Positions 1-64,000 of a stretch of DNA of 64,000 bases are shown piece after piece (within the stretch, counting starts at the first letter, position 1; every line of letters begins with the position of its first letter). Source of the DNA: Bacteroidota bacterium (GTDB lineage Bacteria; Bacteroidota; Bacteroidia; JABEUT01); the NCBI GenBank assembly GCA_013289165.1, contig JABDAL010000001.1, positions 9,603 through 73,602 of the forward strand. The letters are read 5' to 3'. Both the position numbers and the translations under genes were made by a program. The notes under the pieces are model-generated. The model was not told where the DNA came from, made no database searches, and saw only the letters and a list, made by a program, of their open reading frames with translations.

Positions 1-61
1 GTTGCAGCTACTGAAAAAATAAGAGTTTGTAGAATTTTTATCTTCATTTATCAAAAGTGTT

Positions 62-69
62 TATATTTG
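62..69 (+). promoter_or_regulatory. candidate -7 promoter box TATATTTG (Bacteroidota sigma-A consensus TAnnTTTG)
   Basis: Exact match to TAnnTTTG about 33 nt upstream of the ATG at 102. Confidence 0.35.
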
Positions 70-101
70 CCCGTCGTAAAAGTACGTGATTTTCGGTTTG
101 C

Positions 102-464
102 ATGAAAAAAATTATTCGCTTCAGTTGTTTTTCTATTTCGTTCGTAGCGGCTATTGCTGTTTTAAGTTCCCAGACTGCTTGTCAAAAACAAAGTACTAAT
201 TGTTCGGCGGTAATTACTACTACAGACTCTACCAGTACGCCCATACCGGGTGTTTTTGTTAAATTATATGCACCTCACAGTACGGCTGGAGACAGTGGAA
301 CAACCAATGCGGCTGGCACTATAAGCTTTACGTTTAATCTTCCTGCTATTTATCGCATTTCTGCCCGGAAAATAGTTTCCAAGGGTGACACTATCAATGG
401 AACAGGTATTATTCAATTGCAAGTGGGGCAAACAGAATCTACTTCTGTAGTATTGCAGCACTAA
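102..464 (+). CDS. hypothetical secreted/lipoprotein, 120 aa
   Basis: ORF with an N-terminal hydrophobic signal peptide ending SSQTAC (lipobox-like Cys). The rest is Thr/Ser/Gly-rich and beta-rich. No family motif recognised. Confidence 0.55.
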   Translation: MKKIIRFSCFSISFVAAIAVLSSQTACQKQSTNCSAVITTTDSTSTPIPGVFVKLYAPHSTAGDSGTTNAAGTISFTFNLPAIYRISARKIVSKGDTINGTGIIQLQVGQTESTSVVLQH

Positions 465-486
465 TAAATTTTTGCTTTTTTAGGAA

Positions 487-2607
487 TTATCTCAGCAGGG
501 TTACCGTACCGGTTTGCTGGAAGTATTGCCCTTTGTTGGAGGTATAGGTAAGCAGGTAAACATAAATTCCTTCCATAACCTTGCCGCCATGCTCGGTGCC
601 ATCCCAGCCAATAGTAGGGTCAGTAGATTGAAATATAAGTTGTCCCCAGCGATTGAGTACAGAGAAATTATATCCGGTTACACCTATAAAAACCCCTACA
701 GGTATAAATATTTTATTTACTCCATTGGGGTTGAAGGCATCCGGTATAAACACTATCGGGTTTTGATATGCCTCGGTAATATTGGAGTAGCTGGAATCTC
801 TAAAGGAATATGGATAGGTGAGGCCCGTATCATTTGCCATTCCCTTTATATAATAATAAAATATTCCTTTGCTCGAAGCAACACTTGCAATGCTATCCTC
901 GTAAGTATATTCTCCGGCAGGAACAGAAGTTTTTTGTTTATGCGGGCCGGCATATTTAACGGTATGCAAAAAAGCATAGTTGATTCCATCCAGCGAACGA
1001 TAAATTTCGTAGTCCAATGGGGGTTCATACCATTCTCTGTAGTCGTTCCAGTTTAATGTATTGAGTCCATTTGTCTGGGCAGTAGCTGTCAGGTAAATGG
1101 TTTGGCCTATGTTCGTGGTATCAACAGATTTGTTGCAGCTGTCCAGCGTAAGTATCCTATATATGTAGCTCTGGGTAGATGGTTTTGCCTTCAGGTCAGT
1201 ATAACTTATGGTGTCATTGGCAAAAGGAGATCTCAACGTATCAATCGAAGAAAATTTTCCGGTATCTGTAGAGCGCTGAAATACATAAGCTGCGGCCCCG
1301 GATGCTGTATCAATAAACCCTTCTACAAATATATCAGAAGTAAAGAGGATAACGGATGCCGTTCGGAGATAATTATTTTGCGGGGGTTTAGATAATCCCA
1401 CACTATAGCAAATTATATTCGATGAGGCCGTAGTATCATGGCGCAAGGAGTCCCATACACGCACATAATAACACCTCGATTCTATTTTATTCAACCCGGT
1501 GTCCTCATAGGTTGTTACTTGCGGGTTTGTTTTGGCAAGGATTTTAAATGGTCCACCGTTCACACTGTAGTAAACAATATAACCGCCCACATCTCCATCA
1601 AGGTTTACATATGTATTCCATGTAAGGGTATTAGTTTGTGCACACTTATCAGGTGCATCATGTAAAAATAAAGTGTTTTGTTGATTGCTTTGTGCACCTG
1701 CAGTTGACTTGCAACTATCTATAGGGGCTACAGTTATCGAATAAGAGCCTGTAGATGGATTGAGGCTGGTTACATTAAAGGAAGTACTATTTATGCCATA
1801 AACAGTATCAATAGGGGTCCCATTATTATAAATAATATAACCTATTACATTACCCTGAGTACTTTTTGTCCAGGAAACATAAATGGTATTGCCTGCTGTC
1901 ACGCTTACAGTATCAATACCCACGGCGAGAGGGGCATTTCCTACATAATAGCTTTTCCCGGTGACATTGGAAAATGATACACACCCCGAGGAATCAGGCA
2001 ATTCTACCTCAAAGCGTACCGTATCTGCACAAAGGGTAATATTTATAGTATCAGTAAACAGGCCTGTTTGAGGATTAAACGTATTGGCATTAACAGTACC
2101 AACAAGTACCGGTATATATGTTTTATAATATTCCTGGTACACACTATAAAAGGGATATTCGGTAGGTAGTTGGGTAGGATAGATGGGATTCCATGTTAAT
2201 ACTGCCATTCCAGGACTGGGTTTTTGATAAGAAAGATAGATAGTTGAGAGCGTGTCAACCGGAACGGAATTCTTGGTAGATAGAGTGGTGATATAAAAAT
2301 AAATAGGCTTTGTGTTCGCTCCTGTACCAAATATAACGGTACTGTTTTGAAACGGGCTACCTACCGTAGTAACACTATAACCAAAATTACGGTTGGAGCT
2401 CGTATAAATATTGTAGCTTTTGAATGTATTTATATTACTATTCAGGTTTGAAGGGAGTCCCCATACAACGGTAACATCGCCATTAGCATTTACCGAAAGA
2501 CAATAAATATCGGGCGAAGCTATAGTCTGCCCTTTTACTTGCGTAAAACCTACTCCCCAAAGAATTAGGATTAGTAAACTAAGATATCTTTTAGCGCTAT
2601 AAATCAT
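487..2607 (-). CDS. large cell-surface protein with gliding-motility-associated C-terminal domain (T9SS type B sorting domain)
   Basis: The C-terminal ~90 aa carry the CHU_C / type B sorting signature (IPDAFNPNG...FSVLNRWGQLIFQSTDP..GWDG...GIYVYLLTY). I moved the start to the internal Met (MIYSAKRYLSLLILILWGVGFTQVKGQ), which gives a clean signal peptide. Confidence 0.8.
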   Translation of the reverse strand: MIYSAKRYLSLLILILWGVGFTQVKGQTIASPDIYCLSVNANGDVTVVWGLPSNLNSNINTFKSYNIYTSSNRNFGYSVTTVGSPFQNSTVIFGTGANTKPIYFYITTLSTKNSVPVDTLSTIYLSYQKPSPGMAVLTWNPIYPTQLPTEYPFYSVYQEYYKTYIPVLVGTVNANTFNPQTGLFTDTINITLCADTVRFEVELPDSSGCVSFSNVTGKSYYVGNAPLAVGIDTVSVTAGNTIYVSWTKSTQGNVIGYIIYNNGTPIDTVYGINSTSFNVTSLNPSTGSYSITVAPIDSCKSTAGAQSNQQNTLFLHDAPDKCAQTNTLTWNTYVNLDGDVGGYIVYYSVNGGPFKILAKTNPQVTTYEDTGLNKIESRCYYVRVWDSLRHDTTASSNIICYSVGLSKPPQNNYLRTASVILFTSDIFVEGFIDTASGAAAYVFQRSTDTGKFSSIDTLRSPFANDTISYTDLKAKPSTQSYIYRILTLDSCNKSVDTTNIGQTIYLTATAQTNGLNTLNWNDYREWYEPPLDYEIYRSLDGINYAFLHTVKYAGPHKQKTSVPAGEYTYEDSIASVASSKGIFYYYIKGMANDTGLTYPYSFRDSSYSNITEAYQNPIVFIPDAFNPNGVNKIFIPVGVFIGVTGYNFSVLNRWGQLIFQSTDPTIGWDGTEHGGKVMEGIYVYLLTYTSNKGQYFQQTGTVTLLR

Positions 2608-2701
2608 CGAAAAATAACAGAACAAAGATACTAAAAATCTCCATCTAAGCATTAATACGTAAAATAAGCCCAATAGGTTGGGTAGACCTTGTATAACGTA
2701 C

Positions 2702-3724
2702 TTACGATAACGTATATTGCTTTACACTTTCAATAAATGTTTGTACATTCTCCATAGGGATGTCAGGGTAAACTCCGTGCCCCAGGTTTGCAATATATTC
2801 TTGTGTTCCAAATTGTTGTAGCATTTCCCGGGTTTTATTCCGGATAGTTTTGGGTTCGGCATATAAAATACAGGGGTCAAGGTTTCCTTGTAAGGTTTTA
2901 CCCTGCAACACGCTTCTCGCTTCTGAAGGGGCTATGGTCCAATCCAGTCCAATGATGCGGCAATTGAGTTTTGCTATTGCCTTCGACGAAAAAAATGCTC
3001 CCCTTGGAAATGCAATTACAGGCACAAGCGGGCTAAGTGCATCGCATATTCTGGCAATATAGGGCAATGAAAATTCTTCGTATGCTTCCGGTGAAAGTAT
3101 GCCGCCCCATGAATCAAATATCTGCACAATCTGGGCTCCGGCATTTACCTGGTCCTTGAGATAGGCTATCGTGGTCCGGGTAATTTTATCAAGCAGGCTA
3201 TGTGCCATTTCGGGCTCAGCGTATAACATCCTTTTAGCAACCGAGAAAGTTTTACTTCCCTTTCCTTCGGTCATATAGGCGAAAATAGTCCAGGGGCTGC
3301 CTGCAAAGCCAATCAAGGGCACTTTCCCGTTCAGTTCACTTTTAGTCAGTCGAATGGCTTGTGTAACGTAGCTCCAGTTTTCAATGCTGCCAATCCTAAG
3401 TGCTTCTATATCTTTCCGGCTTTGAATCGTTTTTTCAAATAGAGGCCCTTTGCTCTCCAACATCAGGTAATCTAACCCCATGGCCTCCGGCACCACCAAA
3501 ATATCAGAGAAAATGATGGCCGCATCAACCCCTAACACATCCACAGGCTCAAGGGTAGCTTCACAAGCCAAGGAAGGTGTTTTTACCAATTCTTTAAAAT
3601 CCTTCACTTTCTCCCTGAGTTTTCGGTATCCGGGTAAAATTCTTCCCGCCTGTCGCATTAACCAAACAGGTACCCGTTCCGTTTTTTCACCTTTTGCTGC
3701 CCTTAGTAATAAATCATTTTTCAT
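2702..3724 (-). CDS. hemE: uroporphyrinogen decarboxylase
   Basis: Shows the HemE N-terminal signature (RVPVWLMRQAGRILPGYRKLR) and matching overall length. Start set at the internal Met (MKNDLLLRAAKGE), which lies just downstream of a TAAGTTTG box. Confidence 0.9.
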   Translation of the reverse strand: MKNDLLLRAAKGEKTERVPVWLMRQAGRILPGYRKLREKVKDFKELVKTPSLACEATLEPVDVLGVDAAIIFSDILVVPEAMGLDYLMLESKGPLFEKTIQSRKDIEALRIGSIENWSYVTQAIRLTKSELNGKVPLIGFAGSPWTIFAYMTEGKGSKTFSVAKRMLYAEPEMAHSLLDKITRTTIAYLKDQVNAGAQIVQIFDSWGGILSPEAYEEFSLPYIARICDALSPLVPVIAFPRGAFFSSKAIAKLNCRIIGLDWTIAPSEARSVLQGKTLQGNLDPCILYAEPKTIRNKTREMLQQFGTQEYIANLGHGVYPDIPMENVQTFIESVKQYTLS

Positions 3725-3729
3725 GGGTG

Positions 3730-3737
3730 CAAACTTA
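3730..3737 (-). promoter_or_regulatory. candidate -7 box TAAGTTTG for hemE
   Basis: The reverse complement of 3730-3737 is TAAGTTTG. Its G lies 6 nt before the A of the hemE ATG, so the mRNA would be leaderless or nearly so. Confidence 0.35.
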
Positions 3738-3754
3738 TTAAAATAGGCGATAGG

Positions 3755-4135
3755 TCGTGACTGGAATATGTCACGCTCCCCATAGGGCATGACATATTTA
3801 TAATTCACAGGTAACCTGTCACTTTCATATTTTATGTCACGGTTTTCCGGTATCCGGTATCAATTCGATGTTCAAATTTTTCCCTCTTATAACTGAAATG
3901 GAGTGGGCTAAGTGTAAGTGAAATATATTGATAAACAGTCTTTTTAATATTCATTTTCCACTCTTCATTTACAGTACACTTGCCACACACTTGCATATCA
4001 AAAAGATATGTCACGGTGATCAAAAAAATACGTCATGGTGAAAATATACCTTAAGTACCTGGTTTTGTGGATATACTATCAATACGTCACATTGCCCATT
4101 TCGTAAAAAACCGTGACATAACGGTTTTTGAGTTC
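3755..4135 (-). repeat. copy 1 (inverted) of an intergenic element carrying multiple CCGTGACAT boxes
   Basis: The reverse complement of 4130..3981 aligns without gaps to 23121..23270, with 126/150 identities counted by hand. Boxes are at 4111-4119, 4084-4092, 4030-4038, 4008-4016, 3834-3842 and 3768-3776. Confidence 0.75.
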
Positions 4136-4212
4136 TATTAAAAAAACTTAACAATTTCCTCCGAACTTCTTTCCCGGATTTCGTATAAAAGGTATAACTT
4201 CGCAATTACATT

Positions 4213-6426
4213 ATGGAACTTGTTGCAGTAGTAAACGAAGCCGAATTAGAAAAGAAGGAAATACTAAACCGTTACCGGGGACTTCTCCGCTCGTGCCGGT
4301 ACAAAGTAGATGACAGCGATAAAAAGCTTATCCGGAAGGCTTTTAATATTGCCCTGGAGGCCCACAAAAATGCCCGCCGCAAATCGGGAGAGCCTTACAT
4401 ATATCACCCTTTAGCCGTAGCCCGTATTGTAGCGGAGGAAATAGGACTTGGTTCTATTGCCATTGCTTGTGCATTGCTGCACGACACGGTTGAAGATACC
4501 GATATAAGCCTCAAGGATATTGAAGGAATGTTCGGCAAAAAGGTAGCCTCTATTATTGACGGGCTCACCAAAATAGCAGGGGTATTTGATGCATCCTCTT
4601 CTCTCCAGGCCGAAAATTTCCGTAAAATGCTGCTTACCCTTGCCGAAGACGTTAGGGTGATACTTATAAAGCTGGCAGATAGGTTACACAACATGCGTAC
4701 CCTCGATTCTATGGAAAGGACCAAGCAGCTGAAAATAGCCTCTGAAACACTTTATCTCTATGCTCCACTGGCCCACCGCTTGGGGTTAAATGCTATTAAA
4801 TCAGAGTTGGAAGACTTATCGTTGAAATATACAGAGCCCGTTTTGTTTGCTGACTTAGTTCAGAAGTTAAAAGATACCCAGGCAGAGCGTACACGTTATA
4901 TACACCGGTTTATTACGCCTATCAGGGAGGCCCTCCATGACCAGAAAATGAAGTTCCGCATTTTCGGTCGCCCTAAATCCGTTTATTCCATTTGGAACAA
5001 AATAAAAAACAAGGGGGTTCCCTTTGAGGAAGTGTATGACATATTCGCTATCCGCATCATCATTGATTCTCCCACGGAACAGGAAAAGGCTGATTGTTGG
5101 AGGGTATATTCATTAGTTACCGATTATTATTACCCAAACCCGGACCGCCTGCGAGATTGGATTTCTACGCCAAAAGCCAATGGGTATGAAGCATTGCATA
5201 CAACTGTTATGGGCCCCAACGGACAATGGGTGGAAGTTCAAATTAGAAGCGAGCGTATGAATGAAGTGGCTGAAAAAGGATATGCTGCCCATTGGAAATA
5301 TAAAGAGGGTGGACACGCAGAGGAAGATCCTTTGGAAGAGTGGCTTAAAAAAATACGACTCTCTCTCGAAAACCCTGACAGCAATGCCCTTGATTTTATC
5401 GACGATTTTAAATTAAATCTTTTTGCTGACGAAATATTTGTCTTTACACCCAAAGGCGAAATGCGGTCTCTCCCCGTAAACTCTACTGCGCTTGACTTTG
5501 CATTCGATATACACTCACAGGTGGGGGCGAAGTGCATCGGTGCAAAAGTCAATCATAAATTGGTTCCTTTAAGCCATAAATTAAACAGCGGCGACCAGGT
5601 AGAAATACTTACTTCTGTTAAACAGGCTCCCAAAGCCGATTGGATAAACTATGTGGTTACAGCCAAAGCCAAGTCGGCGATAAAGGTATTATTGAAAGAA
5701 GAAAGATATAAGCAGGCCGCGGAAGGTAAGGAGATATTGAAGCGTAAAATGAGCCACCTGAAAATTGAGTTCACAGAAAAAAATATTCATGATATAGCTA
5801 CTTTTTTAAAATTGGGAGATAGCCAGGAACTCTTTTACCGTGCTGCCCTTGAAAGGGTCACTGTGAAAGAGTTGAAAGAATATCTTGATTCCAAAGATGA
5901 AAAGCAAAACGGACAGCCGCAAAACAATGCACCCACATTAGAGGAACTTGTTTCGAAAGCAAGAGGAAAGCAGGATACCCTGATGATTGGTGACAATATG
6001 GATAAGCTGGAATATAAGCTCTCACCATGTTGCAACCCTATTCCGGGAGATGACGTGTTTGGGTTTATTACCATTCACGAAGGAATAAAAATTCATCGTG
6101 TAAGCTGCCCTAATGCCATAGCCCTCATGTCCAATCACGCATACCGTATTGTAAAAGCAAAATGGACAAGCCAGAAACTGATATCTTTCCTTGCCGGAAT
6201 AAAAATAACCGGGATTGATAAAATTGGGCTGGTAAATAAGCTTACCCAGATTATATCCAAAGAACTCAATGTAAACATGCGTTCCATTAGTTTCGATACG
6301 AATGACGGAACTTTCGAAGGTACCATTATGGTATTTGTTCACGATACGGCCCACCTTACCGACCTCATCAAGAAAATCCAAAAGGTGGACGGGGTAGTTA
6401 AGGTTACAAGGATAGATACAAATTAA
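4213..6426 (+). CDS. rsh: bifunctional (p)ppGpp synthetase/hydrolase, RelA/SpoT homolog
   Basis: 737 aa. HD hydrolase motif (ALLHDTVEDT), RelA_SpoT synthetase region (YSIWNKI...DIFAIRII), and TGS and ACT-like C-terminal regions. Confidence 0.9.
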   Translation: MELVAVVNEAELEKKEILNRYRGLLRSCRYKVDDSDKKLIRKAFNIALEAHKNARRKSGEPYIYHPLAVARIVAEEIGLGSIAIACALLHDTVEDTDISLKDIEGMFGKKVASIIDGLTKIAGVFDASSSLQAENFRKMLLTLAEDVRVILIKLADRLHNMRTLDSMERTKQLKIASETLYLYAPLAHRLGLNAIKSELEDLSLKYTEPVLFADLVQKLKDTQAERTRYIHRFITPIREALHDQKMKFRIFGRPKSVYSIWNKIKNKGVPFEEVYDIFAIRIIIDSPTEQEKADCWRVYSLVTDYYYPNPDRLRDWISTPKANGYEALHTTVMGPNGQWVEVQIRSERMNEVAEKGYAAHWKYKEGGHAEEDPLEEWLKKIRLSLENPDSNALDFIDDFKLNLFADEIFVFTPKGEMRSLPVNSTALDFAFDIHSQVGAKCIGAKVNHKLVPLSHKLNSGDQVEILTSVKQAPKADWINYVVTAKAKSAIKVLLKEERYKQAAEGKEILKRKMSHLKIEFTEKNIHDIATFLKLGDSQELFYRAALERVTVKELKEYLDSKDEKQNGQPQNNAPTLEELVSKARGKQDTLMIGDNMDKLEYKLSPCCNPIPGDDVFGFITIHEGIKIHRVSCPNAIALMSNHAYRIVKAKWTSQKLISFLAGIKITGIDKIGLVNKLTQIISKELNVNMRSISFDTNDGTFEGTIMVFVHDTAHLTDLIKKIQKVDGVVKVTRIDTN

Positions 6427-6438
6427 AAACAATATCTC

Positions 6439-6900
6439 TCATTTTCCCCAAGTTGGTATTTCAGTCAAAGCATGGTACGTTTGATTTGCTTTATCTAACT
6501 GAAAGCAAAAATGATTAATGCCGTTACTTAATACCATTATGTTAACAGCCATAACCAGGTTGTAGCGCATTGCCTGGTCAAAAACATTCTGGGTTATCTC
6601 TACATCCGGGCTTTTGCATTCAGCCATCAGCAGAGGGATACCTGTGTTGGTGCAAACTATTATATCTGCTCGTTTACTAAGATTATTATACTTAAATTCT
6701 TTTTCCACTTTCATTAGCCCGAGAGGATATCCTTTTTCCTCTTTCAAATAGCGAATGAGGTGTTGCCTTACCCACTCCTCAGGTGTTAATAACACATACT
6801 TCTTGCGGGCAGGATCAAAAATCCTCAATTGCCCCTTTTCTTCCTTAATCCGGAACTTATAAGCAGGAAAATTAAGCTGGGGTAAATGGTGTTCTGACAA
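6439..6900 (-). CDS. HsdR_N-domain (type I restriction enzyme R N-terminal-like) protein
   Basis: The core LNFPAYKFRIKEE...RIFDP.RKKYV.LTPEEWVRQHLIRYL...ADIIV is typical of stand-alone HsdR_N proteins. The long ORF to 6996 would overlap holA and its promoter, so I infer a TTG start at 6900 downstream of a TAAATTTG box. The start is uncertain. Confidence 0.6.
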   Translation of the reverse strand: MSEHHLPQLNFPAYKFRIKEEKGQLRIFDPARKKYVLLTPEEWVRQHLIRYLKEEKGYPLGLMKVEKEFKYNNLSKRADIIVCTNTGIPLLMAECKSPDVEITQNVFDQAMRYNLVMAVNIMVLSNGINHFCFQLDKANQTYHALTEIPTWGK

Positions 6901-6923
6901 TGTGGATATGTTTATATGCAGGG

Positions 6924-6931
6924 CAAATTTA
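6924..6931 (-). promoter_or_regulatory. candidate -7 box TAAATTTG for the HsdR_N gene
   Basis: Reverse complement matches TAnnTTTG, 23 nt upstream of the proposed TTG start. Confidence 0.3.
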
Positions 6932-6948
6932 TGTATAGTATAGAAACC

Positions 6949-6956
6949 TATATTTG
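6949..6956 (+). promoter_or_regulatory. candidate -7 box TATATTTG for holA
   Basis: Exact TAnnTTTG 19 nt upstream of the ATG at 6975. Confidence 0.35.
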
Positions 6957-6974
6957 AACTCGGATTTTTACCGA

Positions 6975-8051
6975 ATGACATATAAGGAAATAACATCCGA
7001 TTTAGATAAGAAATTATTTCACCCCGTATACTTCTTTTGTGGTGAAGAGCCCTTCTACATCGATATGCTGGCCCAGCAAATTGAAAAAAGCGTGCTGGAT
7101 GAAACGGAAAGGGAATTCAACCAGTTTGTATTTTATGGCCGCGAAAATAACTTGGCCACTATATTAGATGCGGCTTACCGTTTCCCCATGATGGCCAACC
7201 ACCAGGTCATTATTGTTAAAGAAGCCCAGGATTTAAAGGATCTTTTACCAAAAGCCAAAGAAAAGGACAGCGATAAGGAACACCTTCTTGTATCCTATCT
7301 TGAAAAGCCACAGAAGACAACCGTATTAGTGTTTTGCTATAAGTATAAAACGCTGGATATGCGTACTTCGGTTGCTAAAAAGATGGCAAAAGGCGGGGTC
7401 TTGTTTGAATCAAAGAAGCTATATGACAATCAAATTCCGGTATGGATTGAAAATTATCTGAAAGATAAAGGATTAATTATAGGACATAAGGCCCTTGCGC
7501 TGCTTACTGAATATTTGGGAAATGATTTGAGCAAAATATCGAATGAACTGAACAAGCTGATGATAAATATTGCTCCGCCTGCTGAAATTACAGTGAACGA
7601 TATTGAGCAAAACATAGGCATAAGTAAGGACTATAACGTATTTGAGCTCCATAATGCCCTCGGTAGCAAGGATGCTGCGAAGGCTATACGGATTATCAAC
7701 TATTTTGCTTCGAATACGAAAGACAATCCTTTTGTGGTAACCATGGGTGCTTTGTATAGCTATTTCAGTAAATTACTCATTTACCATACCATGAAGGACA
7801 AATCACCCAATAATGTGGCAGCATGTTTAGGTGTGTCTCCTTTTTTTGTAAAGGATTATATAAGTGCGGCAAAGTTTTATTCTATGCCTTCCCTGCAAAA
7901 GGCCATGCACATCTTGCGGGAATACGACCTAAAGTCGAAGGGGCTGGGAAATACCTCTTTAGATGAAGCAGACCTCTATAAAGAATTAATCCTTAGGCTG
8001 GTGTACATGGATAAGGTGGTATTAGAAGAAGCAGAGGAAGAAGTAAATTAG
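6975..8051 (+). CDS. holA: DNA polymerase III subunit delta
   Basis: About 358 aa. The N-terminal pattern (HPVYFFCGEEPFYID) and overall helical C-terminal domains are typical of HolA. Start set at the first ATG of the ORF. Confidence 0.8.
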   Translation: MTYKEITSDLDKKLFHPVYFFCGEEPFYIDMLAQQIEKSVLDETEREFNQFVFYGRENNLATILDAAYRFPMMANHQVIIVKEAQDLKDLLPKAKEKDSDKEHLLVSYLEKPQKTTVLVFCYKYKTLDMRTSVAKKMAKGGVLFESKKLYDNQIPVWIENYLKDKGLIIGHKALALLTEYLGNDLSKISNELNKLMINIAPPAEITVNDIEQNIGISKDYNVFELHNALGSKDAAKAIRIINYFASNTKDNPFVVTMGALYSYFSKLLIYHTMKDKSPNNVAACLGVSPFFVKDYISAAKFYSMPSLQKAMHILREYDLKSKGLGNTSLDEADLYKELILRLVYMDKVVLEEAEEEVN

Positions 8052-8070
8052 CGACACAATAAAATTTTAT

Positions 8071-8078
8071 TATTTTTG
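8071..8078 (+). promoter_or_regulatory. candidate -7 box TATTTTTG
   Basis: Exact TAnnTTTG 23 nt upstream of the ATG at 8101. Confidence 0.3.
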
Positions 8079-8100
8079 CCGCCGAAAGAAAATCATACAC

Positions 8101-8313
8101 ATGAAAAAAAGCCAACTCATCGCCATCGCCATTTTCCTGGTGACCTTTTTACTGCCATTCCGTTATGCAGTTCTCGACGTAGATTCCAGTGCACACGGGT
8201 TTAGTGTGTTTGGAGTGTTTTTTACCGGTGTAGGATTTTTAGCAGGCTTTTATTTCCTTATTAAGGACGATACAGATAAGGAACATGGAGGAGAGCATTC
8301 TTCCCATCACTAA
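8101..8313 (+). CDS. small membrane protein, 70 aa, His-rich C-terminus
   Basis: Two predicted hydrophobic helices and the tail DKEHGGEHSSHH. A promoter box lies upstream. No family recognised. Confidence 0.5.
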   Translation: MKKSQLIAIAIFLVTFLLPFRYAVLDVDSSAHGFSVFGVFFTGVGFLAGFYFLIKDDTDKEHGGEHSSHH

Positions 8314-8316
8314 TCC

Positions 8317-10068
8317 TCAGAAATAGTTTACTATTCCAAAGGTTATTTTTCCCGTACCAAAATTTAGTGGGTTTCCTTTTGCATTGCCCAAGGCATAAGC
8401 CAGGGAAAAAATCCCCGCTTTTGTTTGGAAATTCATTCCTGCTCCATATCCGGAGGGCGTATCATCAAAGTATTGAATAAATGAAGGGAGGGTTTCTCTG
8501 CACCATCCTTGGTCATAAAATAAGAATAGAAAAGAATTTTGCTCTAACAGGTAGTGCAGCTCGACTGTTCCCACTGCATATTGCGATACATAAATAGATT
8601 GTTCATTAAATCCCCGTAATACTTCTAATCCTCCAATACGGAAAAGGTCGTTTAATAAAAGGGAGGGGCCTTGTATATATCCTCCATTCACCCCAAATTT
8701 TATGGCTGCCCGGGTGGCAACGGGAAAATAATAATCGGTCTTTAGAGTAGCCTGGTATTCTATGGAATTAAGTTGTAATCCTTCATAAACGGAAGGGTTA
8801 ATGGCAGAGTTTTCGCGAATGTTCTTAGTGCCTACGGCTACGGAACCTAAAAACTCGTATCCCCTGCGTGGATTATAAATATAGTCTAGTTTGCGAGCTC
8901 GGTATTCTATGCCATATAAATCGATTGTGGCATCGGTATAAGGCGGCAAGGTGATAATATTTTCCAGCCCGGATGTTGATAATAGGCTTGTAGCAATACT
9001 TTCATAGTATACCTCCAAATAATTATCTCCAATAAAAAGGTATTTCAAGCCAATTTTATTATCCAGCTTCAGATAGGTAGTATCCTGCTTAAAAAGCTGA
9101 AAATTCTCATCCAGTCCAATGGGGGTTTGGAACAGGTAGGGATAACTAAAGTTGATGGTTAGATTCTCCGTGAGTGGCTGCACGTGTTGCCAGTGGAATA
9201 TTATTTCGTCGGCCCGGTGAAAGGAGTTTTGTAGTTGAAGGCTAACGTCGCCTGTTATGGTCACATTGCCATTCTCATTTGGCAAAACCCCAAGAATACC
9301 GTTAAACTGGTTGGCATTCTTTTTTGAAATATATAGCAATATCTTCACCTTGTCATGTATAAATATCACCTGCATAGGTTTAGTTTCTGTAAGAAACGGC
9401 AAGGCATTCAGGCGGGAACTAATGGCAGCCACTTTTGATTCGTCGTAAAAATCTCCGGGTTTAATACCCAGGTACCCATAAAGATATTTGGGTGAAATTT
9501 TAAGGTTCCCCCTGATAACAATGCTGTCAATTGTTTCTGAGCTTTTTTTATCCACATTAAGTGCGGCAGAAATAGTGTTCCCATTGATAGATATGGAGTC
9601 CAATTTTAGCTGTGAAAAAGGGTACCCGGTATTTTCATAATAAGATAAAATACGGTTCATAAAATTAGATGCAGCAGTGAAATAAAAAGGCTTGTTAGTA
9701 AATATTTTTTCATGAAATCCAGACAAGTTCAGAGCTACTTCTTCCACATTCCCCTTTCGTATATATGCCCACTTGTATGGGTCGCCGGTTTTAAGAAAGG
9801 CAGTGAGCAATACACTGTCTTCTGTCATGCTGTCAACGGTTGCTGTTAAGTAAGATTCATTATGAATGGTTTCAACCAGTTTTTGTAATTCCGCTAAGCG
9901 TAACTTGGGAGCGAGAAATACCTTGTTGTAATCCGGTATTTTAAAATCTTTGGACGAAGCAGAATCTATATTTACAATTTTCAGAAATAGTTTTTTCTGT
10001 GCCTGTAAATGAAATAAACAGGATAGAAATAAAATAACAGTAAGCCCCTTATGTTTAAGCTTGAACAC
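8317..10068 (-). CDS. BamA/Omp85-family outer membrane protein (POTRA plus surface-antigen beta-barrel)
   Basis: Signal peptide present. The C-terminal barrel has Omp85-type motifs (LFRIGGLEVLRGF...) and a terminal aromatic residue (VNYF). Confidence 0.7.
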   Translation of the reverse strand: MFKLKHKGLTVILFLSCLFHLQAQKKLFLKIVNIDSASSKDFKIPDYNKVFLAPKLRLAELQKLVETIHNESYLTATVDSMTEDSVLLTAFLKTGDPYKWAYIRKGNVEEVALNLSGFHEKIFTNKPFYFTAASNFMNRILSYYENTGYPFSQLKLDSISINGNTISAALNVDKKSSETIDSIVIRGNLKISPKYLYGYLGIKPGDFYDESKVAAISSRLNALPFLTETKPMQVIFIHDKVKILLYISKKNANQFNGILGVLPNENGNVTITGDVSLQLQNSFHRADEIIFHWQHVQPLTENLTINFSYPYLFQTPIGLDENFQLFKQDTTYLKLDNKIGLKYLFIGDNYLEVYYESIATSLLSTSGLENIITLPPYTDATIDLYGIEYRARKLDYIYNPRRGYEFLGSVAVGTKNIRENSAINPSVYEGLQLNSIEYQATLKTDYYFPVATRAAIKFGVNGGYIQGPSLLLNDLFRIGGLEVLRGFNEQSIYVSQYAVGTVELHYLLEQNSFLFLFYDQGWCRETLPSFIQYFDDTPSGYGAGMNFQTKAGIFSLAYALGNAKGNPLNFGTGKITFGIVNYF

Positions 10069-10118
10069 CTTGAATTATAAATGGAATAACGTAAAAAAGC
10101 TAAAATTATTAAAATATG

Positions 10119-11618
10119 CTAAAATGCGGATTTATCCGACTGAAGGTATTTCCATCCAGTGATCTTATAAAGCATATTATTAATTTCAGGGGAAAACCTG
10201 AAAAGTACTATCAATCCCATGTATATAATTCCGCCGAGTATAGAATTTACACAGATGCTTACATATTTGTTATATACAAAGGGTATAAAATGAATAATTG
10301 CTAGGGTCCCAATGGTTATTAATAAAGTCCAAAGGCAATTTAGTGTGAATGGTTGCATCTTAAAATTGTACCATACAAAGGCCAGTCTCAATATATTATA
10401 AAATACAGGGCCTATCATGGCTGCCCAGGCAGCGCCCGTAATGCCATATAGTGGAATAAGTATCAAGTTTAGCACGATAGTTACTAGTACAAGTAAAAAG
10501 TTAAAATATAAATCATACCGGTATTTTTTAGAGATTACGGTAATAATACCATTCAATCCCGTAATCATATCAAAATACCTGGCAAAGCAAAGCAGGTAGA
10601 AAGAGTATCTTGCTATAGCATATTCTTTAGGTATAAAACGAAAAATTGCATCAATGTTTCCCCATAAAAGGATAATAATTCCACCTCCAACTATCATCAT
10701 TACAAGGGTCGTTTTGTCATATAAATCTGATACGGCTTTCATATCATGGTTCTTCCATAACCGGCCCACGAGTGGATATGTTATTTTTTGAATGGAACGG
10801 TAAGGAAAAGCTAATCCTGCTGCAATAAGAGAAATAGTAGTATAAATACCTGACAATGCTAAACCCAGCATCGATGCAATCATCAGGGTATCTATATATA
10901 GAATAATACTACCTCCTAAAGAGGTGAGAATAGTAAATGTGCCATAGTGTAATATAGGCGTGAGTAAACGTTTATATAATCTGCTTTGCCCCCGAAAAAT
11001 AAAAAACTGTTTGAGATAAATTATATAAACAAGCAAAACAAATGTGATAAGAAAAGAGGTTCCTATATAAATGATTACAAATTGCCCGAAGTCTATCCAT
11101 TTAAGTGCATACAAAGCAATGGCAATACTTACCAGTATTTTCGAGAATACTTCGTTTAAAAAAGTAGGTACAACCGTCTTTAATAGGGAGCGTAAATAGG
11201 AGTCGAAAAATTGAAAATAAATGGTGGCTAAAGCGAATGGTATCACATAATAGTAATAACCGACCACCAATGGAGATGTATCAATATATTGCCGTACTAT
11301 TAGTGGTTTGAACAGCAAAAAGAACAGCGTGGTTATAAGGAACCCGATAAAAACAAAAACATTTCCCCAGAAAAAAAAACCATTATGCTGTTTTTCTTTA
11401 TTGAAAAAAAATGGGAAGAAACGGGCACTTATATTGGGTATCCCGAAGGTGGCAAACTGTGCATACAGTGTCACTATAGTAATAAGTATACTTATGAGTC
11501 CTACCTGGGTAGCCGACAAAAAATTGGTTAAAAGAAGTATTCTGTTTAGATATCCTAAAGCAGCACCCAGATAAGAAACAACGGTAAGTTTTATGCTTGC
11601 TTTTTGTACAATTCCCAT
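10119..11618 (-). CDS. polysaccharide/oligosaccharide flippase (MOP/Wzx-like, polysaccharide biosynthesis protein family)
   Basis: 499 aa. Polytopic membrane protein (about 12-14 hydrophobic segments) with the general organisation of Wzx/PST-family proteins. Confidence 0.65.
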   Translation of the reverse strand: MGIVQKASIKLTVVSYLGAALGYLNRILLLTNFLSATQVGLISILITIVTLYAQFATFGIPNISARFFPFFFNKEKQHNGFFFWGNVFVFIGFLITTLFFLLFKPLIVRQYIDTSPLVVGYYYYVIPFALATIYFQFFDSYLRSLLKTVVPTFLNEVFSKILVSIAIALYALKWIDFGQFVIIYIGTSFLITFVLLVYIIYLKQFFIFRGQSRLYKRLLTPILHYGTFTILTSLGGSIILYIDTLMIASMLGLALSGIYTTISLIAAGLAFPYRSIQKITYPLVGRLWKNHDMKAVSDLYDKTTLVMMIVGGGIIILLWGNIDAIFRFIPKEYAIARYSFYLLCFARYFDMITGLNGIITVISKKYRYDLYFNFLLVLVTIVLNLILIPLYGITGAAWAAMIGPVFYNILRLAFVWYNFKMQPFTLNCLWTLLITIGTLAIIHFIPFVYNKYVSICVNSILGGIIYMGLIVLFRFSPEINNMLYKITGWKYLQSDKSAF

Positions 11619-11903
11619 TCTTCAGGACTAAGGATATGCAAATATGATAATAACTTCCCTGTAGAGTTTATATTCTTCGGCTAAACTTATACATTTTGTC
11701 TTAAATATTGTTAATCGCTCTATATTTTCCTGTTGAATCACTTTAATCAGGTTGTGTAAGGGTTTTAATGCCAATCATAATAAAATAACAATTTGGTAAT
11801 ACTAATTTTTCGATGCGAATAGATTTATTCCGCTTCATTTGTTCTGTCAATTTATACAAATCTCCCTAAATCTGATTATATGCTTTTCATATCAAAATTA
11901 AAC

Positions 11904-12469
11904 ATGATTACCCTTCCCCTTCTGGGAAATGTGGACTTAGGAGGCTCTATTTTATTTATTTTTTTCCTGTGTCTTTTAGCTGTCGTTTGTTTCGAATTTG
12001 TAAATGGATTCCATGACACTGCCAACGCAGTGGCAACTGTTATATACACCAAGGCATTAAAACCCCAGATTGCTGTACCTTGGTCTGGGTTTTGGAACTT
12101 TATGGGGGTTAATGTAGGGGGTGTGGCTGTTGCCATGGGAATATTAAAATTAGTGCCCTTAAATGAGGTAATGGCTCTTCCGGTACAAATAGGAGCCTGT
12201 TTAGTTTTGGCTGTATTGCTTACTTCCATAGTTTGGAATTTGAGTACCTGGTATTTGGGAATTCCTTGCTCCAGTTCGCACACTATGATAGGTGCTATGA
12301 TAGGTGGCAGTTTGGCATTTACCCATTTTTACCCCGGGAGTGTAAACTGGGAAAAAGCAAAGATATTGGGTTGTCATTACTCATGTCGCCGCTACTTGGT
12401 TTTGGTGCAGCTTTCTTGCTTTTAATATTATTGAGGCGCTTTGTAAAGTCTGAAAAATTATTCCAATAA
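11904..12469 (+). pseudogene. inorganic phosphate transporter (PiT/PitA family) remnant, frameshifted and 3'-truncated
   Basis: PiT signature FEFVNGFHDTANAVATVIY and ...SSSHTMIGAMIGG. The reading frame switches near 12350-12365, from ORF 11880-12425 to ORF 12233-12469. The protein stops after about 190 aa, well short of full-length PiT proteins. Confidence 0.7.
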
Positions 12470-12583
12470 AGATTATAACTTAAAATCATTCACAATGAAA
12501 CAACACAGCACCGGTCTTGCATCAGAATATTATATTTTATCAATACTGCATCTTATTATATAATTCATTAATTGGTAACACTT

Positions 12584-13154
12584 ATGACTAATTCTATCAA
12601 AGAAGGAATAACTACGTTTATTAATCACCTTGACGTAGAAAATAACAGGTCATTATCCTGGGAGCATTGCTTTAAGGCATTTGAGACCGAAAAAAATAGA
12701 TACATTAAGCTTAAATTTGACTGCTTATCTTGCCAGTTGGGGTATGTATAGAGGTTCCGGTGAACTATTACAGAATGATTATAAAATCCATAACGAAATA
12801 ATCCCGCTACTTCGTAATAAGAACATTGATGTTATAACCCTTAAAGAGCAACTGAGTTCATATTATAAAAGCAAAAATATATCGCCAACAGATACATTAA
12901 TTTCCAAGATTATTTTAGGAACATTAGGAATAACCCCTGCACTTGACAGGTATTTTGTAAAAGGTTATAAAACAAAGACTGGTAAGACTGCGGGATTTAA
13001 TGAAACTACTTTAATGGATATTAATGATTTTATAACTCGTCACCATATAGAGCTAAAAGAGTGCAGGGAGTATATTCAAATCAAAAGAGGAATGAATTAT
13101 CCTAATATGAAAATCATAGATATGTATTACTGGCAAATAGGAAAGGAGTCTTAA
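12584..13154 (+). pseudogene. conserved hypothetical gene interrupted by a +1 frameshift in an A7 run
   Basis: The ATG at 12584 opens MTNSIKEGITTFINHLDVENNRSLSWEHCFKAFETE. This frame dies shortly after the run at 12690-12696. The continuation (IDTLSLNLTAYLASWGMYRGSGELL...) is in the ORF 12681-13154. Removing one A fuses them into about 190 aa. Confidence 0.6.
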
Positions 13155-13468
13155 TGATAGTGTTTAGCCGCCTCTTTTATTCTCTTGGCATCTTTAGGGT
13201 GTTTCTTAGCCCACTCCTCTACATTACGCTCCATTTTTAGCATAAACGCTACATCGTGGTGGTCTTCTTTAGTATAGTGTGACACTTCGCTAATTTTTAA
13301 TCGCGTTTCATCAAATATAATAAGAACATTTTTTTTAAGATCCTCTAGGTTATCGTCTTTATGAAGAGCTGTATACTTGATCGTTTTATTGATTAATTCA
13401 CCTAATAAGTGATCTATATTGGTTGTTAATATAGTGTAAGGGGTGTTGCTAATTTCATTCTTGTTCAT
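13151..13468 (-). CDS. hypothetical helical protein, 105 aa
   Basis: ORF lying 33 nt downstream of the protease-like gene on the same strand. Charged and helical, with no family recognised. Confidence 0.45.
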   Translation of the reverse strand: MNKNEISNTPYTILTTNIDHLLGELINKTIKYTALHKDDNLEDLKKNVLIIFDETRLKISEVSHYTKEDHHDVAFMLKMERNVEEWAKKHPKDAKRIKEAAKHYH

Positions 13469-13500
13469 TGGTCATTGGGATTTGTCGTTAAGTATAATTA

Positions 13501-13917
13501 CTATTCATTAAACCAAGCCCTTCCCTCTACGCCATTATATACAAATGAAAGATGCTTTAATATATCTGCACCTATAATAGCTTGGTACTCTTTTCTCTTT
13601 GTTAAGTCCCTTACTGTCATTAGAAACTCTTCATCTAATATTGTCCAGTTTGCATAATCGGAATATATCCGTATTTTCATAGGATAAGTTATAAAATCGT
13701 CTATTTCTGCATCTAAAGTAGAAGCACCAATCTTTCCCTTCATCGCTTCATTTACTACCATTTGTTCATAAACGGTTTTACATATAAAGGATATTTCAGC
13801 CCCTGTATCTACTAATGCTTTTAAATGTATCTTATTTTGACCTGACTTCAAAGGGGTAATAACTTCAATATGACAAATAACTAACCCATTCCCAAGCACC
13901 TCTAAATCTTTTTTCAT
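13501..13917 (-). CDS. retropepsin-like (clan AA) aspartic protease domain protein
   Basis: Catalytic-type motif ALVDTGAEISFI (D-T-G-A) and a C-terminal IIGADILKH motif, as in retroviral-type/gag-asp proteases. Start set at the first ATG (MKKDLEVLGN). Confidence 0.6.
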   Translation of the reverse strand: MKKDLEVLGNGLVICHIEVITPLKSGQNKIHLKALVDTGAEISFICKTVYEQMVVNEAMKGKIGASTLDAEIDDFITYPMKIRIYSDYANWTILDEEFLMTVRDLTKRKEYQAIIGADILKHLSFVYNGVEGRAWFNE

Positions 13918-14100
13918 CTTTAGACCGCTAATAATTGGAATAGGCAAATTTATATGATATGTTTTAATATGGATTTAGTTTACCGTAGGGTTATATATAG
14001 TTACCAAATTAGTTTTTGCAGAAAATAATTATCGAATCTGCAGAACCCAATGAAATAGTAGAGCTACTTTGTAATATTGATAGGGATTTTAGAGAAAGCA

Positions 14101-14130
14101 AAAAGAAAAAGGTCGCTAAAAATAGCGACC
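14101..14130 (-). terminator. rho-independent terminator downstream of tRNA-Lys
   Basis: Perfect 8-bp hairpin GGTCGCTA-aaaa-TAGCGACC (14111-14130), followed on the minus strand by a T-rich tract (TTTTTCTTTT). Confidence 0.6.
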
Positions 14131-14142
14131 AGTTCCATCAGG

Positions 14143-14215
14143 TGACCCCGGAGAGGATCGAACTCTCGACCCAATGATTAAGAGTCATTTGCTCTACCAG
14201 CTGAGCTACGGAGTC
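14143..14215 (-). tRNA. tRNA-Lys (anticodon CTT)
   Basis: Reverse complement folds as a canonical 73-nt cloverleaf. Acceptor GACTCCG/CGGGGTC, D stem GCTC/GAGC, anticodon stem AATGA/TCATT with loop CTCTTAA, T arm GAGAG-TTCGATC-CTCTC, discriminator A. Confidence 0.9.
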
Positions 14216-14261
14216 AAAAAAGGGCTGCAAAGGTATTTAAAAAATGTAATTTGTAAACTCT

Positions 14262-14269
14262 TATTTTTG
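14262..14269 (+). promoter_or_regulatory. candidate -7 box TATTTTTG immediately upstream of the ATG at 14274
   Basis: Exact TAnnTTTG. Its G is 5 nt before the A of the ATG, which implies a leaderless transcript. Confidence 0.3.
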
Positions 14270-14273
14270 CATT

Positions 14274-14957
14274 ATGGATAAGAAATGGCTGTTACTTTTA
14301 CTGATATTAGTTCCATTATTCGTAAATATCGCTATGAAAAATGCAGGAAATGAGCCTTTGAAATATGTCGCCTTGGGAGACTCTTATACTATTGGTGAAG
14401 GGGCTAAACCCGGAGAGGCTTTTCCTGATGTATTAGTCAAACACCTGAACGAAACAGGGGTAAGTATTGTTTTATCGGCTAATCCTTCTGTAACAGGCTG
14501 GACTACGGAAGATTTAATAGAAAAAGAAATCCCTGTATTTGACCGTATTAAACCTGATTTTGTAACTCTTTTGATTGGTGTAAATGACTGGGTTCAGGGG
14601 GTTGATTCGGGAGCTTTTCATAAAAATCTTGTCTATATACTTGACCATGTTCAATCACAATTACATAATAAGAGCAAAATTGTATTAATCACTATACCTG
14701 ATTTTGGAGTAACTCCAACGGGTAAAATGTATAGCGAAGGGAGGGATATCAGCAAAGGCATAACGGACTTCAATAACATTATTAAGAGTGAGGCGAATCT
14801 CAGAAAATTACCTGTGGTTGACATATTCCCTGAAACACAGAAAATGAAAAATAATTCAGAGCTGATTGCACACGATGGTTTACATCCCTCAGCCAAAGAA
14901 TATGCTATTTGGGAAGCGATTATATATCCGGTTGTCTACAGCCTCTTAAAAGGCTAA
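14274..14957 (+). CDS. SGNH/GDSL-family hydrolase (lipase/esterase)
   Basis: Signal peptide. Block I is ALGDSYTIGEG, a GxND-like block is IGVNDW, and block V is DGLHPS. Confidence 0.8.
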   Translation: MDKKWLLLLLILVPLFVNIAMKNAGNEPLKYVALGDSYTIGEGAKPGEAFPDVLVKHLNETGVSIVLSANPSVTGWTTEDLIEKEIPVFDRIKPDFVTLLIGVNDWVQGVDSGAFHKNLVYILDHVQSQLHNKSKIVLITIPDFGVTPTGKMYSEGRDISKGITDFNNIIKSEANLRKLPVVDIFPETQKMKNNSELIAHDGLHPSAKEYAIWEAIIYPVVYSLLKG

Positions 14958-16246
14958 CTGTTTTTCAGTAATAACGTACTTGCTATTTCCCCAAGCCTCC
15001 ATATATCCTCAAAGAAATTATAAAGAGGAACCGGGGCCAACCTTATTACATTGGGATTTCGCCAATCGCAAAACACGCCTGCTTTTGTAAGAGCAGTATA
15101 AAAGTCTTTGCCTATTCCATGAGCAATAATAGAAAGCTGGCAGCCTCTCTGTGCCGGGTTGGTAGGGGTAATGATTTCAAGTTTTATGTTTTTATCTTTT
15201 AGCTTTTCGTTCAGTTCATTGATAAGAAACTCAAGGTAGGATGTAAGCATTAAACTTTTCTTACGTAAAGGTTTCATTCCTCCTGCTTCTGTAAATATAT
15301 CTACAGAAGCTTTGTGAGCAGCCATTGAAAGGACAGGGGCATTACTTAGTTGCCAGCCCTCAGCAGTTTGCATAGGGGTAAATTTTTTATCCATAGTGAA
15401 ACGGGTATTCTTATCATATCCCCACCAGCCTCCAAGCCTCAAGAGTTCAGTATTCTTACTATGCTTTTGATGAATATAAGCTCCGGCTACGGCACCGGGT
15501 CCTGAATTAAAATATTTGTAGGTACACCAGCAGGCAAAATCTACATCCCAGTCATGTAAGTACAATTCAGCATTTCCGGCAGCATGGGCTAAATCAAATC
15601 CGCATACTATTCCTGCTTGGTGTGCTGTTTCAGTTATCCTAGGCATATCTAACAATTGTCCTGTTAGATAATTTACCCCTCCGAAAATTACTAAAGTAGT
15701 TTCACCGGCATGTGTATGTATAGTATCAAGAATATCTTCTGTTCGCAGTACATACTCTCCTTCTCTTGGTGCAACTTGTATGATAGCGTCATCGGGGTTA
15801 TATCCATGCAATTGGACTTGTGTTTGCAATGCATAATTATCAGATGAAAAGGCATTCGATTCACAAATAATCTTATAGCGGTTTCCCTTAGGCTGATAGA
15901 AAGAAATCATCAGCAGATGCAGGTTTACTGTTAGTTGATTCATTACAACCACCTCATCCTCTAAGGCACCTACTAACTGGGCAACAGGCTTAGCAAACAT
16001 TTCATGGTAGGAATACCAGGGATTTCTTCCCCCAAAATGCCCTTCTGAGGCCAATTTTGCCCAATCCTCCAGTTCAACTTTAATATATTTTTCAACTGTT
16101 TTGGGCTGTAGACCTAAAGAGTTACCTACAAAATACAAAGCATCTTTACCGTTATATTTTGGAAACAAAAACTTCTTTCTAAACTTTTTTAAGGGGTCCT
16201 TTTTGTCCTGTTCCCTTGCAAATGAGAGTGAGTTTATAAATTTCAT
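14954..16246 (-). CDS. kynU: kynureninase
   Basis: 430 aa class-V-fold PLP enzyme with kynureninase-type N-terminus (ALYFVGNSLGLQPK) and overall length. Confidence 0.8.
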   Translation of the reverse strand: MKFINSLSFAREQDKKDPLKKFRKKFLFPKYNGKDALYFVGNSLGLQPKTVEKYIKVELEDWAKLASEGHFGGRNPWYSYHEMFAKPVAQLVGALEDEVVVMNQLTVNLHLLMISFYQPKGNRYKIICESNAFSSDNYALQTQVQLHGYNPDDAIIQVAPREGEYVLRTEDILDTIHTHAGETTLVIFGGVNYLTGQLLDMPRITETAHQAGIVCGFDLAHAAGNAELYLHDWDVDFACWCTYKYFNSGPGAVAGAYIHQKHSKNTELLRLGGWWGYDKNTRFTMDKKFTPMQTAEGWQLSNAPVLSMAAHKASVDIFTEAGGMKPLRKKSLMLTSYLEFLINELNEKLKDKNIKLEIITPTNPAQRGCQLSIIAHGIGKDFYTALTKAGVFCDWRNPNVIRLAPVPLYNFFEDIWRLGEIASTLLLKNS

Positions 16247-17055
16247 TTCATATTTCTTTTAGATACTACACGTTTTACAACAGACAAAAACGAGCGCGGA
16301 AAAAGACGGCTAAATCTTACGGCGAGCAATTCTTTTCCTCCAATAAAAAACTCATCTTTACCTTTAGCTACTGCTTTCAAAATTCCTGCGGCACATTTAT
16401 CGGGAGACATACCATGTTCTTGGCCTTTATCCATTTTTCCATGGGCATCGCCTTGAGCCGTTACAGCATTCACAGAAACATTTGTTTTAATGTATCCGGG
16501 GCATATCACTATAACACCAATGTTGTCCTTATACACTTCCGCCCGCAATGAATCGAAAAAGCCCTGTAATGCATGTTTAGATGCACAATACATAGAAGAA
16601 CCGGGCATTCCGATTTTACCCATAACACTACTTATAACTACTATTCTTCCTGATTTTTTTTCAAGCATCCCGGGTAAAACACTTTTTGTTAAAGCAATTA
16701 CGGAAAAGAAATTTAGTTCCATTATCTGCCTGTTTACTTCCATAGTGCTTTCGATAACGGAGAAGCGCTGGGCTATTCCGGCATTGCAAATTAGAATATC
16801 AATAGCTCCAAATCGTTGCTTAACTTTTCCAACCGCTTCAGAAAACCCTTCCATATGATAAAGGTCAAGAGGAAATATGAAGCTGTTTTCATTCGTCAAT
16901 CCCGCTTCTTTCTGTACCCGCTGTAATTCCTGCTCCCTTCGTGCGGTGAGAATTATTTTTGTGCCCTGCTTTGCAAAAGCTTTTACGAGCGCCTCACCAA
17001 TGCCTGAGGAAGCTCCTGTTATCCAAACTACTTTTCCTGAAAATGATTGTTTCAT
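16243..17055 (-). CDS. SDR-family oxidoreductase
   Basis: TGASSGIGEA cofactor motif, NAG, and catalytic YCASKHAL. Start overlaps the kynU stop by 4 nt. Confidence 0.85.
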   Translation of the reverse strand: MKQSFSGKVVWITGASSGIGEALVKAFAKQGTKIILTARREQELQRVQKEAGLTNENSFIFPLDLYHMEGFSEAVGKVKQRFGAIDILICNAGIAQRFSVIESTMEVNRQIMELNFFSVIALTKSVLPGMLEKKSGRIVVISSVMGKIGMPGSSMYCASKHALQGFFDSLRAEVYKDNIGVIVICPGYIKTNVSVNAVTAQGDAHGKMDKGQEHGMSPDKCAAGILKAVAKGKDEFFIGGKELLAVRFSRLFPRSFLSVVKRVVSKRNMK

Positions 17056-17098
17056 AGTTATTTCAATAGTGCAAATTTACCCGTTTACTGAATTGCTT

Positions 17099-17106
17099 TA
17101 CATTTG
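17099..17106 (+). promoter_or_regulatory. candidate -7 box TACATTTG
   Basis: Exact TAnnTTTG 18 nt upstream of the ATG at 17124. Confidence 0.3.
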
Positions 17107-17123
17107 TGGGAGAATTATTGTTT

Positions 17124-17483
17124 ATGAAGTGGTTACTGGTTGCTTTTATTCTGTGTGTGTTTTCAGTATCATGCAGTCACGGGAATAAAATAAAAATCCC
17201 GAAGGATATTCTCTCACAGGATACCATGGTGGAGGTAATGACAGATGTCCACTTGATGCAGGCTGCCCAGCGAATGGGTGTTAATATGGATACCACTGAT
17301 ACGGCTACCCTTATGTCATTCCAGTATGTTTGGAAAAAACACCACATTACCGAAACCGACTATAAAAGAAACCTGGACTTTTATACTCATAATCCTAATA
17401 TTTTGGATTCCATTTATGAAAAAGTCCTCGATACCCTCAGTAAACAGCGGGCAGAGTTATTAGGCAAAAAGGAGAATAAATAA
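17124..17483 (+). CDS. small lipoprotein, DUF4296-like
   Basis: Lipoprotein signal (LCVFSVSCSHG). Body resembles the Bacteroidota DUF4296 family (ILSQDTMVEVMTDVHLMQAA). Confidence 0.55.
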   Translation: MKWLLVAFILCVFSVSCSHGNKIKIPKDILSQDTMVEVMTDVHLMQAAQRMGVNMDTTDTATLMSFQYVWKKHHITETDYKRNLDFYTHNPNILDSIYEKVLDTLSKQRAELLGKKENK

Positions 17484-17492
17484 AGTATAAGG

Positions 17493-18644
17493 ATGTATGC
17501 ATTAACCCATGTGCTGCTTTTCTTTTTTGTATTATTAACGTGCATTTATTTTGTTTACATTCTGTCGCATTTAATTAGTTGGATTAGGTTACCGATAAGT
17601 ACTATGTCGGAAAACTATGTTGCCAAAACTAAAATCAGCCTGGTAATTGCGGCACGAAATGAAGAAAGTACAATTACCAACTGTTTAAATTCTATTGCAG
17701 TACAAACATACCCGGCTAGTCTTTTAGAGGTAATTGTTGTTGATGACCATTCTACAGATAGCACAATGGAAGTGGCTGAAAAAGCCTTCTCTCAAATAAA
17801 AATTGTAGGAAAGTGTATTTCAAATCCTGAAAACGTTAATGGCAAAAAAGCTGCACTAACCGAGGGTATTAAGAACTCATCGGGGGAACTTATCGTGATA
17901 ACCGATGCAGATTGTGCGGCAGATAAAGATTGGTTATCTACCATTGAAAATGAATATCAAAAAATAGGCGCCTGTATGCTTTGCGGGCCTGTGAAAATAG
18001 AGAATGAAGCGGGTGTATTGGGGCAATTCCAAAGCCTTGAACTATGTGGACTTTCATTGCTTTCTGGGGCAGGAATAAATGCCGATATTCCTTTGCTCTG
18101 TAATGGAGCCAATATAGCCTATACCCGGAAAGTATTTAATGAGGTAGATGGATTTAAAGGTATAGACGGCAGCCCTTCCGGTGATGATACTTTACTCATG
18201 TTTAAGATACATAAAAAATACCCGGGTAAAATACGCTATGTAAAGTCGAAAGAGGCTTTTGTATCTACTTCTGCACAAACTTCGTTAAAGAACTTTTTGT
18301 CTCAACGTATCCGTTGGGCTTCTAAAGGGCTATATTCGAAGAGTGTTCTCAATAGTTTAGTAAGCATGCTCGTTTTTACTTCTAACTTTTTTTCTTTCCT
18401 TGCAATCATAGCCTTAGTTGCTTGCGGAAGGCTTGTTCCATTACTTGGGGTTGGAATAATTTTAAAAATTGTTGCTGATTTTTTACTATTGTTTTTTGCG
18501 ACCGGCTTTTTTAATAAGAGAAAACTTTTATGGATTTTTCCAATAGCAGAAGTTATTACAATGCTCTACATTAGCTATATTGGAATTGTTGCTAATTTTT
18601 CATCATACAGTTGGAAAGGCAGGAATTATAAACGTCCTTCATGA
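17493..18644 (+). CDS. family 2 glycosyltransferase (membrane-anchored)
   Basis: GT2 motifs (SLVIAARNEE, VVDDHSTD, DADC) plus C-terminal transmembrane segments. Confidence 0.8.
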   Translation: MYALTHVLLFFFVLLTCIYFVYILSHLISWIRLPISTMSENYVAKTKISLVIAARNEESTITNCLNSIAVQTYPASLLEVIVVDDHSTDSTMEVAEKAFSQIKIVGKCISNPENVNGKKAALTEGIKNSSGELIVITDADCAADKDWLSTIENEYQKIGACMLCGPVKIENEAGVLGQFQSLELCGLSLLSGAGINADIPLLCNGANIAYTRKVFNEVDGFKGIDGSPSGDDTLLMFKIHKKYPGKIRYVKSKEAFVSTSAQTSLKNFLSQRIRWASKGLYSKSVLNSLVSMLVFTSNFFSFLAIIALVACGRLVPLLGVGIILKIVADFLLLFFATGFFNKRKLLWIFPIAEVITMLYISYIGIVANFSSYSWKGRNYKRPS

Positions 18645-19831
18645 TATTTCTTCGAAATAAAAATAAGTCTGTTGATTCACTTTCTTTGAGCCAAAAGGCG
18701 TGGAAGAAATTCAAGAAGAATAAAGTGGCATTGGTTAGTTTTTACTTTATTCTTTTTACCGTTATAGTTTCTTTGTTGGGTTACCTCATTACTCCCGATT
18801 CGACTCCCGATGCAAACAACCAGGTTCTACAGCTATCAGTAAAGCCGCCGGGAACAAAAGTTACCATGTTATTGATGAAAAAGAATGTGGAGATTAAAAA
18901 AGTTTCTTTCATAAAGAAAATGCTGTTTGGGCAGGAAAGCCAGTATTACTATATTCCGCTATATTCATATAGTTTCCGGGGGAATGATTTAGTTGCAGAA
19001 CTTTATACCGGAAGCAATCCAAACAATGGTCAAATCAAGAAATTTAATTTATCAGAAATAGTTTATGGAACTATTGATACAGGTAAATCAGGCGCTGGAT
19101 TAAAGGCGGAAATAGAGAAGAATAGTCTAACAACTAAAATATATCTTCTTGGGACCGACCAGGAAGGCAGGGATGTATTGAGCAGGTTACTAATAGGTAC
19201 CCGCATTTCCTTATCTGTCGGATTTATTGCAGTAGTTATTTCACTTTTCATTGGCATATTGATGGGTGCTACAGCGGGCTATTACAAGGGCAGGTGGGAT
19301 AGTTTTGTTATGTGGTTGCTCAGTGTGGTATGGTCTCTGCCAACATTGTTATTGGTAATATCGATTACGCTTGCGCTTGGAAAGGGGTTTTGGCAAATAT
19401 TTATTGCCGTGGGCCTCACTATGTGGATTGATACCGCAAGAATAGTGCGCGGGCAGGTGATTTCATTAAGAGAAGAAACTTTTATTGAAGCCGGGAAAGC
19501 TATGGGATTTTCTACATCAAGAATAATTTTAAGGCACATACTTCCCAATATAACAGGTACGATAACGGTAGTTGCGGCTGATAATTTTGCCACCGCTATT
19601 TTGTTGGAAGCAGGGCTTAGTTTCCTGGGAATTGGGGCACAGCCTCCCACTGCTTCCTGGGGCTCGATGATAAATGCCAACCGGGGCTTTATTATTACAG
19701 ATTCTGCCTATCTTGTTTTTCTGCCGGGAATATGCCTTATGTTGCTGGTATTGGCATTTTTCCTGGTTGGCAATGGCCTCCGTGATGCCTTGGATAATAA
19801 GAGCGAGGCAAGCCAGCTGGTGGGAGCATGA
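18641..19831 (+). CDS. ABC transporter permease, DppC/OppC type
   Basis: OppC_N-like N-terminus, LGTDQEGRDVLSRLLIGTRISL, and the BPD_transp_1 EAA-type loop (FIEAGKAMGFS). Start overlaps the GT2 stop (ATGA). Confidence 0.8.
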   Translation: MIFLRNKNKSVDSLSLSQKAWKKFKKNKVALVSFYFILFTVIVSLLGYLITPDSTPDANNQVLQLSVKPPGTKVTMLLMKKNVEIKKVSFIKKMLFGQESQYYYIPLYSYSFRGNDLVAELYTGSNPNNGQIKKFNLSEIVYGTIDTGKSGAGLKAEIEKNSLTTKIYLLGTDQEGRDVLSRLLIGTRISLSVGFIAVVISLFIGILMGATAGYYKGRWDSFVMWLLSVVWSLPTLLLVISITLALGKGFWQIFIAVGLTMWIDTARIVRGQVISLREETFIEAGKAMGFSTSRIILRHILPNITGTITVVAADNFATAILLEAGLSFLGIGAQPPTASWGSMINANRGFIITDSAYLVFLPGICLMLLVLAFFLVGNGLRDALDNKSEASQLVGA

Positions 19832-19839
19832 CAATATTT

Positions 19840-20988
19840 TTATTCCTTTGAAAGAATAGCGAATTGAAGCGAGAAGAGAAAGCGGATTAGCTCGAAGGAA
19901 CTCCAGTGTATAAATTTTTCCAGGATACTCATTCGTTTCCTGTTTTCATCGGGTGTTACTTCAGTGCATTGGTTTATGATACTTTCTAGTTCTTGTTTTA
20001 CCTTGTTGGCAAAGGATTCATCTTTTACTTCCAGGTTTGTTTCTATGCTGCTAAAATGGCTCAGGTGATTGATATTATAAGAACCAACGCTGACCCAGTC
20101 ATTATCCACTGTCATTAATTTGCCGTGCAAAATTGTTTTATTCCATTCGTATAGTTCAATATTATTACGGAGCATCCAGGCGTACCAATACTCAGTAGCA
20201 TATTTAATCAGTTTTACATCGCTTTTTCCCGGGAGGATTATTTTCACTTTTACTTTTCGTTTTGATGCATTTTTCAATGATCTTCTCATCCTCCTTCCAG
20301 GAAGAAAATAGCTTGCCATAATAACTACAGATGAGCGGGAATGCCGGACAGAATTATTCAAGCTCCTTGAAATTCCTTGCTTTCTATTAAGCCAATCGTT
20401 CTGTTGTAATTTAACCGCTACCTGGTTTGTCTCATAATCCGGATCAAGCAGGGCATGCTTCTTTTTTCTCCGGAAATAGCCTTTTCCTGTCCAAAGATGT
20501 TTGCACATTACGGAAATATCTGCACATATATCCCCGGTTACATACACTGCATAATCGAGCCAGGGAGAATCCTTTCCTGTTAAATGGTAATGATTGTCAA
20601 AATTGATGCCGCCAATAAGAGCTTCCTTTTCATCACTGAGTAATATCTTGTGGTGGAGCCTTCTTCCAAAGCGAATATGAAGGCCTGAAAAAAGGGGAGA
20701 GTAAGTCCTAAAATTTATCCCTGCTTCTTTTATGGAACGGATAGTGGAAGATCCCAGTTCATGTGAACCAAAAGCATCTACCAAAAGAAACACTTCAACC
20801 CCTCGTTTTACTGTTTCTGCAAGAAGTTTTATGGTTTCCTGTCCGGTGCAATCATTGGCAAAAATGTAAGTCTGGAGATAGATAGATTGTTGGCTATTGG
20901 AGATTATCCGGTAAGCTTCTTCAAAAAACTCAGATCCGCTTTTTACTAATTTAACACAGGATGCAAGGTTGTAAGAATTTCTTTTCAT
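19840..20988 (-). CDS. phospholipase D / cardiolipin synthase-like protein (two HKD motifs)
   Basis: HKD motifs HHKILLSDEKEALIGGINF and LHGKLMTVDNDWVSVGSYN. Start set at the first ATG (MKRNSYNL). Confidence 0.75.
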   Translation of the reverse strand: MKRNSYNLASCVKLVKSGSEFFEEAYRIISNSQQSIYLQTYIFANDCTGQETIKLLAETVKRGVEVFLLVDAFGSHELGSSTIRSIKEAGINFRTYSPLFSGLHIRFGRRLHHKILLSDEKEALIGGINFDNHYHLTGKDSPWLDYAVYVTGDICADISVMCKHLWTGKGYFRRKKKHALLDPDYETNQVAVKLQQNDWLNRKQGISRSLNNSVRHSRSSVVIMASYFLPGRRMRRSLKNASKRKVKVKIILPGKSDVKLIKYATEYWYAWMLRNNIELYEWNKTILHGKLMTVDNDWVSVGSYNINHLSHFSSIETNLEVKDESFANKVKQELESIINQCTEVTPDENRKRMSILEKFIHWSSFELIRFLFSLQFAILSKE

Positions 20989-21054
20989 AACATAATCATA
21001 GGTATCGGAGTGGTGAAAAATACTAAATAAATTAATCCTATATTTAACCAACAG

Positions 21055-21669
21055 ATGGCAGAATACATTTCCATAACAGCTTCTGAACCGGAAGAGGATA
21101 TCCTTGGCCTCGCAATAGAGTGTTTTAATTCAGGCGGAGTGGTTATATATCCTACCGATACTATATATGCGATGGGATGCAGCCTTAATAAGCCACAGGC
21201 AATTGAAAAAATGGCACGCATAAAAGGAATACGGGCAGATAAAGCTGTCTTTTCACTTATATTTCATGACTTTGCGAGTATTGCAAATTATACCCAACCG
21301 GGGAATACTGCTATTTATAAGCTTATGAAAAGATGCCTTCCCGGGGCTTTTACTTTTATACTGAATGCCAATGCCAGCATCAGCCGCCTGATGAATACCC
21401 GCCGGAAAACAGTCGGGGTGCGTATTCCAGGCAACCCCATAACGCTTAAGCTGGTAGAAATTCTGGGATGCCCTATTGTTTCGACTTCCCTTCATGATGA
21501 AGATGAAATTGTAAAATTCCCGACAGACCCTATGGATATTTTCAATCATTACGAGGATAAAGTGGACATGCTGATTGACGGAGGATTTGGACATAATGAA
21601 GAGTCAACCATTATTGATTGCACTTCCGGAGAGCCTCTGCTTGTAAGGCAGGGGGCAGGGATACTCTAA
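21055..21669 (+). CDS. tsaC: L-threonylcarbamoyladenylate synthase (YrdC/TsaC family)
   Basis: 204 aa. YPTDTIYAMGC and the RIP..P motifs of the YrdC domain. Confidence 0.8.
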   Translation: MAEYISITASEPEEDILGLAIECFNSGGVVIYPTDTIYAMGCSLNKPQAIEKMARIKGIRADKAVFSLIFHDFASIANYTQPGNTAIYKLMKRCLPGAFTFILNANASISRLMNTRRKTVGVRIPGNPITLKLVEILGCPIVSTSLHDEDEIVKFPTDPMDIFNHYEDKVDMLIDGGFGHNEESTIIDCTSGEPLLVRQGAGIL

Positions 21670-21672
21670 AAT

Positions 21673-23046
21673 CTACAAGCCGTATTCAGAGAGCATATAT
21701 GTCATCATAGCTACTGATGCTGCACCCAGCTCCAGCTCTCTTTTATTCACTTTATCAAAGGTATCTGCTGCGGTGTGGTGGTAATCGAAATAACGTTGTG
21801 AGTCGGGTTCCAAACCGAGTTGAAAAGCTCCCAGGTCTTTTAATGGTGAAATGTCTGTACCGCCCTCACTTCCTAGGAAATCGTAAACGCCGTAAGGTAG
21901 AAACAGGTTTTTCCAAGCCAGTATTTTATTCTTTTTTTCTGTGGAGCCCCCTAATCCAAAACCACGGGGAGAGAAGCCTCCTGCATCCGATTCAATAGCT
22001 GCAATTTGGTTTTCGTGGTTCTTTTTGACCAATTCAGCATACTTCATGGCGCCCCGTGTTCCATTCTCTTCATTCATGAACATAACAAACCGTATGGTTC
22101 TTTTGGGTTTTATCCCTAATGCTTTAAAGGTTCTCATAACTTCCAGGGTCTGTACAATGCCCGCGCCATCATCATGCGCACCCTGTGCAAGGTCCCATGA
22201 ATCGAGGTGCCCGCCAATAGTGATATATTCGTCCGGGTGCTCGGTTCCCCTTATTTCTCCTACTACATTATATGACTTTTCGTCAGGCAGGGTCTGGCAA
22301 CTCATTTCGAAATGAAACCGTGTGCCCGGATCATTCTTTAACTGCTTGGAAAGTAATTCAGCGCCAATGGTGGATATAGCACAGCAAGGCACTTTGGGGA
22401 ATGAGTCCACATATTCCATAGCACCGGTGTGGGGGAAATCATCCAGGGCATTCGCCATAGAGCGTACTATGGCGCCTACCGCTCCATATTTGGCAGCCAT
22501 GCTTGGACCTGAATGGCGCTGGAACACAGCCTTGCCATAAGCAGCAAAGGTTTGTATTTCAGTTTCATCGAAGGGCTGATTAAAAAAAACTATTTTCCCT
22601 TCAACACCTAACTTGCCTATTTTTCGCAGTTCTTCAAAACTATGCACTTCGACCACCTTGGCGGTAATTCCTCCGGGTGGCGTAGCTACTGACCTGCCCA
22701 AGGCACAGATATTCACGGGGTAATCACCGGACAGGGTAGTTAATACAATAGCCTTTTCTTTTTCACCTCTCACCCAGTGCGGAACCATACATTCCTGCTT
22801 AAAGACCGTGTCGGCTCCAATACTTTCCATAAGTTGGTAGGTATATTCCACAGCGGCAGCAGCTTGTGGGGAACCTGTTAACCGGCCCCCTATTTTATTG
22901 CACAGGTAATCTAAATAGGAATAGCATTTGCCATGTAGCAATATCTCGTTGGCAATTGTGCGGAACATGATTGAATCTTTATCCTGGGCAAAAATGGAAC
23001 TTGTAAAAAGCAGGGGGAAAACGATTAAAAGGAGATGTTTTTTCAT
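21673..23046 (-). CDS. M28-family aminopeptidase (secreted)
   Basis: Signal peptide, a PA-like insert, and M28 metal-binding blocks (GGHLDSWD, GAHDDGAG, FMNEENG). Confidence 0.8.
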   Translation of the reverse strand: MKKHLLLIVFPLLFTSSIFAQDKDSIMFRTIANEILLHGKCYSYLDYLCNKIGGRLTGSPQAAAAVEYTYQLMESIGADTVFKQECMVPHWVRGEKEKAIVLTTLSGDYPVNICALGRSVATPPGGITAKVVEVHSFEELRKIGKLGVEGKIVFFNQPFDETEIQTFAAYGKAVFQRHSGPSMAAKYGAVGAIVRSMANALDDFPHTGAMEYVDSFPKVPCCAISTIGAELLSKQLKNDPGTRFHFEMSCQTLPDEKSYNVVGEIRGTEHPDEYITIGGHLDSWDLAQGAHDDGAGIVQTLEVMRTFKALGIKPKRTIRFVMFMNEENGTRGAMKYAELVKKNHENQIAAIESDAGGFSPRGFGLGGSTEKKNKILAWKNLFLPYGVYDFLGSEGGTDISPLKDLGAFQLGLEPDSQRYFDYHHTAADTFDKVNKRELELGAASVAMMTYMLSEYGL

Positions 23047-23068
23047 AAGTGTTTTTCAGTTATAGGTG

Positions 23069-23076
23069 CAAATGTA
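23069..23076 (-). promoter_or_regulatory. candidate -7 box TACATTTG for the M28 peptidase gene
   Basis: Reverse complement is TACATTTG, about 23 nt upstream of the ATG at 23046. Confidence 0.3.
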
Positions 23077-23119
23077 AAATTACTTTATTGATAAAAATGA
23101 GCTCGTTTTTTTTCCCATT

Positions 23120-23445
23120 CCAAAAACGGTTATGTCACGGTTTTTCACGAAACGGGCAACGTGACATAAAGATTATATACTCATAAAACCAAGTACTTAA
23201 GGCAGTTTTACACCATGACATATTTTTTTGACCACCGTGACATATCTTTTTGCGATGCAAGTATATAGCAATTATATTGCAAATAATATACGCTTAACAG
23301 CCTTATTACCAATATTTTGCCACGCTGTGACCATAGGGACGAAAAGCGCCTTTAGGAGTATGAGGCTGAAATAGCACCGTGACATAAAATAAGAAACTAA
23401 TAGACTAATAGGACGTTATGGGCATCGAGTACCGTGACATATCCT
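23120..23445 (+). repeat. copy 2 of the CCGTGACAT-box intergenic element
   Basis: See copy 1. Boxes are at 23132-23140 (inverted), 23159-23167, 23213-23221, 23235-23243, 23324-23334 (degenerate), 23377-23385 and 23432-23440. Confidence 0.75.
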
Positions 23446-23492
23446 CACCGCAATCATTTTTATAAAATGAAGCCCGCAGGCAGTGGAAACTT

Positions 23493-25190
<1,698 letters not shown>

Positions 25191-25216
25191 TTACTGAACT
25201 ATACTAACCAAAATTA

Positions 25217-25224
25217 TAGTTTTG
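25217..25224 (+). promoter_or_regulatory. candidate -7 box TAGTTTTG
   Basis: Exact TAnnTTTG 16 nt upstream of the ATG at 25240. Confidence 0.3.
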
Positions 25225-25239
25225 CAATTGTTAAAAAGT

Positions 25240-26127
25240 ATGAGTAAGGCGGGAAATATTGTTCTTTTGGCTCTGCTATTTGTAGTGGTTGAGAATGCTG
25301 CTGCGCAAGTGCAAAAGACAGATACGGGAACCATCTTTATGGCTGATAGCCTGAAGGCTGTATATATTTATGCGGATACCGGAAATGCTCTTAACAGAAG
25401 AGACGACCAGGGAAGAAGACAGGGGCTTTGGCAAAAAATATATCCTGACGGACACATACGGTACGTGGGACATTTTTGGGATGATAAGCCCACAGGAGTC
25501 TTTAAAAATTACTACGATGAGGGAGACAGCTTGGAAGCCATAAGAATATATTCGGATGATGGGCAGTCTGCATATGCGCATCTCTTTTATTTTACCGGGG
25601 CATTGATGGCGGAAGGCAAATATGTGGGTGAAAAAGAAGACAGCATTTGGAAGTTTTATAATGATATACAACAACTAGTGCGCAAAAGCCAATATAAAGA
25701 TGGCAAGCTGGAAGGCAAATCAGTCATTTTTTATCCGGATGGGAATGCGATGGAAATAAAAAACTGGAAGGACAGCCTGGAAGAAGGCCCTTTTCAACAG
25801 TATTTTGATGAAGGCGGGCTGAAGGAGGAAGGGACTTATGTTCATGGTGAGTTGCAGGATACGCTTTATGTGTACCACCCGGACGGGAAAATTTCTGTAA
25901 AAGGAACCTATGTTAACGATATGCACGAGGGCAAATGGATTTATTATTACGATGGTGCACCTACTGATACATTGGTATACCATAGGGGGCAATGTTTAAA
26001 CTGTTATAAATATGCTCCAACCAAAAGGCAGGAAGATTCCCTGAAACTCCATTACCAGCAGTTACAGCAACAACTTGATAATCCATCTAATCTGGAAGAA
26101 GGGTATCGAATGCCGGAGGGAGAGTAA
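25240..26127 (+). CDS. MORN-repeat-variant (YwqK-like) protein, secreted
   Basis: Signal peptide followed by repeated G.W..YY.dG......g.y..gk..G motifs typical of MORN_2 repeats. Confidence 0.65.
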   Translation: MSKAGNIVLLALLFVVVENAAAQVQKTDTGTIFMADSLKAVYIYADTGNALNRRDDQGRRQGLWQKIYPDGHIRYVGHFWDDKPTGVFKNYYDEGDSLEAIRIYSDDGQSAYAHLFYFTGALMAEGKYVGEKEDSIWKFYNDIQQLVRKSQYKDGKLEGKSVIFYPDGNAMEIKNWKDSLEEGPFQQYFDEGGLKEEGTYVHGELQDTLYVYHPDGKISVKGTYVNDMHEGKWIYYYDGAPTDTLVYHRGQCLNCYKYAPTKRQEDSLKLHYQQLQQQLDNPSNLEEGYRMPEGE

Positions 26128-26149
26128 AGTGGAGCTAATGGACTTTTCC

Positions 26150-26179
26150 GGTAGTGGGTCAGTTTGAAATTTAACATTT
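26150..26179 (+). repeat. left terminal inverted repeat of the IS1-family element
   Basis: 30/30 match to the reverse complement of 28005-28034. Begins GGTAGTG, similar to the GGTGATG start of classical IS1 ends. Confidence 0.85.
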
Positions 26180-26201
26180 ACAAAAATAGTTTTTTCATGC
26201 A

Positions 26202-26209
26202 TATATTTG
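26202..26209 (+). promoter_or_regulatory. candidate inward-facing -7 box TATATTTG inside the IS left end
   Basis: Exact TAnnTTTG. Its G is 5 nt before the ATG at 26214. Confidence 0.3.
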
Positions 26210-26213
26210 CAGC

Positions 26214-26357
26214 ATGATAAAACCGAAGCGACCACGGGACCCGATGCAGCTAGCAAAATATATTGCAGATATAGCAACCGGGGCTATTGTAGAAAAAAAA
26301 CCTACAAAAAAACGGAAAGTAAAAAAGACGGCTAAAAAGCGTAAATCCAAGAAGTAA
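26214..26357 (+). CDS. small basic ORF, 47 aa (MIKPKRPRDPMQLAKYIADIATGAIVEKKPTKKRKVKKTAKKRKSKK)
   Basis: Hand-translated; below the ORF-track cutoff. Lys/Arg-rich tail. The N-terminal RPRDP.QLAK.I.DIATG pattern looks like small hypothetical proteins I have seen elsewhere, but I cannot verify this. Confidence 0.35.
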   Translation: MIKPKRPRDPMQLAKYIADIATGAIVEKKPTKKRKVKKTAKKRKSKK

Positions 26358-26592
26358 ACGAGTAATTTTAATATATTTGTCTCGTTAAAACATATTAGCG
26401 TCCTTATCCTGCTTCCGAATCTATCACATTTCAAAAGCGGACACACAGACGGTAAGAGTATGCTCACGTTAGGCGTGGAGCGCTCTTGTTCTGTGTAACG
26501 CTTGTGATAGAGCGTGGAAGCAAATAAGTTTAGCTCCACGCTGAATTTAATAAACCACTCATGCGGGGCTTGTGAGTATAAAACAAGTTCGT

Positions 26593-26859
26593 ATGAAACC
26601 CAAAACAATGAAAATGTTAGGACTGCTTTTAATTGTTATCGGAATCCTTATCTGTATTCCGGTAACTATTGACAAAAATGAGAAATTCGTTGCGTATGCT
26701 GTAGATGGTACACCCTTTACAGAATTTGTGCAAAATCAAAACGACTATAGTGGATATATAATACCGGTAGTACTTGCTATTATAGGTTTTATCCTATTTT
26801 TAGTAGGCTATATGACTTCTTATACCCAAAAGGGAACAGAAGAAAATAAAGCCAAGTAA
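26593..26859 (+). CDS. small two-helix membrane protein, 88 aa (IS passenger)
   Basis: ORF with two clear hydrophobic helices (LGLLLIVIGILICIPV and IIPVVLAIIGFILFLVGY). Start set at the first ATG. Confidence 0.45.
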   Translation: MKPKTMKMLGLLLIVIGILICIPVTIDKNEKFVAYAVDGTPFTEFVQNQNDYSGYIIPVVLAIIGFILFLVGYMTSYTQKGTEENKAK

Positions 26860-27116
26860 TGAACAGGCTGTTAATAAGTTCTTAAATAATGAAATTATTA
26901 AAACTGTATTTTTGTACTTAGATAGAGCGGCACTCTATTTGATGTGAAAATCTTACGAGGGTTAAAACCCAAACGAAGAGCCCAAAAACAAGTGCCGCTT
27001 GTTTGAGGGCTTTAGTTTTTATATAAAGCCATCAACATCTATAATAGAGTAAATATGTCAGGTCTGGCATATAAAGCGTGCGCGTAAAATTTATTAGCTG
27101 AAGTGAGGAAATAGTT

Positions 27117-27188
27117 GCCTCCGTAGTTTAATGAAAGAATACCAGTTTGTCTAACGCGGAGATTCAGGTTCAAGTCCTGACGGAGGCA
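27117..27188 (+). pseudogene. degenerate tRNA-Asp(GTC)-like sequence
   Basis: 72 nt with canonical tRNA geometry. Perfect acceptor stem GCCTCCG/CGGAGGC, D arm GTTT-AATGAAA-GAAT, and perfect T arm TCAGG-TTCAAGT-CCTGA. The anticodon arm CCAGT-TTGTCTA-ACGCG forms only 3 of 5 pairs and has a pyrimidine at position 37. Confidence 0.5.
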
Positions 27189-27221
27189 CTACTTAATTAG
27201 CAATGCAAATATACTCAAAGT

Positions 27222-28013
27222 ATGAATATATTATCATTAGAAAAGAGGGGACAAATAATAACCCTCCTCGTAGAAGGTAATAGTATAAGGGCAACTGCGC
27301 GAATTACTGGCTGCTCAAAAAATACCATTGCAAAGTTATTGGAAGATATAGGAATAGCCTGCCTTAAGTTTCACGATGATATGGTACGGAATGTACGGGC
27401 AAACAGGGTCCAATGTGATGAGATATGGTCCTTTGTCTATGCCAAAAGAAAAAATGTACCGTATGATAAAATAGGTGAAGCCGGTGATGTTTGGACCTGG
27501 ACCGCTATAGATGCGGATAGTAAATTGATTATTTCATGGTTTGTTGGAGGGAGAGATATTAAAAGTGCTAACTATTTTATGCAAGATGTTGCCAGTAGGC
27601 TAACCAATAGGGTGCAATTAACAACTGATGGCTTAAAAGCCTATTTAGATGCTATAGAAGAGGCTTTTCCCAAAGGAGTAGACTTCGCTCAATTAGATAA
27701 ACAATACGCTGGAAGTAGATACGTGGGGGCCATAAAAACACCATTAATAGGCTGCCCGGATAATAAGCACATAACTACCAGCCATGTAGAGCGCCAAAAT
27801 CTCACTATGAGAATGCACATGAGACGTTTTACCAGGTTTACTAATGCCTTTTCAAAGAAAATAGAAAATCATTGCTATGCACTTGCCTTATATTTTGTGT
27901 ACTATAATTTCTGCAAGATTCATACAACTTTGCGCGTTACGCCTGCAATGGAAGCTGGATTAACTAACGATATTATGGAAATTACCGATATTGTGAAACT
28001 TATAAAATGTTAA
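27222..28013 (+). CDS. IS1-family DDE transposase (single-ORF type)
   Basis: N-terminal HTH (SIRATARITGCSKNTIAKLL). DDE region with CDEIWSFV...WTWTAIDADSKLI...LTTDGLKAY, and the IS1-type tail HVERQNLTMRMHMRRFTRFTNAFSKK. The stop codon lies inside the right TIR. Confidence 0.8.
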   Translation: MNILSLEKRGQIITLLVEGNSIRATARITGCSKNTIAKLLEDIGIACLKFHDDMVRNVRANRVQCDEIWSFVYAKRKNVPYDKIGEAGDVWTWTAIDADSKLIISWFVGGRDIKSANYFMQDVASRLTNRVQLTTDGLKAYLDAIEEAFPKGVDFAQLDKQYAGSRYVGAIKTPLIGCPDNKHITTSHVERQNLTMRMHMRRFTRFTNAFSKKIENHCYALALYFVYYNFCKIHTTLRVTPAMEAGLTNDIMEITDIVKLIKC

Positions 28014-28034
28014 ATTTCAAACTGACCCACTACC
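28005..28034 (-). repeat. right terminal inverted repeat of the IS1-family element
   Basis: Reverse complement is identical to 26150-26179. Confidence 0.85.
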
Positions 28035-28064
28035 ACTTTTCCTTTAAATGTGTCAACAGTTTTT

Positions 28065-28072
28065 TACTTTTG
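28065..28072 (+). promoter_or_regulatory. candidate -7 box TACTTTTG for pdhA
   Basis: Exact TAnnTTTG 15 nt upstream of the ATG at 28087 and 31 bp from the IS right end. Confidence 0.35.
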
Positions 28073-28086
28073 CACCTGTTAATAGT

Positions 28087-29112
28087 ATGAAGATGGAAAA
28101 AGTATCTGCCAAAAAACCGAATACAGTAAAGTTTCCCAAAGACCAGTATCTTAAATGGTACGAGTCAATGCTATTAATGAGGAGGTTTGAAGAACGGGCG
28201 CAGCAAATGTATTTGCAGCAGAAGATACGGGGCTTTTGCCATATCTATATAGGACAGGAAGCCGTGGCAGCCGGTTCGGCAAGTGCCATACGCCCGGAGG
28301 ACAATATTATAACGGCGTATCGTGACCATGCGCTCCCTTTAGTTAAAGGAATGGAACCGAAGTATGTGATGGCAGAGCTTTTTGCAAAGGCTACAGGCTG
28401 TTCAGGTGGTAAAGGAGGCTCCATGCATATTTTTGATGTGAAGCATAAATTTTTCGGCGGGCACGGTATTGTCGGGGGGCAAATACCTTTAGGCACCGGG
28501 ATAGCTTTTGCTGATAAATATCGCAAAAGTGATTTGGTAACCCTTTGTTTTATGGGTGATGGGGCAGTGCGCCAAGGCGCTTTTCATGAAGCCCTGAATA
28601 TGGCCATGACGTGGAAACTTCCCGTAGTGTATATTATAGAGAATAACCATTATGCTATGGGTACTTCGGTGGAAAGATCGAGCAATGTGGTAGAGTTGTA
28701 TGAATTGGGCAGGGCTTTTGATATGCCTTCCTTCCCGGTAGACGGGATGCGCTGTGAGGCTGTTCATGAAGCTGTGGCATCGGCTGTAGAATATGCCCGC
28801 CAGGGAAATGGGCCCACCTTGCTCGAAATGAAGACGTATCGTTACAAGGGGCATTCCATGAGCGACCCTGCCAACTATCGCACCAAAGACGAAGTGGAAC
28901 AATATAAAGCAAAAGATCCTATTGAACATACCCTTGATATACTTAAAGACAGCAAATGGATTACAGATGTGGAAGTGGAGGAAACGGAAAAGAAAACTAA
29001 AGATATTATTGATGATGCGGTAAAATTTGCGGATGAATCACCTTATCCTGATGCCTCCGAATTATATAAAGATGTATATAAGCAGGAAGACTATCCTTTT
29101 ATAATGGACTGA
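28087..29112 (+). CDS. pdhA: pyruvate dehydrogenase E1 component, alpha subunit
   Basis: TPP-binding E1-alpha motifs (GDGA..QGAFHEALN, YRYKGHSMSDP). Start set at the internal Met (MKMEKVSAKK). Confidence 0.88.
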   Translation: MKMEKVSAKKPNTVKFPKDQYLKWYESMLLMRRFEERAQQMYLQQKIRGFCHIYIGQEAVAAGSASAIRPEDNIITAYRDHALPLVKGMEPKYVMAELFAKATGCSGGKGGSMHIFDVKHKFFGGHGIVGGQIPLGTGIAFADKYRKSDLVTLCFMGDGAVRQGAFHEALNMAMTWKLPVVYIIENNHYAMGTSVERSSNVVELYELGRAFDMPSFPVDGMRCEAVHEAVASAVEYARQGNGPTLLEMKTYRYKGHSMSDPANYRTKDEVEQYKAKDPIEHTLDILKDSKWITDVEVEETEKKTKDIIDDAVKFADESPYPDASELYKDVYKQEDYPFIMD

Positions 29113-29159
29113 TAACAAAATTAGGTACTAACAATTCCTAATCTCTAATTAAAATAAGT

Positions 29160-30443
29160 ATGGCAGAAATAGTACGGATGCCCAAATTGAGCGATACCAT
29201 GACCGAAGGGGTGGTGGCAGAATGGCATAAAAAAATTGAGGATAATGTAAAGAGTGGAGAATTACTGGCAGATATTGAGACCGACAAAGCCACTATGGAA
29301 TTTGAATCGTTCCAAGAGGGTACGCTACTTTATATTGGTGTAGAAAAAGGCCAAACTGCCCCGGTGGATTCTATTTTGGCTATTGTAGGCAAACAAGGGG
29401 AAGATATTGCACCGTTGCTTGAAGGAGAAAAGAAAAAAGCTGCCCCTGCTGCAGAACCTAAGAAGGAAGAACCAGCCCAGGCACCTGCCCCTGCTGCTCA
29501 AACTACTCCTGCAGAAGCTGCAAAGCCTGCTGAAACGGTAAAACCGGCGTCCCAGCCTGCCAAACCTGCTGTTGCAAAAGCTACTAATGACGGACGTTTT
29601 AAAATATCGCCATTGGCAAAGAAACTGGCAGGTGATAAAAACATTAACCCTTCTTTCATTAGGGGAACGGGTGACGGGGGCAGAATAATAAGAAGAGATA
29701 TTGAAAATTACCAGGGTAGTGGAGGAGCATTACCGGTTGTGCTGGAAGAAAGCTATACGGATGAGCCGCTGTCGCAAATGCGTAAAACCATTGCACGCAG
29801 GCTGGTAGAGAGTAAGTTTTCGGCTCCCCATTTCTACCTTACTATGGAGATAGCCATGGATGAAATGGTGAAAGCCCGCGAAATAATTAACCAGGTGGCT
29901 GACCCGGTTAAAATATCCTATAATGATATTATTATAAAAGCTGTGGCTACTGCACTCAGGGAGCATCCGCGGGTGAATGCTTCGTGGAGGGGTGATTTTA
30001 TACGTTACAGTAATCATATTCATATAGGTATGGCGGTTGCCGTAGACGAAGGTTTATTGGTGCCTGTAATTCGTTTTGCCGATTCCAAAACCTTGTCGCA
30101 AATATCTGCTGAGGCTAAAGAATATGCTCAGAAAGCAAAAAATAAAAAACTGCAACCTGCTGATTGGGAGGGAAATACATTTACCATTTCCAATTTAGGA
30201 ATGTTTGGCATTGAGGCATTTACAGCGATTATTAATCCACCCGATGCTTGCATTATGGCTGTTGGTGGGATACATGAAACTCCGGTAGTGAAGAATGGAC
30301 AAATAGTTCCGGGCCATGTAATGAAAGTAACCCTGTCATGCGACCACCGGACCGTAGATGGGGCAACCGGTTCGGCTTTTCTCCAAACATTCAAGCTATT
30401 GATGGAGAATCCGGTAATTTTGCTGGGTATGCAAAATATTTAA
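29160..30443 (+). CDS. pdhC: dihydrolipoamide acetyltransferase (E2) of a 2-oxoacid dehydrogenase complex
   Basis: Lipoyl domain (ETDKATMEFES), Ala/Pro-rich linker, E3-binding domain (ISPLAKKLA), and a catalytic domain with DHRTVDG. Confidence 0.88.
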   Translation: MAEIVRMPKLSDTMTEGVVAEWHKKIEDNVKSGELLADIETDKATMEFESFQEGTLLYIGVEKGQTAPVDSILAIVGKQGEDIAPLLEGEKKKAAPAAEPKKEEPAQAPAPAAQTTPAEAAKPAETVKPASQPAKPAVAKATNDGRFKISPLAKKLAGDKNINPSFIRGTGDGGRIIRRDIENYQGSGGALPVVLEESYTDEPLSQMRKTIARRLVESKFSAPHFYLTMEIAMDEMVKAREIINQVADPVKISYNDIIIKAVATALREHPRVNASWRGDFIRYSNHIHIGMAVAVDEGLLVPVIRFADSKTLSQISAEAKEYAQKAKNKKLQPADWEGNTFTISNLGMFGIEAFTAIINPPDACIMAVGGIHETPVVKNGQIVPGHVMKVTLSCDHRTVDGATGSAFLQTFKLLMENPVILLGMQNI

Positions 30444-30473
30444 TGTAACTGTAAAAGATATCGGAATTTTTTT

Positions 30474-30481
30474 TACTTTTG
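30474..30481 (+). promoter_or_regulatory. candidate -7 box TACTTTTG
   Basis: Exact TAnnTTTG 25 nt upstream of the ATG at 30506. Confidence 0.3.
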
Positions 30482-30505
30482 TAGATAAATACTAAAAGCA
30501 TTATC

Positions 30506-30940
30506 ATGAAAAAAATAATCCTAACTGCCGGAATTTGCCTTATTGGTTTAGTGTATGTTAAAGCACAAACCAGTGTTCATACTATCCAGCCGAGTAATCA
30601 AACGCAGGCAAACGGTCTTCCGATACAATCAAATGGTACGGTTTCTCCCGCAGATCACCAAACTGCAAGTTTAATGGACAGGCTTACCAGAAGTTGCCAA
30701 CTAACCCCGGAGCAGGCTGCTAAAGCCAAACCAATTGTTGCACAATATGTGAATGACAAAATGGCCAATCGTCAACAATATGGCTCTGATCCTGCCAAAT
30801 TAAGCCAGGCTATGGATGCTTCTGTTCAAAGAATGAAGACAGGACTTAACGGAATACTTTCTCCTGCCCAACAAGCACAGTTAGAAAATAGCCGTAATTT
30901 GGGACAAAGCCCGGTTCAGGCAACTGCAGCTCAGAAGTAA
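30506..30940 (+). CDS. periplasmic LTXXQ-motif protein (Spy/CpxP-like)
   Basis: Signal peptide. LTPEQAAKAKP and LSPAQQAQLEN motifs. Gln/Ala-rich helical body. Confidence 0.5.
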   Translation: MKKIILTAGICLIGLVYVKAQTSVHTIQPSNQTQANGLPIQSNGTVSPADHQTASLMDRLTRSCQLTPEQAAKAKPIVAQYVNDKMANRQQYGSDPAKLSQAMDASVQRMKTGLNGILSPAQQAQLENSRNLGQSPVQATAAQK

Positions 30941-30965
30941 TTTTTATACATAAACTTATTCGTAA

Positions 30966-30995
30966 GTCCCCGGTCATGTGCCGGGGACTTTTTTA
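30966..30995 (+). terminator. rho-independent terminator
   Basis: GTCCCCGG-tcatgtg-CCGGGGAC followed by TTTTTTATTT, 26 nt after the stop at 30940. Confidence 0.75.
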
Positions 30996-31096
30996 TTTCC
31001 ATTATTTCCTGTTGTAATTTTAATCTATTCTTAATGATAGGTATATTATAAGAATATAATTTTATGGCTATGTAATCCTTTTGTATTTTTATTAGC

Positions 31097-33625
31097 TTGA
31101 AAAATATATCTGTAATATTCCTGTATTTCTTTTCTATTCTTCACTGTTGTTTGCAGCAATATAGTGTTAGTGGCAAAGTGGTTGATAAAAATACCGGCGC
31201 ACCATTACCTTTTGTTAACCTTATTGTAACAGGCCATCCGCAAATTGGTATGACAGCCGATATTGATGGTAACTTTATGCTTTCTGCCCCATTTCAAATT
31301 AGTTCACTCACTTGTTCCTATGTCGGATACAGGGACACTGTCATACAAATTCATAATTCATCCAACAAAATAGAGGGAACTATAATTAAACTGCGGGAAG
31401 CCAGCGTTGGGTTACGTGAAGTAAAAGTATTGCCGGGAGTAAATCCTGCTTTACGAATTATACAGGCTGCTATTGATAATAAAGATAAAAATGACCCTGA
31501 AAAAGTGCATTCATTCACATATGATTCGTATAATAAACTTTACTGTACATCGGATATAAAAGGCGCCACAGATACGGTGAATTCTCTTGACAGTAGCAGA
31601 ATACAACATTCTTATAGAGACACTGCCCATCAGCACAACTCTATAAAAAAGCTACTAAAGAAACAATACTTTTTTTTGATGGAATCAGTAAGCCAGCGAA
31701 AATACCTGTATCCTTCACATAACTATGAAAAGGTGATTGCCACCCGAACATCCGGACTGCAGAATTCACCTTTTGCCCTGCTAGCACAGCAGCTGCAATC
31801 ATTTTCTTTTTACAAAGACCAGGTAAGCATTTTCAACGAAGAATACCTGAACCCGGTGTCTGATGGAGGGATAAAGCGATATTTTTTTGTTATTGAAGAT
31901 ACGCTATATAGTGGTAAAGACACAGTATTTGTAATTTCATTTAAACCAAAACCCGGGAAGAATTTTGATGCTATGAAGGGCGTGGTTTATATTAATACAA
32001 ACGGATACGCGTTTCAAAATGTAATTGCCCAGCCTATCAGAAAAGATCAAACTGTAAGCATACACATTCAACAGAAATATCAGTTTGTAAATAATAAGCA
32101 ATGGTTTCCGGTTCAATTAAATACGGACTGGTTCTATAATAATGCTATTGTGAAGGATACGGATATTGTTTCTACAAAAAAAGATTCCATGAATCCAGAT
32201 GATGAACACAATAAAATAAAAGTAGTTTCGCGCAGCTACATTAAGAATATTGTGCTAGATACTGTTTTACGCAAGGGAGATTTTGGAAGGGTGCAAGTGG
32301 AAATTGCTGAAAATGCTTCGAATAAACCGGAATATTTTTGGAATAAATACAGGATAGATACACTCTCAAAAAAGGACAAAAAAACCTACCAGGTGATTGA
32401 CAGCCTGGGCACAGCAAACCATTTTGATAGGAAACTAAAATGGTTTGAAAGCTTGTCAACCGGTGAACTAAAAGTGGATTGGATAAATATTGACTTAAAT
32501 AAGATTTTGAATTATAACGGCTACGAGGGGCTTAGGCTGGGCATGGGATTACATACGAATGATGATATTTCAAAATACTTTTCCGTTGGAGGATATGGTG
32601 CATACGGTACAGGGGACAAGGCTTTTAAATATGGGGCTGACATGGCGTTTATTTTCGATCCGTATAATCATGTTAAACTCGATTTAGCTTACCAGCAGGA
32701 TGTAATAGGGGTGGGTATGGTAAATTTTTATAATAATCAAAGTTTGCTATCTAACGAAAATTATTATAATTATTTTATAAATAATATGGATAAAATGCAA
32801 AAAGAAACCGTTTCATTTTCTTTTGATGCATTCCGGTATTTCCAGTTTAACTTTTTTGGCGATGAGCAATTAAGAACAACAACTAATTCCTATGAATTTG
32901 GCCAGACTAGCGATAATGTAACTGTGCTGACAAATCAATATTGGTTCACAGAAGCGGGCGTTGGGTTCCGCTTTGCCTACAAGGAAAACTTTGTGAAAAG
33001 CCCCCTGGGGATGATTTCACTCGGTACCAAGTATCCCATTGTATGGGGGAATATTACACAGGGATTTAATAATTTGCTAAATGGGCAGTATATATATACA
33101 AAATATGACTTGAAAATAAGCAAGGATTTTCATATCCCTTTGGCAGGTTTCTCGTCCGTAACACTACTTGCAGGCTATGTACAGGGAAATGTACCCTATA
33201 CACTTTTATATGAGGGAAAGGGTTCCTATCAAAAAATTTCTACAGGAAGCTTCCCGCTGGCAGTTGACAATTCTTTTGAGACGATGCGCCTGAATGAGTT
33301 CTTATCAAGCCAATATGTAAATTTCTTTTACTCCCACAATTTTCAGTCGTTTCTGTTCCATATCGGGAATTTTAAGCCTGAGTTAAAACTTGTTTTCCAT
33401 GCAGGATGGGGGAGCCTTTCTAATCCCGGAAGCCAGTATGGTATTACTTATAATACCATGAACAAGGGCTACTACGAAGCGGGGATGGAACTAAATAGTC
33501 TTTATAAATCAGGTTTTTTTCGCTATATAGGTGTGGGAGGATATTATCGTTTAGGCCCCTATTCATTAAGTACTCCTTATCAAAACCTGGCACTGAAAAT
33601 TACTGTTACTACTTCGTACAAGTAA
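31097..33625 (+). CDS. DUF5686-type protein with N-terminal carboxypeptidase-regulatory-like domain
   Basis: N-terminus YSVSGKVVDKNTGAPLPFVNLIV (CarboxypepD_reg-like), followed by a roughly 700-aa beta-rich region as in Bacteroidota DUF5686 proteins. Only a TTG start is available at the ORF 5' end. Confidence 0.65.
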   Translation: MKNISVIFLYFFSILHCCLQQYSVSGKVVDKNTGAPLPFVNLIVTGHPQIGMTADIDGNFMLSAPFQISSLTCSYVGYRDTVIQIHNSSNKIEGTIIKLREASVGLREVKVLPGVNPALRIIQAAIDNKDKNDPEKVHSFTYDSYNKLYCTSDIKGATDTVNSLDSSRIQHSYRDTAHQHNSIKKLLKKQYFFLMESVSQRKYLYPSHNYEKVIATRTSGLQNSPFALLAQQLQSFSFYKDQVSIFNEEYLNPVSDGGIKRYFFVIEDTLYSGKDTVFVISFKPKPGKNFDAMKGVVYINTNGYAFQNVIAQPIRKDQTVSIHIQQKYQFVNNKQWFPVQLNTDWFYNNAIVKDTDIVSTKKDSMNPDDEHNKIKVVSRSYIKNIVLDTVLRKGDFGRVQVEIAENASNKPEYFWNKYRIDTLSKKDKKTYQVIDSLGTANHFDRKLKWFESLSTGELKVDWINIDLNKILNYNGYEGLRLGMGLHTNDDISKYFSVGGYGAYGTGDKAFKYGADMAFIFDPYNHVKLDLAYQQDVIGVGMVNFYNNQSLLSNENYYNYFINNMDKMQKETVSFSFDAFRYFQFNFFGDEQLRTTTNSYEFGQTSDNVTVLTNQYWFTEAGVGFRFAYKENFVKSPLGMISLGTKYPIVWGNITQGFNNLLNGQYIYTKYDLKISKDFHIPLAGFSSVTLLAGYVQGNVPYTLLYEGKGSYQKISTGSFPLAVDNSFETMRLNEFLSSQYVNFFYSHNFQSFLFHIGNFKPELKLVFHAGWGSLSNPGSQYGITYNTMNKGYYEAGMELNSLYKSGFFRYIGVGGYYRLGPYSLSTPYQNLALKITVTTSYK

Positions 33626-33635
33626 AGTAGAGGGC

Positions 33636-33962
33636 TTATTTCAATTTTGGATTTTGCTTGTGCCGTGTTTTATCGCGCTTACTTTTTTTCTCGATGTTTT
33701 TTTGGAATGCCTTTTCCAAATCAATATTGGTTTGATTGGCAATACAAATAAGAACGAATAATACGTCGGCGAGTTCTTCACTCAGCACCTTACCTTTATC
33801 TGATTTTTTAAAAGATTGTTCCCCGTAGGTTCTTGCAATTACACGTGCCACTTCGCCTACTTCTTCTGTCAGCATGGCCATATTGGTGAGTACATTGAAA
33901 TAACGCACTCCATTTTTATTAATCCAGTTATCTACAAATTTTTGTGCTTCAGTAATGGTCAT
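33636..33962 (-). CDS. MazG-like nucleotide pyrophosphohydrolase
   Basis: 108 aa. EEVGEVARVI ... ELADVLFVLICIAN, i.e. the EEXXE/EXXD MazG motifs. Confidence 0.8.
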   Translation of the reverse strand: MTITEAQKFVDNWINKNGVRYFNVLTNMAMLTEEVGEVARVIARTYGEQSFKKSDKGKVLSEELADVLFVLICIANQTNIDLEKAFQKNIEKKSKRDKTRHKQNPKLK

Positions 33963-33965
33963 AAG

Positions 33966-34418
33966 TTATTCTTTGTTTTTGGTATCAATTATAATTGTTA
34001 CAGGTCCGTCATTCATAAGGCTTACTTCCATATGTGCCCCAAATTCCCCGGTGGCAACCTTTCTCCCTGATTCTTTTTCGAGCATGGCAATAAATTTATT
34101 GAATAGGGGTAAAGCCTGTTCCGGCCTTGCTGCCTGAATGTAAGAAGGGCGGTTTCCCTTTTTTGTGGCGGCATGTAATGTAAACTGGCTTACTACGAGC
34201 ATTTCACCATTTACTTCTTTTAGGGAGAGGTTCATTTTACCTTCTGTGTCATTGAAGATGCGCAGGTTTATAATTTTAGTACTGAGCCATGCGGCATCTT
34301 CTTCAGTGTCGGCTGTTTCAATACCTGCAAGGATAAGCAGGCCATTTCCACAATTGCCAATTACTTTTTTATTTACTGATACGCTTGCCGAAGAAACTCT
34401 TTGTATAACTACCCGCAT
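33966..34418 (-). CDS. dtd: D-aminoacyl-tRNA deacylase
   Basis: 150 aa. N-terminus MRVVIQRVSSASV, SQFTL, and the C-terminal GPVT motif. Confidence 0.9.
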   Translation of the reverse strand: MRVVIQRVSSASVSVNKKVIGNCGNGLLILAGIETADTEEDAAWLSTKIINLRIFNDTEGKMNLSLKEVNGEMLVVSQFTLHAATKKGNRPSYIQAARPEQALPLFNKFIAMLEKESGRKVATGEFGAHMEVSLMNDGPVTIIIDTKNKE

Positions 34419-35517
34419 GGAATGCTATATATGAATCGAACAAAGATAATTGTTCATGTCCTTTCCGTTTGAAAGTAGAAAGGTCGTAAGAAAACTCAGG
34501 CGGTGTACCCATAAATTTCTTCACTGATATTTTAAAAAGTTGGCGGATAGACTCTGCAATTTGTCCTTCGCCACGCATACGCTTTCCATAGCGGGAATCA
34601 TTCACTGTTCCACCATGGCAGGATTGTATATGGTGCCATACTTTTTCGGCCCTGTCGGGGAAGTTTTTTTGCAACCAGTCTTTAAAAATTACTCCTATTT
34701 GTCCGTTTAAGCGTACAATAGTATAGCCTGCTCTTCGTGCCCCGTTTTTTGCAGCAGCCTCCACCACAGCAGGGATATCGTAACTATTGATATGCGGAAT
34801 AATAGGAGCAACCATAACTCCGCATGGGATGCCGTGCGAAGAGAGTTCATTCACCACTTTTAGGCGGTTTTTGTAGGTAACGGTGCGGGGTTCCAAAATC
34901 ATTCGCAAATCTTCGTTCACAGATGTAATCGTAACCATCACATGAACCAGCCTCAATTTTGCCATTTCGGAGAGTATATCCAGGTCGCGTAAGATGAGGG
35001 CATTTTTAGTAATCATGCTCACGGGATGGCGGTACTTAAAGCATACTTCCAACATGCTACGCGTTATTTGCATTTTCTTTTCTATGGGCTGGTAGCAATC
35101 CGTATTGCCCGAAAACATAATAGGCTCAGGGTTCCAACTTGGTTTCCGGAAAAGGTCTTCTAATAGTTGTGGGGCATTTTTCTTAACTAGTATTTTTTGT
35201 TCAAATTCCATTCCTGCACTATATCCCCAGTATTCATGCGAATTGCGGGCATAGCAGTAGAGGCAGCCATGTTCACATCCCTGGTAGGGGTTCATGGAAT
35301 AGCCTCCAATATCAGGACTCTCTACTTTGTTTACAATCGTTTTTGGAAATACCTCAATATATTGGGTACGTTTATTTTCAAGCAGAGAATCTTCATCAAT
35401 ACCTTCCCAATGTTCTTGCACGTAGGAGGTTTTTAAAAACTTGTTGGCTGGGTTCACCTGGGCGCCCATGCCGCCAAAGTATTCTTTGGGCTTTATTTCA
35501 ATTACTTCGTGATTCAT
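34369..35517 (-). CDS. radical SAM protein (PA0069-like family)
   Basis: CxxxCxxC cluster motif GCEHGCLYCYARNSHEYWG. Size and architecture fit the PA0069-type family. The 3' end overlaps the dtd start by 50 nt. Confidence 0.75.
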   Translation of the reverse strand: MNHEVIEIKPKEYFGGMGAQVNPANKFLKTSYVQEHWEGIDEDSLLENKRTQYIEVFPKTIVNKVESPDIGGYSMNPYQGCEHGCLYCYARNSHEYWGYSAGMEFEQKILVKKNAPQLLEDLFRKPSWNPEPIMFSGNTDCYQPIEKKMQITRSMLEVCFKYRHPVSMITKNALILRDLDILSEMAKLRLVHVMVTITSVNEDLRMILEPRTVTYKNRLKVVNELSSHGIPCGVMVAPIIPHINSYDIPAVVEAAAKNGARRAGYTIVRLNGQIGVIFKDWLQKNFPDRAEKVWHHIQSCHGGTVNDSRYGKRMRGEGQIAESIRQLFKISVKKFMGTPPEFSYDLSTFKRKGHEQLSLFDSYIAFHAGSYTKSFFGKRISK

Positions 35518-36439
35518 AGCTTACTTCTGCTGCTTCATTAACTAACATACTTAAATAACTTTCGTACCGGGAAACAGCTATTTTACCTTCCTCTAATGCT
35601 TGCAACACAGCACATCCCGGTTCATTTATATGCATGCAACTGTTGAACTTGCATTTATTCCTGTACAAATTCATTTCCCTGAAATAGTGTGAAAGCTCAT
35701 ACTTGCTGATATCTACCAGTCCAAATTCTTGTACACCAGGGGTATCTGCTACGAAGCCTCCCTGCGGTAGTGGAATCATTTCGGAAAAAGTAGTGAGGTG
35801 CATTCCTTTTTTATGTGCTTTTGAAATGTTTCCTGTTTTTCGGTTCACCCCCGGAACCAGGTAATTAATGAGGGTAGATTTACCTGTGCCCGACATTCCG
35901 CAGAGCAGGGAGACTTTGTTGGCAAAGAGATTTTTTAGTGAAGCTACTTGTTTATCATCAAGCAACGAAAGAGAATGGCAGGGATAACCGATAGTGTCGT
36001 AAACTTCTATTCTTTCCCGGGCATCTGCCTTGTTTTTCTCAGAGTAAAGGTCTGTTTTATTGAAAATAAGGTGGGCTTCTATGTCATAGGCTTCGGCAGT
36101 AATAAGTATACGGTCGATAAAGGTATTTTGTGTTTTGGGGTGTGTAATGGTAACGAGTATAAATACCCTGTCGATATTAGAAGCGATTATCTGGAACTGC
36201 TTGGAAAGTTTCTTCGATTTACGGATAATATAGTTTTTCCGGGGTGCAATATCTGCAATAACATATTCACCGGGAGATACCTCATCTATGATAACACTGT
36301 CGCCAACTACAGCCGGATTGGTGGTGGATATGCTTTTCATTCTCAAATTACCTTTCAGCGTACAACTGACTTTATCACCTTTTTCCGTAAGCACGTCATA
36401 CACCTGCCCCAGCGACTTTAAAATAATACCTTTCTGCAT
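35498..36439 (-). CDS. rsgA: ribosome small-subunit-dependent GTPase A
   Basis: Circularly permuted GTPase (NKTDL ... GMSGTGKSTLIN ... DTPG) and a C-terminal zinc motif (CKF.SCMHINEPGCAV). Confidence 0.88.
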   Translation of the reverse strand: MQKGIILKSLGQVYDVLTEKGDKVSCTLKGNLRMKSISTTNPAVVGDSVIIDEVSPGEYVIADIAPRKNYIIRKSKKLSKQFQIIASNIDRVFILVTITHPKTQNTFIDRILITAEAYDIEAHLIFNKTDLYSEKNKADARERIEVYDTIGYPCHSLSLLDDKQVASLKNLFANKVSLLCGMSGTGKSTLINYLVPGVNRKTGNISKAHKKGMHLTTFSEMIPLPQGGFVADTPGVQEFGLVDISKYELSHYFREMNLYRNKCKFNSCMHINEPGCAVLQALEEGKIAVSRYESYLSMLVNEAAEVSYESRSN

Positions 36440-36576
36440 ACATTACTCCGGCATACGGATTTGCTTTCTTACAAAGTTAAGAAAAGGGGCAGTCCAAAAT
36501 GAAGCAGTTGATAAAAAGTATGAAACCTGCTCTTTGTGAAGGGATAAAATATCCCGTATAATTCATCAAAATGTAG

Positions 36577-36584
36577 TATCTTTG
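36577..36584 (+). promoter_or_regulatory. candidate -7 box TATCTTTG for tatA
   Basis: Exact TAnnTTTG 23 nt upstream of the ATG at 36607. Confidence 0.3.
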
Positions 36585-36606
36585 GGTATTATTAAATTTA
36601 AAAGCC

Positions 36607-36813
36607 ATGTTACTTTTTTTAGAAGCAATAAAACCTTCCGAGATTATTTTAATCCTTGTGATTGTATTAATATTCTTCGGTGGTAGAAAAATTCCTGAAC
36701 TTATGCGCGGTCTTGGGCAGGGTATCAAGGAGTTTAAAGATGCCTCGAAAGGAGGAAATGAAAAGGATAATAGCGGAAAGGAAGTTGATGATACGAAAGA
36801 CCAGTTGAAATAA
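36607..36813 (+). CDS. tatA: twin-arginine translocase TatA/E-family protein
   Basis: 68 aa. One TM helix followed by [21 protein letters not shown]. Confidence 0.88.
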
Positions 36814-36942
36814 ACCGGGCCTTGCTATTATTTGGACAAGTAAAGGGGAGAGGATAATATTATTCGATTCCTTCCAAATAAATTTAACTTTTCTACGTTT
36901 TGTTAGTCAAAGGTTATGGATAATAGTATAATCTGAGAAATT

Positions 36943-39714
36943 GTGAAAAAAGTACTGGGGGTCAGCATTTTTCTTTTATTGTCAGGTTTTCTATATGCAA
37001 CACACCAGGTAGGGGGGCTTATTATCTTTAAATGGTTAGGTGGATATACTTACCAGTTTACAATAATAGATTATACCAATACATGGCTAACCAGTGCCGA
37101 CAGGGATACCATACGTATACATTATGGTGATGGCAGTGGCGCCTATAGCACGGAATTATTGAGCAGGCAAAATGGACTTAGTGGCGAGGCCTTATTTGGT
37201 AATGGTGACCCAACTCCCAATGGTGTACCGATTTGCAATTACGATTTTGATGCTACACCACCTGTAGTTCTTAGTGGTGCCCGGAAAATTAATATATACG
37301 AGGGGACCGCTCATAATTTTCCCGGCCCGGGGACTTATCGTGTTTGGATGGATGACCCAGACAGGATGGCGAACATTAATAATATCAACGGCTCTGTGAA
37401 TATTGATTATTATATGTATACTACCTTGGTAATTCAGGATATTGCTATTGCCCAGCCTGTAAATTCCCCGGTAATTACCAATCCTCCCGTTTGTCAATAT
37501 GGTTGTGTAGGCCAATGTTATAATTATAACCCCGGAGCCTATATTCCTATCCCACCGTCAGTTGGAGATGACAGTATTTCTTATTCTTTGGGTAAGAGCC
37601 TTACTACAGGTGGTGAAATAGCCGGTGAGTATACTCTTCCCGCTTCAACCACCATTGACCCTAAAACAGGTAGCTTATCCTGGTGCGCAACTGTCAAAGG
37701 CATCTGGAACTTTGTGATTTTAATGACCACTTATACAAGAACCTATGTTGATTCGGTAAAGGAATTAGTTCCCCTTGATACGGTAGAACTGGAGTTGGAA
37801 GTAGATATAAATACAGATTGTTATCCTCCTATTATTAATAGTGAAGATACGTGTGTGGAAGCAGGTGGTACAGCAATCATTAAATACACGGCAAAAAATA
37901 ATCCTGCTGCGAATCCTCCTCAATTACTTTATGTGAGTTATGCCGGAGAGCCTTTCTCACAGACGCCTCCTGCTACGTTAACGGATGACAACCCTCCACC
38001 ACCGACATATACGTTGCACCCGGTATTTAACTGGGTTACTAATTGTGGAGAAGTACGTGATAACCCGTATTCTGCGATATTGGAGGCAACCGAGAAAGAA
38101 CTTTCCAATAGCGATTTATCAGATTCTGTTTATTATAGCAGTTATGGCACTTCCAACATTACTGTGGTTGGCCCTGCGCCTCCGCACCTGATGGCAACTA
38201 TACAGGGTACTACAGTTTGTTTACACTGGGGCCCAAGCCCATGTCCGCAAGCTACAGGGTATAATATATACCGGGCGGTGGGGTGTGTGAACTTCGAGCG
38301 AGATATATGTACTACAGGAGTTCCATCAGGCAGTGGTTTTAAAAAGATTGCAACCAATATGGGGCTGGATGATACCACTTATTGCGATGATAATGGCGGT
38401 AACGGACTATCTCCCGGGGTTCATTATAGCTATGTGGTAGATGCTATTTACCCATTTCCGGATGTATCCCAAAGCCTTGCTTCCAATGATACCTGTGTGG
38501 AAATTAAGTTTAATGTACCTCTTATTACCAATGTAAGTGTTACTGAAACAGACCCCAAACAGGGTGAAATTTTTATCCGCTGGATGCGGCCATTTGCCGA
38601 TAGCGCTGATTTAGATACCAATAAGCTTGCACGTCCATACAAATATGTGTTAATGAGGGCAAGCGGAATGAATGGGCAGAAGTTTTTACGCATAGATTCT
38701 GTAACTTCCAACACTTTTAGAACTACTAATTTAGATACGACCTTTAAAGATACCCGGTTAGATACCCAGGATAGCAGTTATAATTACAAGGTAGATTTTT
38801 ATGGTAATACCCTGTTTATAGGCCCTTCAGCTACGGCTTCGTCAATATATCTTCGATTACGGAGAGGGGACAGTTTGATGATACTTAACTGGCAATCATC
38901 CGTGCCTTGGACAGATAGCCTCTATTACATATACAGGAAAGATCCGGGTGGAAATGGATATAACAAAATAGATTCGGCATTGAAAAAAACGTACACTGAT
39001 ACTAAGCTTACAAATGGCTACCAATACTGCTATTATGTCGAATCCGTTAGTCATTACCTGGGTGCCAGAATAGCAACTCTTTATGATTCATCAGAAACCA
39101 TATGCGGAACCCCAATTGATACTATTCCTCCCTGTTCTCCTCCACTGACAGTGAATGTAAAATGTGCTCTTTATGAAGATTCTCTCGTATGGAGCAACCC
39201 AACCAGGTTATGTCATAAGGCAACTAAAGTAGTGAGTTACCAGGTGTTTTATTCACCTTATGAAAATGGCGACATGTATAGTATCGCCACTATTAATAAT
39301 CCTGAAGATACCGTATATGTAAATGCAAACCTAAGCTCTGTAGCAGGTTGCTATGCTGTGCTTGCTTTTGATTCGGCAGGAAGGGTGAGTCCATTCAATA
39401 CTATTTGTGTAGATAACTGTCCTCTTTATTCATTGCCTAATGTATTTACCCCCAATGGAGACGGGAAGAATGACTTCTTTACTCCTTTGGAACCATACCG
39501 GTACGTAAAAAGCATAGATATGAGTGTTTATAACCGTTGGGGGCAACTTGTTTTTCATACCACTGACCCTGCTATTAACTGGAATGGCATGGTAGATAAT
39601 ACGGGCGGAACTTGCCCTGATGGGGTATATTTTTATGTGTGCGTAGTGAATGAAATACGCCTTGCAGGTATTGTCCCCATTACCCTGAAGGGCTTCATAG
39701 AAATAATAAGATAG
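36943..39714 (+). CDS. large cell-surface protein with gliding-motility-associated C-terminal domain (T9SS type B sorting domain)
   Basis: GTG start with signal peptide. C-terminus LPNVFTPNGDGKNDFFTPL...VYNRWGQLVFHTTDPAINWNG...GVYFYV. Confidence 0.8.
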   Translation: MKKVLGVSIFLLLSGFLYATHQVGGLIIFKWLGGYTYQFTIIDYTNTWLTSADRDTIRIHYGDGSGAYSTELLSRQNGLSGEALFGNGDPTPNGVPICNYDFDATPPVVLSGARKINIYEGTAHNFPGPGTYRVWMDDPDRMANINNINGSVNIDYYMYTTLVIQDIAIAQPVNSPVITNPPVCQYGCVGQCYNYNPGAYIPIPPSVGDDSISYSLGKSLTTGGEIAGEYTLPASTTIDPKTGSLSWCATVKGIWNFVILMTTYTRTYVDSVKELVPLDTVELELEVDINTDCYPPIINSEDTCVEAGGTAIIKYTAKNNPAANPPQLLYVSYAGEPFSQTPPATLTDDNPPPPTYTLHPVFNWVTNCGEVRDNPYSAILEATEKELSNSDLSDSVYYSSYGTSNITVVGPAPPHLMATIQGTTVCLHWGPSPCPQATGYNIYRAVGCVNFERDICTTGVPSGSGFKKIATNMGLDDTTYCDDNGGNGLSPGVHYSYVVDAIYPFPDVSQSLASNDTCVEIKFNVPLITNVSVTETDPKQGEIFIRWMRPFADSADLDTNKLARPYKYVLMRASGMNGQKFLRIDSVTSNTFRTTNLDTTFKDTRLDTQDSSYNYKVDFYGNTLFIGPSATASSIYLRLRRGDSLMILNWQSSVPWTDSLYYIYRKDPGGNGYNKIDSALKKTYTDTKLTNGYQYCYYVESVSHYLGARIATLYDSSETICGTPIDTIPPCSPPLTVNVKCALYEDSLVWSNPTRLCHKATKVVSYQVFYSPYENGDMYSIATINNPEDTVYVNANLSSVAGCYAVLAFDSAGRVSPFNTICVDNCPLYSLPNVFTPNGDGKNDFFTPLEPYRYVKSIDMSVYNRWGQLVFHTTDPAINWNGMVDNTGGTCPDGVYFYVCVVNEIRLAGIVPITLKGFIEIIR

Positions 39715-39717
39715 GGT

Positions 39718-40479
39718 TTACAACTCTATTTGTAATCCATCATACGCGAGACGGATATTAGCAGGTAATTCTTTTTCTACATCCACATGCTTTCCTAACT
39801 GATGGCTTATATGGGTAAGGTATGTCTTTTGGGGTTTCAGGTCATTAATTTGTTCTATAGCTTCATCCAGGCTAAAATGAGATATATGCTTTTCTTTCCG
39901 GAGGGCATTTAATACCAGTACCTCTGAGCCATATATCTTGCTTTTTTCTTCATCGGGTATTTTATTGGCATCGGTGATATACGTAAAATCATTGATACGA
40001 AAGCCCCAAATGGGTAATTGATAATGCATTACCCTTATGGGGATAAATTTGGTTTGTCCAATCATGAAAGGCTGGCCGGTTATAGGGTGCATAATTATTT
40101 CGGGTATCCCCGGGTATTTCTCGGGTGAAAAAACATACCAAAGAGTTCTTCTTAAAGCTTTTTCCACATTGTCATCGGCATATACGTCAACAGCCTTTCC
40201 CATAGCGAAGTTAAACGCCCTTATGTCATCCAGGCCTGCCACATGGTCGCGGTGTTCATGGGTAAATATAACGGCATCCAGCCTTTTCACATTCTCATTT
40301 AGCATTTGTTGGCGGAAATCGGGCCCTGTGTCTATTACAAATACCTTCCCTCCATCTTCAATCATAACAGATGAGCGCAATCTTTTATCCCTGCTATCAG
40401 TGGAGGTGCATACCTCACAGCCGCACCCAATAAGGGGTACTCCTTGCGACGTACCTGTACCGAGAAATGTAACTTTCAA
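39718..40479 (-). CDS. MBL-fold metallo-hydrolase
   Basis: HxHxDH motif (FTHEHRDHVAGLDD). About 253 aa, PhnP-like size. Confidence 0.8.
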   Translation of the reverse strand: MKVTFLGTGTSQGVPLIGCGCEVCTSTDSRDKRLRSSVMIEDGGKVFVIDTGPDFRQQMLNENVKRLDAVIFTHEHRDHVAGLDDIRAFNFAMGKAVDVYADDNVEKALRRTLWYVFSPEKYPGIPEIIMHPITGQPFMIGQTKFIPIRVMHYQLPIWGFRINDFTYITDANKIPDEEKSKIYGSEVLVLNALRKEKHISHFSLDEAIEQINDLKPQKTYLTHISHQLGKHVDVEKELPANIRLAYDGLQIEL

Positions 40480-40644
40480 GACTATAATTAATTAGTAGCA
40501 CGAAAATACGAAAAGTAGAAATAGGCTAAAGAGTATGTGGGATAAATAACCCAATATGAAAACCATGAAAATATGCAAATAAGGTTATGAACAGAGGGAA
40601 AAAAAATAAGTTTTGCCAATAAGCTAATTAATAAGAAAAACAGA

Positions 40645-40652
40645 TAATTTTG
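40645..40652 (+). promoter_or_regulatory. candidate -7 box TAATTTTG for purH
   Basis: Exact TAnnTTTG 40 nt upstream of the ATG at 40692. Confidence 0.3.
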
Positions 40653-40691
40653 CGAGAAATGTGAAAAATCCAGAATTGACCTGATAAAATA

Positions 40692-42194
40692 ATGAAAAAC
40701 GCACTCGTATCGGTATTTGATAAAGAAGGATTAGAACCAATTGTACGCCAACTTAATAAATGCGGAGTTACCATTTTCAGCACAGGTGGGACACAAAAAT
40801 TTATTGAAAGCCTCGGAATTGAAGTGGTTCCGGTGGAAGATATTACTTCCTTCCCCCCGATACTTGGAGGAAGGGTTAAAACGCTGCACCCACGTGTGTT
40901 TGGAGGTATATTAGGCAGGAGAGATTTAGCTGCTGATTTGGCAGAGCTTGATAAATATGAGATACCACCTTTTGATTTTGTTGTGGTAGACCTGTATCCT
41001 TTTGAAAAAACTGTTGCAGAAGGCAAGCCAGATGATGAAATTATTGAAAAAATAGATATTGGTGGTATATCCCTTATCCGTGCGGCTGCTAAGAATTACC
41101 AGTATGTAATAATAATTCCATCAAAAGATGAATATGGAAAATTACTGGATATTTTAACCAATCAAAATGGAGAATCTACTGTAGAACTCCGCAAAGAGCT
41201 TGCACGAAGGGCTTTTGAAGTAACATCCAACTACGACACGCAGATTAATATATGGTTTTCGGGTGAAGGAATGTGTTTTAATAAAAAAATATTTGGTGCA
41301 AAAACTTTGCGGTATGGAGAAAATCCTCACCAAAAAGCAGCTTTCTATGGTAATCTCGACGAGGTTTTTACACAACTTCATGGTAAGGAACTTTCGTATA
41401 ATAACTTGCTTGATATAGATGCAGCTTTTAACTTGATAGGTGAGTTTAATGAAACTACATTTGCTATAATAAAACATAATAACGCTTGCGGGCTTGCTTC
41501 GCGTAAATCATTGCCGGATGCATGGAAGGATGCTCTTGCCGGCGATCCTGTTTCAGCTTTTGGTGGGATATTAATTACGAATGCGGGTATTGACGAAGCT
41601 ACTGCAAAAGAAATAGATAATTTATTTTTTGAAGTATTAATTACTCCTTCATTCGCGAGTGAAGCATTGGATATTTTGAAACGGAGAAAGAACAGGATGT
41701 TGCTGCAATCTCACCCGTTTAAATTTCCGGAACGAAATTTCCGCTCTTTGCTCAATGGAGTAGTAGAACAGGACAGGGATTGGAAAACAGACCGTATAGC
41801 TGATATGAGGCAGGCAACCAAATTGGCTCCTACTGATAATGAAAAAACAGATTTGGAATTTGCCAATAAAATTGTGAAACACTTGAAGTCAAATACAATT
41901 GTATTGGCTAAGAATAAGCAATTGTTAGCAGCCGGAACCGGGCAAACATCCCGCGTAGATGCTTTAAAGCAAGCTATTGAAAAAGCAAAAAGTTTCGGGT
42001 TTGATTTACACGGAAGCGTTATGGCGTCAGATGCATTTTTCCCTTTCCCGGATTGTGTAGAGATTGCGCATCACGCAGGAATAACTTCTGTTATACAGCC
42101 CGGAGGCTCTATAAACGATGAAAAGTCAATTGCGTATTGTGATGAAAATAATATGTCAATGGTATTAACAGGTACACGCCACTTTAAACACTGA
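40692..42194 (+). CDS. purH: bifunctional AICAR transformylase / IMP cyclohydrolase
   Basis: N-terminal MGS-like domain (ALVSVFDKEGL, STGGT, GGRVKTLHP) and a C-terminal AICARFT domain ending TGTRHFKH. Confidence 0.92.
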   Translation: MKNALVSVFDKEGLEPIVRQLNKCGVTIFSTGGTQKFIESLGIEVVPVEDITSFPPILGGRVKTLHPRVFGGILGRRDLAADLAELDKYEIPPFDFVVVDLYPFEKTVAEGKPDDEIIEKIDIGGISLIRAAAKNYQYVIIIPSKDEYGKLLDILTNQNGESTVELRKELARRAFEVTSNYDTQINIWFSGEGMCFNKKIFGAKTLRYGENPHQKAAFYGNLDEVFTQLHGKELSYNNLLDIDAAFNLIGEFNETTFAIIKHNNACGLASRKSLPDAWKDALAGDPVSAFGGILITNAGIDEATAKEIDNLFFEVLITPSFASEALDILKRRKNRMLLQSHPFKFPERNFRSLLNGVVEQDRDWKTDRIADMRQATKLAPTDNEKTDLEFANKIVKHLKSNTIVLAKNKQLLAAGTGQTSRVDALKQAIEKAKSFGFDLHGSVMASDAFFPFPDCVEIAHHAGITSVIQPGGSINDEKSIAYCDENNMSMVLTGTRHFKH

Positions 42195-42217
42195 TTACAC
42201 TCTTTAATAAATGACTC

Positions 42218-43243
42218 ATGGGATTATTTAGCTTTTTACAGCAAGACATAGCAATAGACCTTGGTACTGCCAATACCATTATTATTCATAACGATAAGGT
42301 AGTAGTGGATGAGCCCTCTATTGTGGCTATGGACAGGATGACAGGCAAGGTAATTGCGATTGGTAGAATTGCCCAACAAATGCATGGTAAAACACATGAA
42401 AATATAAAAACAATACGTCCCTTAAAGGATGGAGTAATTGCTGATTTCCATGCTGCAGAGCACATGATACGTGAATTAATCAGGATGATACACACCGGCA
42501 AGAGATTGTTTACCCCTTCTTTGCGTATGGTTATTTGTATTCCTTCCGGGATTACTCCGGTAGAGCAGCGTGCTGTAAGGGATTCCGCAGAACATGCCGG
42601 GGGGAAGGAAGTATACTTGTTACATGAACCTATGGCTGCAGCTATAGGTATTGGTATCGATGTGGAAGAGCCGATGGGTAACCTTATTGTGGATATTGGA
42701 GGCGGTACAACCGATATTGCCGTAATTGCACTGGGCGGAATAGTTTGCGATAATTCTATTCGTGTAGCCGGGGATGAATTTACTGCCGATATTGAGGAAT
42801 ATATGCGCCGCCAGCATAATATGCTCATTGGTGAAAGAACAGCAGAAAGAGTAAAGATAGAAGTGGGTGCAGCTATATCGGAACTGGAAAATCCTCCACC
42901 TGATTATCCTGTTCATGGAAGGGATCTTATGACCGGTATTCCTAAGGAGATACAAGTATCTTATTCGGAGATTGCACATGCGGTGGATAAATCTATTTCA
43001 AAGATTGAAGAGGCTATTTTGCAAGCGCTGGAAAAAACCCCGCCTGAACTTTCAGCAGATATTTACCGGACCGGAATATATCTTGCAGGGGGTGGTTCTA
43101 TGCTTCGCGGACTGGATAAGCGTATTTCTATTCGTACTAAACTTCCTGTCCACATTGCAGAGGATCCGCTAAGGGCAGTTGCACGTGGCGCCGGTATTGC
43201 ATTAAAAAATATTCACAGATTCCCTTTCCTGCTCAAGTCCTGA
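42218..43243 (+). CDS. mreB: rod shape-determining protein MreB
   Basis: Actin-fold motifs (DLGTANT, EPMAAAIG, DIGGGTTD, LAGGGSMLRGLD). Confidence 0.95.
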   Translation: MGLFSFLQQDIAIDLGTANTIIIHNDKVVVDEPSIVAMDRMTGKVIAIGRIAQQMHGKTHENIKTIRPLKDGVIADFHAAEHMIRELIRMIHTGKRLFTPSLRMVICIPSGITPVEQRAVRDSAEHAGGKEVYLLHEPMAAAIGIGIDVEEPMGNLIVDIGGGTTDIAVIALGGIVCDNSIRVAGDEFTADIEEYMRRQHNMLIGERTAERVKIEVGAAISELENPPPDYPVHGRDLMTGIPKEIQVSYSEIAHAVDKSISKIEEAILQALEKTPPELSADIYRTGIYLAGGGSMLRGLDKRISIRTKLPVHIAEDPLRAVARGAGIALKNIHRFPFLLKS

Positions 43244-43279
43244 GCATAGTTTATGTAACATGGAAAAACAACATGGTCC

Positions 43280-44155
43280 ATGTCTGGTATAATTGCATTT
43301 CTAAGAAAGTTTTATTTTCTTGTTCTATTTCTTTGTTTGGAAATAGCTTCCCTGGTGTTTGTTTTTACTAATAATTATTACCACGAGGCAGGCTTTTTCA
43401 ATTCATCTAATAGAATAACAGGAGGAGTATATAGTGCGTATTCAGGTATTCTGTCTTATTTCAATTTGAAAAATGTTAATGCGCAGTTGGCGCAAGAAAA
43501 CACACGTCTTTTAAATTTAGTTTCGGAAAGAAAGGACACTTCCAATCACAAAAAGTCACCTGAAACAAATCCTTTTGGAGAACAATTCAATTTTATCCCA
43601 GCCGGGGTAATTGATAATTCTACTAATCTACCGAACAATTATATAACCCTTAATGCAGGCTCTGAACAGGGCATTGGGGAGGGCATGGGTGTAATAAGCC
43701 CTCAGGGGATTGTAGGAGTAGTTATAAAAACATCTGCACATTATTCGGTGGTGATGTCATTACTGCATAAGAAAATATTAGTGAGTGTTATGTTTAAAAA
43801 GAGCGGAACTTTTGGGACTCTTTCATGGAACGAAGAGCTAACTCCTCATGCCAATTGGCCGGGTGGAGACTATCGTTTTGCAACCTTGGCTCAAATCCCA
43901 ATGAGTGAGAAAATACGGATTGGTGATACTATTACAACAAGCGGGTATTCCAATATTTTTCCCAAAGGTATAATGGTTGGAACGGTGTATGATTATAAAT
44001 CTATACCCGAATTGTATTTCTACGTTATACGTGTAAAGCTATCAACCGATTTTAAGAACCTGAAATATGTTTATGTGGTAACTGATTTGAAAAAAATTGA
44101 AAAGGAAAACCTGGAAACTACTGCGGAGAACTCATTAAATGATAAGAAGAAATGA
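43280..44155 (+). CDS. mreC: rod shape-determining protein MreC
   Basis: N-terminal TM helix, coiled-coil (LAQENTRLLN), and beta-rich C-terminal domains. Sits between mreB and mreD. Confidence 0.8.
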   Translation: MSGIIAFLRKFYFLVLFLCLEIASLVFVFTNNYYHEAGFFNSSNRITGGVYSAYSGILSYFNLKNVNAQLAQENTRLLNLVSERKDTSNHKKSPETNPFGEQFNFIPAGVIDNSTNLPNNYITLNAGSEQGIGEGMGVISPQGIVGVVIKTSAHYSVVMSLLHKKILVSVMFKKSGTFGTLSWNEELTPHANWPGGDYRFATLAQIPMSEKIRIGDTITTSGYSNIFPKGIMVGTVYDYKSIPELYFYVIRVKLSTDFKNLKYVYVVTDLKKIEKENLETTAENSLNDKKK

Positions 44156-44664
44156 TAATAGAGATAGGTAAAAATATTTTACGGTTTCTATTTTTTATCT
44201 TGTTGCAAGTGACTATTGTAAGGCATCTTGATTTAGGAATATATTTCAATCCTTTCTTTTTTATCGGGGCTATATTAATGCTTCCTCTGCAAGCAGATAA
44301 AACCCTTGTGCTAGTAATTGCTTTTGTTGCAGGATTAGTAGTGGATATGTTTTATAATACCATGGGTATGAATGCTGCTGCATGTACTTTTATGGCATTT
44401 TGCAGGCCATGGGCATTGCAAATTTACTCTCCTGCGGGAGAGTATAATGCAGATGCTACAGCTACGGTGGGGTCTATGGGAGTTGGCTGGATGATACGGT
44501 ATGCAGGTACATTGATACTTCTTCATCACACTGTTTTGTTTTACCTGGAAGCATTTTCATTTTACGGTTTTTTTACTACACTGGCTAAAGTGATTTTGAG
44601 TAGCATTGCTACGCTCATTCTTATTTTAATTACACAGAGTTTATTTTTCAGAAACGTATCATGA
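44152..44664 (+). CDS. mreD: rod shape-determining protein MreD
   Basis: 170-aa polytopic membrane protein, overlapped with mreC and mrdA (ATGA junctions). Confidence 0.7.
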   Translation: MIIEIGKNILRFLFFILLQVTIVRHLDLGIYFNPFFFIGAILMLPLQADKTLVLVIAFVAGLVVDMFYNTMGMNAAACTFMAFCRPWALQIYSPAGEYNADATATVGSMGVGWMIRYAGTLILLHHTVLFYLEAFSFYGFFTTLAKVILSSIATLILILITQSLFFRNVS

Positions 44665-46577
44665 ATACTCTTTTTGCAGACCGGAAATATATTATTGGCG
44701 GGATTTTCCTGGTTGCCTGTGTTGCCTTTATCATTCGCATGTTTTACATGCAATTGATAGATGAAACTCTCAAATTAGATGCCAGTAACGAAACGTTCCG
44801 GCATATTACCCAGTATCCCCCTAGGGGATGTATCTATGACCGTAACGGGCGTTTGCTGGTTACTAATGAAGCTGCTTATGATATTATGGTAACACCGTCG
44901 CTGATAAAAGATTTTGATACGGCTTCATTCTGCAATGACCTGGGCATTACCAAGGCTGATTTTATTGCAGGAATTAAAAAAGCCATTGTGCAGAATACTG
45001 CATATCACGCTTCGGTATTCATGAAAGAAGTAACGCCAGAAATTTATGCGGCATTCCAGGAGAAACTGTATAAATATCACGGATTCACTTCACAGGTGCG
45101 CACGGTGAGAAGGTATCCTATGAAAGTAGCCCCTCATATTTTAGGATACATTGGAGAAGTCGATAAAGAGCTATGCGAGCGCAATCCGGATTATAGGGAG
45201 GGTGATTATATTGGTATTAGCGGGATAGAAGAGTCTTACGAAAATGATTTGAAGGGGAAAAAGGGTGTCAGGATAATGATGTTTGATGCAATGAACAAGG
45301 AAGTAGGTGATTATAAAAGTGGAAAATTTGATACACTTCCTATTACAGGCGCTAATCTCACTTGCACAATTGATGCGGAATTACAGGAGTATGGTGAAAA
45401 GCTGATGCAAAATAAAGCAGGGAGTATTGTTGCTATTGACCCTGAAACAGGTGAAATATTAACCCTTGTTTCGAGTCCCTATTATGACCCGAATATGATG
45501 GTGGGAAGTGTACGGGCAAAAAACTATGCAAAACTTTTGCGCGACAGTATTGATGTCCCTTTATTTAACCGGGCGTTGATGGCTATGTATCCTCCCGGTT
45601 CAACATTTAAAACTATCGAAGCACTTATCGGACAGCAGGAAGGGGTTCTCAATGAAAATACCACTTATACTTGTCCGGGCGGCTTTCATATAGGAAATAT
45701 TTCGGTTGCCTGTGATGCAGTGCATGGTACATTGAAATTGGAGAAAGCTATCGCATTTTCTTGTAATACTTATTTCTGCAATGTGTTTATGAGTATTATG
45801 AATAACAAGAAATATTCTTCTACTGAAGAAGCTTTCAACGCATGGAGAAGATATGTAACCAGCTTTGGTATTGGTATACATCCTGATATTGATTTGCCAA
45901 GTGCACTCAGGGGGTCGTTACCCACACAAAATTACTATGACAAATACCATGGCGCAGGGCATTGGAAAGCGGCTACTATTATTTCTCTTGCAATAGGGCA
46001 GGGAGAGTTGGGAGTTACACCTTTGCAACTTGCTAACCAGGCTGCTATTATTGGCAATAGAGGATATTATTTTGTTCCGCATATTATTAAATCGGTAGGT
46101 GATAAGCCAACTGTAAAAAAATATGCTACGAAGCACTATGTTCCCATAGACCCGCAGTATTTTGATATTGTTGCGGATGGCATGTGTGATGTGATGAACG
46201 AAGGTACGGCAGCAGCCAGCAAAATCCCCGGAATTATTATGTGCGGGAAAACCGGTACAGCACAAAATCCCACCGGCCGGAATAATTCCTTATTCATTGC
46301 TTTTGCTCCTAAAGACCATCCCCGTATTGCAATAAGTGTGGTAGTAGAGCGGGGAGGGCAAGGGGCGCATTGGGCTGCACCAATTGCGAGTTTGATGATT
46401 GAAAAATATCTGAATGATACTATTAAAAGGGCTGATAGAGAAACAAGGATGCTGGAAGGCAATACCATTCAATATTTAGCAGATGAAAAATTGAACCCAA
46501 AACCCAATCGTAAAAAGAAGCACAATTCGACCGGGCAAAGAACAGCAGCAGTAGGGCATAAACACAAGGATGAGTGA
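44661..46577 (+). CDS. mrdA: penicillin-binding protein 2 (elongasome transpeptidase)
   Basis: PBP dimerisation domain plus transpeptidase motifs STFK, SCN and KTGTA. Confidence 0.9.
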   Translation: MNTLFADRKYIIGGIFLVACVAFIIRMFYMQLIDETLKLDASNETFRHITQYPPRGCIYDRNGRLLVTNEAAYDIMVTPSLIKDFDTASFCNDLGITKADFIAGIKKAIVQNTAYHASVFMKEVTPEIYAAFQEKLYKYHGFTSQVRTVRRYPMKVAPHILGYIGEVDKELCERNPDYREGDYIGISGIEESYENDLKGKKGVRIMMFDAMNKEVGDYKSGKFDTLPITGANLTCTIDAELQEYGEKLMQNKAGSIVAIDPETGEILTLVSSPYYDPNMMVGSVRAKNYAKLLRDSIDVPLFNRALMAMYPPGSTFKTIEALIGQQEGVLNENTTYTCPGGFHIGNISVACDAVHGTLKLEKAIAFSCNTYFCNVFMSIMNNKKYSSTEEAFNAWRRYVTSFGIGIHPDIDLPSALRGSLPTQNYYDKYHGAGHWKAATIISLAIGQGELGVTPLQLANQAAIIGNRGYYFVPHIIKSVGDKPTVKKYATKHYVPIDPQYFDIVADGMCDVMNEGTAAASKIPGIIMCGKTGTAQNPTGRNNSLFIAFAPKDHPRIAISVVVERGGQGAHWAAPIASLMIEKYLNDTIKRADRETRMLEGNTIQYLADEKLNPKPNRKKKHNSTGQRTAAVGHKHKDE

Positions 46578-47835
46578 CCGCCGCAATAATATTGTTCCCC
46601 ACATTGACTGGTTCTCCATCAGCATTTATGGTGCTTTGGTGCTAATTGGGTGGCTCAATATTTATTCGGCCGTTAATAATCCCCTGCATCCAAGCATATT
46701 TGATTTTTCGCAACGCTACGGAAAGCAATTTATTTGGATAATTACAGGCTTCGTGATGGCACTGCTTGTTATGGCTTCCGATGCCAGTTTCTTTTCTGTT
46801 TTTGCATATCCGCTTTATGGGATTACTGTGTTAGGACTTATTGCTGTGCGATTTGTTGGAAGGGATATTGCCGGGAGCCATTCCTGGTTCCGGATAGGGG
46901 AGATAGGGATACAGCCTGCCGAACTTGGAATTTTTGCTATCAACCTGGGGCTCGCTAAATATCTAAGTAATGAAAAAAAGGCCTCTGATTTAAAAAAAAT
47001 CCGCCTGGTGGCGGCTGCTATGGTAATGATGCCTATGCTTCTTATTATTATTCAAAATGAAACAGGAGTGGCTGTTACTTATTCCGCTTTTATTTTTGTT
47101 CTATACAGGGAGGGCTTGTCGGGCAATATACTTTTAGGAGGTTTTTTATTAATAACTCTTTTTATCCTCGCTTTAGTGGGAAATAAAATTATTCTTTCAG
47201 CAATTTTAGCCGGGCTTGCATTAATGGGCTTTCTTCTTTTTACACGGAGAAAAGTGAAGGACCTTACAAAAATAGGAGGGATACTGGTATTCTGCCTGGC
47301 GATAATTTTTGGAACTAATTATGGTTTTAATCACCTTGAACTTCACCAGAAAAAAAGGATACAGGTTTTTTTGCAGCAGAATGTAAATAATAGCAAAGAG
47401 GGATATAATTTACACCAGGCTGAAATTGCCATTGGTTCCGGAGGGCTTTACGGGAAAGGATATTTACAGGGTACACAAGCGAAGTTAAATTATGTTCCGG
47501 CTCACGCTACTGATTTTATTTTTGTTACTCCCTGCGAAGAGTGGGGCTTTATTGGAGCAGCATTTATTGTGATATTGTATTTTGTACTTATCGTCCGGCT
47601 TATATTTTTGGCGGAAAGGCAGCGCTCCGTTTTCAGCCGTATTTATGGATATGGAGTTGCTTCTATATTTTTTATTCACGTTGCCATTAATGTGGGGATG
47701 AACCTCGGGCTGATGCCTGTAATTGGTATCCCGCTTCCGTTTATAAGTTATGGAGGCTCTTCCTTTTGGGCATTTACATTGTTACTTTTTATTTTCCTGC
47801 GTTTAGATGCAGACAGATTGCAGATATTGCGTTAA
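46570..47835 (+). CDS. rodA: rod shape-determining protein RodA (SEDS family)
   Basis: FtsW/RodA/SpoVE family polytopic protein (TDFIF, PLPFISYGGSS). Confidence 0.9.
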   Translation: MSDRRNNIVPHIDWFSISIYGALVLIGWLNIYSAVNNPLHPSIFDFSQRYGKQFIWIITGFVMALLVMASDASFFSVFAYPLYGITVLGLIAVRFVGRDIAGSHSWFRIGEIGIQPAELGIFAINLGLAKYLSNEKKASDLKKIRLVAAAMVMMPMLLIIIQNETGVAVTYSAFIFVLYREGLSGNILLGGFLLITLFILALVGNKIILSAILAGLALMGFLLFTRRKVKDLTKIGGILVFCLAIIFGTNYGFNHLELHQKKRIQVFLQQNVNNSKEGYNLHQAEIAIGSGGLYGKGYLQGTQAKLNYVPAHATDFIFVTPCEEWGFIGAAFIVILYFVLIVRLIFLAERQRSVFSRIYGYGVASIFFIHVAINVGMNLGLMPVIGIPLPFISYGGSSFWAFTLLLFIFLRLDADRLQILR

Positions 47836-49277
47836 TGTCCTTGCGTTTTTTCTCTTAGCAAATCGAGTAAGATATTTATATGAGATAAATGCGTACGAAA
47901 GCTCAACACCGCAAGCCTGAGCATGAAGCGGTCTTCCAACATCGTTGAGGAAATAAATACCCGCCCATCTTTTACAATTGCATCAATTAGGTTTTTATTG
48001 AAAGCATTTGCATCTCCATTTTTAGGAACGTAGCGATACGATACTACCGACAAATCAGGACTAGGGCCGGTTTCAAATCCTAGCTTTTTTATCTCTACAT
48101 AGAAATATTTCGCCAACATTATTTTTTCCTCGAGGCAGGCACGAAATGGCTTTAGCCCGAGCAATTTTAGTGGGAGCCATAATCGTAATCCCCTGAAATG
48201 TTTGGTAAGTTCAGGAGACAAGTCTGCCGGAGACGGTTCTTCATCGGCGCTTAACGCATTCTGCATATAATTAGCACGATAATATTGGGAAGCTGCTAAT
48301 GCCTCTTTATTTTTTACTAATACCATTCCGAGCCCATAAGGAAGGAACAAGCTTTTGTGCGGGTCCACCACAACAGAATCAGATAATTCAATACCCTTTA
48401 ATAGTTGTTTCCCATATTCAGTTAGAATAAAAAAACCGCCGTAAGCTGCATCAATATGATACCATAAACCATATTTTTTTGCAATTGTTCCGATAGCTTC
48501 CAAAGGGTCTACAGCACCCACATCAGTAGTACCTGCAGAAGCAATAACTAAAAATGGAATAAGATTTTCTTTTATATCTTCAGCAATAATTTTTTCAAGC
48601 GCATCGGCTCTTATATGATAGTTTTCATCTAATTCAACATAGCGGATAATACACTCCGCAAGTCCTGCTATTCGTATTGCCTTAAAAATACAGTGATGTG
48701 CTTGTGATGAAACATAAATGACACTCCGCTTAACTTTCTCTGAAGTTATTTTTTTGTAATCTCTTGCCGCAACAATGGCTGAAAGATTAGCAATACTTCC
48801 TCCACTGGCAAGGTTTCCGGCACAGGTTGCAGGATAACCAATAAGTTCCGCTACCCACCTGATTAAACTATTTTCAAGGCGTACTGCACCCGGCCCTGCA
48901 AAAAATATTCCGGCGTAGCGATTTGTGATATCTGCCCAATAATCGCCCAATGCAGAGTAAAAGATTCCGCCCCCGGGAATGTACCCCAAATGCCCACCCG
49001 AAGCAGGATTTAAACCTGAAATATCGAGCCCGCTTTTGAGTGTTTCCAACACTTCATTTAATTGCTCCGGGTTTTCACTCACCGATAAATCTGTCAATAT
49101 TTTACTTGAATCCCGCTCAAGTATATAGGCCGGTAATGAATCTATGCGGTCAATAAAATTCTCCGTATAGTTGACAACGCCATCCCTTACTGTTTTACGT
49201 AATTCCGGGGAAGGCTCCAATTCCCTACTTAGTTTTTCAAGTTCCAGAATTTTCTGAATATCCGGAGAAATACTCAT
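47832..49277 (-). CDS. group II PLP-dependent amino-acid decarboxylase
   Basis: SAGTTDVGAVDP, DAAYGGF, and the PLP-lysine motif DPHKSLFLPYGLG. Lies 7 nt downstream of kmo on the same strand. Confidence 0.75.
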   Translation of the reverse strand: MSISPDIQKILELEKLSRELEPSPELRKTVRDGVVNYTENFIDRIDSLPAYILERDSSKILTDLSVSENPEQLNEVLETLKSGLDISGLNPASGGHLGYIPGGGIFYSALGDYWADITNRYAGIFFAGPGAVRLENSLIRWVAELIGYPATCAGNLASGGSIANLSAIVAARDYKKITSEKVKRSVIYVSSQAHHCIFKAIRIAGLAECIIRYVELDENYHIRADALEKIIAEDIKENLIPFLVIASAGTTDVGAVDPLEAIGTIAKKYGLWYHIDAAYGGFFILTEYGKQLLKGIELSDSVVVDPHKSLFLPYGLGMVLVKNKEALAASQYYRANYMQNALSADEEPSPADLSPELTKHFRGLRLWLPLKLLGLKPFRACLEEKIMLAKYFYVEIKKLGFETGPSPDLSVVSYRYVPKNGDANAFNKNLIDAIVKDGRVFISSTMLEDRFMLRLAVLSFRTHLSHINILLDLLREKTQGH

Positions 49278-49284
49278 ACAACAC

Positions 49285-50652
49285 TCAACTGTTTTTTATC
49301 AATTCTGTCATTATTTCCTCTACTTCTGCAGAATTCCATTTTTCAGATATATCGGGAATACCGAGTACTTTTTTCATTATCGAATCCTGCTTTCTGCCAC
49401 GTTCTAATGCATAGCTGTAAGGCAGGTCGCTAAAGGTAACCATAGAATAAAGCGGCAGCCATTTGTCAGGATGCCTGCTGCTGAAATGTGCCTCTATTTT
49501 TTTCTGTAAAATAAAATCGGGGTGAGTTACTAAGTCCCGCATCTCAACAAAATTAGCAACGGCAAGGTCTGCAATGGCATCTGAGTTGGGCTTGCGGGAG
49601 TGCTCTAATTCTTCAAAAACTTTTTTCCATGCCGCTTCGCTTTCTCCCTTGCTTAACTGTTTTTCTATTAATTCGTTCAATACTGTACAGTCCTCAAAGC
49701 CGCAATTCATACCCTGTCCGTAAAAGGGAACAATGGCGTGTGCGGCATCGCCCAGCATCAGCATTTTATCTTCGTAGCTCCAGGGAAAGCACCGTACCGT
49801 TACTAATGACGCAGAAGGATTATGGAAAAAATCTTCCATTAATGTTGGCATTAATGCCACTGCATCAGGAAAGGTTTTATGAAAGAATTTTTTTATGGAT
49901 TCTTTTGTTGTAAGTGTTGAAAAAGATTCTGCACCTTCGAACGGGAAAAATAATGTACAAGTAAAACTGCCGTCAATATTGGGAAGTGCAATCATCATAA
50001 AATTGCCGCGTGGCCATATATGCAGGCAATTTTTCTCCATGGCAAAATCACCATTTGCAGTTGGCGGAATATGCAGTTCTTTATACCCATAGTTGAGATA
50101 GTGCTGGGAGTATTCAAATCTGTCGGTAGAAAGCTGCATTTGCAGGCGGGCTGCAGAGAATGCACCGTCTGTAGCAAAAATGCGGGAAGCATAGAAATGA
50201 ATATCCTCTTTTATTAGGGCATCTTCCAGAACCAGTGAAGCATCCTTTAATGAAATAGTTTTGCAGCGTTTGTTGAAATGAATTTTAGCTCCTTTTTGTT
50301 CAGCCAAATCCATTAAGAGGCAGTTCAATCCTGTACGCGATACGGAATAGATAGCTTGTCCTTCTTTTCCATAAGGGAGAAGAGTGGTTTTTCCTGCTAT
50401 ATCGTGCGTCATACGCCCTTTCATGGGAATGGCAATTTTTCTTATTTCATCAGCTATGCCAACCCCCTCAAGTGCCTTCCAACCACGGTCGGAAAGGGCA
50501 AGGTTGATAGACCTGCCACCTGCCATGTTACCGGAGCGCATATCATCCCGTCGCTCCAATAATTCAACTTTATATCCCCGTTGCGATAAATAAATTGCAA
50601 GTAAAGAACCTACCAGGCCGGCTCCCACTATTGCAATTGGTTTTTCGTTCAT
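49285..50652 (-). CDS. kmo: kynurenine 3-monooxygenase (FAD-dependent)
   Basis: GAGLVGS dinucleotide fold, the GDAAH motif (LGDAAHAIVPFYGQGMNCGFED), and size typical of bacterial KMO. Confidence 0.8.
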   Translation of the reverse strand: MNEKPIAIVGAGLVGSLLAIYLSQRGYKVELLERRDDMRSGNMAGGRSINLALSDRGWKALEGVGIADEIRKIAIPMKGRMTHDIAGKTTLLPYGKEGQAIYSVSRTGLNCLLMDLAEQKGAKIHFNKRCKTISLKDASLVLEDALIKEDIHFYASRIFATDGAFSAARLQMQLSTDRFEYSQHYLNYGYKELHIPPTANGDFAMEKNCLHIWPRGNFMMIALPNIDGSFTCTLFFPFEGAESFSTLTTKESIKKFFHKTFPDAVALMPTLMEDFFHNPSASLVTVRCFPWSYEDKMLMLGDAAHAIVPFYGQGMNCGFEDCTVLNELIEKQLSKGESEAAWKKVFEELEHSRKPNSDAIADLAVANFVEMRDLVTHPDFILQKKIEAHFSSRHPDKWLPLYSMVTFSDLPYSYALERGRKQDSIMKKVLGIPDISEKWNSAEVEEIMTELIKNS

Positions 50653-50698
50653 CTTGTTAGTGTATTAATGTGGCATTTCGATTTCGCTCAATGCCTCT

Positions 50699-51241
50699 TT
50701 ATTGCTTTGATTTCTTTTCTCTTGCTTTTTTGTATATCAATGTGGCACCCCAAAGCATAAAGCCTAATAATAATACTCCTATAATGCCCCATAGGAAACT
50801 CACCGTGTCTTTAAGAGTGACAATAAACACAATAGCAAAAAGAAAGATGGTTGCTAATTCGTTCCACATGCGTAGTTGCATGGAAGTCCAGGTAACTTTA
50901 TTTTTTTGCAGCTTGCGTAAAATGAAATGGTTTTGGAGATGGTATAATGTGAGCCCGAAAACAAACAGCAGTTTAATAAGGAGCCAGGCCGGGGGAGCCC
51001 ATCCATAGAGAGTATAAAGCAGGGTGAATCCAAATATATAAGTAAGTATAGCAGATGGCCAGGTAATACCGTACCATAAGCGCCTTTCCATAATCTTATA
51101 CTGATTCTGGAGAATAGTTTTTTCAGGCTCAGGCTTTTTTTCTGCCTCGGTGTGGTAGATAAAAAGACGTACTATATAAAATAGTCCCGCAAACCAGGTT
51201 ACTATAAAAATAATATGTAATGGAAGAATGTATTTAATCAT
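50699..51241 (-). CDS. hemJ: protoporphyrinogen IX oxidase HemJ (UPF0093 family)
   Basis: 180-aa membrane protein with N-terminus HIIFIVTWFAGLFYIVRLFIYH, characteristic of HemJ. Confidence 0.7.
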   Translation of the reverse strand: MIKYILPLHIIFIVTWFAGLFYIVRLFIYHTEAEKKPEPEKTILQNQYKIMERRLWYGITWPSAILTYIFGFTLLYTLYGWAPPAWLLIKLLFVFGLTLYHLQNHFILRKLQKNKVTWTSMQLRMWNELATIFLFAIVFIVTLKDTVSFLWGIIGVLLLGFMLWGATLIYKKAREKKSKQ

Positions 51242-51606
51242 CGTTTTAGTAAGGGATAAAAAGCATTTTGAATATGATTCACTTTATAACTGTCACCGGT
51301 TTTTAGAACAGAAAGAATATCGAAGCGGCTCTCGAGCACCAGGTTTTTCTTTTCAAGATATGCATTGGCAGCTTTAATAAGGTTTTTTTGTTTCTCACGA
51401 TTCACAAATACTTCCGGTTCGCCAAAAGTATTGGAAGAGCGTGTTTTCACCTCCGCAATTACCAAGTAAAATTTGTCTTTAGCAATAATGTCTATTTCCT
51501 GGTTGCCTTGTCTCCAGTTAGTTTCCAGTATCTCATATCCTATCGAGCGCAAATATTCCACTGCCTTTGCTTCACCTTCCCCACCTGTTTTTTGCTTCTC
51601 GTTCAT
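51238..51606 (-). CDS. yraN: YraN-family (UPF0102) endonuclease-like protein
   Basis: GEGEAKAVEYLRSIGYEILETNWR..GEIDIIA...VIAEVKTR pattern. Confidence 0.8.
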   Translation of the reverse strand: MNEKQKTGGEGEAKAVEYLRSIGYEILETNWRQGNQEIDIIAKDKFYLVIAEVKTRSSNTFGEPEVFVNREKQKNLIKAANAYLEKKNLVLESRFDILSVLKTGDSYKVNHIQNAFYPLLKR

Positions 51607-51622
51607 TACTATAAATACAATT

Positions 51623-53743
51623 TTAACCTTGCCATTTCATTCCAAGATTGTAGAATACGAAACTCCACATGTCGCCAAATTCATCAATTTGTTTCGACAT
51701 GGGTTTGCCTCCGCCGTGACCGGCATTATGGTCTATCCGTATAATAACAGGCTCGTTTCCCTTTTGATGTTCCTGCATAGTGGCGGCAAACTTGAATGAA
51801 TGAGCAGGTACAACTCTGTCATCATGGTCAGCCGTGGTAATGAGTGTTGCAGGATAAGCTGTGTCGTGCACGTTGTGCAACGGAGAATATTTAATAAGGT
51901 TATGAAACTGAACAGAGTCGTCGCTTGTGCCATAATCATGTGCCCACGACCAGCCGATGGTAAATTTATGATAGCGCAACATGTCCAGCACGCCAACGCC
52001 GGGAAGAGCTACTTTTGCCATATCGGGATGTTCAGTAATAGATGCGCCAATAAGGAGCCCGCCATTAGAACGCCCGTGAATAGCCAATTTGCTGCGGGAC
52101 GTATATTTATTATCTACCAGGTAGGAGGAGGCTGCATAGAAATCGTCAAACACATTTTGTTTGTTGAGCTTAGTACCTGCTTCATGCCATTTCTCGCCAT
52201 ACTCGCCACCACCACGCAGGTTGGGAACCGCATAAATTCCTCCATGTTCAAGGAATAGTGCAGCACCCGGACTAAAGGCAGGCAGTATGCTGATGTCGAA
52301 TCCTCCGTATGCATATAAGAAGCAGGGGTTGTTTCCATCCATCTTTATGCCTTTTTTATGAACTATATACATCGGTATTTTGGTTCCGTCTCTGCTCGGA
52401 TAAAATACCTGCTCGGTTTCATAATCATCCGATTTGAATCCATTATCAGGCTTAGCAAATAATACTGATTTATCTGCCGCTACATCATAGCTGAAAATAG
52501 TTGGCAGCGTAATATAATTAGTAAAAGAATAAAACACGTAAGGGCTTTTTTTATTGGATGAAAAATCGCTATTGCCAAGCCCGGGCAGCTTGATTTCAGT
52601 GAGCATTTTACCATCTGCGCTATATACATAGAGCCTTGTTTTGACATTATCCTGGTACGATGCAATAATTTTATCTCCTGATAAACCCACACCCTGCAAC
52701 AGATTTTCCTGTTCGGGCAAAACGTTTGTCCAATTTGCAGAGTCGGGTTTGGTGAGGTCTATCCAAACCAGCCTGTATTTGGACGCACCCTTGTTGGTCA
52801 TTACTAATAAGGAGTTTCCATTATCGTCTACCACATTATTATCATTTCTGAAGTCGCTAATAACAGAAACTAATGGGGCATTATCACCGGCAAGGTTTTT
52901 CACCATCAACGCATTTCCGTAAGAGGACTCTTCAGAGTGAATGACCAGGTATTTTTCATCTTCGGTGGTATATGCTCCCATTGTGCGCATAGGGTGGTCT
53001 TTATCTTCATACACGAGTTGGTCATCCCTTTGCGGGGTGCCTACTTTGTGGTAATAAATTTTCGGATTTTCATTTTTATTTACCAGTGCTGCACCTTTTG
53101 CAGGGGCATCATAACGGGTATAATAGAAGCCATCTCCTTTCCAGCCAATATCAGAGAATTTACTATACTTTAATGTATCGCTTAATTGCTTCCCGGTTGC
53201 AATGTCGAGCACATAAAACTCATTCCAGTCGGAACCTGCCCTGCTGATGCCATACGCCAAATATTTTTGGTCGTTGGATACACCAATAGCATATATAGCC
53301 ACAGTCCCGTCTTTTGAGAGGGTATTCGGGTCAAGCAATATGCGTGGAGTGCCTGTAAGCCCTTCCTGTACATAGAGCACACTTTGATTCTGTGAGCCAT
53401 TATTTTTATAGTAGAATACATAATTTCCTTTATTAAAGGGCACACTATATTTTTCGTAGTGATATAGTTCTGCAAGCTGTTTCTTGAGTGAATCGCGGAA
53501 CGAAATTTTTGAAAGATAGCCCTGTGTTACATCGTTTTCAGCTTTTATCCAATCGGCGGTTTCGGCAGAAGTGTCATTTTCAAGCCAGCGATAGGGGTCA
53601 GCAATTTTTACGCCGAAGTAAATGGTTACAGTATCTACCTTGCGGGTATGCGGGTAGTTTAGTTTTTCAACGGTATTATCAGTTGAGGGGCGGTTGCAGG
53701 CTGCAAGAACCAACAGCCCCAAAGAAAATGGATATAACTTCAT
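51623..53743 (-). CDS. prolyl oligopeptidase (S9A family)
   Basis: N-terminal beta-propeller (DPYRWLE) and a C-terminal alpha/beta hydrolase domain with GRSNGGLL (nucleophile Ser), DDRV and the GHG motif. Confidence 0.88.
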   Translation of the reverse strand: MKLYPFSLGLLVLAACNRPSTDNTVEKLNYPHTRKVDTVTIYFGVKIADPYRWLENDTSAETADWIKAENDVTQGYLSKISFRDSLKKQLAELYHYEKYSVPFNKGNYVFYYKNNGSQNQSVLYVQEGLTGTPRILLDPNTLSKDGTVAIYAIGVSNDQKYLAYGISRAGSDWNEFYVLDIATGKQLSDTLKYSKFSDIGWKGDGFYYTRYDAPAKGAALVNKNENPKIYYHKVGTPQRDDQLVYEDKDHPMRTMGAYTTEDEKYLVIHSEESSYGNALMVKNLAGDNAPLVSVISDFRNDNNVVDDNGNSLLVMTNKGASKYRLVWIDLTKPDSANWTNVLPEQENLLQGVGLSGDKIIASYQDNVKTRLYVYSADGKMLTEIKLPGLGNSDFSSNKKSPYVFYSFTNYITLPTIFSYDVAADKSVLFAKPDNGFKSDDYETEQVFYPSRDGTKIPMYIVHKKGIKMDGNNPCFLYAYGGFDISILPAFSPGAALFLEHGGIYAVPNLRGGGEYGEKWHEAGTKLNKQNVFDDFYAASSYLVDNKYTSRSKLAIHGRSNGGLLIGASITEHPDMAKVALPGVGVLDMLRYHKFTIGWSWAHDYGTSDDSVQFHNLIKYSPLHNVHDTAYPATLITTADHDDRVVPAHSFKFAATMQEHQKGNEPVIIRIDHNAGHGGGKPMSKQIDEFGDMWSFVFYNLGMKWQG

Positions 53744-53837
53744 AATGATTTTAAAATGGATGACGAAGGTATTAAAAAATGCTAAATCTGTTTCTCATTG
53801 CCAAAAGGAACTTCAGAATTGTATAACTTTGCCTCAT

Positions 53838-55115
53838 ATGTCTCTATTTAAAAGGATTTTCCTATTGTGCCTTATATGCTTCACTTTGTCGGAAGCGAGG
53901 GCAACGTATATTTTTATCCCTATGGATGAAAGCCAACCCCAGTGCCTTAAAGCATACGGTATTGCATACCTTGCTTTGAAGGAGGGTGTAACGGTGGAAT
54001 GGCTGTTGAATTACCGGGGTGGCAGTTTTGTTTTTCCCGATGCCTCTGTTTTTGAAGATGCCTGCAAAATAAGAAACGTAAAATTTGAATTGATTGCGGA
54101 TGACCAGGAAGCCTCTATCATACAGCAGATAAGCAACCCTGAAGTAAATATGGATGCTGTAAAATTGGAAAAACCACCACGTATTGCTGTATATTCACCC
54201 AAAAATAAACTGCCCTGGGATGATGCGGTTACACTTGCACTTACCTATGCTGAAATACCTTATGATGTAATATATGATGAGGAAATACTGAATGGGGTGT
54301 TACCTAAATATGATTGGTTGCATTTGCATCATGAGGATTTTACGGGCCAGTATGGAAAATTTTGGGGAGCATACCAAAATGCGTCATGGTACCAGGAAGA
54401 CGTGAAGTTTCAGGAGGAGATGGCACAGAAGATGGGGTTCCAGAAAGTGTCGCAGATGAAGCTTGCTGTGGCAAAAAAGATACGCGATTTTGTTTCAGGC
54501 GGTGGTTTCCTGTTTGCTATGTGCTCTGCTCCCGATTCGTATGATATTGCTTTATCGGCTGAAGGTATTGATATCTGCCAAACCCCATTTGACGGGGACC
54601 CGGCTGATGTGGACTGCAATAAAAAGCTGAACTACGATGCATGCTTTGCTTTCAAGGGATTTACTGTAGACCTTAATCCGTATGATTATCCTAAATCGGA
54701 TATTGATACTTCTCCCTACAGGGTTCAAAAATATGGGTTGAACCAGGACAACGATTTCTTTACCCTTTTTGATTTTTCTGCTAAATGGGACCCTGTGCCC
54801 ACCATGCTATGCCAGGACCATACCAAAGTAATTAAAGGCTTTTGGGGTCAGACAACGGCATTCAATGAGCAATTTTTGAAATCGTCGGTTACCATAATGG
54901 GAGAGAACAAGGGCGCTAATGAGGCCAAATATGTTCATGGGGATTATGGGAAAGGAACCTGGACATTTTATGGCGGACATGACCCCGAATGCTACCAGCA
55001 CCGTGTTGGAGATCCTCCCACTGATTTATCTCTCCATCCAAACTCACCGGGATACAGGCTTATATTAAACAACGTGCTTTTTCCGGCAGCCAAAAAGAAA
55101 AAAAGGGAAACATAA
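53838..55115 (+). CDS. conserved secreted hypothetical protein
   Basis: Start set at MSLFKRIFLLCLICFTLSEARA (signal peptide). The body (IPMDESQPQCLKAYGIAY...) resembles a Bacteroidota family I cannot name reliably. Confidence 0.55.
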   Translation: MSLFKRIFLLCLICFTLSEARATYIFIPMDESQPQCLKAYGIAYLALKEGVTVEWLLNYRGGSFVFPDASVFEDACKIRNVKFELIADDQEASIIQQISNPEVNMDAVKLEKPPRIAVYSPKNKLPWDDAVTLALTYAEIPYDVIYDEEILNGVLPKYDWLHLHHEDFTGQYGKFWGAYQNASWYQEDVKFQEEMAQKMGFQKVSQMKLAVAKKIRDFVSGGGFLFAMCSAPDSYDIALSAEGIDICQTPFDGDPADVDCNKKLNYDACFAFKGFTVDLNPYDYPKSDIDTSPYRVQKYGLNQDNDFFTLFDFSAKWDPVPTMLCQDHTKVIKGFWGQTTAFNEQFLKSSVTIMGENKGANEAKYVHGDYGKGTWTFYGGHDPECYQHRVGDPPTDLSLHPNSPGYRLILNNVLFPAAKKKKRET

Positions 55116-55236
55116 TGCCGTAAGCATGCTTTGAATGTGAATAACAGTTCACGCTAAAAAGCAACTCTCTTTTTCAAGCAATAGGTGAATTAGAATTCCT
55201 TAATATGTAATTAACATTAAGGTAAAATCCCTTGTC

Positions 55237-55244
55237 TAATCTTG
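55237..55244 (+). promoter_or_regulatory. candidate -7 box TAATCTTG (one mismatch), duplicated at 56445-56452
   Basis: The TAATCTTGCACC block is conserved upstream of both tandem paralogs. Confidence 0.3.
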
Positions 55245-55276
55245 CACCACAAATCAAAAATAAAACCGACTTTAAC

Positions 55277-56296
55277 ATGAAAACAAAAATCAACTACTTA
55301 ATCGTATTATTTGTATTGGCAATTGCTGCCCCTAAAGCAAATGCTCAAACCCTTATTCAATACTGGGATTTTAATGGCACTCTCCCTGCCGCAGGCGGCG
55401 GAGGCGACAGCCTGGGTAACAGTAATGCAACCTATGGTGCGCTGACAGCTAACCAGGTGGCTAAAGGTTTAACGGCTGGACATATCATTTATTCCCGCCC
55501 TACCAAACACTATAACTCTGGCACAAGAGACAGTATTTTGGATAATGGCAGCGGAGGAGCAGGGGTATATGATTTCAGTAACAGCAACGATACCGGGGGT
55601 ACTGCAGCCGGAAACCTATTTGTACGCGCCCGTAATCCTGCTGATAGTTGTGTAATGTATGTATATATACCAACCACTGGTTATAAGAATATCCAATTTG
55701 AATTTGCATTGTCTGCTTCCAGTACCAAAGGTGCTAACTATGGAATATTTTCATACAGTACCAATAATGGAACAAGTTGGAATAACTTGACTAAGGCAAT
55801 GGATACTTTTAATATCAGTGGGGTGTATCGTCCCGATACCTTGCAGTTGCTAAATCCTATCTCATCAGCCAGTGCCTGGTATCCTGTTCATATAAATTTC
55901 AGCAGCGATCCGACTGTAAACAGCAATGCTAATGTGATTGTAAGGATGATGCTTGCCGGGCCTAATACACACCAGCAGGCAAGTGGAAATGCTCGCTTTG
56001 ATAATTTTGCTGTATTGGGAACTATTGTAGCCGGCGTTAATGAAATATCAGCCGAGGCAGCCGGATATAGTGTATATCCCAACCCTGTGGGCGATTTTGT
56101 AAATGTAGTTTCGAGCCAGTATACAGGTGCAAAAGTTATTACCCTGTATAATGTTGTTGGGCAGGAAGTGAGCCAGACACAAACCAGCGACTTGCAAACC
56201 GCCATCAGTACTTCTTCCTTAAATTCAGGCATGTATTTTGTGGAAATACAAGAGGTAGCAACCGGCAATAAATATACGCAAAAAATTGTAAAATAG
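55277..56296 (+). CDS. T9SS C-terminal-target (type A sorting domain) secreted protein, paralog 1
   Basis: Signal peptide MKTKINYLIVLFVLAIAAPKANAQ. C-terminal ~80 aa are Por_Secre_tail-like (YPNPVGDFVNVVS...GMYFVEIQ...QKIVK). Confidence 0.8.
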   Translation: MKTKINYLIVLFVLAIAAPKANAQTLIQYWDFNGTLPAAGGGGDSLGNSNATYGALTANQVAKGLTAGHIIYSRPTKHYNSGTRDSILDNGSGGAGVYDFSNSNDTGGTAAGNLFVRARNPADSCVMYVYIPTTGYKNIQFEFALSASSTKGANYGIFSYSTNNGTSWNNLTKAMDTFNISGVYRPDTLQLLNPISSASAWYPVHINFSSDPTVNSNANVIVRMMLAGPNTHQQASGNARFDNFAVLGTIVAGVNEISAEAAGYSVYPNPVGDFVNVVSSQYTGAKVITLYNVVGQEVSQTQTSDLQTAISTSSLNSGMYFVEIQEVATGNKYTQKIVK

Positions 56297-56323
56297 TAAT
56301 AGGTTTTGTTTAGTAATAGGATA

Positions 56324-56354
56324 AGTCCGTTCCCGAAAGGGGCGGACTTTTTTC
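56324..56354 (+). terminator. rho-independent terminator
   Basis: AGTCCG..CCC-gaaa-GGG..CGGACT followed by TTTTTTC. Confidence 0.7.
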
Positions 56355-56444
56355 TTTACTATTTTGAAGTGAACTTTTAATCCAATATTAACTCCTTCGG
56401 GGATTTGTTAATCTTGAATTAATAATGAGTTAATATGGCTTGGG

Positions 56445-56452
56445 TAATCTTG
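56445..56452 (+). promoter_or_regulatory. candidate -7 box TAATCTTG (one mismatch) for paralog 2
   Basis: Same conserved TAATCTTGCACC block as at 55237. Confidence 0.3.
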
Positions 56453-56495
56453 CACCGCCAAACTCAAATAAAAACAAAAATAATACCTTTTTACC

Positions 56496-57497
56496 ATGAA
56501 AACAAAAATTAACTACTTGATTATCTTAATCGCATTAGCTTTCTTTACTCCTAAAGCAAATGCACAAACCCTTATCCAGTTTTGGGATTTTAATGCTACC
56601 CTCCCTTCCGGCGGTGCAGGAGGAGATAGCTTAGGTAGCAGTAACCCAACGTATGCATTACCGGCTAACCAGTATGCAACAGGAGCAGCAGGTAGCATTA
56701 CTTATTCTCACCCAACCGGAGGCGGTATTTTGGACAATGGTGCCGGACCAGGTTATGCATATTTCTATGATTACAGCAACAGTAATGATACTGGTGGTGC
56801 TGTAGCCGGAAACTTGTTTGTACGTGCCCGTAATCCTGCACAGAATGCATCAATGTATATTCAAATTCCTACTAACGGTTATAAGAATATTACGTTGGAC
56901 TTTGCACTTTCTGCTTCCAGTTCAAAAGGAGCTAATTATGGTATATTTTCTTACAGTACCAGTGGTATGGCAGGACCATGGAAGAATTTAACGAAAGCGA
57001 TGGATACTTTTAATATCAGTGGTGTATACCGTCCTGATACCTTGCAATTGCTAAATCCTATCACAGTAGGAAGTAACTGGTATCCTGTTCAAATTAATTT
57101 CAGCAATGATGCAAGTGTAAATTCTAACAAGTCCAATTTTATTGTGAAAATAGAATTTGAAGGACCTAATACGACACTTACAAGTGGCAATGCACGGTTC
57201 GATAACTTTGCAGCAAAAGGAACTGTTATAGCCGATGTAAATGAAATATCAGCTGAGGCTGCCGGATACAGTGTGTATCCTAACCCGGTGGGTGATTTTG
57301 TAAACGTGGTTTCCAGCCAGTATATAGGTGCAAAAGTTATTACCTTGTATAATGTAGTTGGACAAGAAGTGAGCCAAACACAAACAAGCGCTTTACAAAC
57401 AGCCATCAATACTTCTTCCCTGAATACGGGAGTGTATTTTGTGGAAATAAAAGAAGCAGGTACCGGAAATACCTACACGCAAAAAATTGTAAAATAG
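56496..57497 (+). CDS. T9SS C-terminal-target (type A sorting domain) secreted protein, paralog 2
   Basis: Collinear with paralog 1. Shares the signal peptide, GNLFVRARNPA, KGANYGIFSYST and NLTKAMDTFNISGVYRPDTLQLLNPI blocks, and a near-identical C-terminal sorting domain. Confidence 0.8.
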   Translation: MKTKINYLIILIALAFFTPKANAQTLIQFWDFNATLPSGGAGGDSLGSSNPTYALPANQYATGAAGSITYSHPTGGGILDNGAGPGYAYFYDYSNSNDTGGAVAGNLFVRARNPAQNASMYIQIPTNGYKNITLDFALSASSSKGANYGIFSYSTSGMAGPWKNLTKAMDTFNISGVYRPDTLQLLNPITVGSNWYPVQINFSNDASVNSNKSNFIVKIEFEGPNTTLTSGNARFDNFAAKGTVIADVNEISAEAAGYSVYPNPVGDFVNVVSSQYIGAKVITLYNVVGQEVSQTQTSALQTAINTSSLNTGVYFVEIKEAGTGNTYTQKIVK

Positions 57498-57522
57498 TAA
57501 TAGGTTTCGTTTAGTAATAGGA

Positions 57523-57556
57523 TAAGTCCGCTTCTGAAAAGAGGCGGACTTTTTTC
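57523..57556 (+). terminator. rho-independent terminator
   Basis: AAGTCCGC-ttctgaaaaga-GGCGGACTT followed by TTTTTC. Confidence 0.7.
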
Positions 57557-57641
57557 TTTGTATAATTTACAAGATAAATTTCTTCTGTCCAAAAATGTAA
57601 ATTGTCGTATAAAAAAGAGGGAGGATTAAATTAAATTTTCC

Positions 57642-57649
57642 TAATTTTG
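57642..57649 (+). promoter_or_regulatory. candidate -7 box TAATTTTG for the arg operon, overlapping the palindrome TTTGCA-ct-TGCAAA
   Basis: Exact TAnnTTTG about 275 nt upstream of the first arg-operon ATG, which implies a long leader. Confidence 0.3.
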
Positions 57650-57924
57650 CACTTGCAAATTAATAGTAGGCTACATAGTAATTGTAAATCGAAGAAATGA
57701 AGGTTGTGTTTTTTCATATTATAGTGGATACTATAAACAGATTCATGCCTGCAAGGGTGCGCATGGCAATGGTTGAAAACCGCTGGCTACAGCTTACTTA
57801 CCGGCCGCTTTTTTATTCCCGGCGTTGATAGGTAATTTGCAATCTGATGTTTGCAAAAGGTATATACACATATACCTCCGAAAATCTGTTTCTAAGTTAA
57901 ATTATCATAAATTTTATTTTATAC

Positions 57925-58605
57925 ATGTCAGAACAATTTATTATTGAAGTTGCAAATGAGCAACATCTTCATTATGCAGAACAAATATGTGTCGAAATGG
58001 AAGCCTCTGCAGCAGCAAGGGGTACCGGTATTGCTAAAAGATCGCCTGATTATATACGTGAAAAAATGCTGGAAGGGAAAGCAATAGTGGCCTATACCCG
58101 CCAGGGAGCATGGGCTGGTTTTTGCTATATTGAATCGTGGAGCCACGATAAATACGTGGCAAACTCGGGGCTTATTGTTTCGCCTGATTTTCGGAAGAGC
58201 GGCTTGGCAAGGCTGATAAAGGAGAAAATTTTTAACCTGTCGAGGACAAAATATCCCGAAGCAAAAATATTCGGACTTACTACCGGACTTGCGGTAATGA
58301 AAATAAATTCGGACTTGGGATATGAGCCTGTGACCTATTCGGAACTTACCCAGGACGATGAATTTTGGAAAGGCTGCCAGAGCTGTGTCAATTACTCCAT
58401 ACTGATGAGCAAGGAAAGAAAGAATTGCCTTTGTACAGCTATGTTATATGATCCCAAAGACAAGAAACCGGAAAATAAAAAGAGCTTTTTCGATTTTGCG
58501 AAAAATTCTAAAATTCTCGAACGGCTGACAAATATAAAGCGGGTGGCATTCCTTGGACTTGGTAAAGACAAAAAAGAACAAACTGAAAAAGCAAACCAGG
58601 CATGA
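57925..58605 (+). CDS. GNAT-family N-acyltransferase at the head of the arg operon (candidate glutamate N-acyltransferase)
   Basis: 226 aa with a GNAT fold core (GLIVSPDFRKSGLARLIKEKIF). Its position, overlapping the argG start, suggests an ArgA-equivalent role. That role is inferred. Confidence 0.55.
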   Translation: MSEQFIIEVANEQHLHYAEQICVEMEASAAARGTGIAKRSPDYIREKMLEGKAIVAYTRQGAWAGFCYIESWSHDKYVANSGLIVSPDFRKSGLARLIKEKIFNLSRTKYPEAKIFGLTTGLAVMKINSDLGYEPVTYSELTQDDEFWKGCQSCVNYSILMSKERKNCLCTAMLYDPKDKKPENKKSFFDFAKNSKILERLTNIKRVAFLGLGKDKKEQTEKANQA

Positions 58606-59819
58606 GTAATAATAAAGTTGTATTGGCATTTAGCGGAGGGCTTGATACTTCTTTCTGCGCGGTTTACCTTTCCAAAGAAAAAGGCATGGAAGTACATGCC
58701 CTTACTATAAACACAGGTGGTTTCAGCAAAGAAGATGTAAAGAGGTTAGAGAAACATGCATATTCATTGGGAGCGGTATCTTATAAATGTGTGGATGCAA
58801 CAAAAGATTATTATGAAAAAATATTAAAATATCTCATCTTCGGCAATGTGTTGAAGAATAATACCTATCCTCTTTCGGTAAGTGCTGAAAGGGTTAGCCA
58901 GGCTGTTGCGGCTGCAGAATATGTAAAAGAAATAGGAGCAGAGTATATAGCACACGGCAGCACGGGGGCAGGCAATGACCAGGTGCGATTTGATATGATA
59001 TTTAATATCCTTTTGCCTACTATAAAAATCATAACTCCGATACGGGATTTGAAATTAGCGAGAGAAGAGGAAATTGCATTCTTGAAAAAGAATGGCGTGC
59101 AAATGGATTTTGAAAAGGCCAAGTATAGTATCAATAAGGGTATTTGGGGGACATCTGTGGGTGGCAAGGAAACACTTACATCGCATTTGCCATTGCCGGA
59201 AGAAGCTTGGCCTACTAAAATATCGTCGAACGAAAATGAAAAGATTGCACTCCTATTTGAGCAGGGAGAATTAATGGGAATAAATGATACCACTTTCAAA
59301 CATCCGGTGGAGGCAATACAAAAGCTCAATGAAATAGCCGCCCCCTATGGTATTGGAAGAGACATACATGTAGGCGATACTATAATAGGTATTAAGGGCA
59401 GAGTAGGATTTGAAGCTGCAGCACCTGTTGTTATTATCAAGGCACACCATGCACTCGAAAAACATGTACTTACTAAATGGCAGATATATTGGAAAGATAA
59501 TATGGCAACCTGGTATGGTAACTGGCTCCACGAAGGACAATTCCTCGACCCTGTGATGCGAAATATCGAAGTATTTTTGCAAAGTACACAGCAGTTTGTA
59601 AACGGAAAAGTTTTTGTTTCCCTGCATCCATACAGATTTATGATCGAAGGTATTGAATCGGCACATGACTTAATGTCTGCTAAATATGGTACTTATGGCG
59701 AAATGAATAAATCGTGGTCGGGTGAAGATGTGAAAGGATTTACTAAAATATTCGGAAACCAGGCTGCTATATATTACCAGGTAAATAATTTGAAGATAGA
59801 GAGCGGACATGAAGAATAA
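58602..59819 (+). CDS. argG: argininosuccinate synthase
   Basis: VLAFSGGLDTS ATP-binding motif and family-typical length of 405 aa. Confidence 0.9.
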   Translation: MSNNKVVLAFSGGLDTSFCAVYLSKEKGMEVHALTINTGGFSKEDVKRLEKHAYSLGAVSYKCVDATKDYYEKILKYLIFGNVLKNNTYPLSVSAERVSQAVAAAEYVKEIGAEYIAHGSTGAGNDQVRFDMIFNILLPTIKIITPIRDLKLAREEEIAFLKKNGVQMDFEKAKYSINKGIWGTSVGGKETLTSHLPLPEEAWPTKISSNENEKIALLFEQGELMGINDTTFKHPVEAIQKLNEIAAPYGIGRDIHVGDTIIGIKGRVGFEAAAPVVIIKAHHALEKHVLTKWQIYWKDNMATWYGNWLHEGQFLDPVMRNIEVFLQSTQQFVNGKVFVSLHPYRFMIEGIESAHDLMSAKYGTYGEMNKSWSGEDVKGFTKIFGNQAAIYYQVNNLKIESGHEE

Positions 59820-60795
59820 AATAAGGTGTGGAATAGTGGGAGGTGCCGGTTACACGGGCGGAGAAACATTGCGCTTGCTTTTATTGCATCCCCATGCCGA
59901 AGTGGTTTTTGTTCAAAGTAAAACCCAGGCGGGCAAGCCGGTATTTTCTATTCATAAAGATTGCTTCGGGCTTACTGACTTGAAGTTTACGGATAAGCCG
60001 GATGATGAAATAGAGGTATTATTTATTTGTGCAGGACATAATGAGGCTAAAAAATTTCTTCAGCAAAATTCAATTCCGGAAAAAACAAAAATAATTGACC
60101 TTAGCCAGGATTTCAGGCATAAGGAAAATAGTATTTTTGAAAAAAGAACGTTTGTTTATGGATTGCCGGAATTGAATAAAAATGTGATAAAAAGGGCGGA
60201 GAATGTTGCTAATCCGGGATGCTTTGCTACATGCATACAATTGGGTTTATTGCCACTGGCAGCAAATAATCAAATTCATTCGGAGATACATATTTCGGCT
60301 ACTACAGGCTCTACGGGTGCTGGACAGTCGTTGAGCGAGACAAGTCACTTTTCCTGGAGACAGAATAATGTAAGCCCATATAAAATATTCGGGCACCAGC
60401 ATTTAAAGGAAATGCTGGAATCATTGGGGCAATTACAGCCGATAACTCCCATCAAGATTAATTTTGTACCTTACAGGGGTGCGTTCACACGTGGAATTTT
60501 GGCTGCTACTTATTTGGATTCTCAGTTAGAAGAAGATGAGATTATCAAAATGTTTAAAGAGTATTATAAAGATTCGCCATTTGTGCATATTGTTCCATTC
60601 GATGTTGATTTGAAACAAGTCGTAAATACAAACAATTGTTTTTTGCAGGTGGTTAAAAAGGACGATAAGGTTGTTATTATAAGTGCTCTTGATAATTTGT
60701 TAAAAGGTGCATCGGGACAGGCTGTTCAGAATATGAACCTGATGTTTGGAATAGATGAAACCACCGGATTAAAATTGAAACCAGTTGCATTTTAA
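59809..60795 (+). CDS. argC: N-acyl-gamma-glutamyl-phosphate reductase
   Basis: GGAGYTGGE N-terminus and catalytic Cys context (NPGCFATC). Confidence 0.88.
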   Translation: MKNKIRCGIVGGAGYTGGETLRLLLLHPHAEVVFVQSKTQAGKPVFSIHKDCFGLTDLKFTDKPDDEIEVLFICAGHNEAKKFLQQNSIPEKTKIIDLSQDFRHKENSIFEKRTFVYGLPELNKNVIKRAENVANPGCFATCIQLGLLPLAANNQIHSEIHISATTGSTGAGQSLSETSHFSWRQNNVSPYKIFGHQHLKEMLESLGQLQPITPIKINFVPYRGAFTRGILAATYLDSQLEEDEIIKMFKEYYKDSPFVHIVPFDVDLKQVVNTNNCFLQVVKKDDKVVIISALDNLLKGASGQAVQNMNLMFGIDETTGLKLKPVAF

Positions 60796-60805
60796 ATTGA
60801 GTAAT

Positions 60806-61954
60806 ATGAAACCATTTGATGTTTATCCGCTATTTGATATTGAACCTGTAAAGGCCCAAGGTTGTTGGATTTGGGATAAAGAAGAGAAAAAATATTTGGA
60901 CTTTTATGGCGGACATGCGGTAATATCTATCGGGCATAGCCATCCGCATTATATTAAAAAAATAGAAGAACAATTAGAAAAAATCGCATTCTATTCAAAC
61001 TCCGTAAAAATACGCCAGCAGGAAGAGTTGGCACAAAAGCTGGGCGAACTTTCCGGCTATGATGACTATGCTATTTTCCTTTGCAATTCGGGGGCAGAAG
61101 CGAATGAAAATGCGCTGAAGCTTTCCTCTTTCCATAATGGGAAAAAAAGAATAATTGCATTTGAGAAGAGTTTTCATGGCAGGACATCATTGGCTGTTGC
61201 TGCTACCAATGATGTATCTATACAGGCAGCTGTGAATAATTTCCACGATATAGTTTTTCTTCCCCTGAATGATATAGAGGCATTTGAAAAAGCCATTAGT
61301 AAAGATATTTGTGCTGTGATTGTGGAAGGCATACAAGGTGTGGCAGGTATACAAACTCCTTCCAACGAGTTTTTGCAGGTTATTAGAAAAAAATGTACGG
61401 AGACCGGTGCTGTGCTGATATTGGATGAAGTACAATCGGGGTATGGAAGAACGGGTAAATTCTTTGCTCACCAGTTTGCAAACGTTCGTCCGGATGTGAT
61501 TACTGTCGCAAAGGGTATGGGTAACGGATTTCCTGTTGGAGGCGTGTTGATAGGGCCTCATATAAAACCAAAACATGGTATGCTTGGTACTACTTTTGGC
61601 GGGGCATATTTGGCATGTGCTGCTGCCATTGCTGTGTTAGATGTTATAAAAGACCAGCAGTTAATGGCCAATAGCCAAAAGGTTGGGGACTACCTGATAG
61701 AGAACCTCAGGAAGATGGAAGGTGTTAAAGAAGTACGTGGCAGAGGCTTGATGATTGGAGTAGAACTTCCTTTTAATGCAGCACAAGTGCGGAATGACTT
61801 GGTATTTAAATACCATATTTTTACCGGCTCTGCATCCAATAAAAATACTGTTCGCTTGTTACCTCCTTTAACTATTACAAAAATAGAAGCAGATCATTTC
61901 TTGCAAGGATTTACACGGGCACTACAACCACATTTACAAAGCGTAGCACAATGA
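60806..61954 (+). CDS. argD: acetyl/succinyl-ornithine aminotransferase (class III PLP)
   Basis: GHSHP, DEVQSG.GRTG, and the PLP-Lys context (DVITVAKGMGNGFP). Start set at the internal Met (MKPFDVYP). Confidence 0.88.
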   Translation: MKPFDVYPLFDIEPVKAQGCWIWDKEEKKYLDFYGGHAVISIGHSHPHYIKKIEEQLEKIAFYSNSVKIRQQEELAQKLGELSGYDDYAIFLCNSGAEANENALKLSSFHNGKKRIIAFEKSFHGRTSLAVAATNDVSIQAAVNNFHDIVFLPLNDIEAFEKAISKDICAVIVEGIQGVAGIQTPSNEFLQVIRKKCTETGAVLILDEVQSGYGRTGKFFAHQFANVRPDVITVAKGMGNGFPVGGVLIGPHIKPKHGMLGTTFGGAYLACAAAIAVLDVIKDQQLMANSQKVGDYLIENLRKMEGVKEVRGRGLMIGVELPFNAAQVRNDLVFKYHIFTGSASNKNTVRLLPPLTITKIEADHFLQGFTRALQPHLQSVAQ

Positions 61955-62907
61955 GAAATTTCACTTCAGTCCATGATGTAAAAGATCCTGTAAGCCTTAT
62001 CAGGGAGGGAATTTCTCTAAAAATAAACCCTTGGGGAAATGTACATTTAGGAAAAAATAAAACACTTGGGCTCATTTTTCTAAATCCAAGTTTACGCACG
62101 AGATTAAGTTCACAGAAAGCGGGCCAATTGCTTGGTATGAATACCATTGTGATGAATATGGATAAAGAGGGTTGGGCGCTGGAATGGACGGATGGTGCTA
62201 TAATGAATACGAATAAAACAGAGCATATTAAAGATGCAGCAATGGTATTGAGCCTCTATTGCGATATAATAGGGATGCGTTGTTTCCCTACCCTCACGGA
62301 TAGAGAGGCGGATTATAGTGAGCATGTGATGAAGCAGCTTATCAAGTATTCAACGGTTCCTGTTGTAAGCCTGGAATCTGCTATATTACACCCGTTGCAA
62401 AGTCTTGCCGATGGTATGAGCATATTTGAAAAATGGAACAAATCTAAAAAACCTAAAGTGGTGCTAACATGGGCACCTCATGTGAAAGCTTTGCCACAAG
62501 CTGTTTCCAATTCATTTAGCGAGTGGATGCAGGCTATTGATGTGGATTTTGTAATAACTCATCCCAAAGGATATGAACTGGCTCCTTCGTTTACAAAAGA
62601 GGTACAAATAAAATATGAACAAGAGGAAGCATTAAAAGGTGCCGATTTTGTGTATGTGAAAAATTGGTCTGCTTATGAACCCTATGGACAGATGCCTCCT
62701 GTAGAAAAGGATTGGCTGTTGAGCGAAAAGAAAATGAAAGTTACTAATGGCGCATACATTATGCATTGCCTCCCGGTGCGCAGGAATGTAGAGTTACCTG
62801 ACGAATTGCTGGATGGCAAAAGGAATCTGACCCCCTTGCAAGCTGAAAACAGATTATATGCTGCAACAGTTGTATTAAAAAGAATTTTAGAGAATACTAA
62901 AAGCTGA
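61951..62907 (+). CDS. argF': N-acyl-ornithine carbamoyltransferase (ArgF'-type: N-succinyl- or N-acetyl-ornithine specific)
   Basis: Transcarbamylase fold with SLRTR in place of the canonical STRTR, and an HCLP motif (HCLPVRRNVE). This is the pattern described for AOTCase/SOTCase-type enzymes. Confidence 0.7.
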   Translation: MRNFTSVHDVKDPVSLIREGISLKINPWGNVHLGKNKTLGLIFLNPSLRTRLSSQKAGQLLGMNTIVMNMDKEGWALEWTDGAIMNTNKTEHIKDAAMVLSLYCDIIGMRCFPTLTDREADYSEHVMKQLIKYSTVPVVSLESAILHPLQSLADGMSIFEKWNKSKKPKVVLTWAPHVKALPQAVSNSFSEWMQAIDVDFVITHPKGYELAPSFTKEVQIKYEQEEALKGADFVYVKNWSAYEPYGQMPPVEKDWLLSEKKMKVTNGAYIMHCLPVRRNVELPDELLDGKRNLTPLQAENRLYAATVVLKRILENTKS

Positions 62908-63701
62908 TGCAGGAACTCACTGTAGTAAAAATTGGCGGAAATATTATTGATAATAAAGAAAAGCTCAATTCTTTTCTTGAAAAATTTAATACTATAAAAG
63001 GTGCTAAGGTTCTTGTTCACGGCGGTGGGAAAGTGGCTACTGATTTATCTTCCAGGTTGGGCATAGAAGCAAAAATGGTAGATGGAAGGCGCATTACAGA
63101 CCAGCAAACACTGGAAATTGTGGTGATGGTTTATAGCGGTATTAACAAATCAATAGCTGCACAATTAAATTCCTTTGATACTAAATCTATTGGGGTTTGT
63201 GGGGCAGACTTGAATTTAATACCGGCTACAAAAAGAGTCAAAGGAGATGTTGACTATGGTTTTGTGGGAGATATATTACCGGATAAAATTCCGGTAAATG
63301 ATTGGGATACGCTTTTAGCCTCCGGTATTTGTCCTGTGGTAGCACCTATTACAGCGGATGTTTCCGGGCAATTATTAAATACCAATGCCGATACCATCGC
63401 TTCGTCTGTTGCACAGGCTTTGAGCAGGCTTTATTCCGTGAAACTTATTTATTGTTTTGAAAAGAGTGGCGTGTTAAGAAATCCTGCTGATGAAAATTCG
63501 GTGATATCAAAAATTTACACGAAAGAATACATCAAATTAAAGGAACGGAAAATTATTTCCGATGGAATGATTCCTAAGCTGGATAATGCCTGGGAGGCTA
63601 TGAAGCAAGGGGTTAATAAGGTGATTATCGGGAATGCATTACATATAGAAAAACTTACGGCTCCTGCTCACGAAACGGGTACCTTATTGGTTCTTGAATG
63701 A
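62907..63701 (+). CDS. argB: acetylglutamate kinase
   Basis: Amino-acid kinase fold (VVKIGGN, VHGGG, NTNAD). Confidence 0.85.
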   Translation: MQELTVVKIGGNIIDNKEKLNSFLEKFNTIKGAKVLVHGGGKVATDLSSRLGIEAKMVDGRRITDQQTLEIVVMVYSGINKSIAAQLNSFDTKSIGVCGADLNLIPATKRVKGDVDYGFVGDILPDKIPVNDWDTLLASGICPVVAPITADVSGQLLNTNADTIASSVAQALSRLYSVKLIYCFEKSGVLRNPADENSVISKIYTKEYIKLKERKIISDGMIPKLDNAWEAMKQGVNKVIIGNALHIEKLTAPAHETGTLLVLE

Positions 63702-64000
63702 AAAATAACGACGTAATAAATCTGCTGCAACAGCTTATATCTATTCCTTCACTAAGTAAGGAGGAAGATAAAACAGCAGATGCCATAGAATCATTTTTGA
63801 AGGAAAAGGATGTTGATGCTAAGCGCCATTTGAATAATGTTTGGGCAAAAAATAGATTTTTTGATGAAACGAAGCCTATTATATTATTAAACTCCCATCA
63901 CGATACGGTTAAGCCCAATAATGGATATACAAAAGACCCATTCAAAGCTATAATTGAAGATGGAAAACTATATGGCTTAGGCAGCAATGATGCAGGCGGA
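63698..64000 (+). CDS. argE: M20-family deacylase (ArgE-like), 5' partial at window end
   Basis: Hand translation gives MKNNDVINLLQQLISIPSLSKEEDKTAD...LLNSHHDTVKP...GKLYGLGSNDAGG, which carries M20 metal-binding motifs. The ATG overlaps the argB stop (ATGA). Confidence 0.75.
   Translation, partial: MKNNDVINLLQQLISIPSLSKEEDKTADAIESFLKEKDVDAKRHLNNVWAKNRFFDETKPIILLNSHHDTVKPNNGYTKDPFKAIIEDGKLYGLGSNDAGG

Follow-up and report, generated by a model that had tools for sequence, protein, structure and literature searches.

A modular family of dispersed, non-coding intergenic repeats in a Bacteroidota genome

Two inverted copies of a non-coding element, 19 kb apart in the window (the whole 64,000-nucleotide stretch of Bacteroidota DNA analysed here), are members of a dispersed intergenic repeat family. 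The family is previously undescribed, and the kind of element to which it belongs is itself known. Each copy is assembled in modules around a short conserved box, and three further copies lie at unrelated sites on other contigs. We consider it probable that the copies represent a lineage-restricted, MITE- or BIME-like non-autonomous element, and we infer both that it is moved in trans and that its box has a recognition role.

A repeat search of the window returns one inverted pair only, 3967-4130 and 23121-23284, which is 83% complementary over 164 nt. The reverse complement of 3981-4130 matches 23121-23270 without gaps at 126 of 150 positions (blastn E=1.3e-44), reproducing exactly the hand count of an earlier note on this DNA. 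When the reverse complement of 3731-4212 is aligned globally with 23047-23492, the whole intergenic regions align, with a stretch of little similarity past the conserved core and then two distal boxes. The first of these, ACCGTGACATAAAATA, lies at 3828-3843 on the minus strand and at 23376-23391 on the plus strand. The second, CGTGACATAT, follows 66 nt further on in copy 1 (3767-3775, minus) and 55 nt further on in copy 2 (23433-23441, plus). The two far-end boxes that the earlier note had placed 55-66 nt apart are therefore present in both copies, but they are not the only short motifs, because each window copy has 6-7 boxes when degenerate instances are counted. The hemE -7 box, previously placed about 40 bp from the last box, is about 30 nt from the last full box. 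Stops occur in all six frames of copy 1 and of copy 2, and the ORF at 4020-4205 is interrupted in copy 2, which agrees with the earlier statement that no reading frame is conserved. The neighbouring genes also proved to be those named before on the rsh, hemE and M28 peptidase sides: copy 1 lies between hemE (TIGR01464, 421 bits) and a RelA/SpoT homologue, and copy 2 between the genes for an M28 peptidase and CTP synthase. The features of both copies are as follows.

3750..4135, minus strand: copy 1, full length (modules A, B and C), from alignment to copy 2 and to the L191, L194 and L195 copies described below; nhmmer match 4132-3998, E=2e-41
Setting of copy 1: between the hemE start (3724) and the rsh start (4213), reading from box 1 to box 6 on the minus strand
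4077..4132, minus strand: copy 1 module A, with a weak terminator-like hairpin; nhmmer with a module A model, E=6e-18
4112-4120: copy 1 box 1, in the hairpin AAAAACCG-TTATGTCA-CGGTTTTT
4083-4091: copy 1 box 2, degenerate (TGTGACGTA), 29 nt from box 1
3998..4040, minus strand: copy 1 module B, 93% identical to copy 2 over this module
4029-4037: copy 1 box 3 (CATGACGTA), a direct repeat with box 4, 22 nt start to start
4007-4015: copy 1 box 4 (CGTGACATA), a direct repeat with box 3
3756..3843, minus strand: copy 1 module C boxes, namely box 5 (3833-3841), box 6 (3767-3775) and a half-box CGTGAC (3756-3761)
3788-3796, plus strand: copy 1 inverted partner box CATGACATA; the pair 3788/3767 makes an imperfect hairpin
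23106..23462, plus strand: copy 2, full length; nhmmer match 23119-23254, E=2e-42
Setting of copy 2: between the M28 peptidase start (23046, minus) and the pyrG stop (23493, minus)
23119..23174, plus strand: copy 2 module A, with box 1 (23131-23139) inverted and box 2 at 23160-23168
23212..23254, plus strand: copy 2 module B, with box 3 (23214-23222) and box 4 (23236-23244) 22 nt apart
23376..23445, plus strand: copy 2 module C boxes, box 5 (23378-23386) and box 6 (23433-23441), 55 nt apart, with decayed inverted partners
3730..3737, minus strand: -7 box of the hemE promoter, TAAGTTTG, of the host and just outside copy 1; also in L001 (see below)
23069..23076, minus strand: -7 box of the M28 peptidase promoter, TACATTTG, of the host and just outside copy 2; also in L196 (see below)

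The repeated unit of the element is a 12-nt box with the consensus ACCGTGACATAW, derived from 25 instances in five copies. Its nine-position core, CGTGACATA, is nearly invariant across these instances, with an A at position -2 in 24, a C at -1 in 17 and a W at +1 in all 25. The exact 9-mer occurs nine times in the 64 kb, each time inside one of the two elements, which account for 1.2% of that length. Box 1 points leftward and is located in the loop of a small A/T-flanked hairpin. In the orientation of the element itself, boxes 2 to 6 all point rightward, and some have an inverted partner of their own. The start-to-start spacing of boxes 1-2-3-4 is 29, 54 and 22 nt and is identical in every copy.

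The family comprises nested forms that range from 75 to 400 bp and contain boxes 1-2, boxes 1-4, or the full length of 350-400 bp. All five copies share a left end composed of a T-rich stretch, CAAAAAC and box 1. The short forms stop 4-12 nt past a rightward box, after box 2 in the L194 copy and four nt after box 4 in the L195 copy. In all five copies, box 1 and the last box are inverted with respect to one another and form an 11-12-nt inverted repeat, (A/T)TATGTCACGG. Since homology continues for approximately 10-25 nt to the left of box 1, through CAAAAAC and the T-rich stretch, this inverted repeat is subterminal. The distal module of the L191 copy is composed of box pairs that form two perfect palindromes of 13-14 nt, TTATGTCACGATT/AATCGTGACATAA and ATATGTCACGGTAT/ATACCGTGACATAT, and the first of these departs from the canonical box by a compensatory C>T/G>A change. 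The L191 copy looks the most intact; in copies 1 and 2 the leftward partner boxes have decayed in part or completely. Folded as single-stranded DNA, the L191 copy gives z=-5.7, copy 1 z=-3.9 and copy 2 z=-0.9. The loss of hairpin potential in copy 2 indicates that hairpins belong to the intact design and are not what old copies conserve.

Further copies were sought by scanning JGI metagenome contigs for the box 1 hairpin. Three were found on three contigs, all from IMG dataset 3300020863 (Ga0206994, a mini-metagenome).

L191, 1941-2290: full length
L194, 5603-5674: boxes 1-2 only
L195, 11276-11147: boxes 1-4 only

The five copies occupy five unrelated intergenic sites and are 81-86% identical. 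The neighbours of the extra copies encode a T9SS plug protein and a 914-aa secreted protein, glutamate dehydrogenase, and RdgB/Ham1. Copy 1 lies between divergent genes, copy 2 and the L194 and L195 copies between tandem genes, and the L191 copy between convergent genes. The earlier observation that the conserved end faces the 5' end of a gene holds for both window copies but is incidental, because the L194 and L195 copies begin 26-55 nt past stop codons and the L191 copy lies between two convergent 3' ends. Two other candidates, L192 and L193, were rejected; both are the same unrelated sequence, which matches over 22 nt by chance.

Searches beyond these contigs returned only chance matches or none. 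With nhmmer, no additional copy is detected among about 160 loci of relatives, nor in the ~18 kb that flank the window or another ~20 kb of Ga0206994 contigs. A 20-mer from the hairpin end gives one chance match in genome contigs, in a Victivallaceae genome, and scans of IMG/VR with two 17-mers give four single-box chance matches without extended homology. The spurious ORF 4020-4205, compared with 5.8 billion proteins, yields no candidate copy. Look-ups of hemE and pyrG with four assumed start codons find no record. A generic two-box scan (CCGTGACATA, 6-66 nt, CCGTGACATA) of 185,579 species genomes finds 107 stretches, which is about the number expected by chance. These are spread over mixed phyla with no clade enriched, and are mostly tandem or coding repeats.

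The window comes from an uncultured soil Bacteroidota bacterium. Sample and composition data place the L191, L194 and L195 contigs in the population from which the window derives. The window's argB is found on Ga0206994_1159, in the IMG dataset shared with the three contigs, and the rdgB beside the L195 copy is present in the same SRA run (SRR8422341) as the window genes. In tetranucleotide usage, L194 and L195 correlate with the window at 0.97-0.98, a level equal to that of a contig drawn from the same organism.

The Logan k=31 short-read assembly of SRR8422341 was examined for contig ends. Three ends fall in the element, at window positions 4098 (from rsh) and 4125 (from hemE) and at position 11241 of L195. 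Over 4,125 nt the hemE-side contig matches the window with 0 mismatches. A stretch of exactly 32 nt, AAACCGTTATGTCACGGTTTTTTACGAAATGG (window 4096-4127), is identical in copy 1 and the L195 copy, and this identity predicts all three contig ends to the base, which places both loci in one sample. A near-identical twin of copy 1 was considered and rejected, since the ends at 4098 and 4125 are fully explained by the 32-nt identity with the L195 copy. The M28-side contig ends at 23150, exactly 30 nt into copy 2, where copy 2 has no 31-nt identity to any other known copy. This end weakly suggests a sixth, unseen copy; the suggestion is weak because the same patchy assembly also breaks elsewhere, for example inside pyrG at 23705. 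As seen here, the family has five copies, perhaps a sixth, in one population only.

The closest relative of the host among GTDB species representatives is L001, a boreal-lake MAG in which RSH is 91% and HemE 81% identical. L001 keeps hemE and rsh divergent and adjacent, with a spacer of 86 bp compared with 488 bp in the window. The two spacers have in common the hemE -7 box TAAGTTTG at the hemE end and the rsh leader at the opposite end, and the window's extra ~400 bp agrees within ~15 nt with the element bounds set by homology between copies. By this alignment L001 has an empty site at hemE-rsh, of the sort that the earlier note had proposed for comparison in sister strains. The adjacency of hemE and rsh is kept by no relative other than L001, so the filled and empty states are not polarisable by an outgroup; for a dispersed repeat such as this, insertion is the simpler reading. 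Relatives with ~80% identity likewise lack the element in front of the M28 gene: L196 has ~86 bp with the same TACATTTG -7 box, and L198 has ~15 bp. This support is weaker, since the upstream gene differs in L196 and L198. Of the ancestral rsh promoter that L001 retains (TTTG-N20-TAACTTTG), the window has a degraded form. The earlier note had allowed that, if only two copies existed and relatives carried the same sequence at the orthologous position, the pair would be an ordinary local duplication. Instead there are extra copies and an empty site. Copies at unrelated loci, together with the empty site in the closest relative, also bear out its view that the elements share common descent by duplication or mobility and are not convergent operators.

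The element was compared with known classes of repeat and of structured RNA, and the earlier description of it as lacking a recognisable family stands. The whole window at the Rfam gathering threshold yields two tRNAs only. Positions 3600-4300 at E<=10 give noise only (mir-1545 at 21 bits, with 78 required, Y_RNA and SNORD63), and L191, L194 and L195 at E<=1 give nothing on the element. Distant-mode blastn against plasmids and phages finds no match. A full-text search with the box sequence retrieves unrelated primers only, and the REP table of PMC6006769 does not list the box. The element shares with MITEs small size (75-400 bp), a non-coding nature (stops in all frames) and multiple copies (five). 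DnaA boxes, parS, matS, res sites, DGR repeats and group II intron fragments were discarded on general knowledge for misfits of sequence, context or dispersal.

No gene for an HUH/Y1 enzyme or a recombinase is present in the 64-kb window, and no Y1/HUH gene in about 60 kb of the extra loci. The window's one transposase is IS1-like (27222-28013) and was rejected as a partner, as no box lies at or near its ends; the rest of the window is housekeeping DNA. Target-site duplications, which the earlier note had suggested looking for, have candidates at copy 1 and L191 only, and neither is convincing. At copy 1, a 7-bp duplication AAACTTA with the terminal repeat TTAAAATAG was rejected because both AAACTTA-like sequences, 19 nt apart, are already present in the empty site of L001. 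TAAAAC(C) flanks L191 only, with nothing comparable at copy 2, L194 or L195.

The divergence between copies bears directly on how the window pair arose. Over modules A and B, identity is 0.856 for copy 1 and copy 2, 0.856 for copy 2 and L191, 0.81 for copy 1 and L191, and ~0.79-0.80 for any copy and L195. The window pair is no closer than cross-contig pairs, and is thus not a local duplication; of the two routes named in the earlier note, mobility is therefore favoured over local duplication. Two copies lying inverted and 19 kb apart in one window could also stem from an ancient local duplication of the ordinary kind, or be the two arms of a 19-kb segment that is invertible or composite, and would then be passive relics or locus-specific recombination sites, but we regard this as very improbable. 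The three copies on other contigs, beside unrelated genes, essentially refute it. Furthermore, the intervening 19 kb is housekeeping sequence (rsh, holA, a BamA-like gene, a tRNA, kynureninase, tsaC and others), there is no disturbance in the smooth rise of cumulative GC skew along the window, and the independent assembly agrees with the window over the 4,125 nt compared. Along its length the element is a mosaic. Pairwise identity is 83-90% in module A (boxes 1-2, five copies), 67-75% in the A-B linker and 89-93% in module B (boxes 3-4, full-length copies), and falls to 42-52% in the distal spacer, which is essentially unalignable. It returns to 83-89% in box 5, drops to 42-55% in the segment between boxes 5 and 6, and is 75-88% in box 6. 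Uniform decay would be expected of a duplicated segment under neutrality, but the boxes and modules A and B have been held, which implies that the boxes are functional or homogenised.

Boxes far better kept than their spacers could also point to a host cis-regulatory module, in which the boxes would be operators of a transcription factor or nucleoid protein (for example of LytTR or OmpR type, with direct repeats ~21-22 bp apart) and rsh, hemE, the M28 gene and others would form a regulon. The direct repeats of boxes 3 and 4 are 22 bp apart, or two helical turns, both window copies abut promoters, and the L001-type rsh promoter is degraded in the window. We nevertheless consider a regulon improbable. 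The spacers of modules A and B are themselves 67-75% conserved and rigidly spaced, which argues for common descent, and the position relative to promoters is inconsistent (L191 is convergent, and L194 and L195 lie past stops). L001 lacks the element in front of rsh, as do L196 and L198 in front of M28, and the two-box scan finds no excess over chance. A multi-copy structured small RNA, or a transcribed terminator or mRNA stabiliser, has still less to recommend it. RNAalifold predicts a 12-bp stem between box 1 and box 4 that is invariant in four copies, the A-tract/hairpin/T-tract at box 1 and the L191 palindromes weakly resemble a bidirectional terminator, and four of the five copies adjoin a gene 3' end. 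The covariation term of the stem is essentially nil (-0.06 to -0.56 kcal/mol), and because the paired boxes are invariant the stem is uninformative on whether structure or sequence is constrained. The stems are poor in G+C, copy 2 folds no better than shuffled sequence, and there is no Rfam match even at E<=10. No Bacteroidetes-type -7 box (TAnnTTTG) is conserved in the element on either strand; those nearby are the hemE and M28 promoters outside it.

A more substantial alternative, although still an unlikely one, is that the element is of REP or REPIN type, with box pairs serving as ssDNA hairpin substrates of a single-copy domesticated Y1 (HUH) enzyme, for example of TnpA-Y1 subclass 2.6. 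This would be a sub-mechanism of the preferred explanation. Inverted box pairs can form hairpins: boxes 1 and 2 are inverted in all five copies, with box 1 held between AAAAACCG and CGGTTTTT, and both the L191 palindromes and copy 1 fold well (z values above). The compensatory change keeps one L191 palindrome perfect. The lack of a convincing target-site duplication would fit HUH enzymes, and the mosaic is BIME-like. The Bacteroidetes-specific TnpA-Y1 subclass 2.6 is reported to have genes flanked by atypical, weak structures without GTAG, with copies elsewhere in the genome (PMC6006769), and CGTC- or TGTC-tagged REPs without a known transposase occur in Bacteroidetes (PMC3733652). Both reports serve as leads and not as tests. 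Like REPINs and BIMEs, the element is non-coding, strictly intergenic, dispersed, lineage-restricted and mosaic, contains short inverted units capable of forming hairpins, lacks a convincing target-site duplication and persists as a diverged intragenomic population. Unlike REPINs, in which the REP is a 20-40-nt palindrome with a GTAG or CGTC foot, it has as its unit a 12-nt box, ACCGTGACATAW, that is not palindromic. Boxes 2-5 are not individually palindromic, boxes 3 and 4 are direct repeats, no GTAG lies by the hairpins, and TGTC occurs inside stems and not as an unpaired foot. The geometry of the hairpins also differs from the CGTC type, with no 8-9-bp stem, 4-5-nt loop or CCA tail. The element is 75-400 bp long with rigid 29/54/22-nt spacing, and copy 2 keeps its boxes with its hairpins lost, so that sequence and not structure is conserved. 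The opposite orientations of copies 1 and 2 on one replichore (n=2) argue against a strict lagging-strand bias, and no cognate Y1 gene is found in the window or extra loci. It is rather doubtful, in particular, that the box arrays are substrates of a Bacteroidota-specific domesticated HUH/Y1 enzyme (RAYT-like 2.6) or of another box-binding recombinase. If either were true, the family would be the first sequence-defined REPIN-like replicator system in Bacteroidota, with a 12-nt non-GTAG box and alternative end pairs, and a remodelled promoter region of rsh, a stringent-response gene, would be a side effect.

The preferred explanation remains a non-autonomous element moved in trans. The 12-nt box would be recognised by a transposase or some other DNA-processing enzyme whose gene lies elsewhere in the genome, and box 1 at the left end together with any oppositely oriented box to its right would make a candidate pair of ends. 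Such alternative end pairs would account for nested forms that share a left end and stop just past a box. This enzyme might be a transposase of DDE type that uses multiple subterminal sites, or a RAYT-like HUH/Y1 enzyme that works on ssDNA hairpins. The window copies would be independent insertions, with their inverted orientation, 19-kb spacing and adjacency to rsh and M28 being incidental. The mixture of divergent, tandem and convergent sites fits tolerated insertion and not a dedicated operator or leader. Against the explanation stand the lack of a mobilising gene in the window and of a convincing target-site duplication. No two of the five copies are near-identical, so that they give no sign of recent movement, and homology beyond box 1 does not fit a simple model in which a box equals an end.

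Bacterial genomes contain few non-coding repeats, and the well-characterised families are mostly from Proteobacteria and Firmicutes. To our knowledge, repeat families of Bacteroidota are poorly described and their mobilising enzymes essentially unknown. Several transposase-binding sites per end are present in Tn7 (TnsB sites), Mu (L1-L3 and R1-R3) and IS21 (terminal repeats). The element resembles these ends in repeating one short site over 100-300 bp with one end inverted, and its fixed spacing suggests, by analogy, assembly of a nucleoprotein complex. It differs from them in having no transposition genes by the arrays, homology past the outermost box, no 5-bp duplication, and no TG...CA at the boundary. 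The pneumococcal BOX elements (boxA-boxB-boxC), the Correia/NEMIS elements of Neisseria and the MITEs of Porphyromonas gingivalis are small, gene-less and module-variable, lie by promoters and terminators, and break short-read assemblies. Their mobilising enzymes, as far as we know, are unknown or act in trans. Our element is likewise small, gene-less, modular and intergenic and breaks short-read assemblies. It is unrelated to them in sequence, with no blastn or Rfam match, and differs in its internal array of a single box. Correia elements are also generally known for clear terminal inverted repeats and target-site duplication, neither of which is clear here. The MITEs of P. gingivalis are covered in PMC4596501 and PMC5771137.

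The repeat family does not overturn current ideas. The 12-nt box, the rigid spacing and the nested short forms provide a handle for finding the mobilising enzyme. Copy 1 lies directly upstream of rsh, where the ancestral promoter looks degraded, and may affect stringent-response expression. In practical terms, the element breaks short-read assemblies of its host and attracts spurious gene calls; the ORFs at 3832-4023 and 4020-4205 are two such calls, attracted by copy 1.

The rsh promoter differs between the window and L001, the locus of the closest relative, where the hemE-rsh spacer lacks the element (the non-coding intergenic repeat). In L001, the promoter consists of TTTG, 20 nt and TAACTTTG. 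Comparison of window 4150-4212 with L001 2955-3000 shows that the window promoter is degraded relative to this arrangement: the -33 position reads TCCG rather than TTTG, the window carries an insertion of 12 nt, and TAACTTCG (4195-4202) stands as the -7 box in place of TAACTTTG. Transcription of rsh may therefore now begin from a different start, possibly one within the element, or possibly proceed through the element.

Two minus-strand ORFs of the gene track, 3832-4023 and 4020-4205, lie over copy 1 of the element and are almost certainly miscalls. Their frames are interrupted in the other element copies, and a search run for 4020-4205 returned no homologue among 5.8 billion proteins. The distal module of copy 1 also contains a 13-nt palindrome, ACAGGTAACCTGT, at 3804-3822 between box 5 (boxes being the repeated 12-nt motif) and the inverted partner box; a counterpart is absent from copy 2 and from the copy at L191, a locus on another contig.

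Further copies occur on other contigs at L194 (boxes 1-2) and L195 (boxes 1-4). Immediately past the short copy at L194 lies the following stretch:

L194 5676-6880 (= L281 11400-12600), ~1.2 kb: four small ORFs of 60-93 aa

None of these ORFs has a match in Pfam, and an ECF sigma factor gene adjoins the stretch. The Logan short-read contig SRR8431260_1414 stops at L194 5676, 11 nt beyond box 2, a hint that this junction holds a structural variant or coincides with a gap in coverage. At L195, ~1.2 kb from the element copy, the Flavo-1 RNA motif (RF01705) has a match at 9903-9985 (minus strand) that falls below the gathering score of 42 (36.2 bits, E=2e-4).

Elsewhere in the window, a transposase gene lies beside a tRNA gene:

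27117-27188: tRNA gene, 33 nt upstream of the transposase gene start
27222-28013: IS1-family-like DDE transposase gene (263 aa; HTH_38 and DDE_Tnp_IS1 matches)

The transposase scores 69 bits against the NCBIfam IS1 model, whose cut-off is 100. A contig of the same organism, assembled at k=31, stops at 28078, ~65 nt beyond the transposase stop, which suggests that the gene is part of a multi-copy IS. Near it, CCTGACATA at 27054-27062 is the sole box-like 9-mer outside the elements and looks like a chance occurrence.

Two tandem paralogous genes encode products with T9SS C-terminal sorting domains:

55232-56296: first paralogue
56496-57497: second paralogue

They share 77-83% DNA identity, and their upstream regions are likewise duplicated (55195-55265 and 56403-56473). 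Independent assemblies break just past the pair, at 57478 and 57609.

Finally, 11880-13154 has the appearance of a transporter gene that has been truncated or split. ORF 11880-12425 (181 aa) matches the PHO4 phosphate-transporter profile at positions 1-117 only, of 350, and ORF 12681-13154, which follows it, matches no family.

Follow-up and report, generated by a model that had tools for sequence, protein, structure and literature searches.

The window (the 64-kb stretch of DNA analyzed here) contains two full-length copies of a small non-coding element built on an array of 9- to 11-bp boxes. At least five copies were found in total. W1 and W2 are in the window, and L005, L006, and L007 are in metagenome Ga0206994, from the same sample. 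The array is the skeleton of a dispersed repeat whose copies were placed by insertion. We read it as a non-autonomous mobile element with boxes bound by a recombinase or transposase encoded elsewhere, at a probability of roughly 0.5. It would add a new family to a familiar category, and any activity, judged from sequence, is putative. The box consensus is CCGTGACATA-A/T.

W2 spans 23121..23445 on the plus strand, as delimited by sequence alignments, nhmmer, and its inverted repeat. It lies between the start of an M28 peptidase gene (23046, minus) and the stop of pyrG (23493, minus). Palindromic unit P1 (23130..23169, plus) has an outer TGTC...GACA span of 34 bp. Its left arm is box 1, which is inverted (ATGTCACGG, 23132-23140), and its right arm is box 2, which is direct (ACGTGACAT, 23159-23167). 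The alignment contains P1 in five of five copies. The direct pair of boxes 3 and 4 occupies 23213..23255 (plus), with box 3 (CCATGACAT) at 23213 and box 4 (CCGTGACAT) at 23235. Each is followed by ATAT(T/C)TTTTTG, and the units are 22 bp apart. Among the four copies with a box 4, its sequence is invariant. Three tandem 11-bp GCAA repeats (GCAAGTATATA, GCAATTATATT, and GCAAATAATAT) lie at 23257..23289 (plus). They are part of a motif of about 40 bp that nhmmer also detected in related insertions of relatives (L010-12 and L013). The middle segment (23290..23376, plus) is variable, differing in length and aligning poorly between copies. It is followed by box 5 (CCGTGACAT, then AAAATA; 23377..23385, plus) and box 6 (CCGTGACAT, then ATCC; 23432..23440, plus). 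The inverted partners of both have decayed, and the right-end (box 6) fold has a z of -0.5. Similarity between copies stops about 4 to 5 nt past box 6.

W1 spans 3764..4130 on the minus strand, in inverted orientation, and was delimited by sequence alignments and nhmmer. It lies between relA/spoT (start 4213, plus) and hemE (start 3727, minus). Its P1 (4084..4119, minus) contains box 1 at 4111-4119 and box 2 (ATGTGACGT) at 4092-4084. Both changes in box 2 preserve G-T pairing with box 1. Boxes 3 and 4 occupy 4008..4038 (minus), with box 3 (CCATGACGT) at 4038-4030 and box 4 (CCGTGACAT) at 4016-4008. The three tandem 11-bp GCAA repeats (GCAAGTGTGTG, GCAAGTGTACT, and GTAAATGAAGA) are at 3962..3994 (minus), and box 5 (CCGTGACAT, then AAAATA) is at 3834..3842 (minus). 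Palindromic unit P3 (3768..3795, minus) consists of ATGTCATGC at 3795-3787 and box 6 (GCGTGACAT) at 3776-3768, with an outer span of 26 bp. It folds at -10.3 kcal/mol (z = -4.4) and shows one compensatory change relative to the L005 unit.

The W1 and W2 regions form a 164-nt inverted repeat with 83% identity, and the distal boxes align as well. The 9-mer CGTGACATA occurs nine times in the window versus 0.18 +/- 0.41 times in shuffles, and 0 of 100 shuffles reach nine. All nine occurrences are inside W1 and W2, as the earlier note had observed in reading. Its box positions were also correct on a sequence check of both copies. The degenerate box GCTGTGACCAT at 23324 is not supported as a box, having no counterpart in the other copies in the alignment. 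Measured box distances reproduced its offsets of 19, 54, and 22 in both W1 and W2, as well as a distal pair 55 nt apart in W2 versus 66 nt in W1.

The full form of the element is 325 to 370 bp. L005 is full length, L007 is about 135 bp (boxes 1 to 4), and L006 is about 75 bp (boxes 1 and 2). The five copies most likely belong to one uncultured Bacteroidota genome. The protein beside the L005 copy is 100% identical in run SRR8422341, and the same run holds contigs identical to the window. The copies are intergenic. Their neighbors (relA/hemE, M28/pyrG, a T9SS plug gene, gdh, and a Ham1-family gene) represent unrelated contexts. Copies are found on either strand and adjoin gene 5' ends as well as 3' ends. 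Three short-read contigs end about 30 nt (k-1) inside the left end of the element. Logan contig L003 breaks at 23150, 30 nt within the W2 left end, and Logan contig L004 breaks at 4098, inside W1. W1 and L007 have exactly that left-end 30-mer in common. Together, the positions of the breaks and the common 30-mer imply that the breaks are repeat induced and that further copies exist beyond the five. Retrieval of all five copies (n = 5) required an exact match to a 21-mer in box 1, which in part accounts for their constant left end. Left modules are 73 to 87% identical between copies, which indicates that the copies are old, with no sign of recent movement.

Two orthologous sites are empty in relatives. 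The hemE-relA spacer lacks the element and measures 86 bp in L014-16 and 123 bp in L081/82. The spacer past the T9SS plug gene is 12 bp, and empty, in L086-88. The copies are therefore insertions. The suggestion of a non-coding multi-copy element is borne out by the two window loci, the three loci in the same sample, and this absence from orthologous sites. No target-site duplication or att-core direct repeat was found, in that no flanking direct repeat is consistent at any of the five copies. The lack of a target-site duplication counts against the mobile-element reading, as do inverted boxes that are subterminal and asymmetric, the age of the copies, and the failure to find a cognate gene or autonomous element. 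A simple flip of the 19-kb segment between W1 and W2 was rejected, since gene orders indicate that hemE and relA were adjacent ancestrally. Gene order does depart from that of relatives at W2 and at the L005 copy; a causal tie to the element would be conjecture.

In relatives, a Fic gene lies between hemE and relA. The boxes might then be operators left in this spacer after the gene was lost, which we consider very improbable. The best left-module matches in 115 kb of relatives, all weak, are directly upstream of Fic (nhmmer; E = 0.006 in L010-12 and E = 0.15 in L013), which favors such a remnant. However, at the simplest hemE-Fic-relA loci (L084 and L085) the spacer is short and has a plain promoter but neither boxes nor the GCAA motif. 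These box-free loci largely refute a Fic remnant, and they indicate that the L011 and L013 arrays are insertions themselves. By tblastn, no trace of Fic was found in the window, including the W1 flank. The other four copies are at unrelated loci.

The boxes are selectively conserved. In the alignment of copies, 32 of 36 box columns are invariant versus 55 of 110 linker columns (p = 2.6e-5). The distal boxes are intact while the intervening sequence is no longer alignable between copies. Direct-box distances (54, 22, 142/152/174, and 55/66/66) match a period of 10.9 bp (in-phase score, 0.96). In a jitter test, phasing was significant for all seven distances (p = 5e-5) and for the five variable ones (p = 0.002). 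Helical phase is kept although spacers differ among copies by 10, 11, 22, or 32 bp. The comparison of box spacing that had been proposed as a check shows offsets that in part vary between copies yet stay in phase. Selective conservation and helical phasing are as expected of a protein-binding array, and they agree with the earlier idea of the boxes as candidate binding platforms. The alternative raised with it, an iteron or multi-operator platform, is a live rival to the mobile-element reading.

Box conservation and phase-keeping length changes could equally be explained by a host function at each locus. The array may have been spread by a mobile ancestor, with its boxes now kept per locus by a host DNA-binding protein. 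This protein could be a regulator or a nucleoid-structuring or partition-type protein that coats one face of about 300 bp, like multi-operator or centromere-like arrays. Boxes that remain intact amid surroundings diverged past alignment fit such a platform, as do the preserved phase, the age of the copies, and the presence of a second class of 11-bp tandem repeats. However, the copies share no gene context, orientation, or promoter distance, and the short copies L006 and L007 lack most boxes. The element is missing at the orthologous sites of relatives and so is not needed there, and the platform has no candidate binding protein. Taken as a whole, it is an unlikely explanation of the copies.

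The first box of the element is the inverted box 1, and direct boxes follow from 19 nt on and run through its whole length. The variants have a constant left end and stop a few bases past a direct box (box 2, box 4, or box 6). Similarity among copies begins with (C/T)A(A/G)AAAC and ends with ...GACATAT(C/T)C. The left flank (C/T)A(A/G)AAAC is common to five of five copies, a number at which target and element part are indistinguishable. An inverted match of 10 to 11 bp (TTATGTCACGG / CCGTGACATAA-T) lies about 11 to 12 nt from the left border and 4 to 7 nt from the right border. The borders read ...TTCC|AAAAAC, ...ACTC|AAAAAC, ...ATATCC|, and ...ATATTCC|, without a consistent GG. The outermost boxes had been likened to short terminal inverted repeats. 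Their orientation stands, because box 1, which is inverted, bounds every variant on the left and a direct box bounds it on the right. The repeats themselves are subterminal and asymmetric.

Boxes paired in inverted orientation make up palindromic units that span 34, 27, and 26 bp, with heads TTATGTCACG and ATATGTCACG. Box orientations alternate in L005, where P2 folds at -12 kcal/mol (z = -7.2) and P3 folds at -15.6 kcal/mol (z = -8.6). Hairpins are present at both ends, on the same strand, in L005 and W1. The right-end hairpin of W2 has decayed, and L007 ends at an unpaired direct box. L011, a related element with a different box (ACTGACATAT), has palindromic units of 33 and 25 bp, so this geometry is conserved and supports the mobile-element reading.

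These hairpins raise an improbable reading in which the element is REP/BIME-like or IS200/IS605-derived (PATE-like). Inverted box pairs would be recognized as single-stranded DNA hairpins by an HUH Y1 transposase, and the conserved (C/T)A(A/G)AAAC to the left of box 1 would serve as its target or for cleavage. Strong palindromes (L005 P2 and P3 and W1 P3) favor this reading, along with one compensatory change (CGG/CCG to TGC/GCG) and several G-T-compatible changes. The lack of terminal inverted repeats and of a target duplication is also consistent with it, as are the left flank conserved in five of five copies and one constant end with a variable right end. However, the distal units of W1 and W2 have decayed inverted arms and perfect direct arms, which is the opposite of what selection on hairpins predicts. 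Boxes 3 and 4, being direct repeats, have nothing to pair with, and helical phasing of direct boxes is meaningless for hairpins. A C/G difference in the small box-1 hairpin is uncompensated, and no Y1 transposase was seen. REP palindromes carry a GTAG or CGTC tag (PMC3733652), which is absent from the element. Like RAYT-mobilized REP/BIME sequences, the element has extragenic, clustered palindromic units of about 26 to 34 bp with alternating orientation and conserved linkers. It differs from them in that some boxes are direct and unpaired and in that direct arms outlast inverted arms. REP/BIME sequences also occur in tens to hundreds of copies with a RAYT gene, whereas the element, with no RAYT gene known here, has a far lower copy number; five copies were seen and more are implied by contig breaks.

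We found no open frame common to the copies and hence no conserved ORF; a small protein encoded by the element was rejected on this basis. The element might instead be a small RNA gene family or a cis-acting RNA, transcribed rightward from its left end, in which the palindromes would form structural or terminator hairpins. Conservation of the left module extends outside the boxes, hairpins lie on the 3' side, and some substitutions are G-U compatible on the sense strand. Near-matches to the Bacteroidota -7 promoter motif overlie boxes 3 and 4, and L007 has a perfect TAGCTTTG. An RNA is nevertheless quite improbable. A search of Rfam 15 gave no hits at the gathering score and chance-level hits alone at E values up to 5, so no family was matched even at permissive thresholds. 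The RNAalifold covariation terms (-0.06 and -0.56) indicate almost no covariation on either strand. The promoter motif varies across copies, and the distal hairpins of W2 have decayed. The 10.9-bp phase, moreover, is a property of duplex DNA. A structured RNA was rejected for lack of an Rfam match, of covariation, and of a conserved -7 motif.

A plasmid or phage origin was also rejected. No plasmid or phage match was obtained by blastn, and exact-pattern scans of viral contigs gave unrelated arrays only. Two of these are iterons inside O-like replication genes. The same scan of a species-representative genome collection gave two hits, in an Actinomycetes MAG and an Aminicenantes MAG. Both lack the element and are most likely chance matches. 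Clustering of the boxes, which the earlier note proposed to check, is borne out within the window. In the genome and viral collections, the exact pattern matched only sequences without the element. Phage contigs L055 and L076 resemble the element in carrying arrays on the same GTGACAT core. Their iterons differ in being tight 10- to 11-bp tandem repeats within a replication-initiator gene (PHROGs), with no homology to the element. A replicon origin would have iterons by or in an initiator gene; the neighbors of the element are housekeeping genes.

The 64-kb window contains no autonomous partner or cognate protein, including those of the DDE TnsB/MuA type and serine TnpA, and the larger autonomous element that had been suggested was not found there. 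The sole transposase in the window is at 27222-28013. It belongs to an insertion sequence (26150-28034) that was rejected as a partner because its 30-bp terminal repeats are unrelated to the boxes.

In the preferred reading of a non-autonomous mobile element, the boxes are most likely double-stranded DNA recognition sites, still putative, for a single sequence-specific protein whose gene lies elsewhere in the genome. This protein would most likely be a recombinase or transposase that builds a multi-subunit complex on one face of the helix. Inverted box 1 would set the constant left end, and any direct box could act as the right end; this would account for variants ending just past box 2, 4, or 6. 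A second domain or an accessory protein may contact the three 11-bp GCAA repeats that follow box 4.

IS607-type ends appear to be the nearest analogue. Ends of the IS607 family (IS1535, IS607, and ISC1926) have no terminal inverted repeats and no target-site duplication, and they carry an imperfect inverted repeat at unequal distances from the ends (PMC6188088). They also contain repeated, helically phased motifs of about 9 bp on which many transposase subunits bind cooperatively (PMC6188088). The element likewise lacks terminal inverted repeats and a target duplication, and its imperfect inverted repeat is unequally distant from the ends. The motifs of IS1535 are contiguous, about 10 bp apart, and within 20 to 60 bp of one end (PMC6188088). 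By contrast, the 9-bp boxes of the element are phased at 10.9 bp over about 300 bp and in both orientations. IS607 elements have GG termini and a GG target (PMC6188088). The element shows neither, no tnpA or tnpB is associated with it, and its membership in the family would be speculative.

The element resembles classical MITEs and modular repeats (Correia/NEMIS, pneumococcal BOX, and enterobacterial RU/ERIC) in being small, non-coding, multi-copy, intergenic, and insertion polymorphic between relatives. It is also modular with shorter variants, capable of forming hairpins, and disruptive to short-read assemblies. It differs from them in lacking both a target duplication and inverted repeats right at its ends. 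That group does not typically have internal arrays of phased boxes or a second, 11-bp repeat class, and the copy number of the element is so far low. Tn7/Mu ends are similar in having several transposase-binding sites per end with irregular spacing. The Tn7- or Mu-like architecture proposed earlier does not hold, however. The element lacks TG/CA termini, the 5-bp target duplication, and two oppositely oriented end clusters of approximately 20-bp sites.

The res sites of serine resolvases (gamma-delta/Tn3 and Sin) offer a lead only. They consist of dimer-sized units with TGTC...GACA outer ends and variable inner spacing. An inverted unit followed by a direct pair recalls Sin site I and site II, and the units of the element are 34, 27, and 26 bp. 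Res sites are compact (about 86 to 120 bp), occur once per replicon, and adjoin the resolvase gene, whereas the units of the element extend over more than 300 bp at dispersed chromosomal sites, with no recombinase gene close by.

A broader reading, which we regard as rather unlikely, is that the element represents a class of bacterial non-autonomous elements that has yet to be described, or is a domesticated platform descended from such an element. A recombinase would be recruited to boxes that extend over about 300 bp on one helical face. Movement would proceed without target duplication, perhaps by an IS607-like serine transposase, and sub-elements would arise from alternative internal boxes used as ends. 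For such a class, the subterminal repeat arrays of hAT elements, which are eukaryotic, would be a closer likeness than bacterial terminal inverted repeats.

If the mobile-element reading is true, this would be a compact bacterial non-coding mobile element of dispersed, helically phased boxes; most known ones of this size use terminal inverted repeats. It would also lead, in an uncultured Bacteroidota lineage, to a recombinase and to the code by which that enzyme recognizes DNA. Short-read assemblies break at a predictable point in the element. The element adjoins the promoters of relA/spoT, hemE, and other housekeeping genes, and the putative bound complex could affect their expression.

The box array is real and non-random. 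The extended core CGTGACATA occurs at 9 sites in the 64-kb window, compared with 0.18 +/- 0.41 in dinucleotide-preserving shuffles, and 9 sites were reached in 0 of 100 shuffles. The 7- and 8-mer versions of the core were also counted in the window. The box positions and offsets that the earlier note had listed are confirmed in both copies, and all 9 sites lie inside the two regions to which it had confined the 9-mer. Its degenerate box at 23324 was dropped: no other copy has an equivalent. The two regions carry the same element in opposite orientations. Over 164 nt, positions 3967-4130 are 83% complementary to positions 23121-23284, and the distal boxes align too. The genes relA/spoT and hemE start divergently on either side of copy W1 (minus strand, 4130-3764). 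Copy W2 (plus strand, 23121-23445) has an M28 peptidase gene start on one side and the pyrG stop on the other. The element has no coding capacity; W1 and W2 contain no reading frame common to the copies. The window, with a G+C content of 39.7%, is ordinary chromosomal DNA from a Bacteroidota-type organism. Its gene content includes T9SS/CHU_C cargo proteins, mreBCD-PBP2-rodA, arg genes, pyrG, and relA/spoT.

Species-representative genomes were scanned for box 1 plus box 4. Only two matches were found, both without the element, and they are most likely due to chance. A metagenome scan with a 21-mer around box 1 retrieved three loci, all in the single metagenome Ga0206994. L005 is a full-length copy, L007 contains boxes 1 to 4 only, and L006 contains boxes 1 and 2 only. 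The protein adjoining the L005 copy was 100% identical in Logan run SRR8422341, which also contains contigs identical to the window. All five copies thus derive from a single sample, and most likely from a single genome. Three of this run's short-read contigs end within the element, at W2, W1, and L005, each about 30 nt (k-1) past its left end. The 30-mer where the W1 contig ends is shared exactly by W1 and L007. These stops are repeat-induced breaks. Because contigs also break at W2 and L005, the assembly pattern implies additional copies beyond the five. The left modules, which carry boxes 1 to 4 (23121-23290 in W2), share 73-87% pairwise identity, so the visible copies are old.

The element begins with a conserved left border motif, (C/T)A(A/G)AAAC. 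Inverted box 1 and direct box 2 form palindromic unit P1, in which the outer TGTC...GACA spans 34 bp. A conserved 45-bp linker (54 bp from start to start) leads to boxes 3 and 4, two direct 22-bp units that each read CC(A/G)TGACATAT(T/C)TTTTTG. To the right of box 4 are three GCAA repeats of 11 bp each and then a variable segment, followed by box 5 (type ...CATAA) and box 6 (type ...CATAT). In L005, box 5 forms the right arm of a 27-bp palindromic unit and box 6 that of a 26-bp unit, and both units are perfect palindromes, TTATGTCACGatt...aatCGTGACATAA and ATATGTCACGGtat...ataCCGTGACATAT. The inverted partner is kept only at box 6 in W1 and at neither box in W2. Similarity between copies stops 4-7 nt past box 6 in W1, W2, and L005, past box 4 in L007, and past box 2 in L006. 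All copies share one left end, a constancy partly imposed by the search since all were retrieved via box 1. No target duplication or flanking direct repeat was found around the copies.

The five copies adjoin unrelated housekeeping genes, at 5' and 3' gene ends alike and on both strands. Insertion is polymorphic. Orthologous hemE-relA spacers were reached in several relatives via RelA orthologues of about 90% identity. In L014-16 the spacer measures 86 bp and in L081/82 it measures 123 bp; neither form contains boxes. The site downstream of a T9SS plug gene is occupied in L005 and is a 12-bp spacer in relatives. Non-redundant sequence from relatives, about 99 kb in all, contained no copies. 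Because the neighbors are unrelated, the orthologous sites are empty, and the relatives' DNA lacks the element, these comparisons identify the copies as insertions in the window's lineage.

The boxes were conserved in the additional copies. When the left modules of four copies were aligned, 32 of 36 columns within boxes were invariant, compared with 55 of 110 in the linkers (Fisher p = 2.6e-5). The direct-box start-to-start distances of 54 and 22 are the same in every copy. Those from box 4 to box 5 are 142, 152, and 174, and those from box 5 to box 6 are 55, 66, and 66. All of these direct-box distances agree with multiples of 10.9 bp (in-phase score 0.96). Each distance was jittered by +/-5 bp and periods of 10-11.5 bp were scanned; the fraction of trials reaching the observed score was 5e-5 for all seven distances and 0.002 for the five variable ones, in a test devised after the data had been seen and with few independent events. 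Spacer lengths vary among copies by 10, 11, 22, and 32 bp, which are whole helical turns. The phasing points to a constraint on duplex DNA that would place the sites on one face, as for cooperative protein binding. In the main rival reading, which we consider unlikely, a host function at each locus now maintains the boxes. Both the age of the copies and their phase-keeping length changes would suit this reading equally well.

The palindromes also form strong single-strand folds, which would suit a hairpin function. In L005, palindromic unit P2 folds at -12 kcal/mol (z = -7.2) and P3 at -15.6 kcal/mol (z = -8.6); P3 of W1 folds at -10.3 kcal/mol (z = -4.4). One compensatory change (CGG/CCG in L005 versus TGC/GCG in W1) is also in its favor. 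Wobble-compatible changes occur on both strands, which argues against it. So do the distal units of W1 and W2, in which the inverted arms have decayed and the direct arms are perfect, the unpaired boxes 3 and 4, and the essentially nil covariation on either strand (RNAalifold). A REP/BIME- or IS200/IS605-like hairpin element is improbable. An RNA gene is quite improbable. Rfam gave no match, even at permissive thresholds, and the Bacteroidota -7 promoter motif, TAnnTTTG, is not conserved among copies. Given the decayed arms, the unpaired boxes, and the lack of covariation, Rfam match, and conserved promoter motif, a possible RNA or single-strand role is less well supported than a protein on duplex DNA.

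Other relatives carry a Fic-family gene between hemE and relA. A short plain spacer precedes it in L084 and L085, and extra DNA precedes it in L010-12 and L013. The left-module profile was searched against 115 kb of relatives' loci, and its best matches were in this extra DNA, directly upstream of Fic (E = 0.006 in L010-12; E = 0.15 in L013). The common stretch is about 40 bp and contains TTTTTG and then three tandem 11-bp GCAA-type repeats. In L011 it is preceded by an array of similar layout with a different box (ATATGTCAGT / ACTGACATAT), in which the first inverted pair spans 33 bp and the second 25 bp. Related box-array elements with different box sequences may have entered the same spacer, a tentative link since its basis is marginal E-values and layout. 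Fic was rejected as part of the element because the simplest Fic loci, L084 and L085, have no array or GCAA stretch; that the element is a Fic-gene remnant is highly improbable on the same grounds.

The hemE-relA spacer is a hot spot of DNA gain and loss. Fic is intact in L084 (4001-5353) and L085 (602-2032), frameshifted in nanopore contig L013 (8542-9795), truncated in L010-12 (L011 4325-4519), and missing from the window's lineage, L014, and L081. Two other small MITE-like insertions occur in this spacer in relatives. One, a GC-rich insertion (L011 ~4540-4710) bounded by 17-bp terminal inverted repeats (TTCATTCATTAGCCCCG / CGGGGCTAATGAATGAA), lies directly downstream of the truncated Fic ORF and may have interrupted Fic. 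The other (L084 ~3757-3839) is about 80 bp with 14-bp terminal repeats (GCACACAGATGACA / TGTCATCTGTGTGC). Upstream of Fic, L011 3740-3880 contains GCAAT repeats every ~11-12 bp, and L013 7990-8300 contains TTGCACAC / GTGTGCAA / TTACACA boxes in both orientations. These arrays may be other subfamilies of box-array elements.

The window contains other features. An insertion-sequence-like element (26150-28034) has perfect 30-bp terminal inverted repeats (GGTAGTGGGTCAGTTTGAAATTTAACATTT). It encodes an 88-amino-acid ORF without a Pfam match (26593-26859), a tRNA-like gene (27117-27188; Rfam tRNA, 46 bits), and a 263-amino-acid HTH and DDE transposase with IS1/IS240-like matches (27222-28013). The tRNA-like passenger is unusual within an insertion sequence. 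A tandem duplication of about 1.2 kb (55195-57560; 73-83% identical) yields two paralogous secreted Por_Secre_tail proteins (55277-56296 and 56496-57497), both of which have an upstream region and a terminator-like tail of their own. A stretch of 908 bp without a long ORF (36440-37347) lies upstream of a 788-amino-acid CHU_C protein and has no Rfam match at the gathering score. Across 21673-23493, gene order departs from that of relatives L013 and L014 exactly at W2. In these relatives, T9SS cargo genes precede the M28 peptidase gene, which is oriented as relA. The window instead has the M28-Sua5-PLD block in the orientation opposite to relA, next to W2 and pyrG. The L005 copy likewise lies where the downstream neighbor departs from relatives (L086).

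The earlier note proposed either a binding platform or a non-autonomous element that bears several recombinase sites, and likened the latter to Tn7 or Mu. The general idea is partly supported. The Tn7/Mu likeness fails on all testable features: the termini differ, target duplication is missing, and the sites do not form two oppositely oriented clusters. The element shares a lifestyle with classical MITEs but not end structure, and palindromes with REPs but not the REP tag. Serine-resolvase res sites offer a further resemblance, as a lead only, in the 34/27/26-bp units with outer TGTC...GACA and in the order of an inverted unit and then a direct pair. Phage arrays that share the GTGACAT core of the boxes are tight iterons in O-like replication genes and are analogous, not homologous. 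Such 10-11-bp tandem iterons lie inside O-like replication-initiator genes (PHROGs) in L055 (3051-4133) and L076 (2030-3199). Viral contigs L054 (8400-8540) and L051 carry an intergenic array of TTGCAACGTGACATAAATGCAAC-type boxes, also built on this core, beside small ORFs without assigned function. The closest bacterial description found is that of IS607-family ends, which the element resembles in end structure and, in part, in its short phased motifs. Those ends have neither terminal inverted repeats nor target duplication, carry an imperfect inverted repeat whose arms lie at different distances from the two ends, and contain helically phased ~9-bp motifs that nucleate cooperative binding of many serine-transposase dimers (PMC6188088). 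Unlike IS607, the element has no GG termini, its boxes are much wider apart and in both orientations, and it has no known tnpA gene. By analogy it may work in an IS607-like way, whether or not it belongs to that family.

The best-supported reading, to which we give a probability of about 0.5, is a non-autonomous mobile element with boxes that a recombinase or transposase, encoded elsewhere, would recognize. Together with box 1, any of the direct boxes makes an inverted pair. Such pairing would account for the nested variants that end after box 2, 4, or 6. A larger synaptic complex would be assembled on the extra boxes in phase and on the GCAA repeats. The copy number, the insertion polymorphism, the lack of coding capacity, the conserved and phased boxes, and the end structure are observed; binding by a protein, the class of that protein, and present-day mobility and activity are putative. 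The element represents a new family of dispersed non-coding repeat with a phased multi-box architecture. The category itself is familiar, but this architecture and the phase-keeping length changes are unusual among bacterial small repeats.
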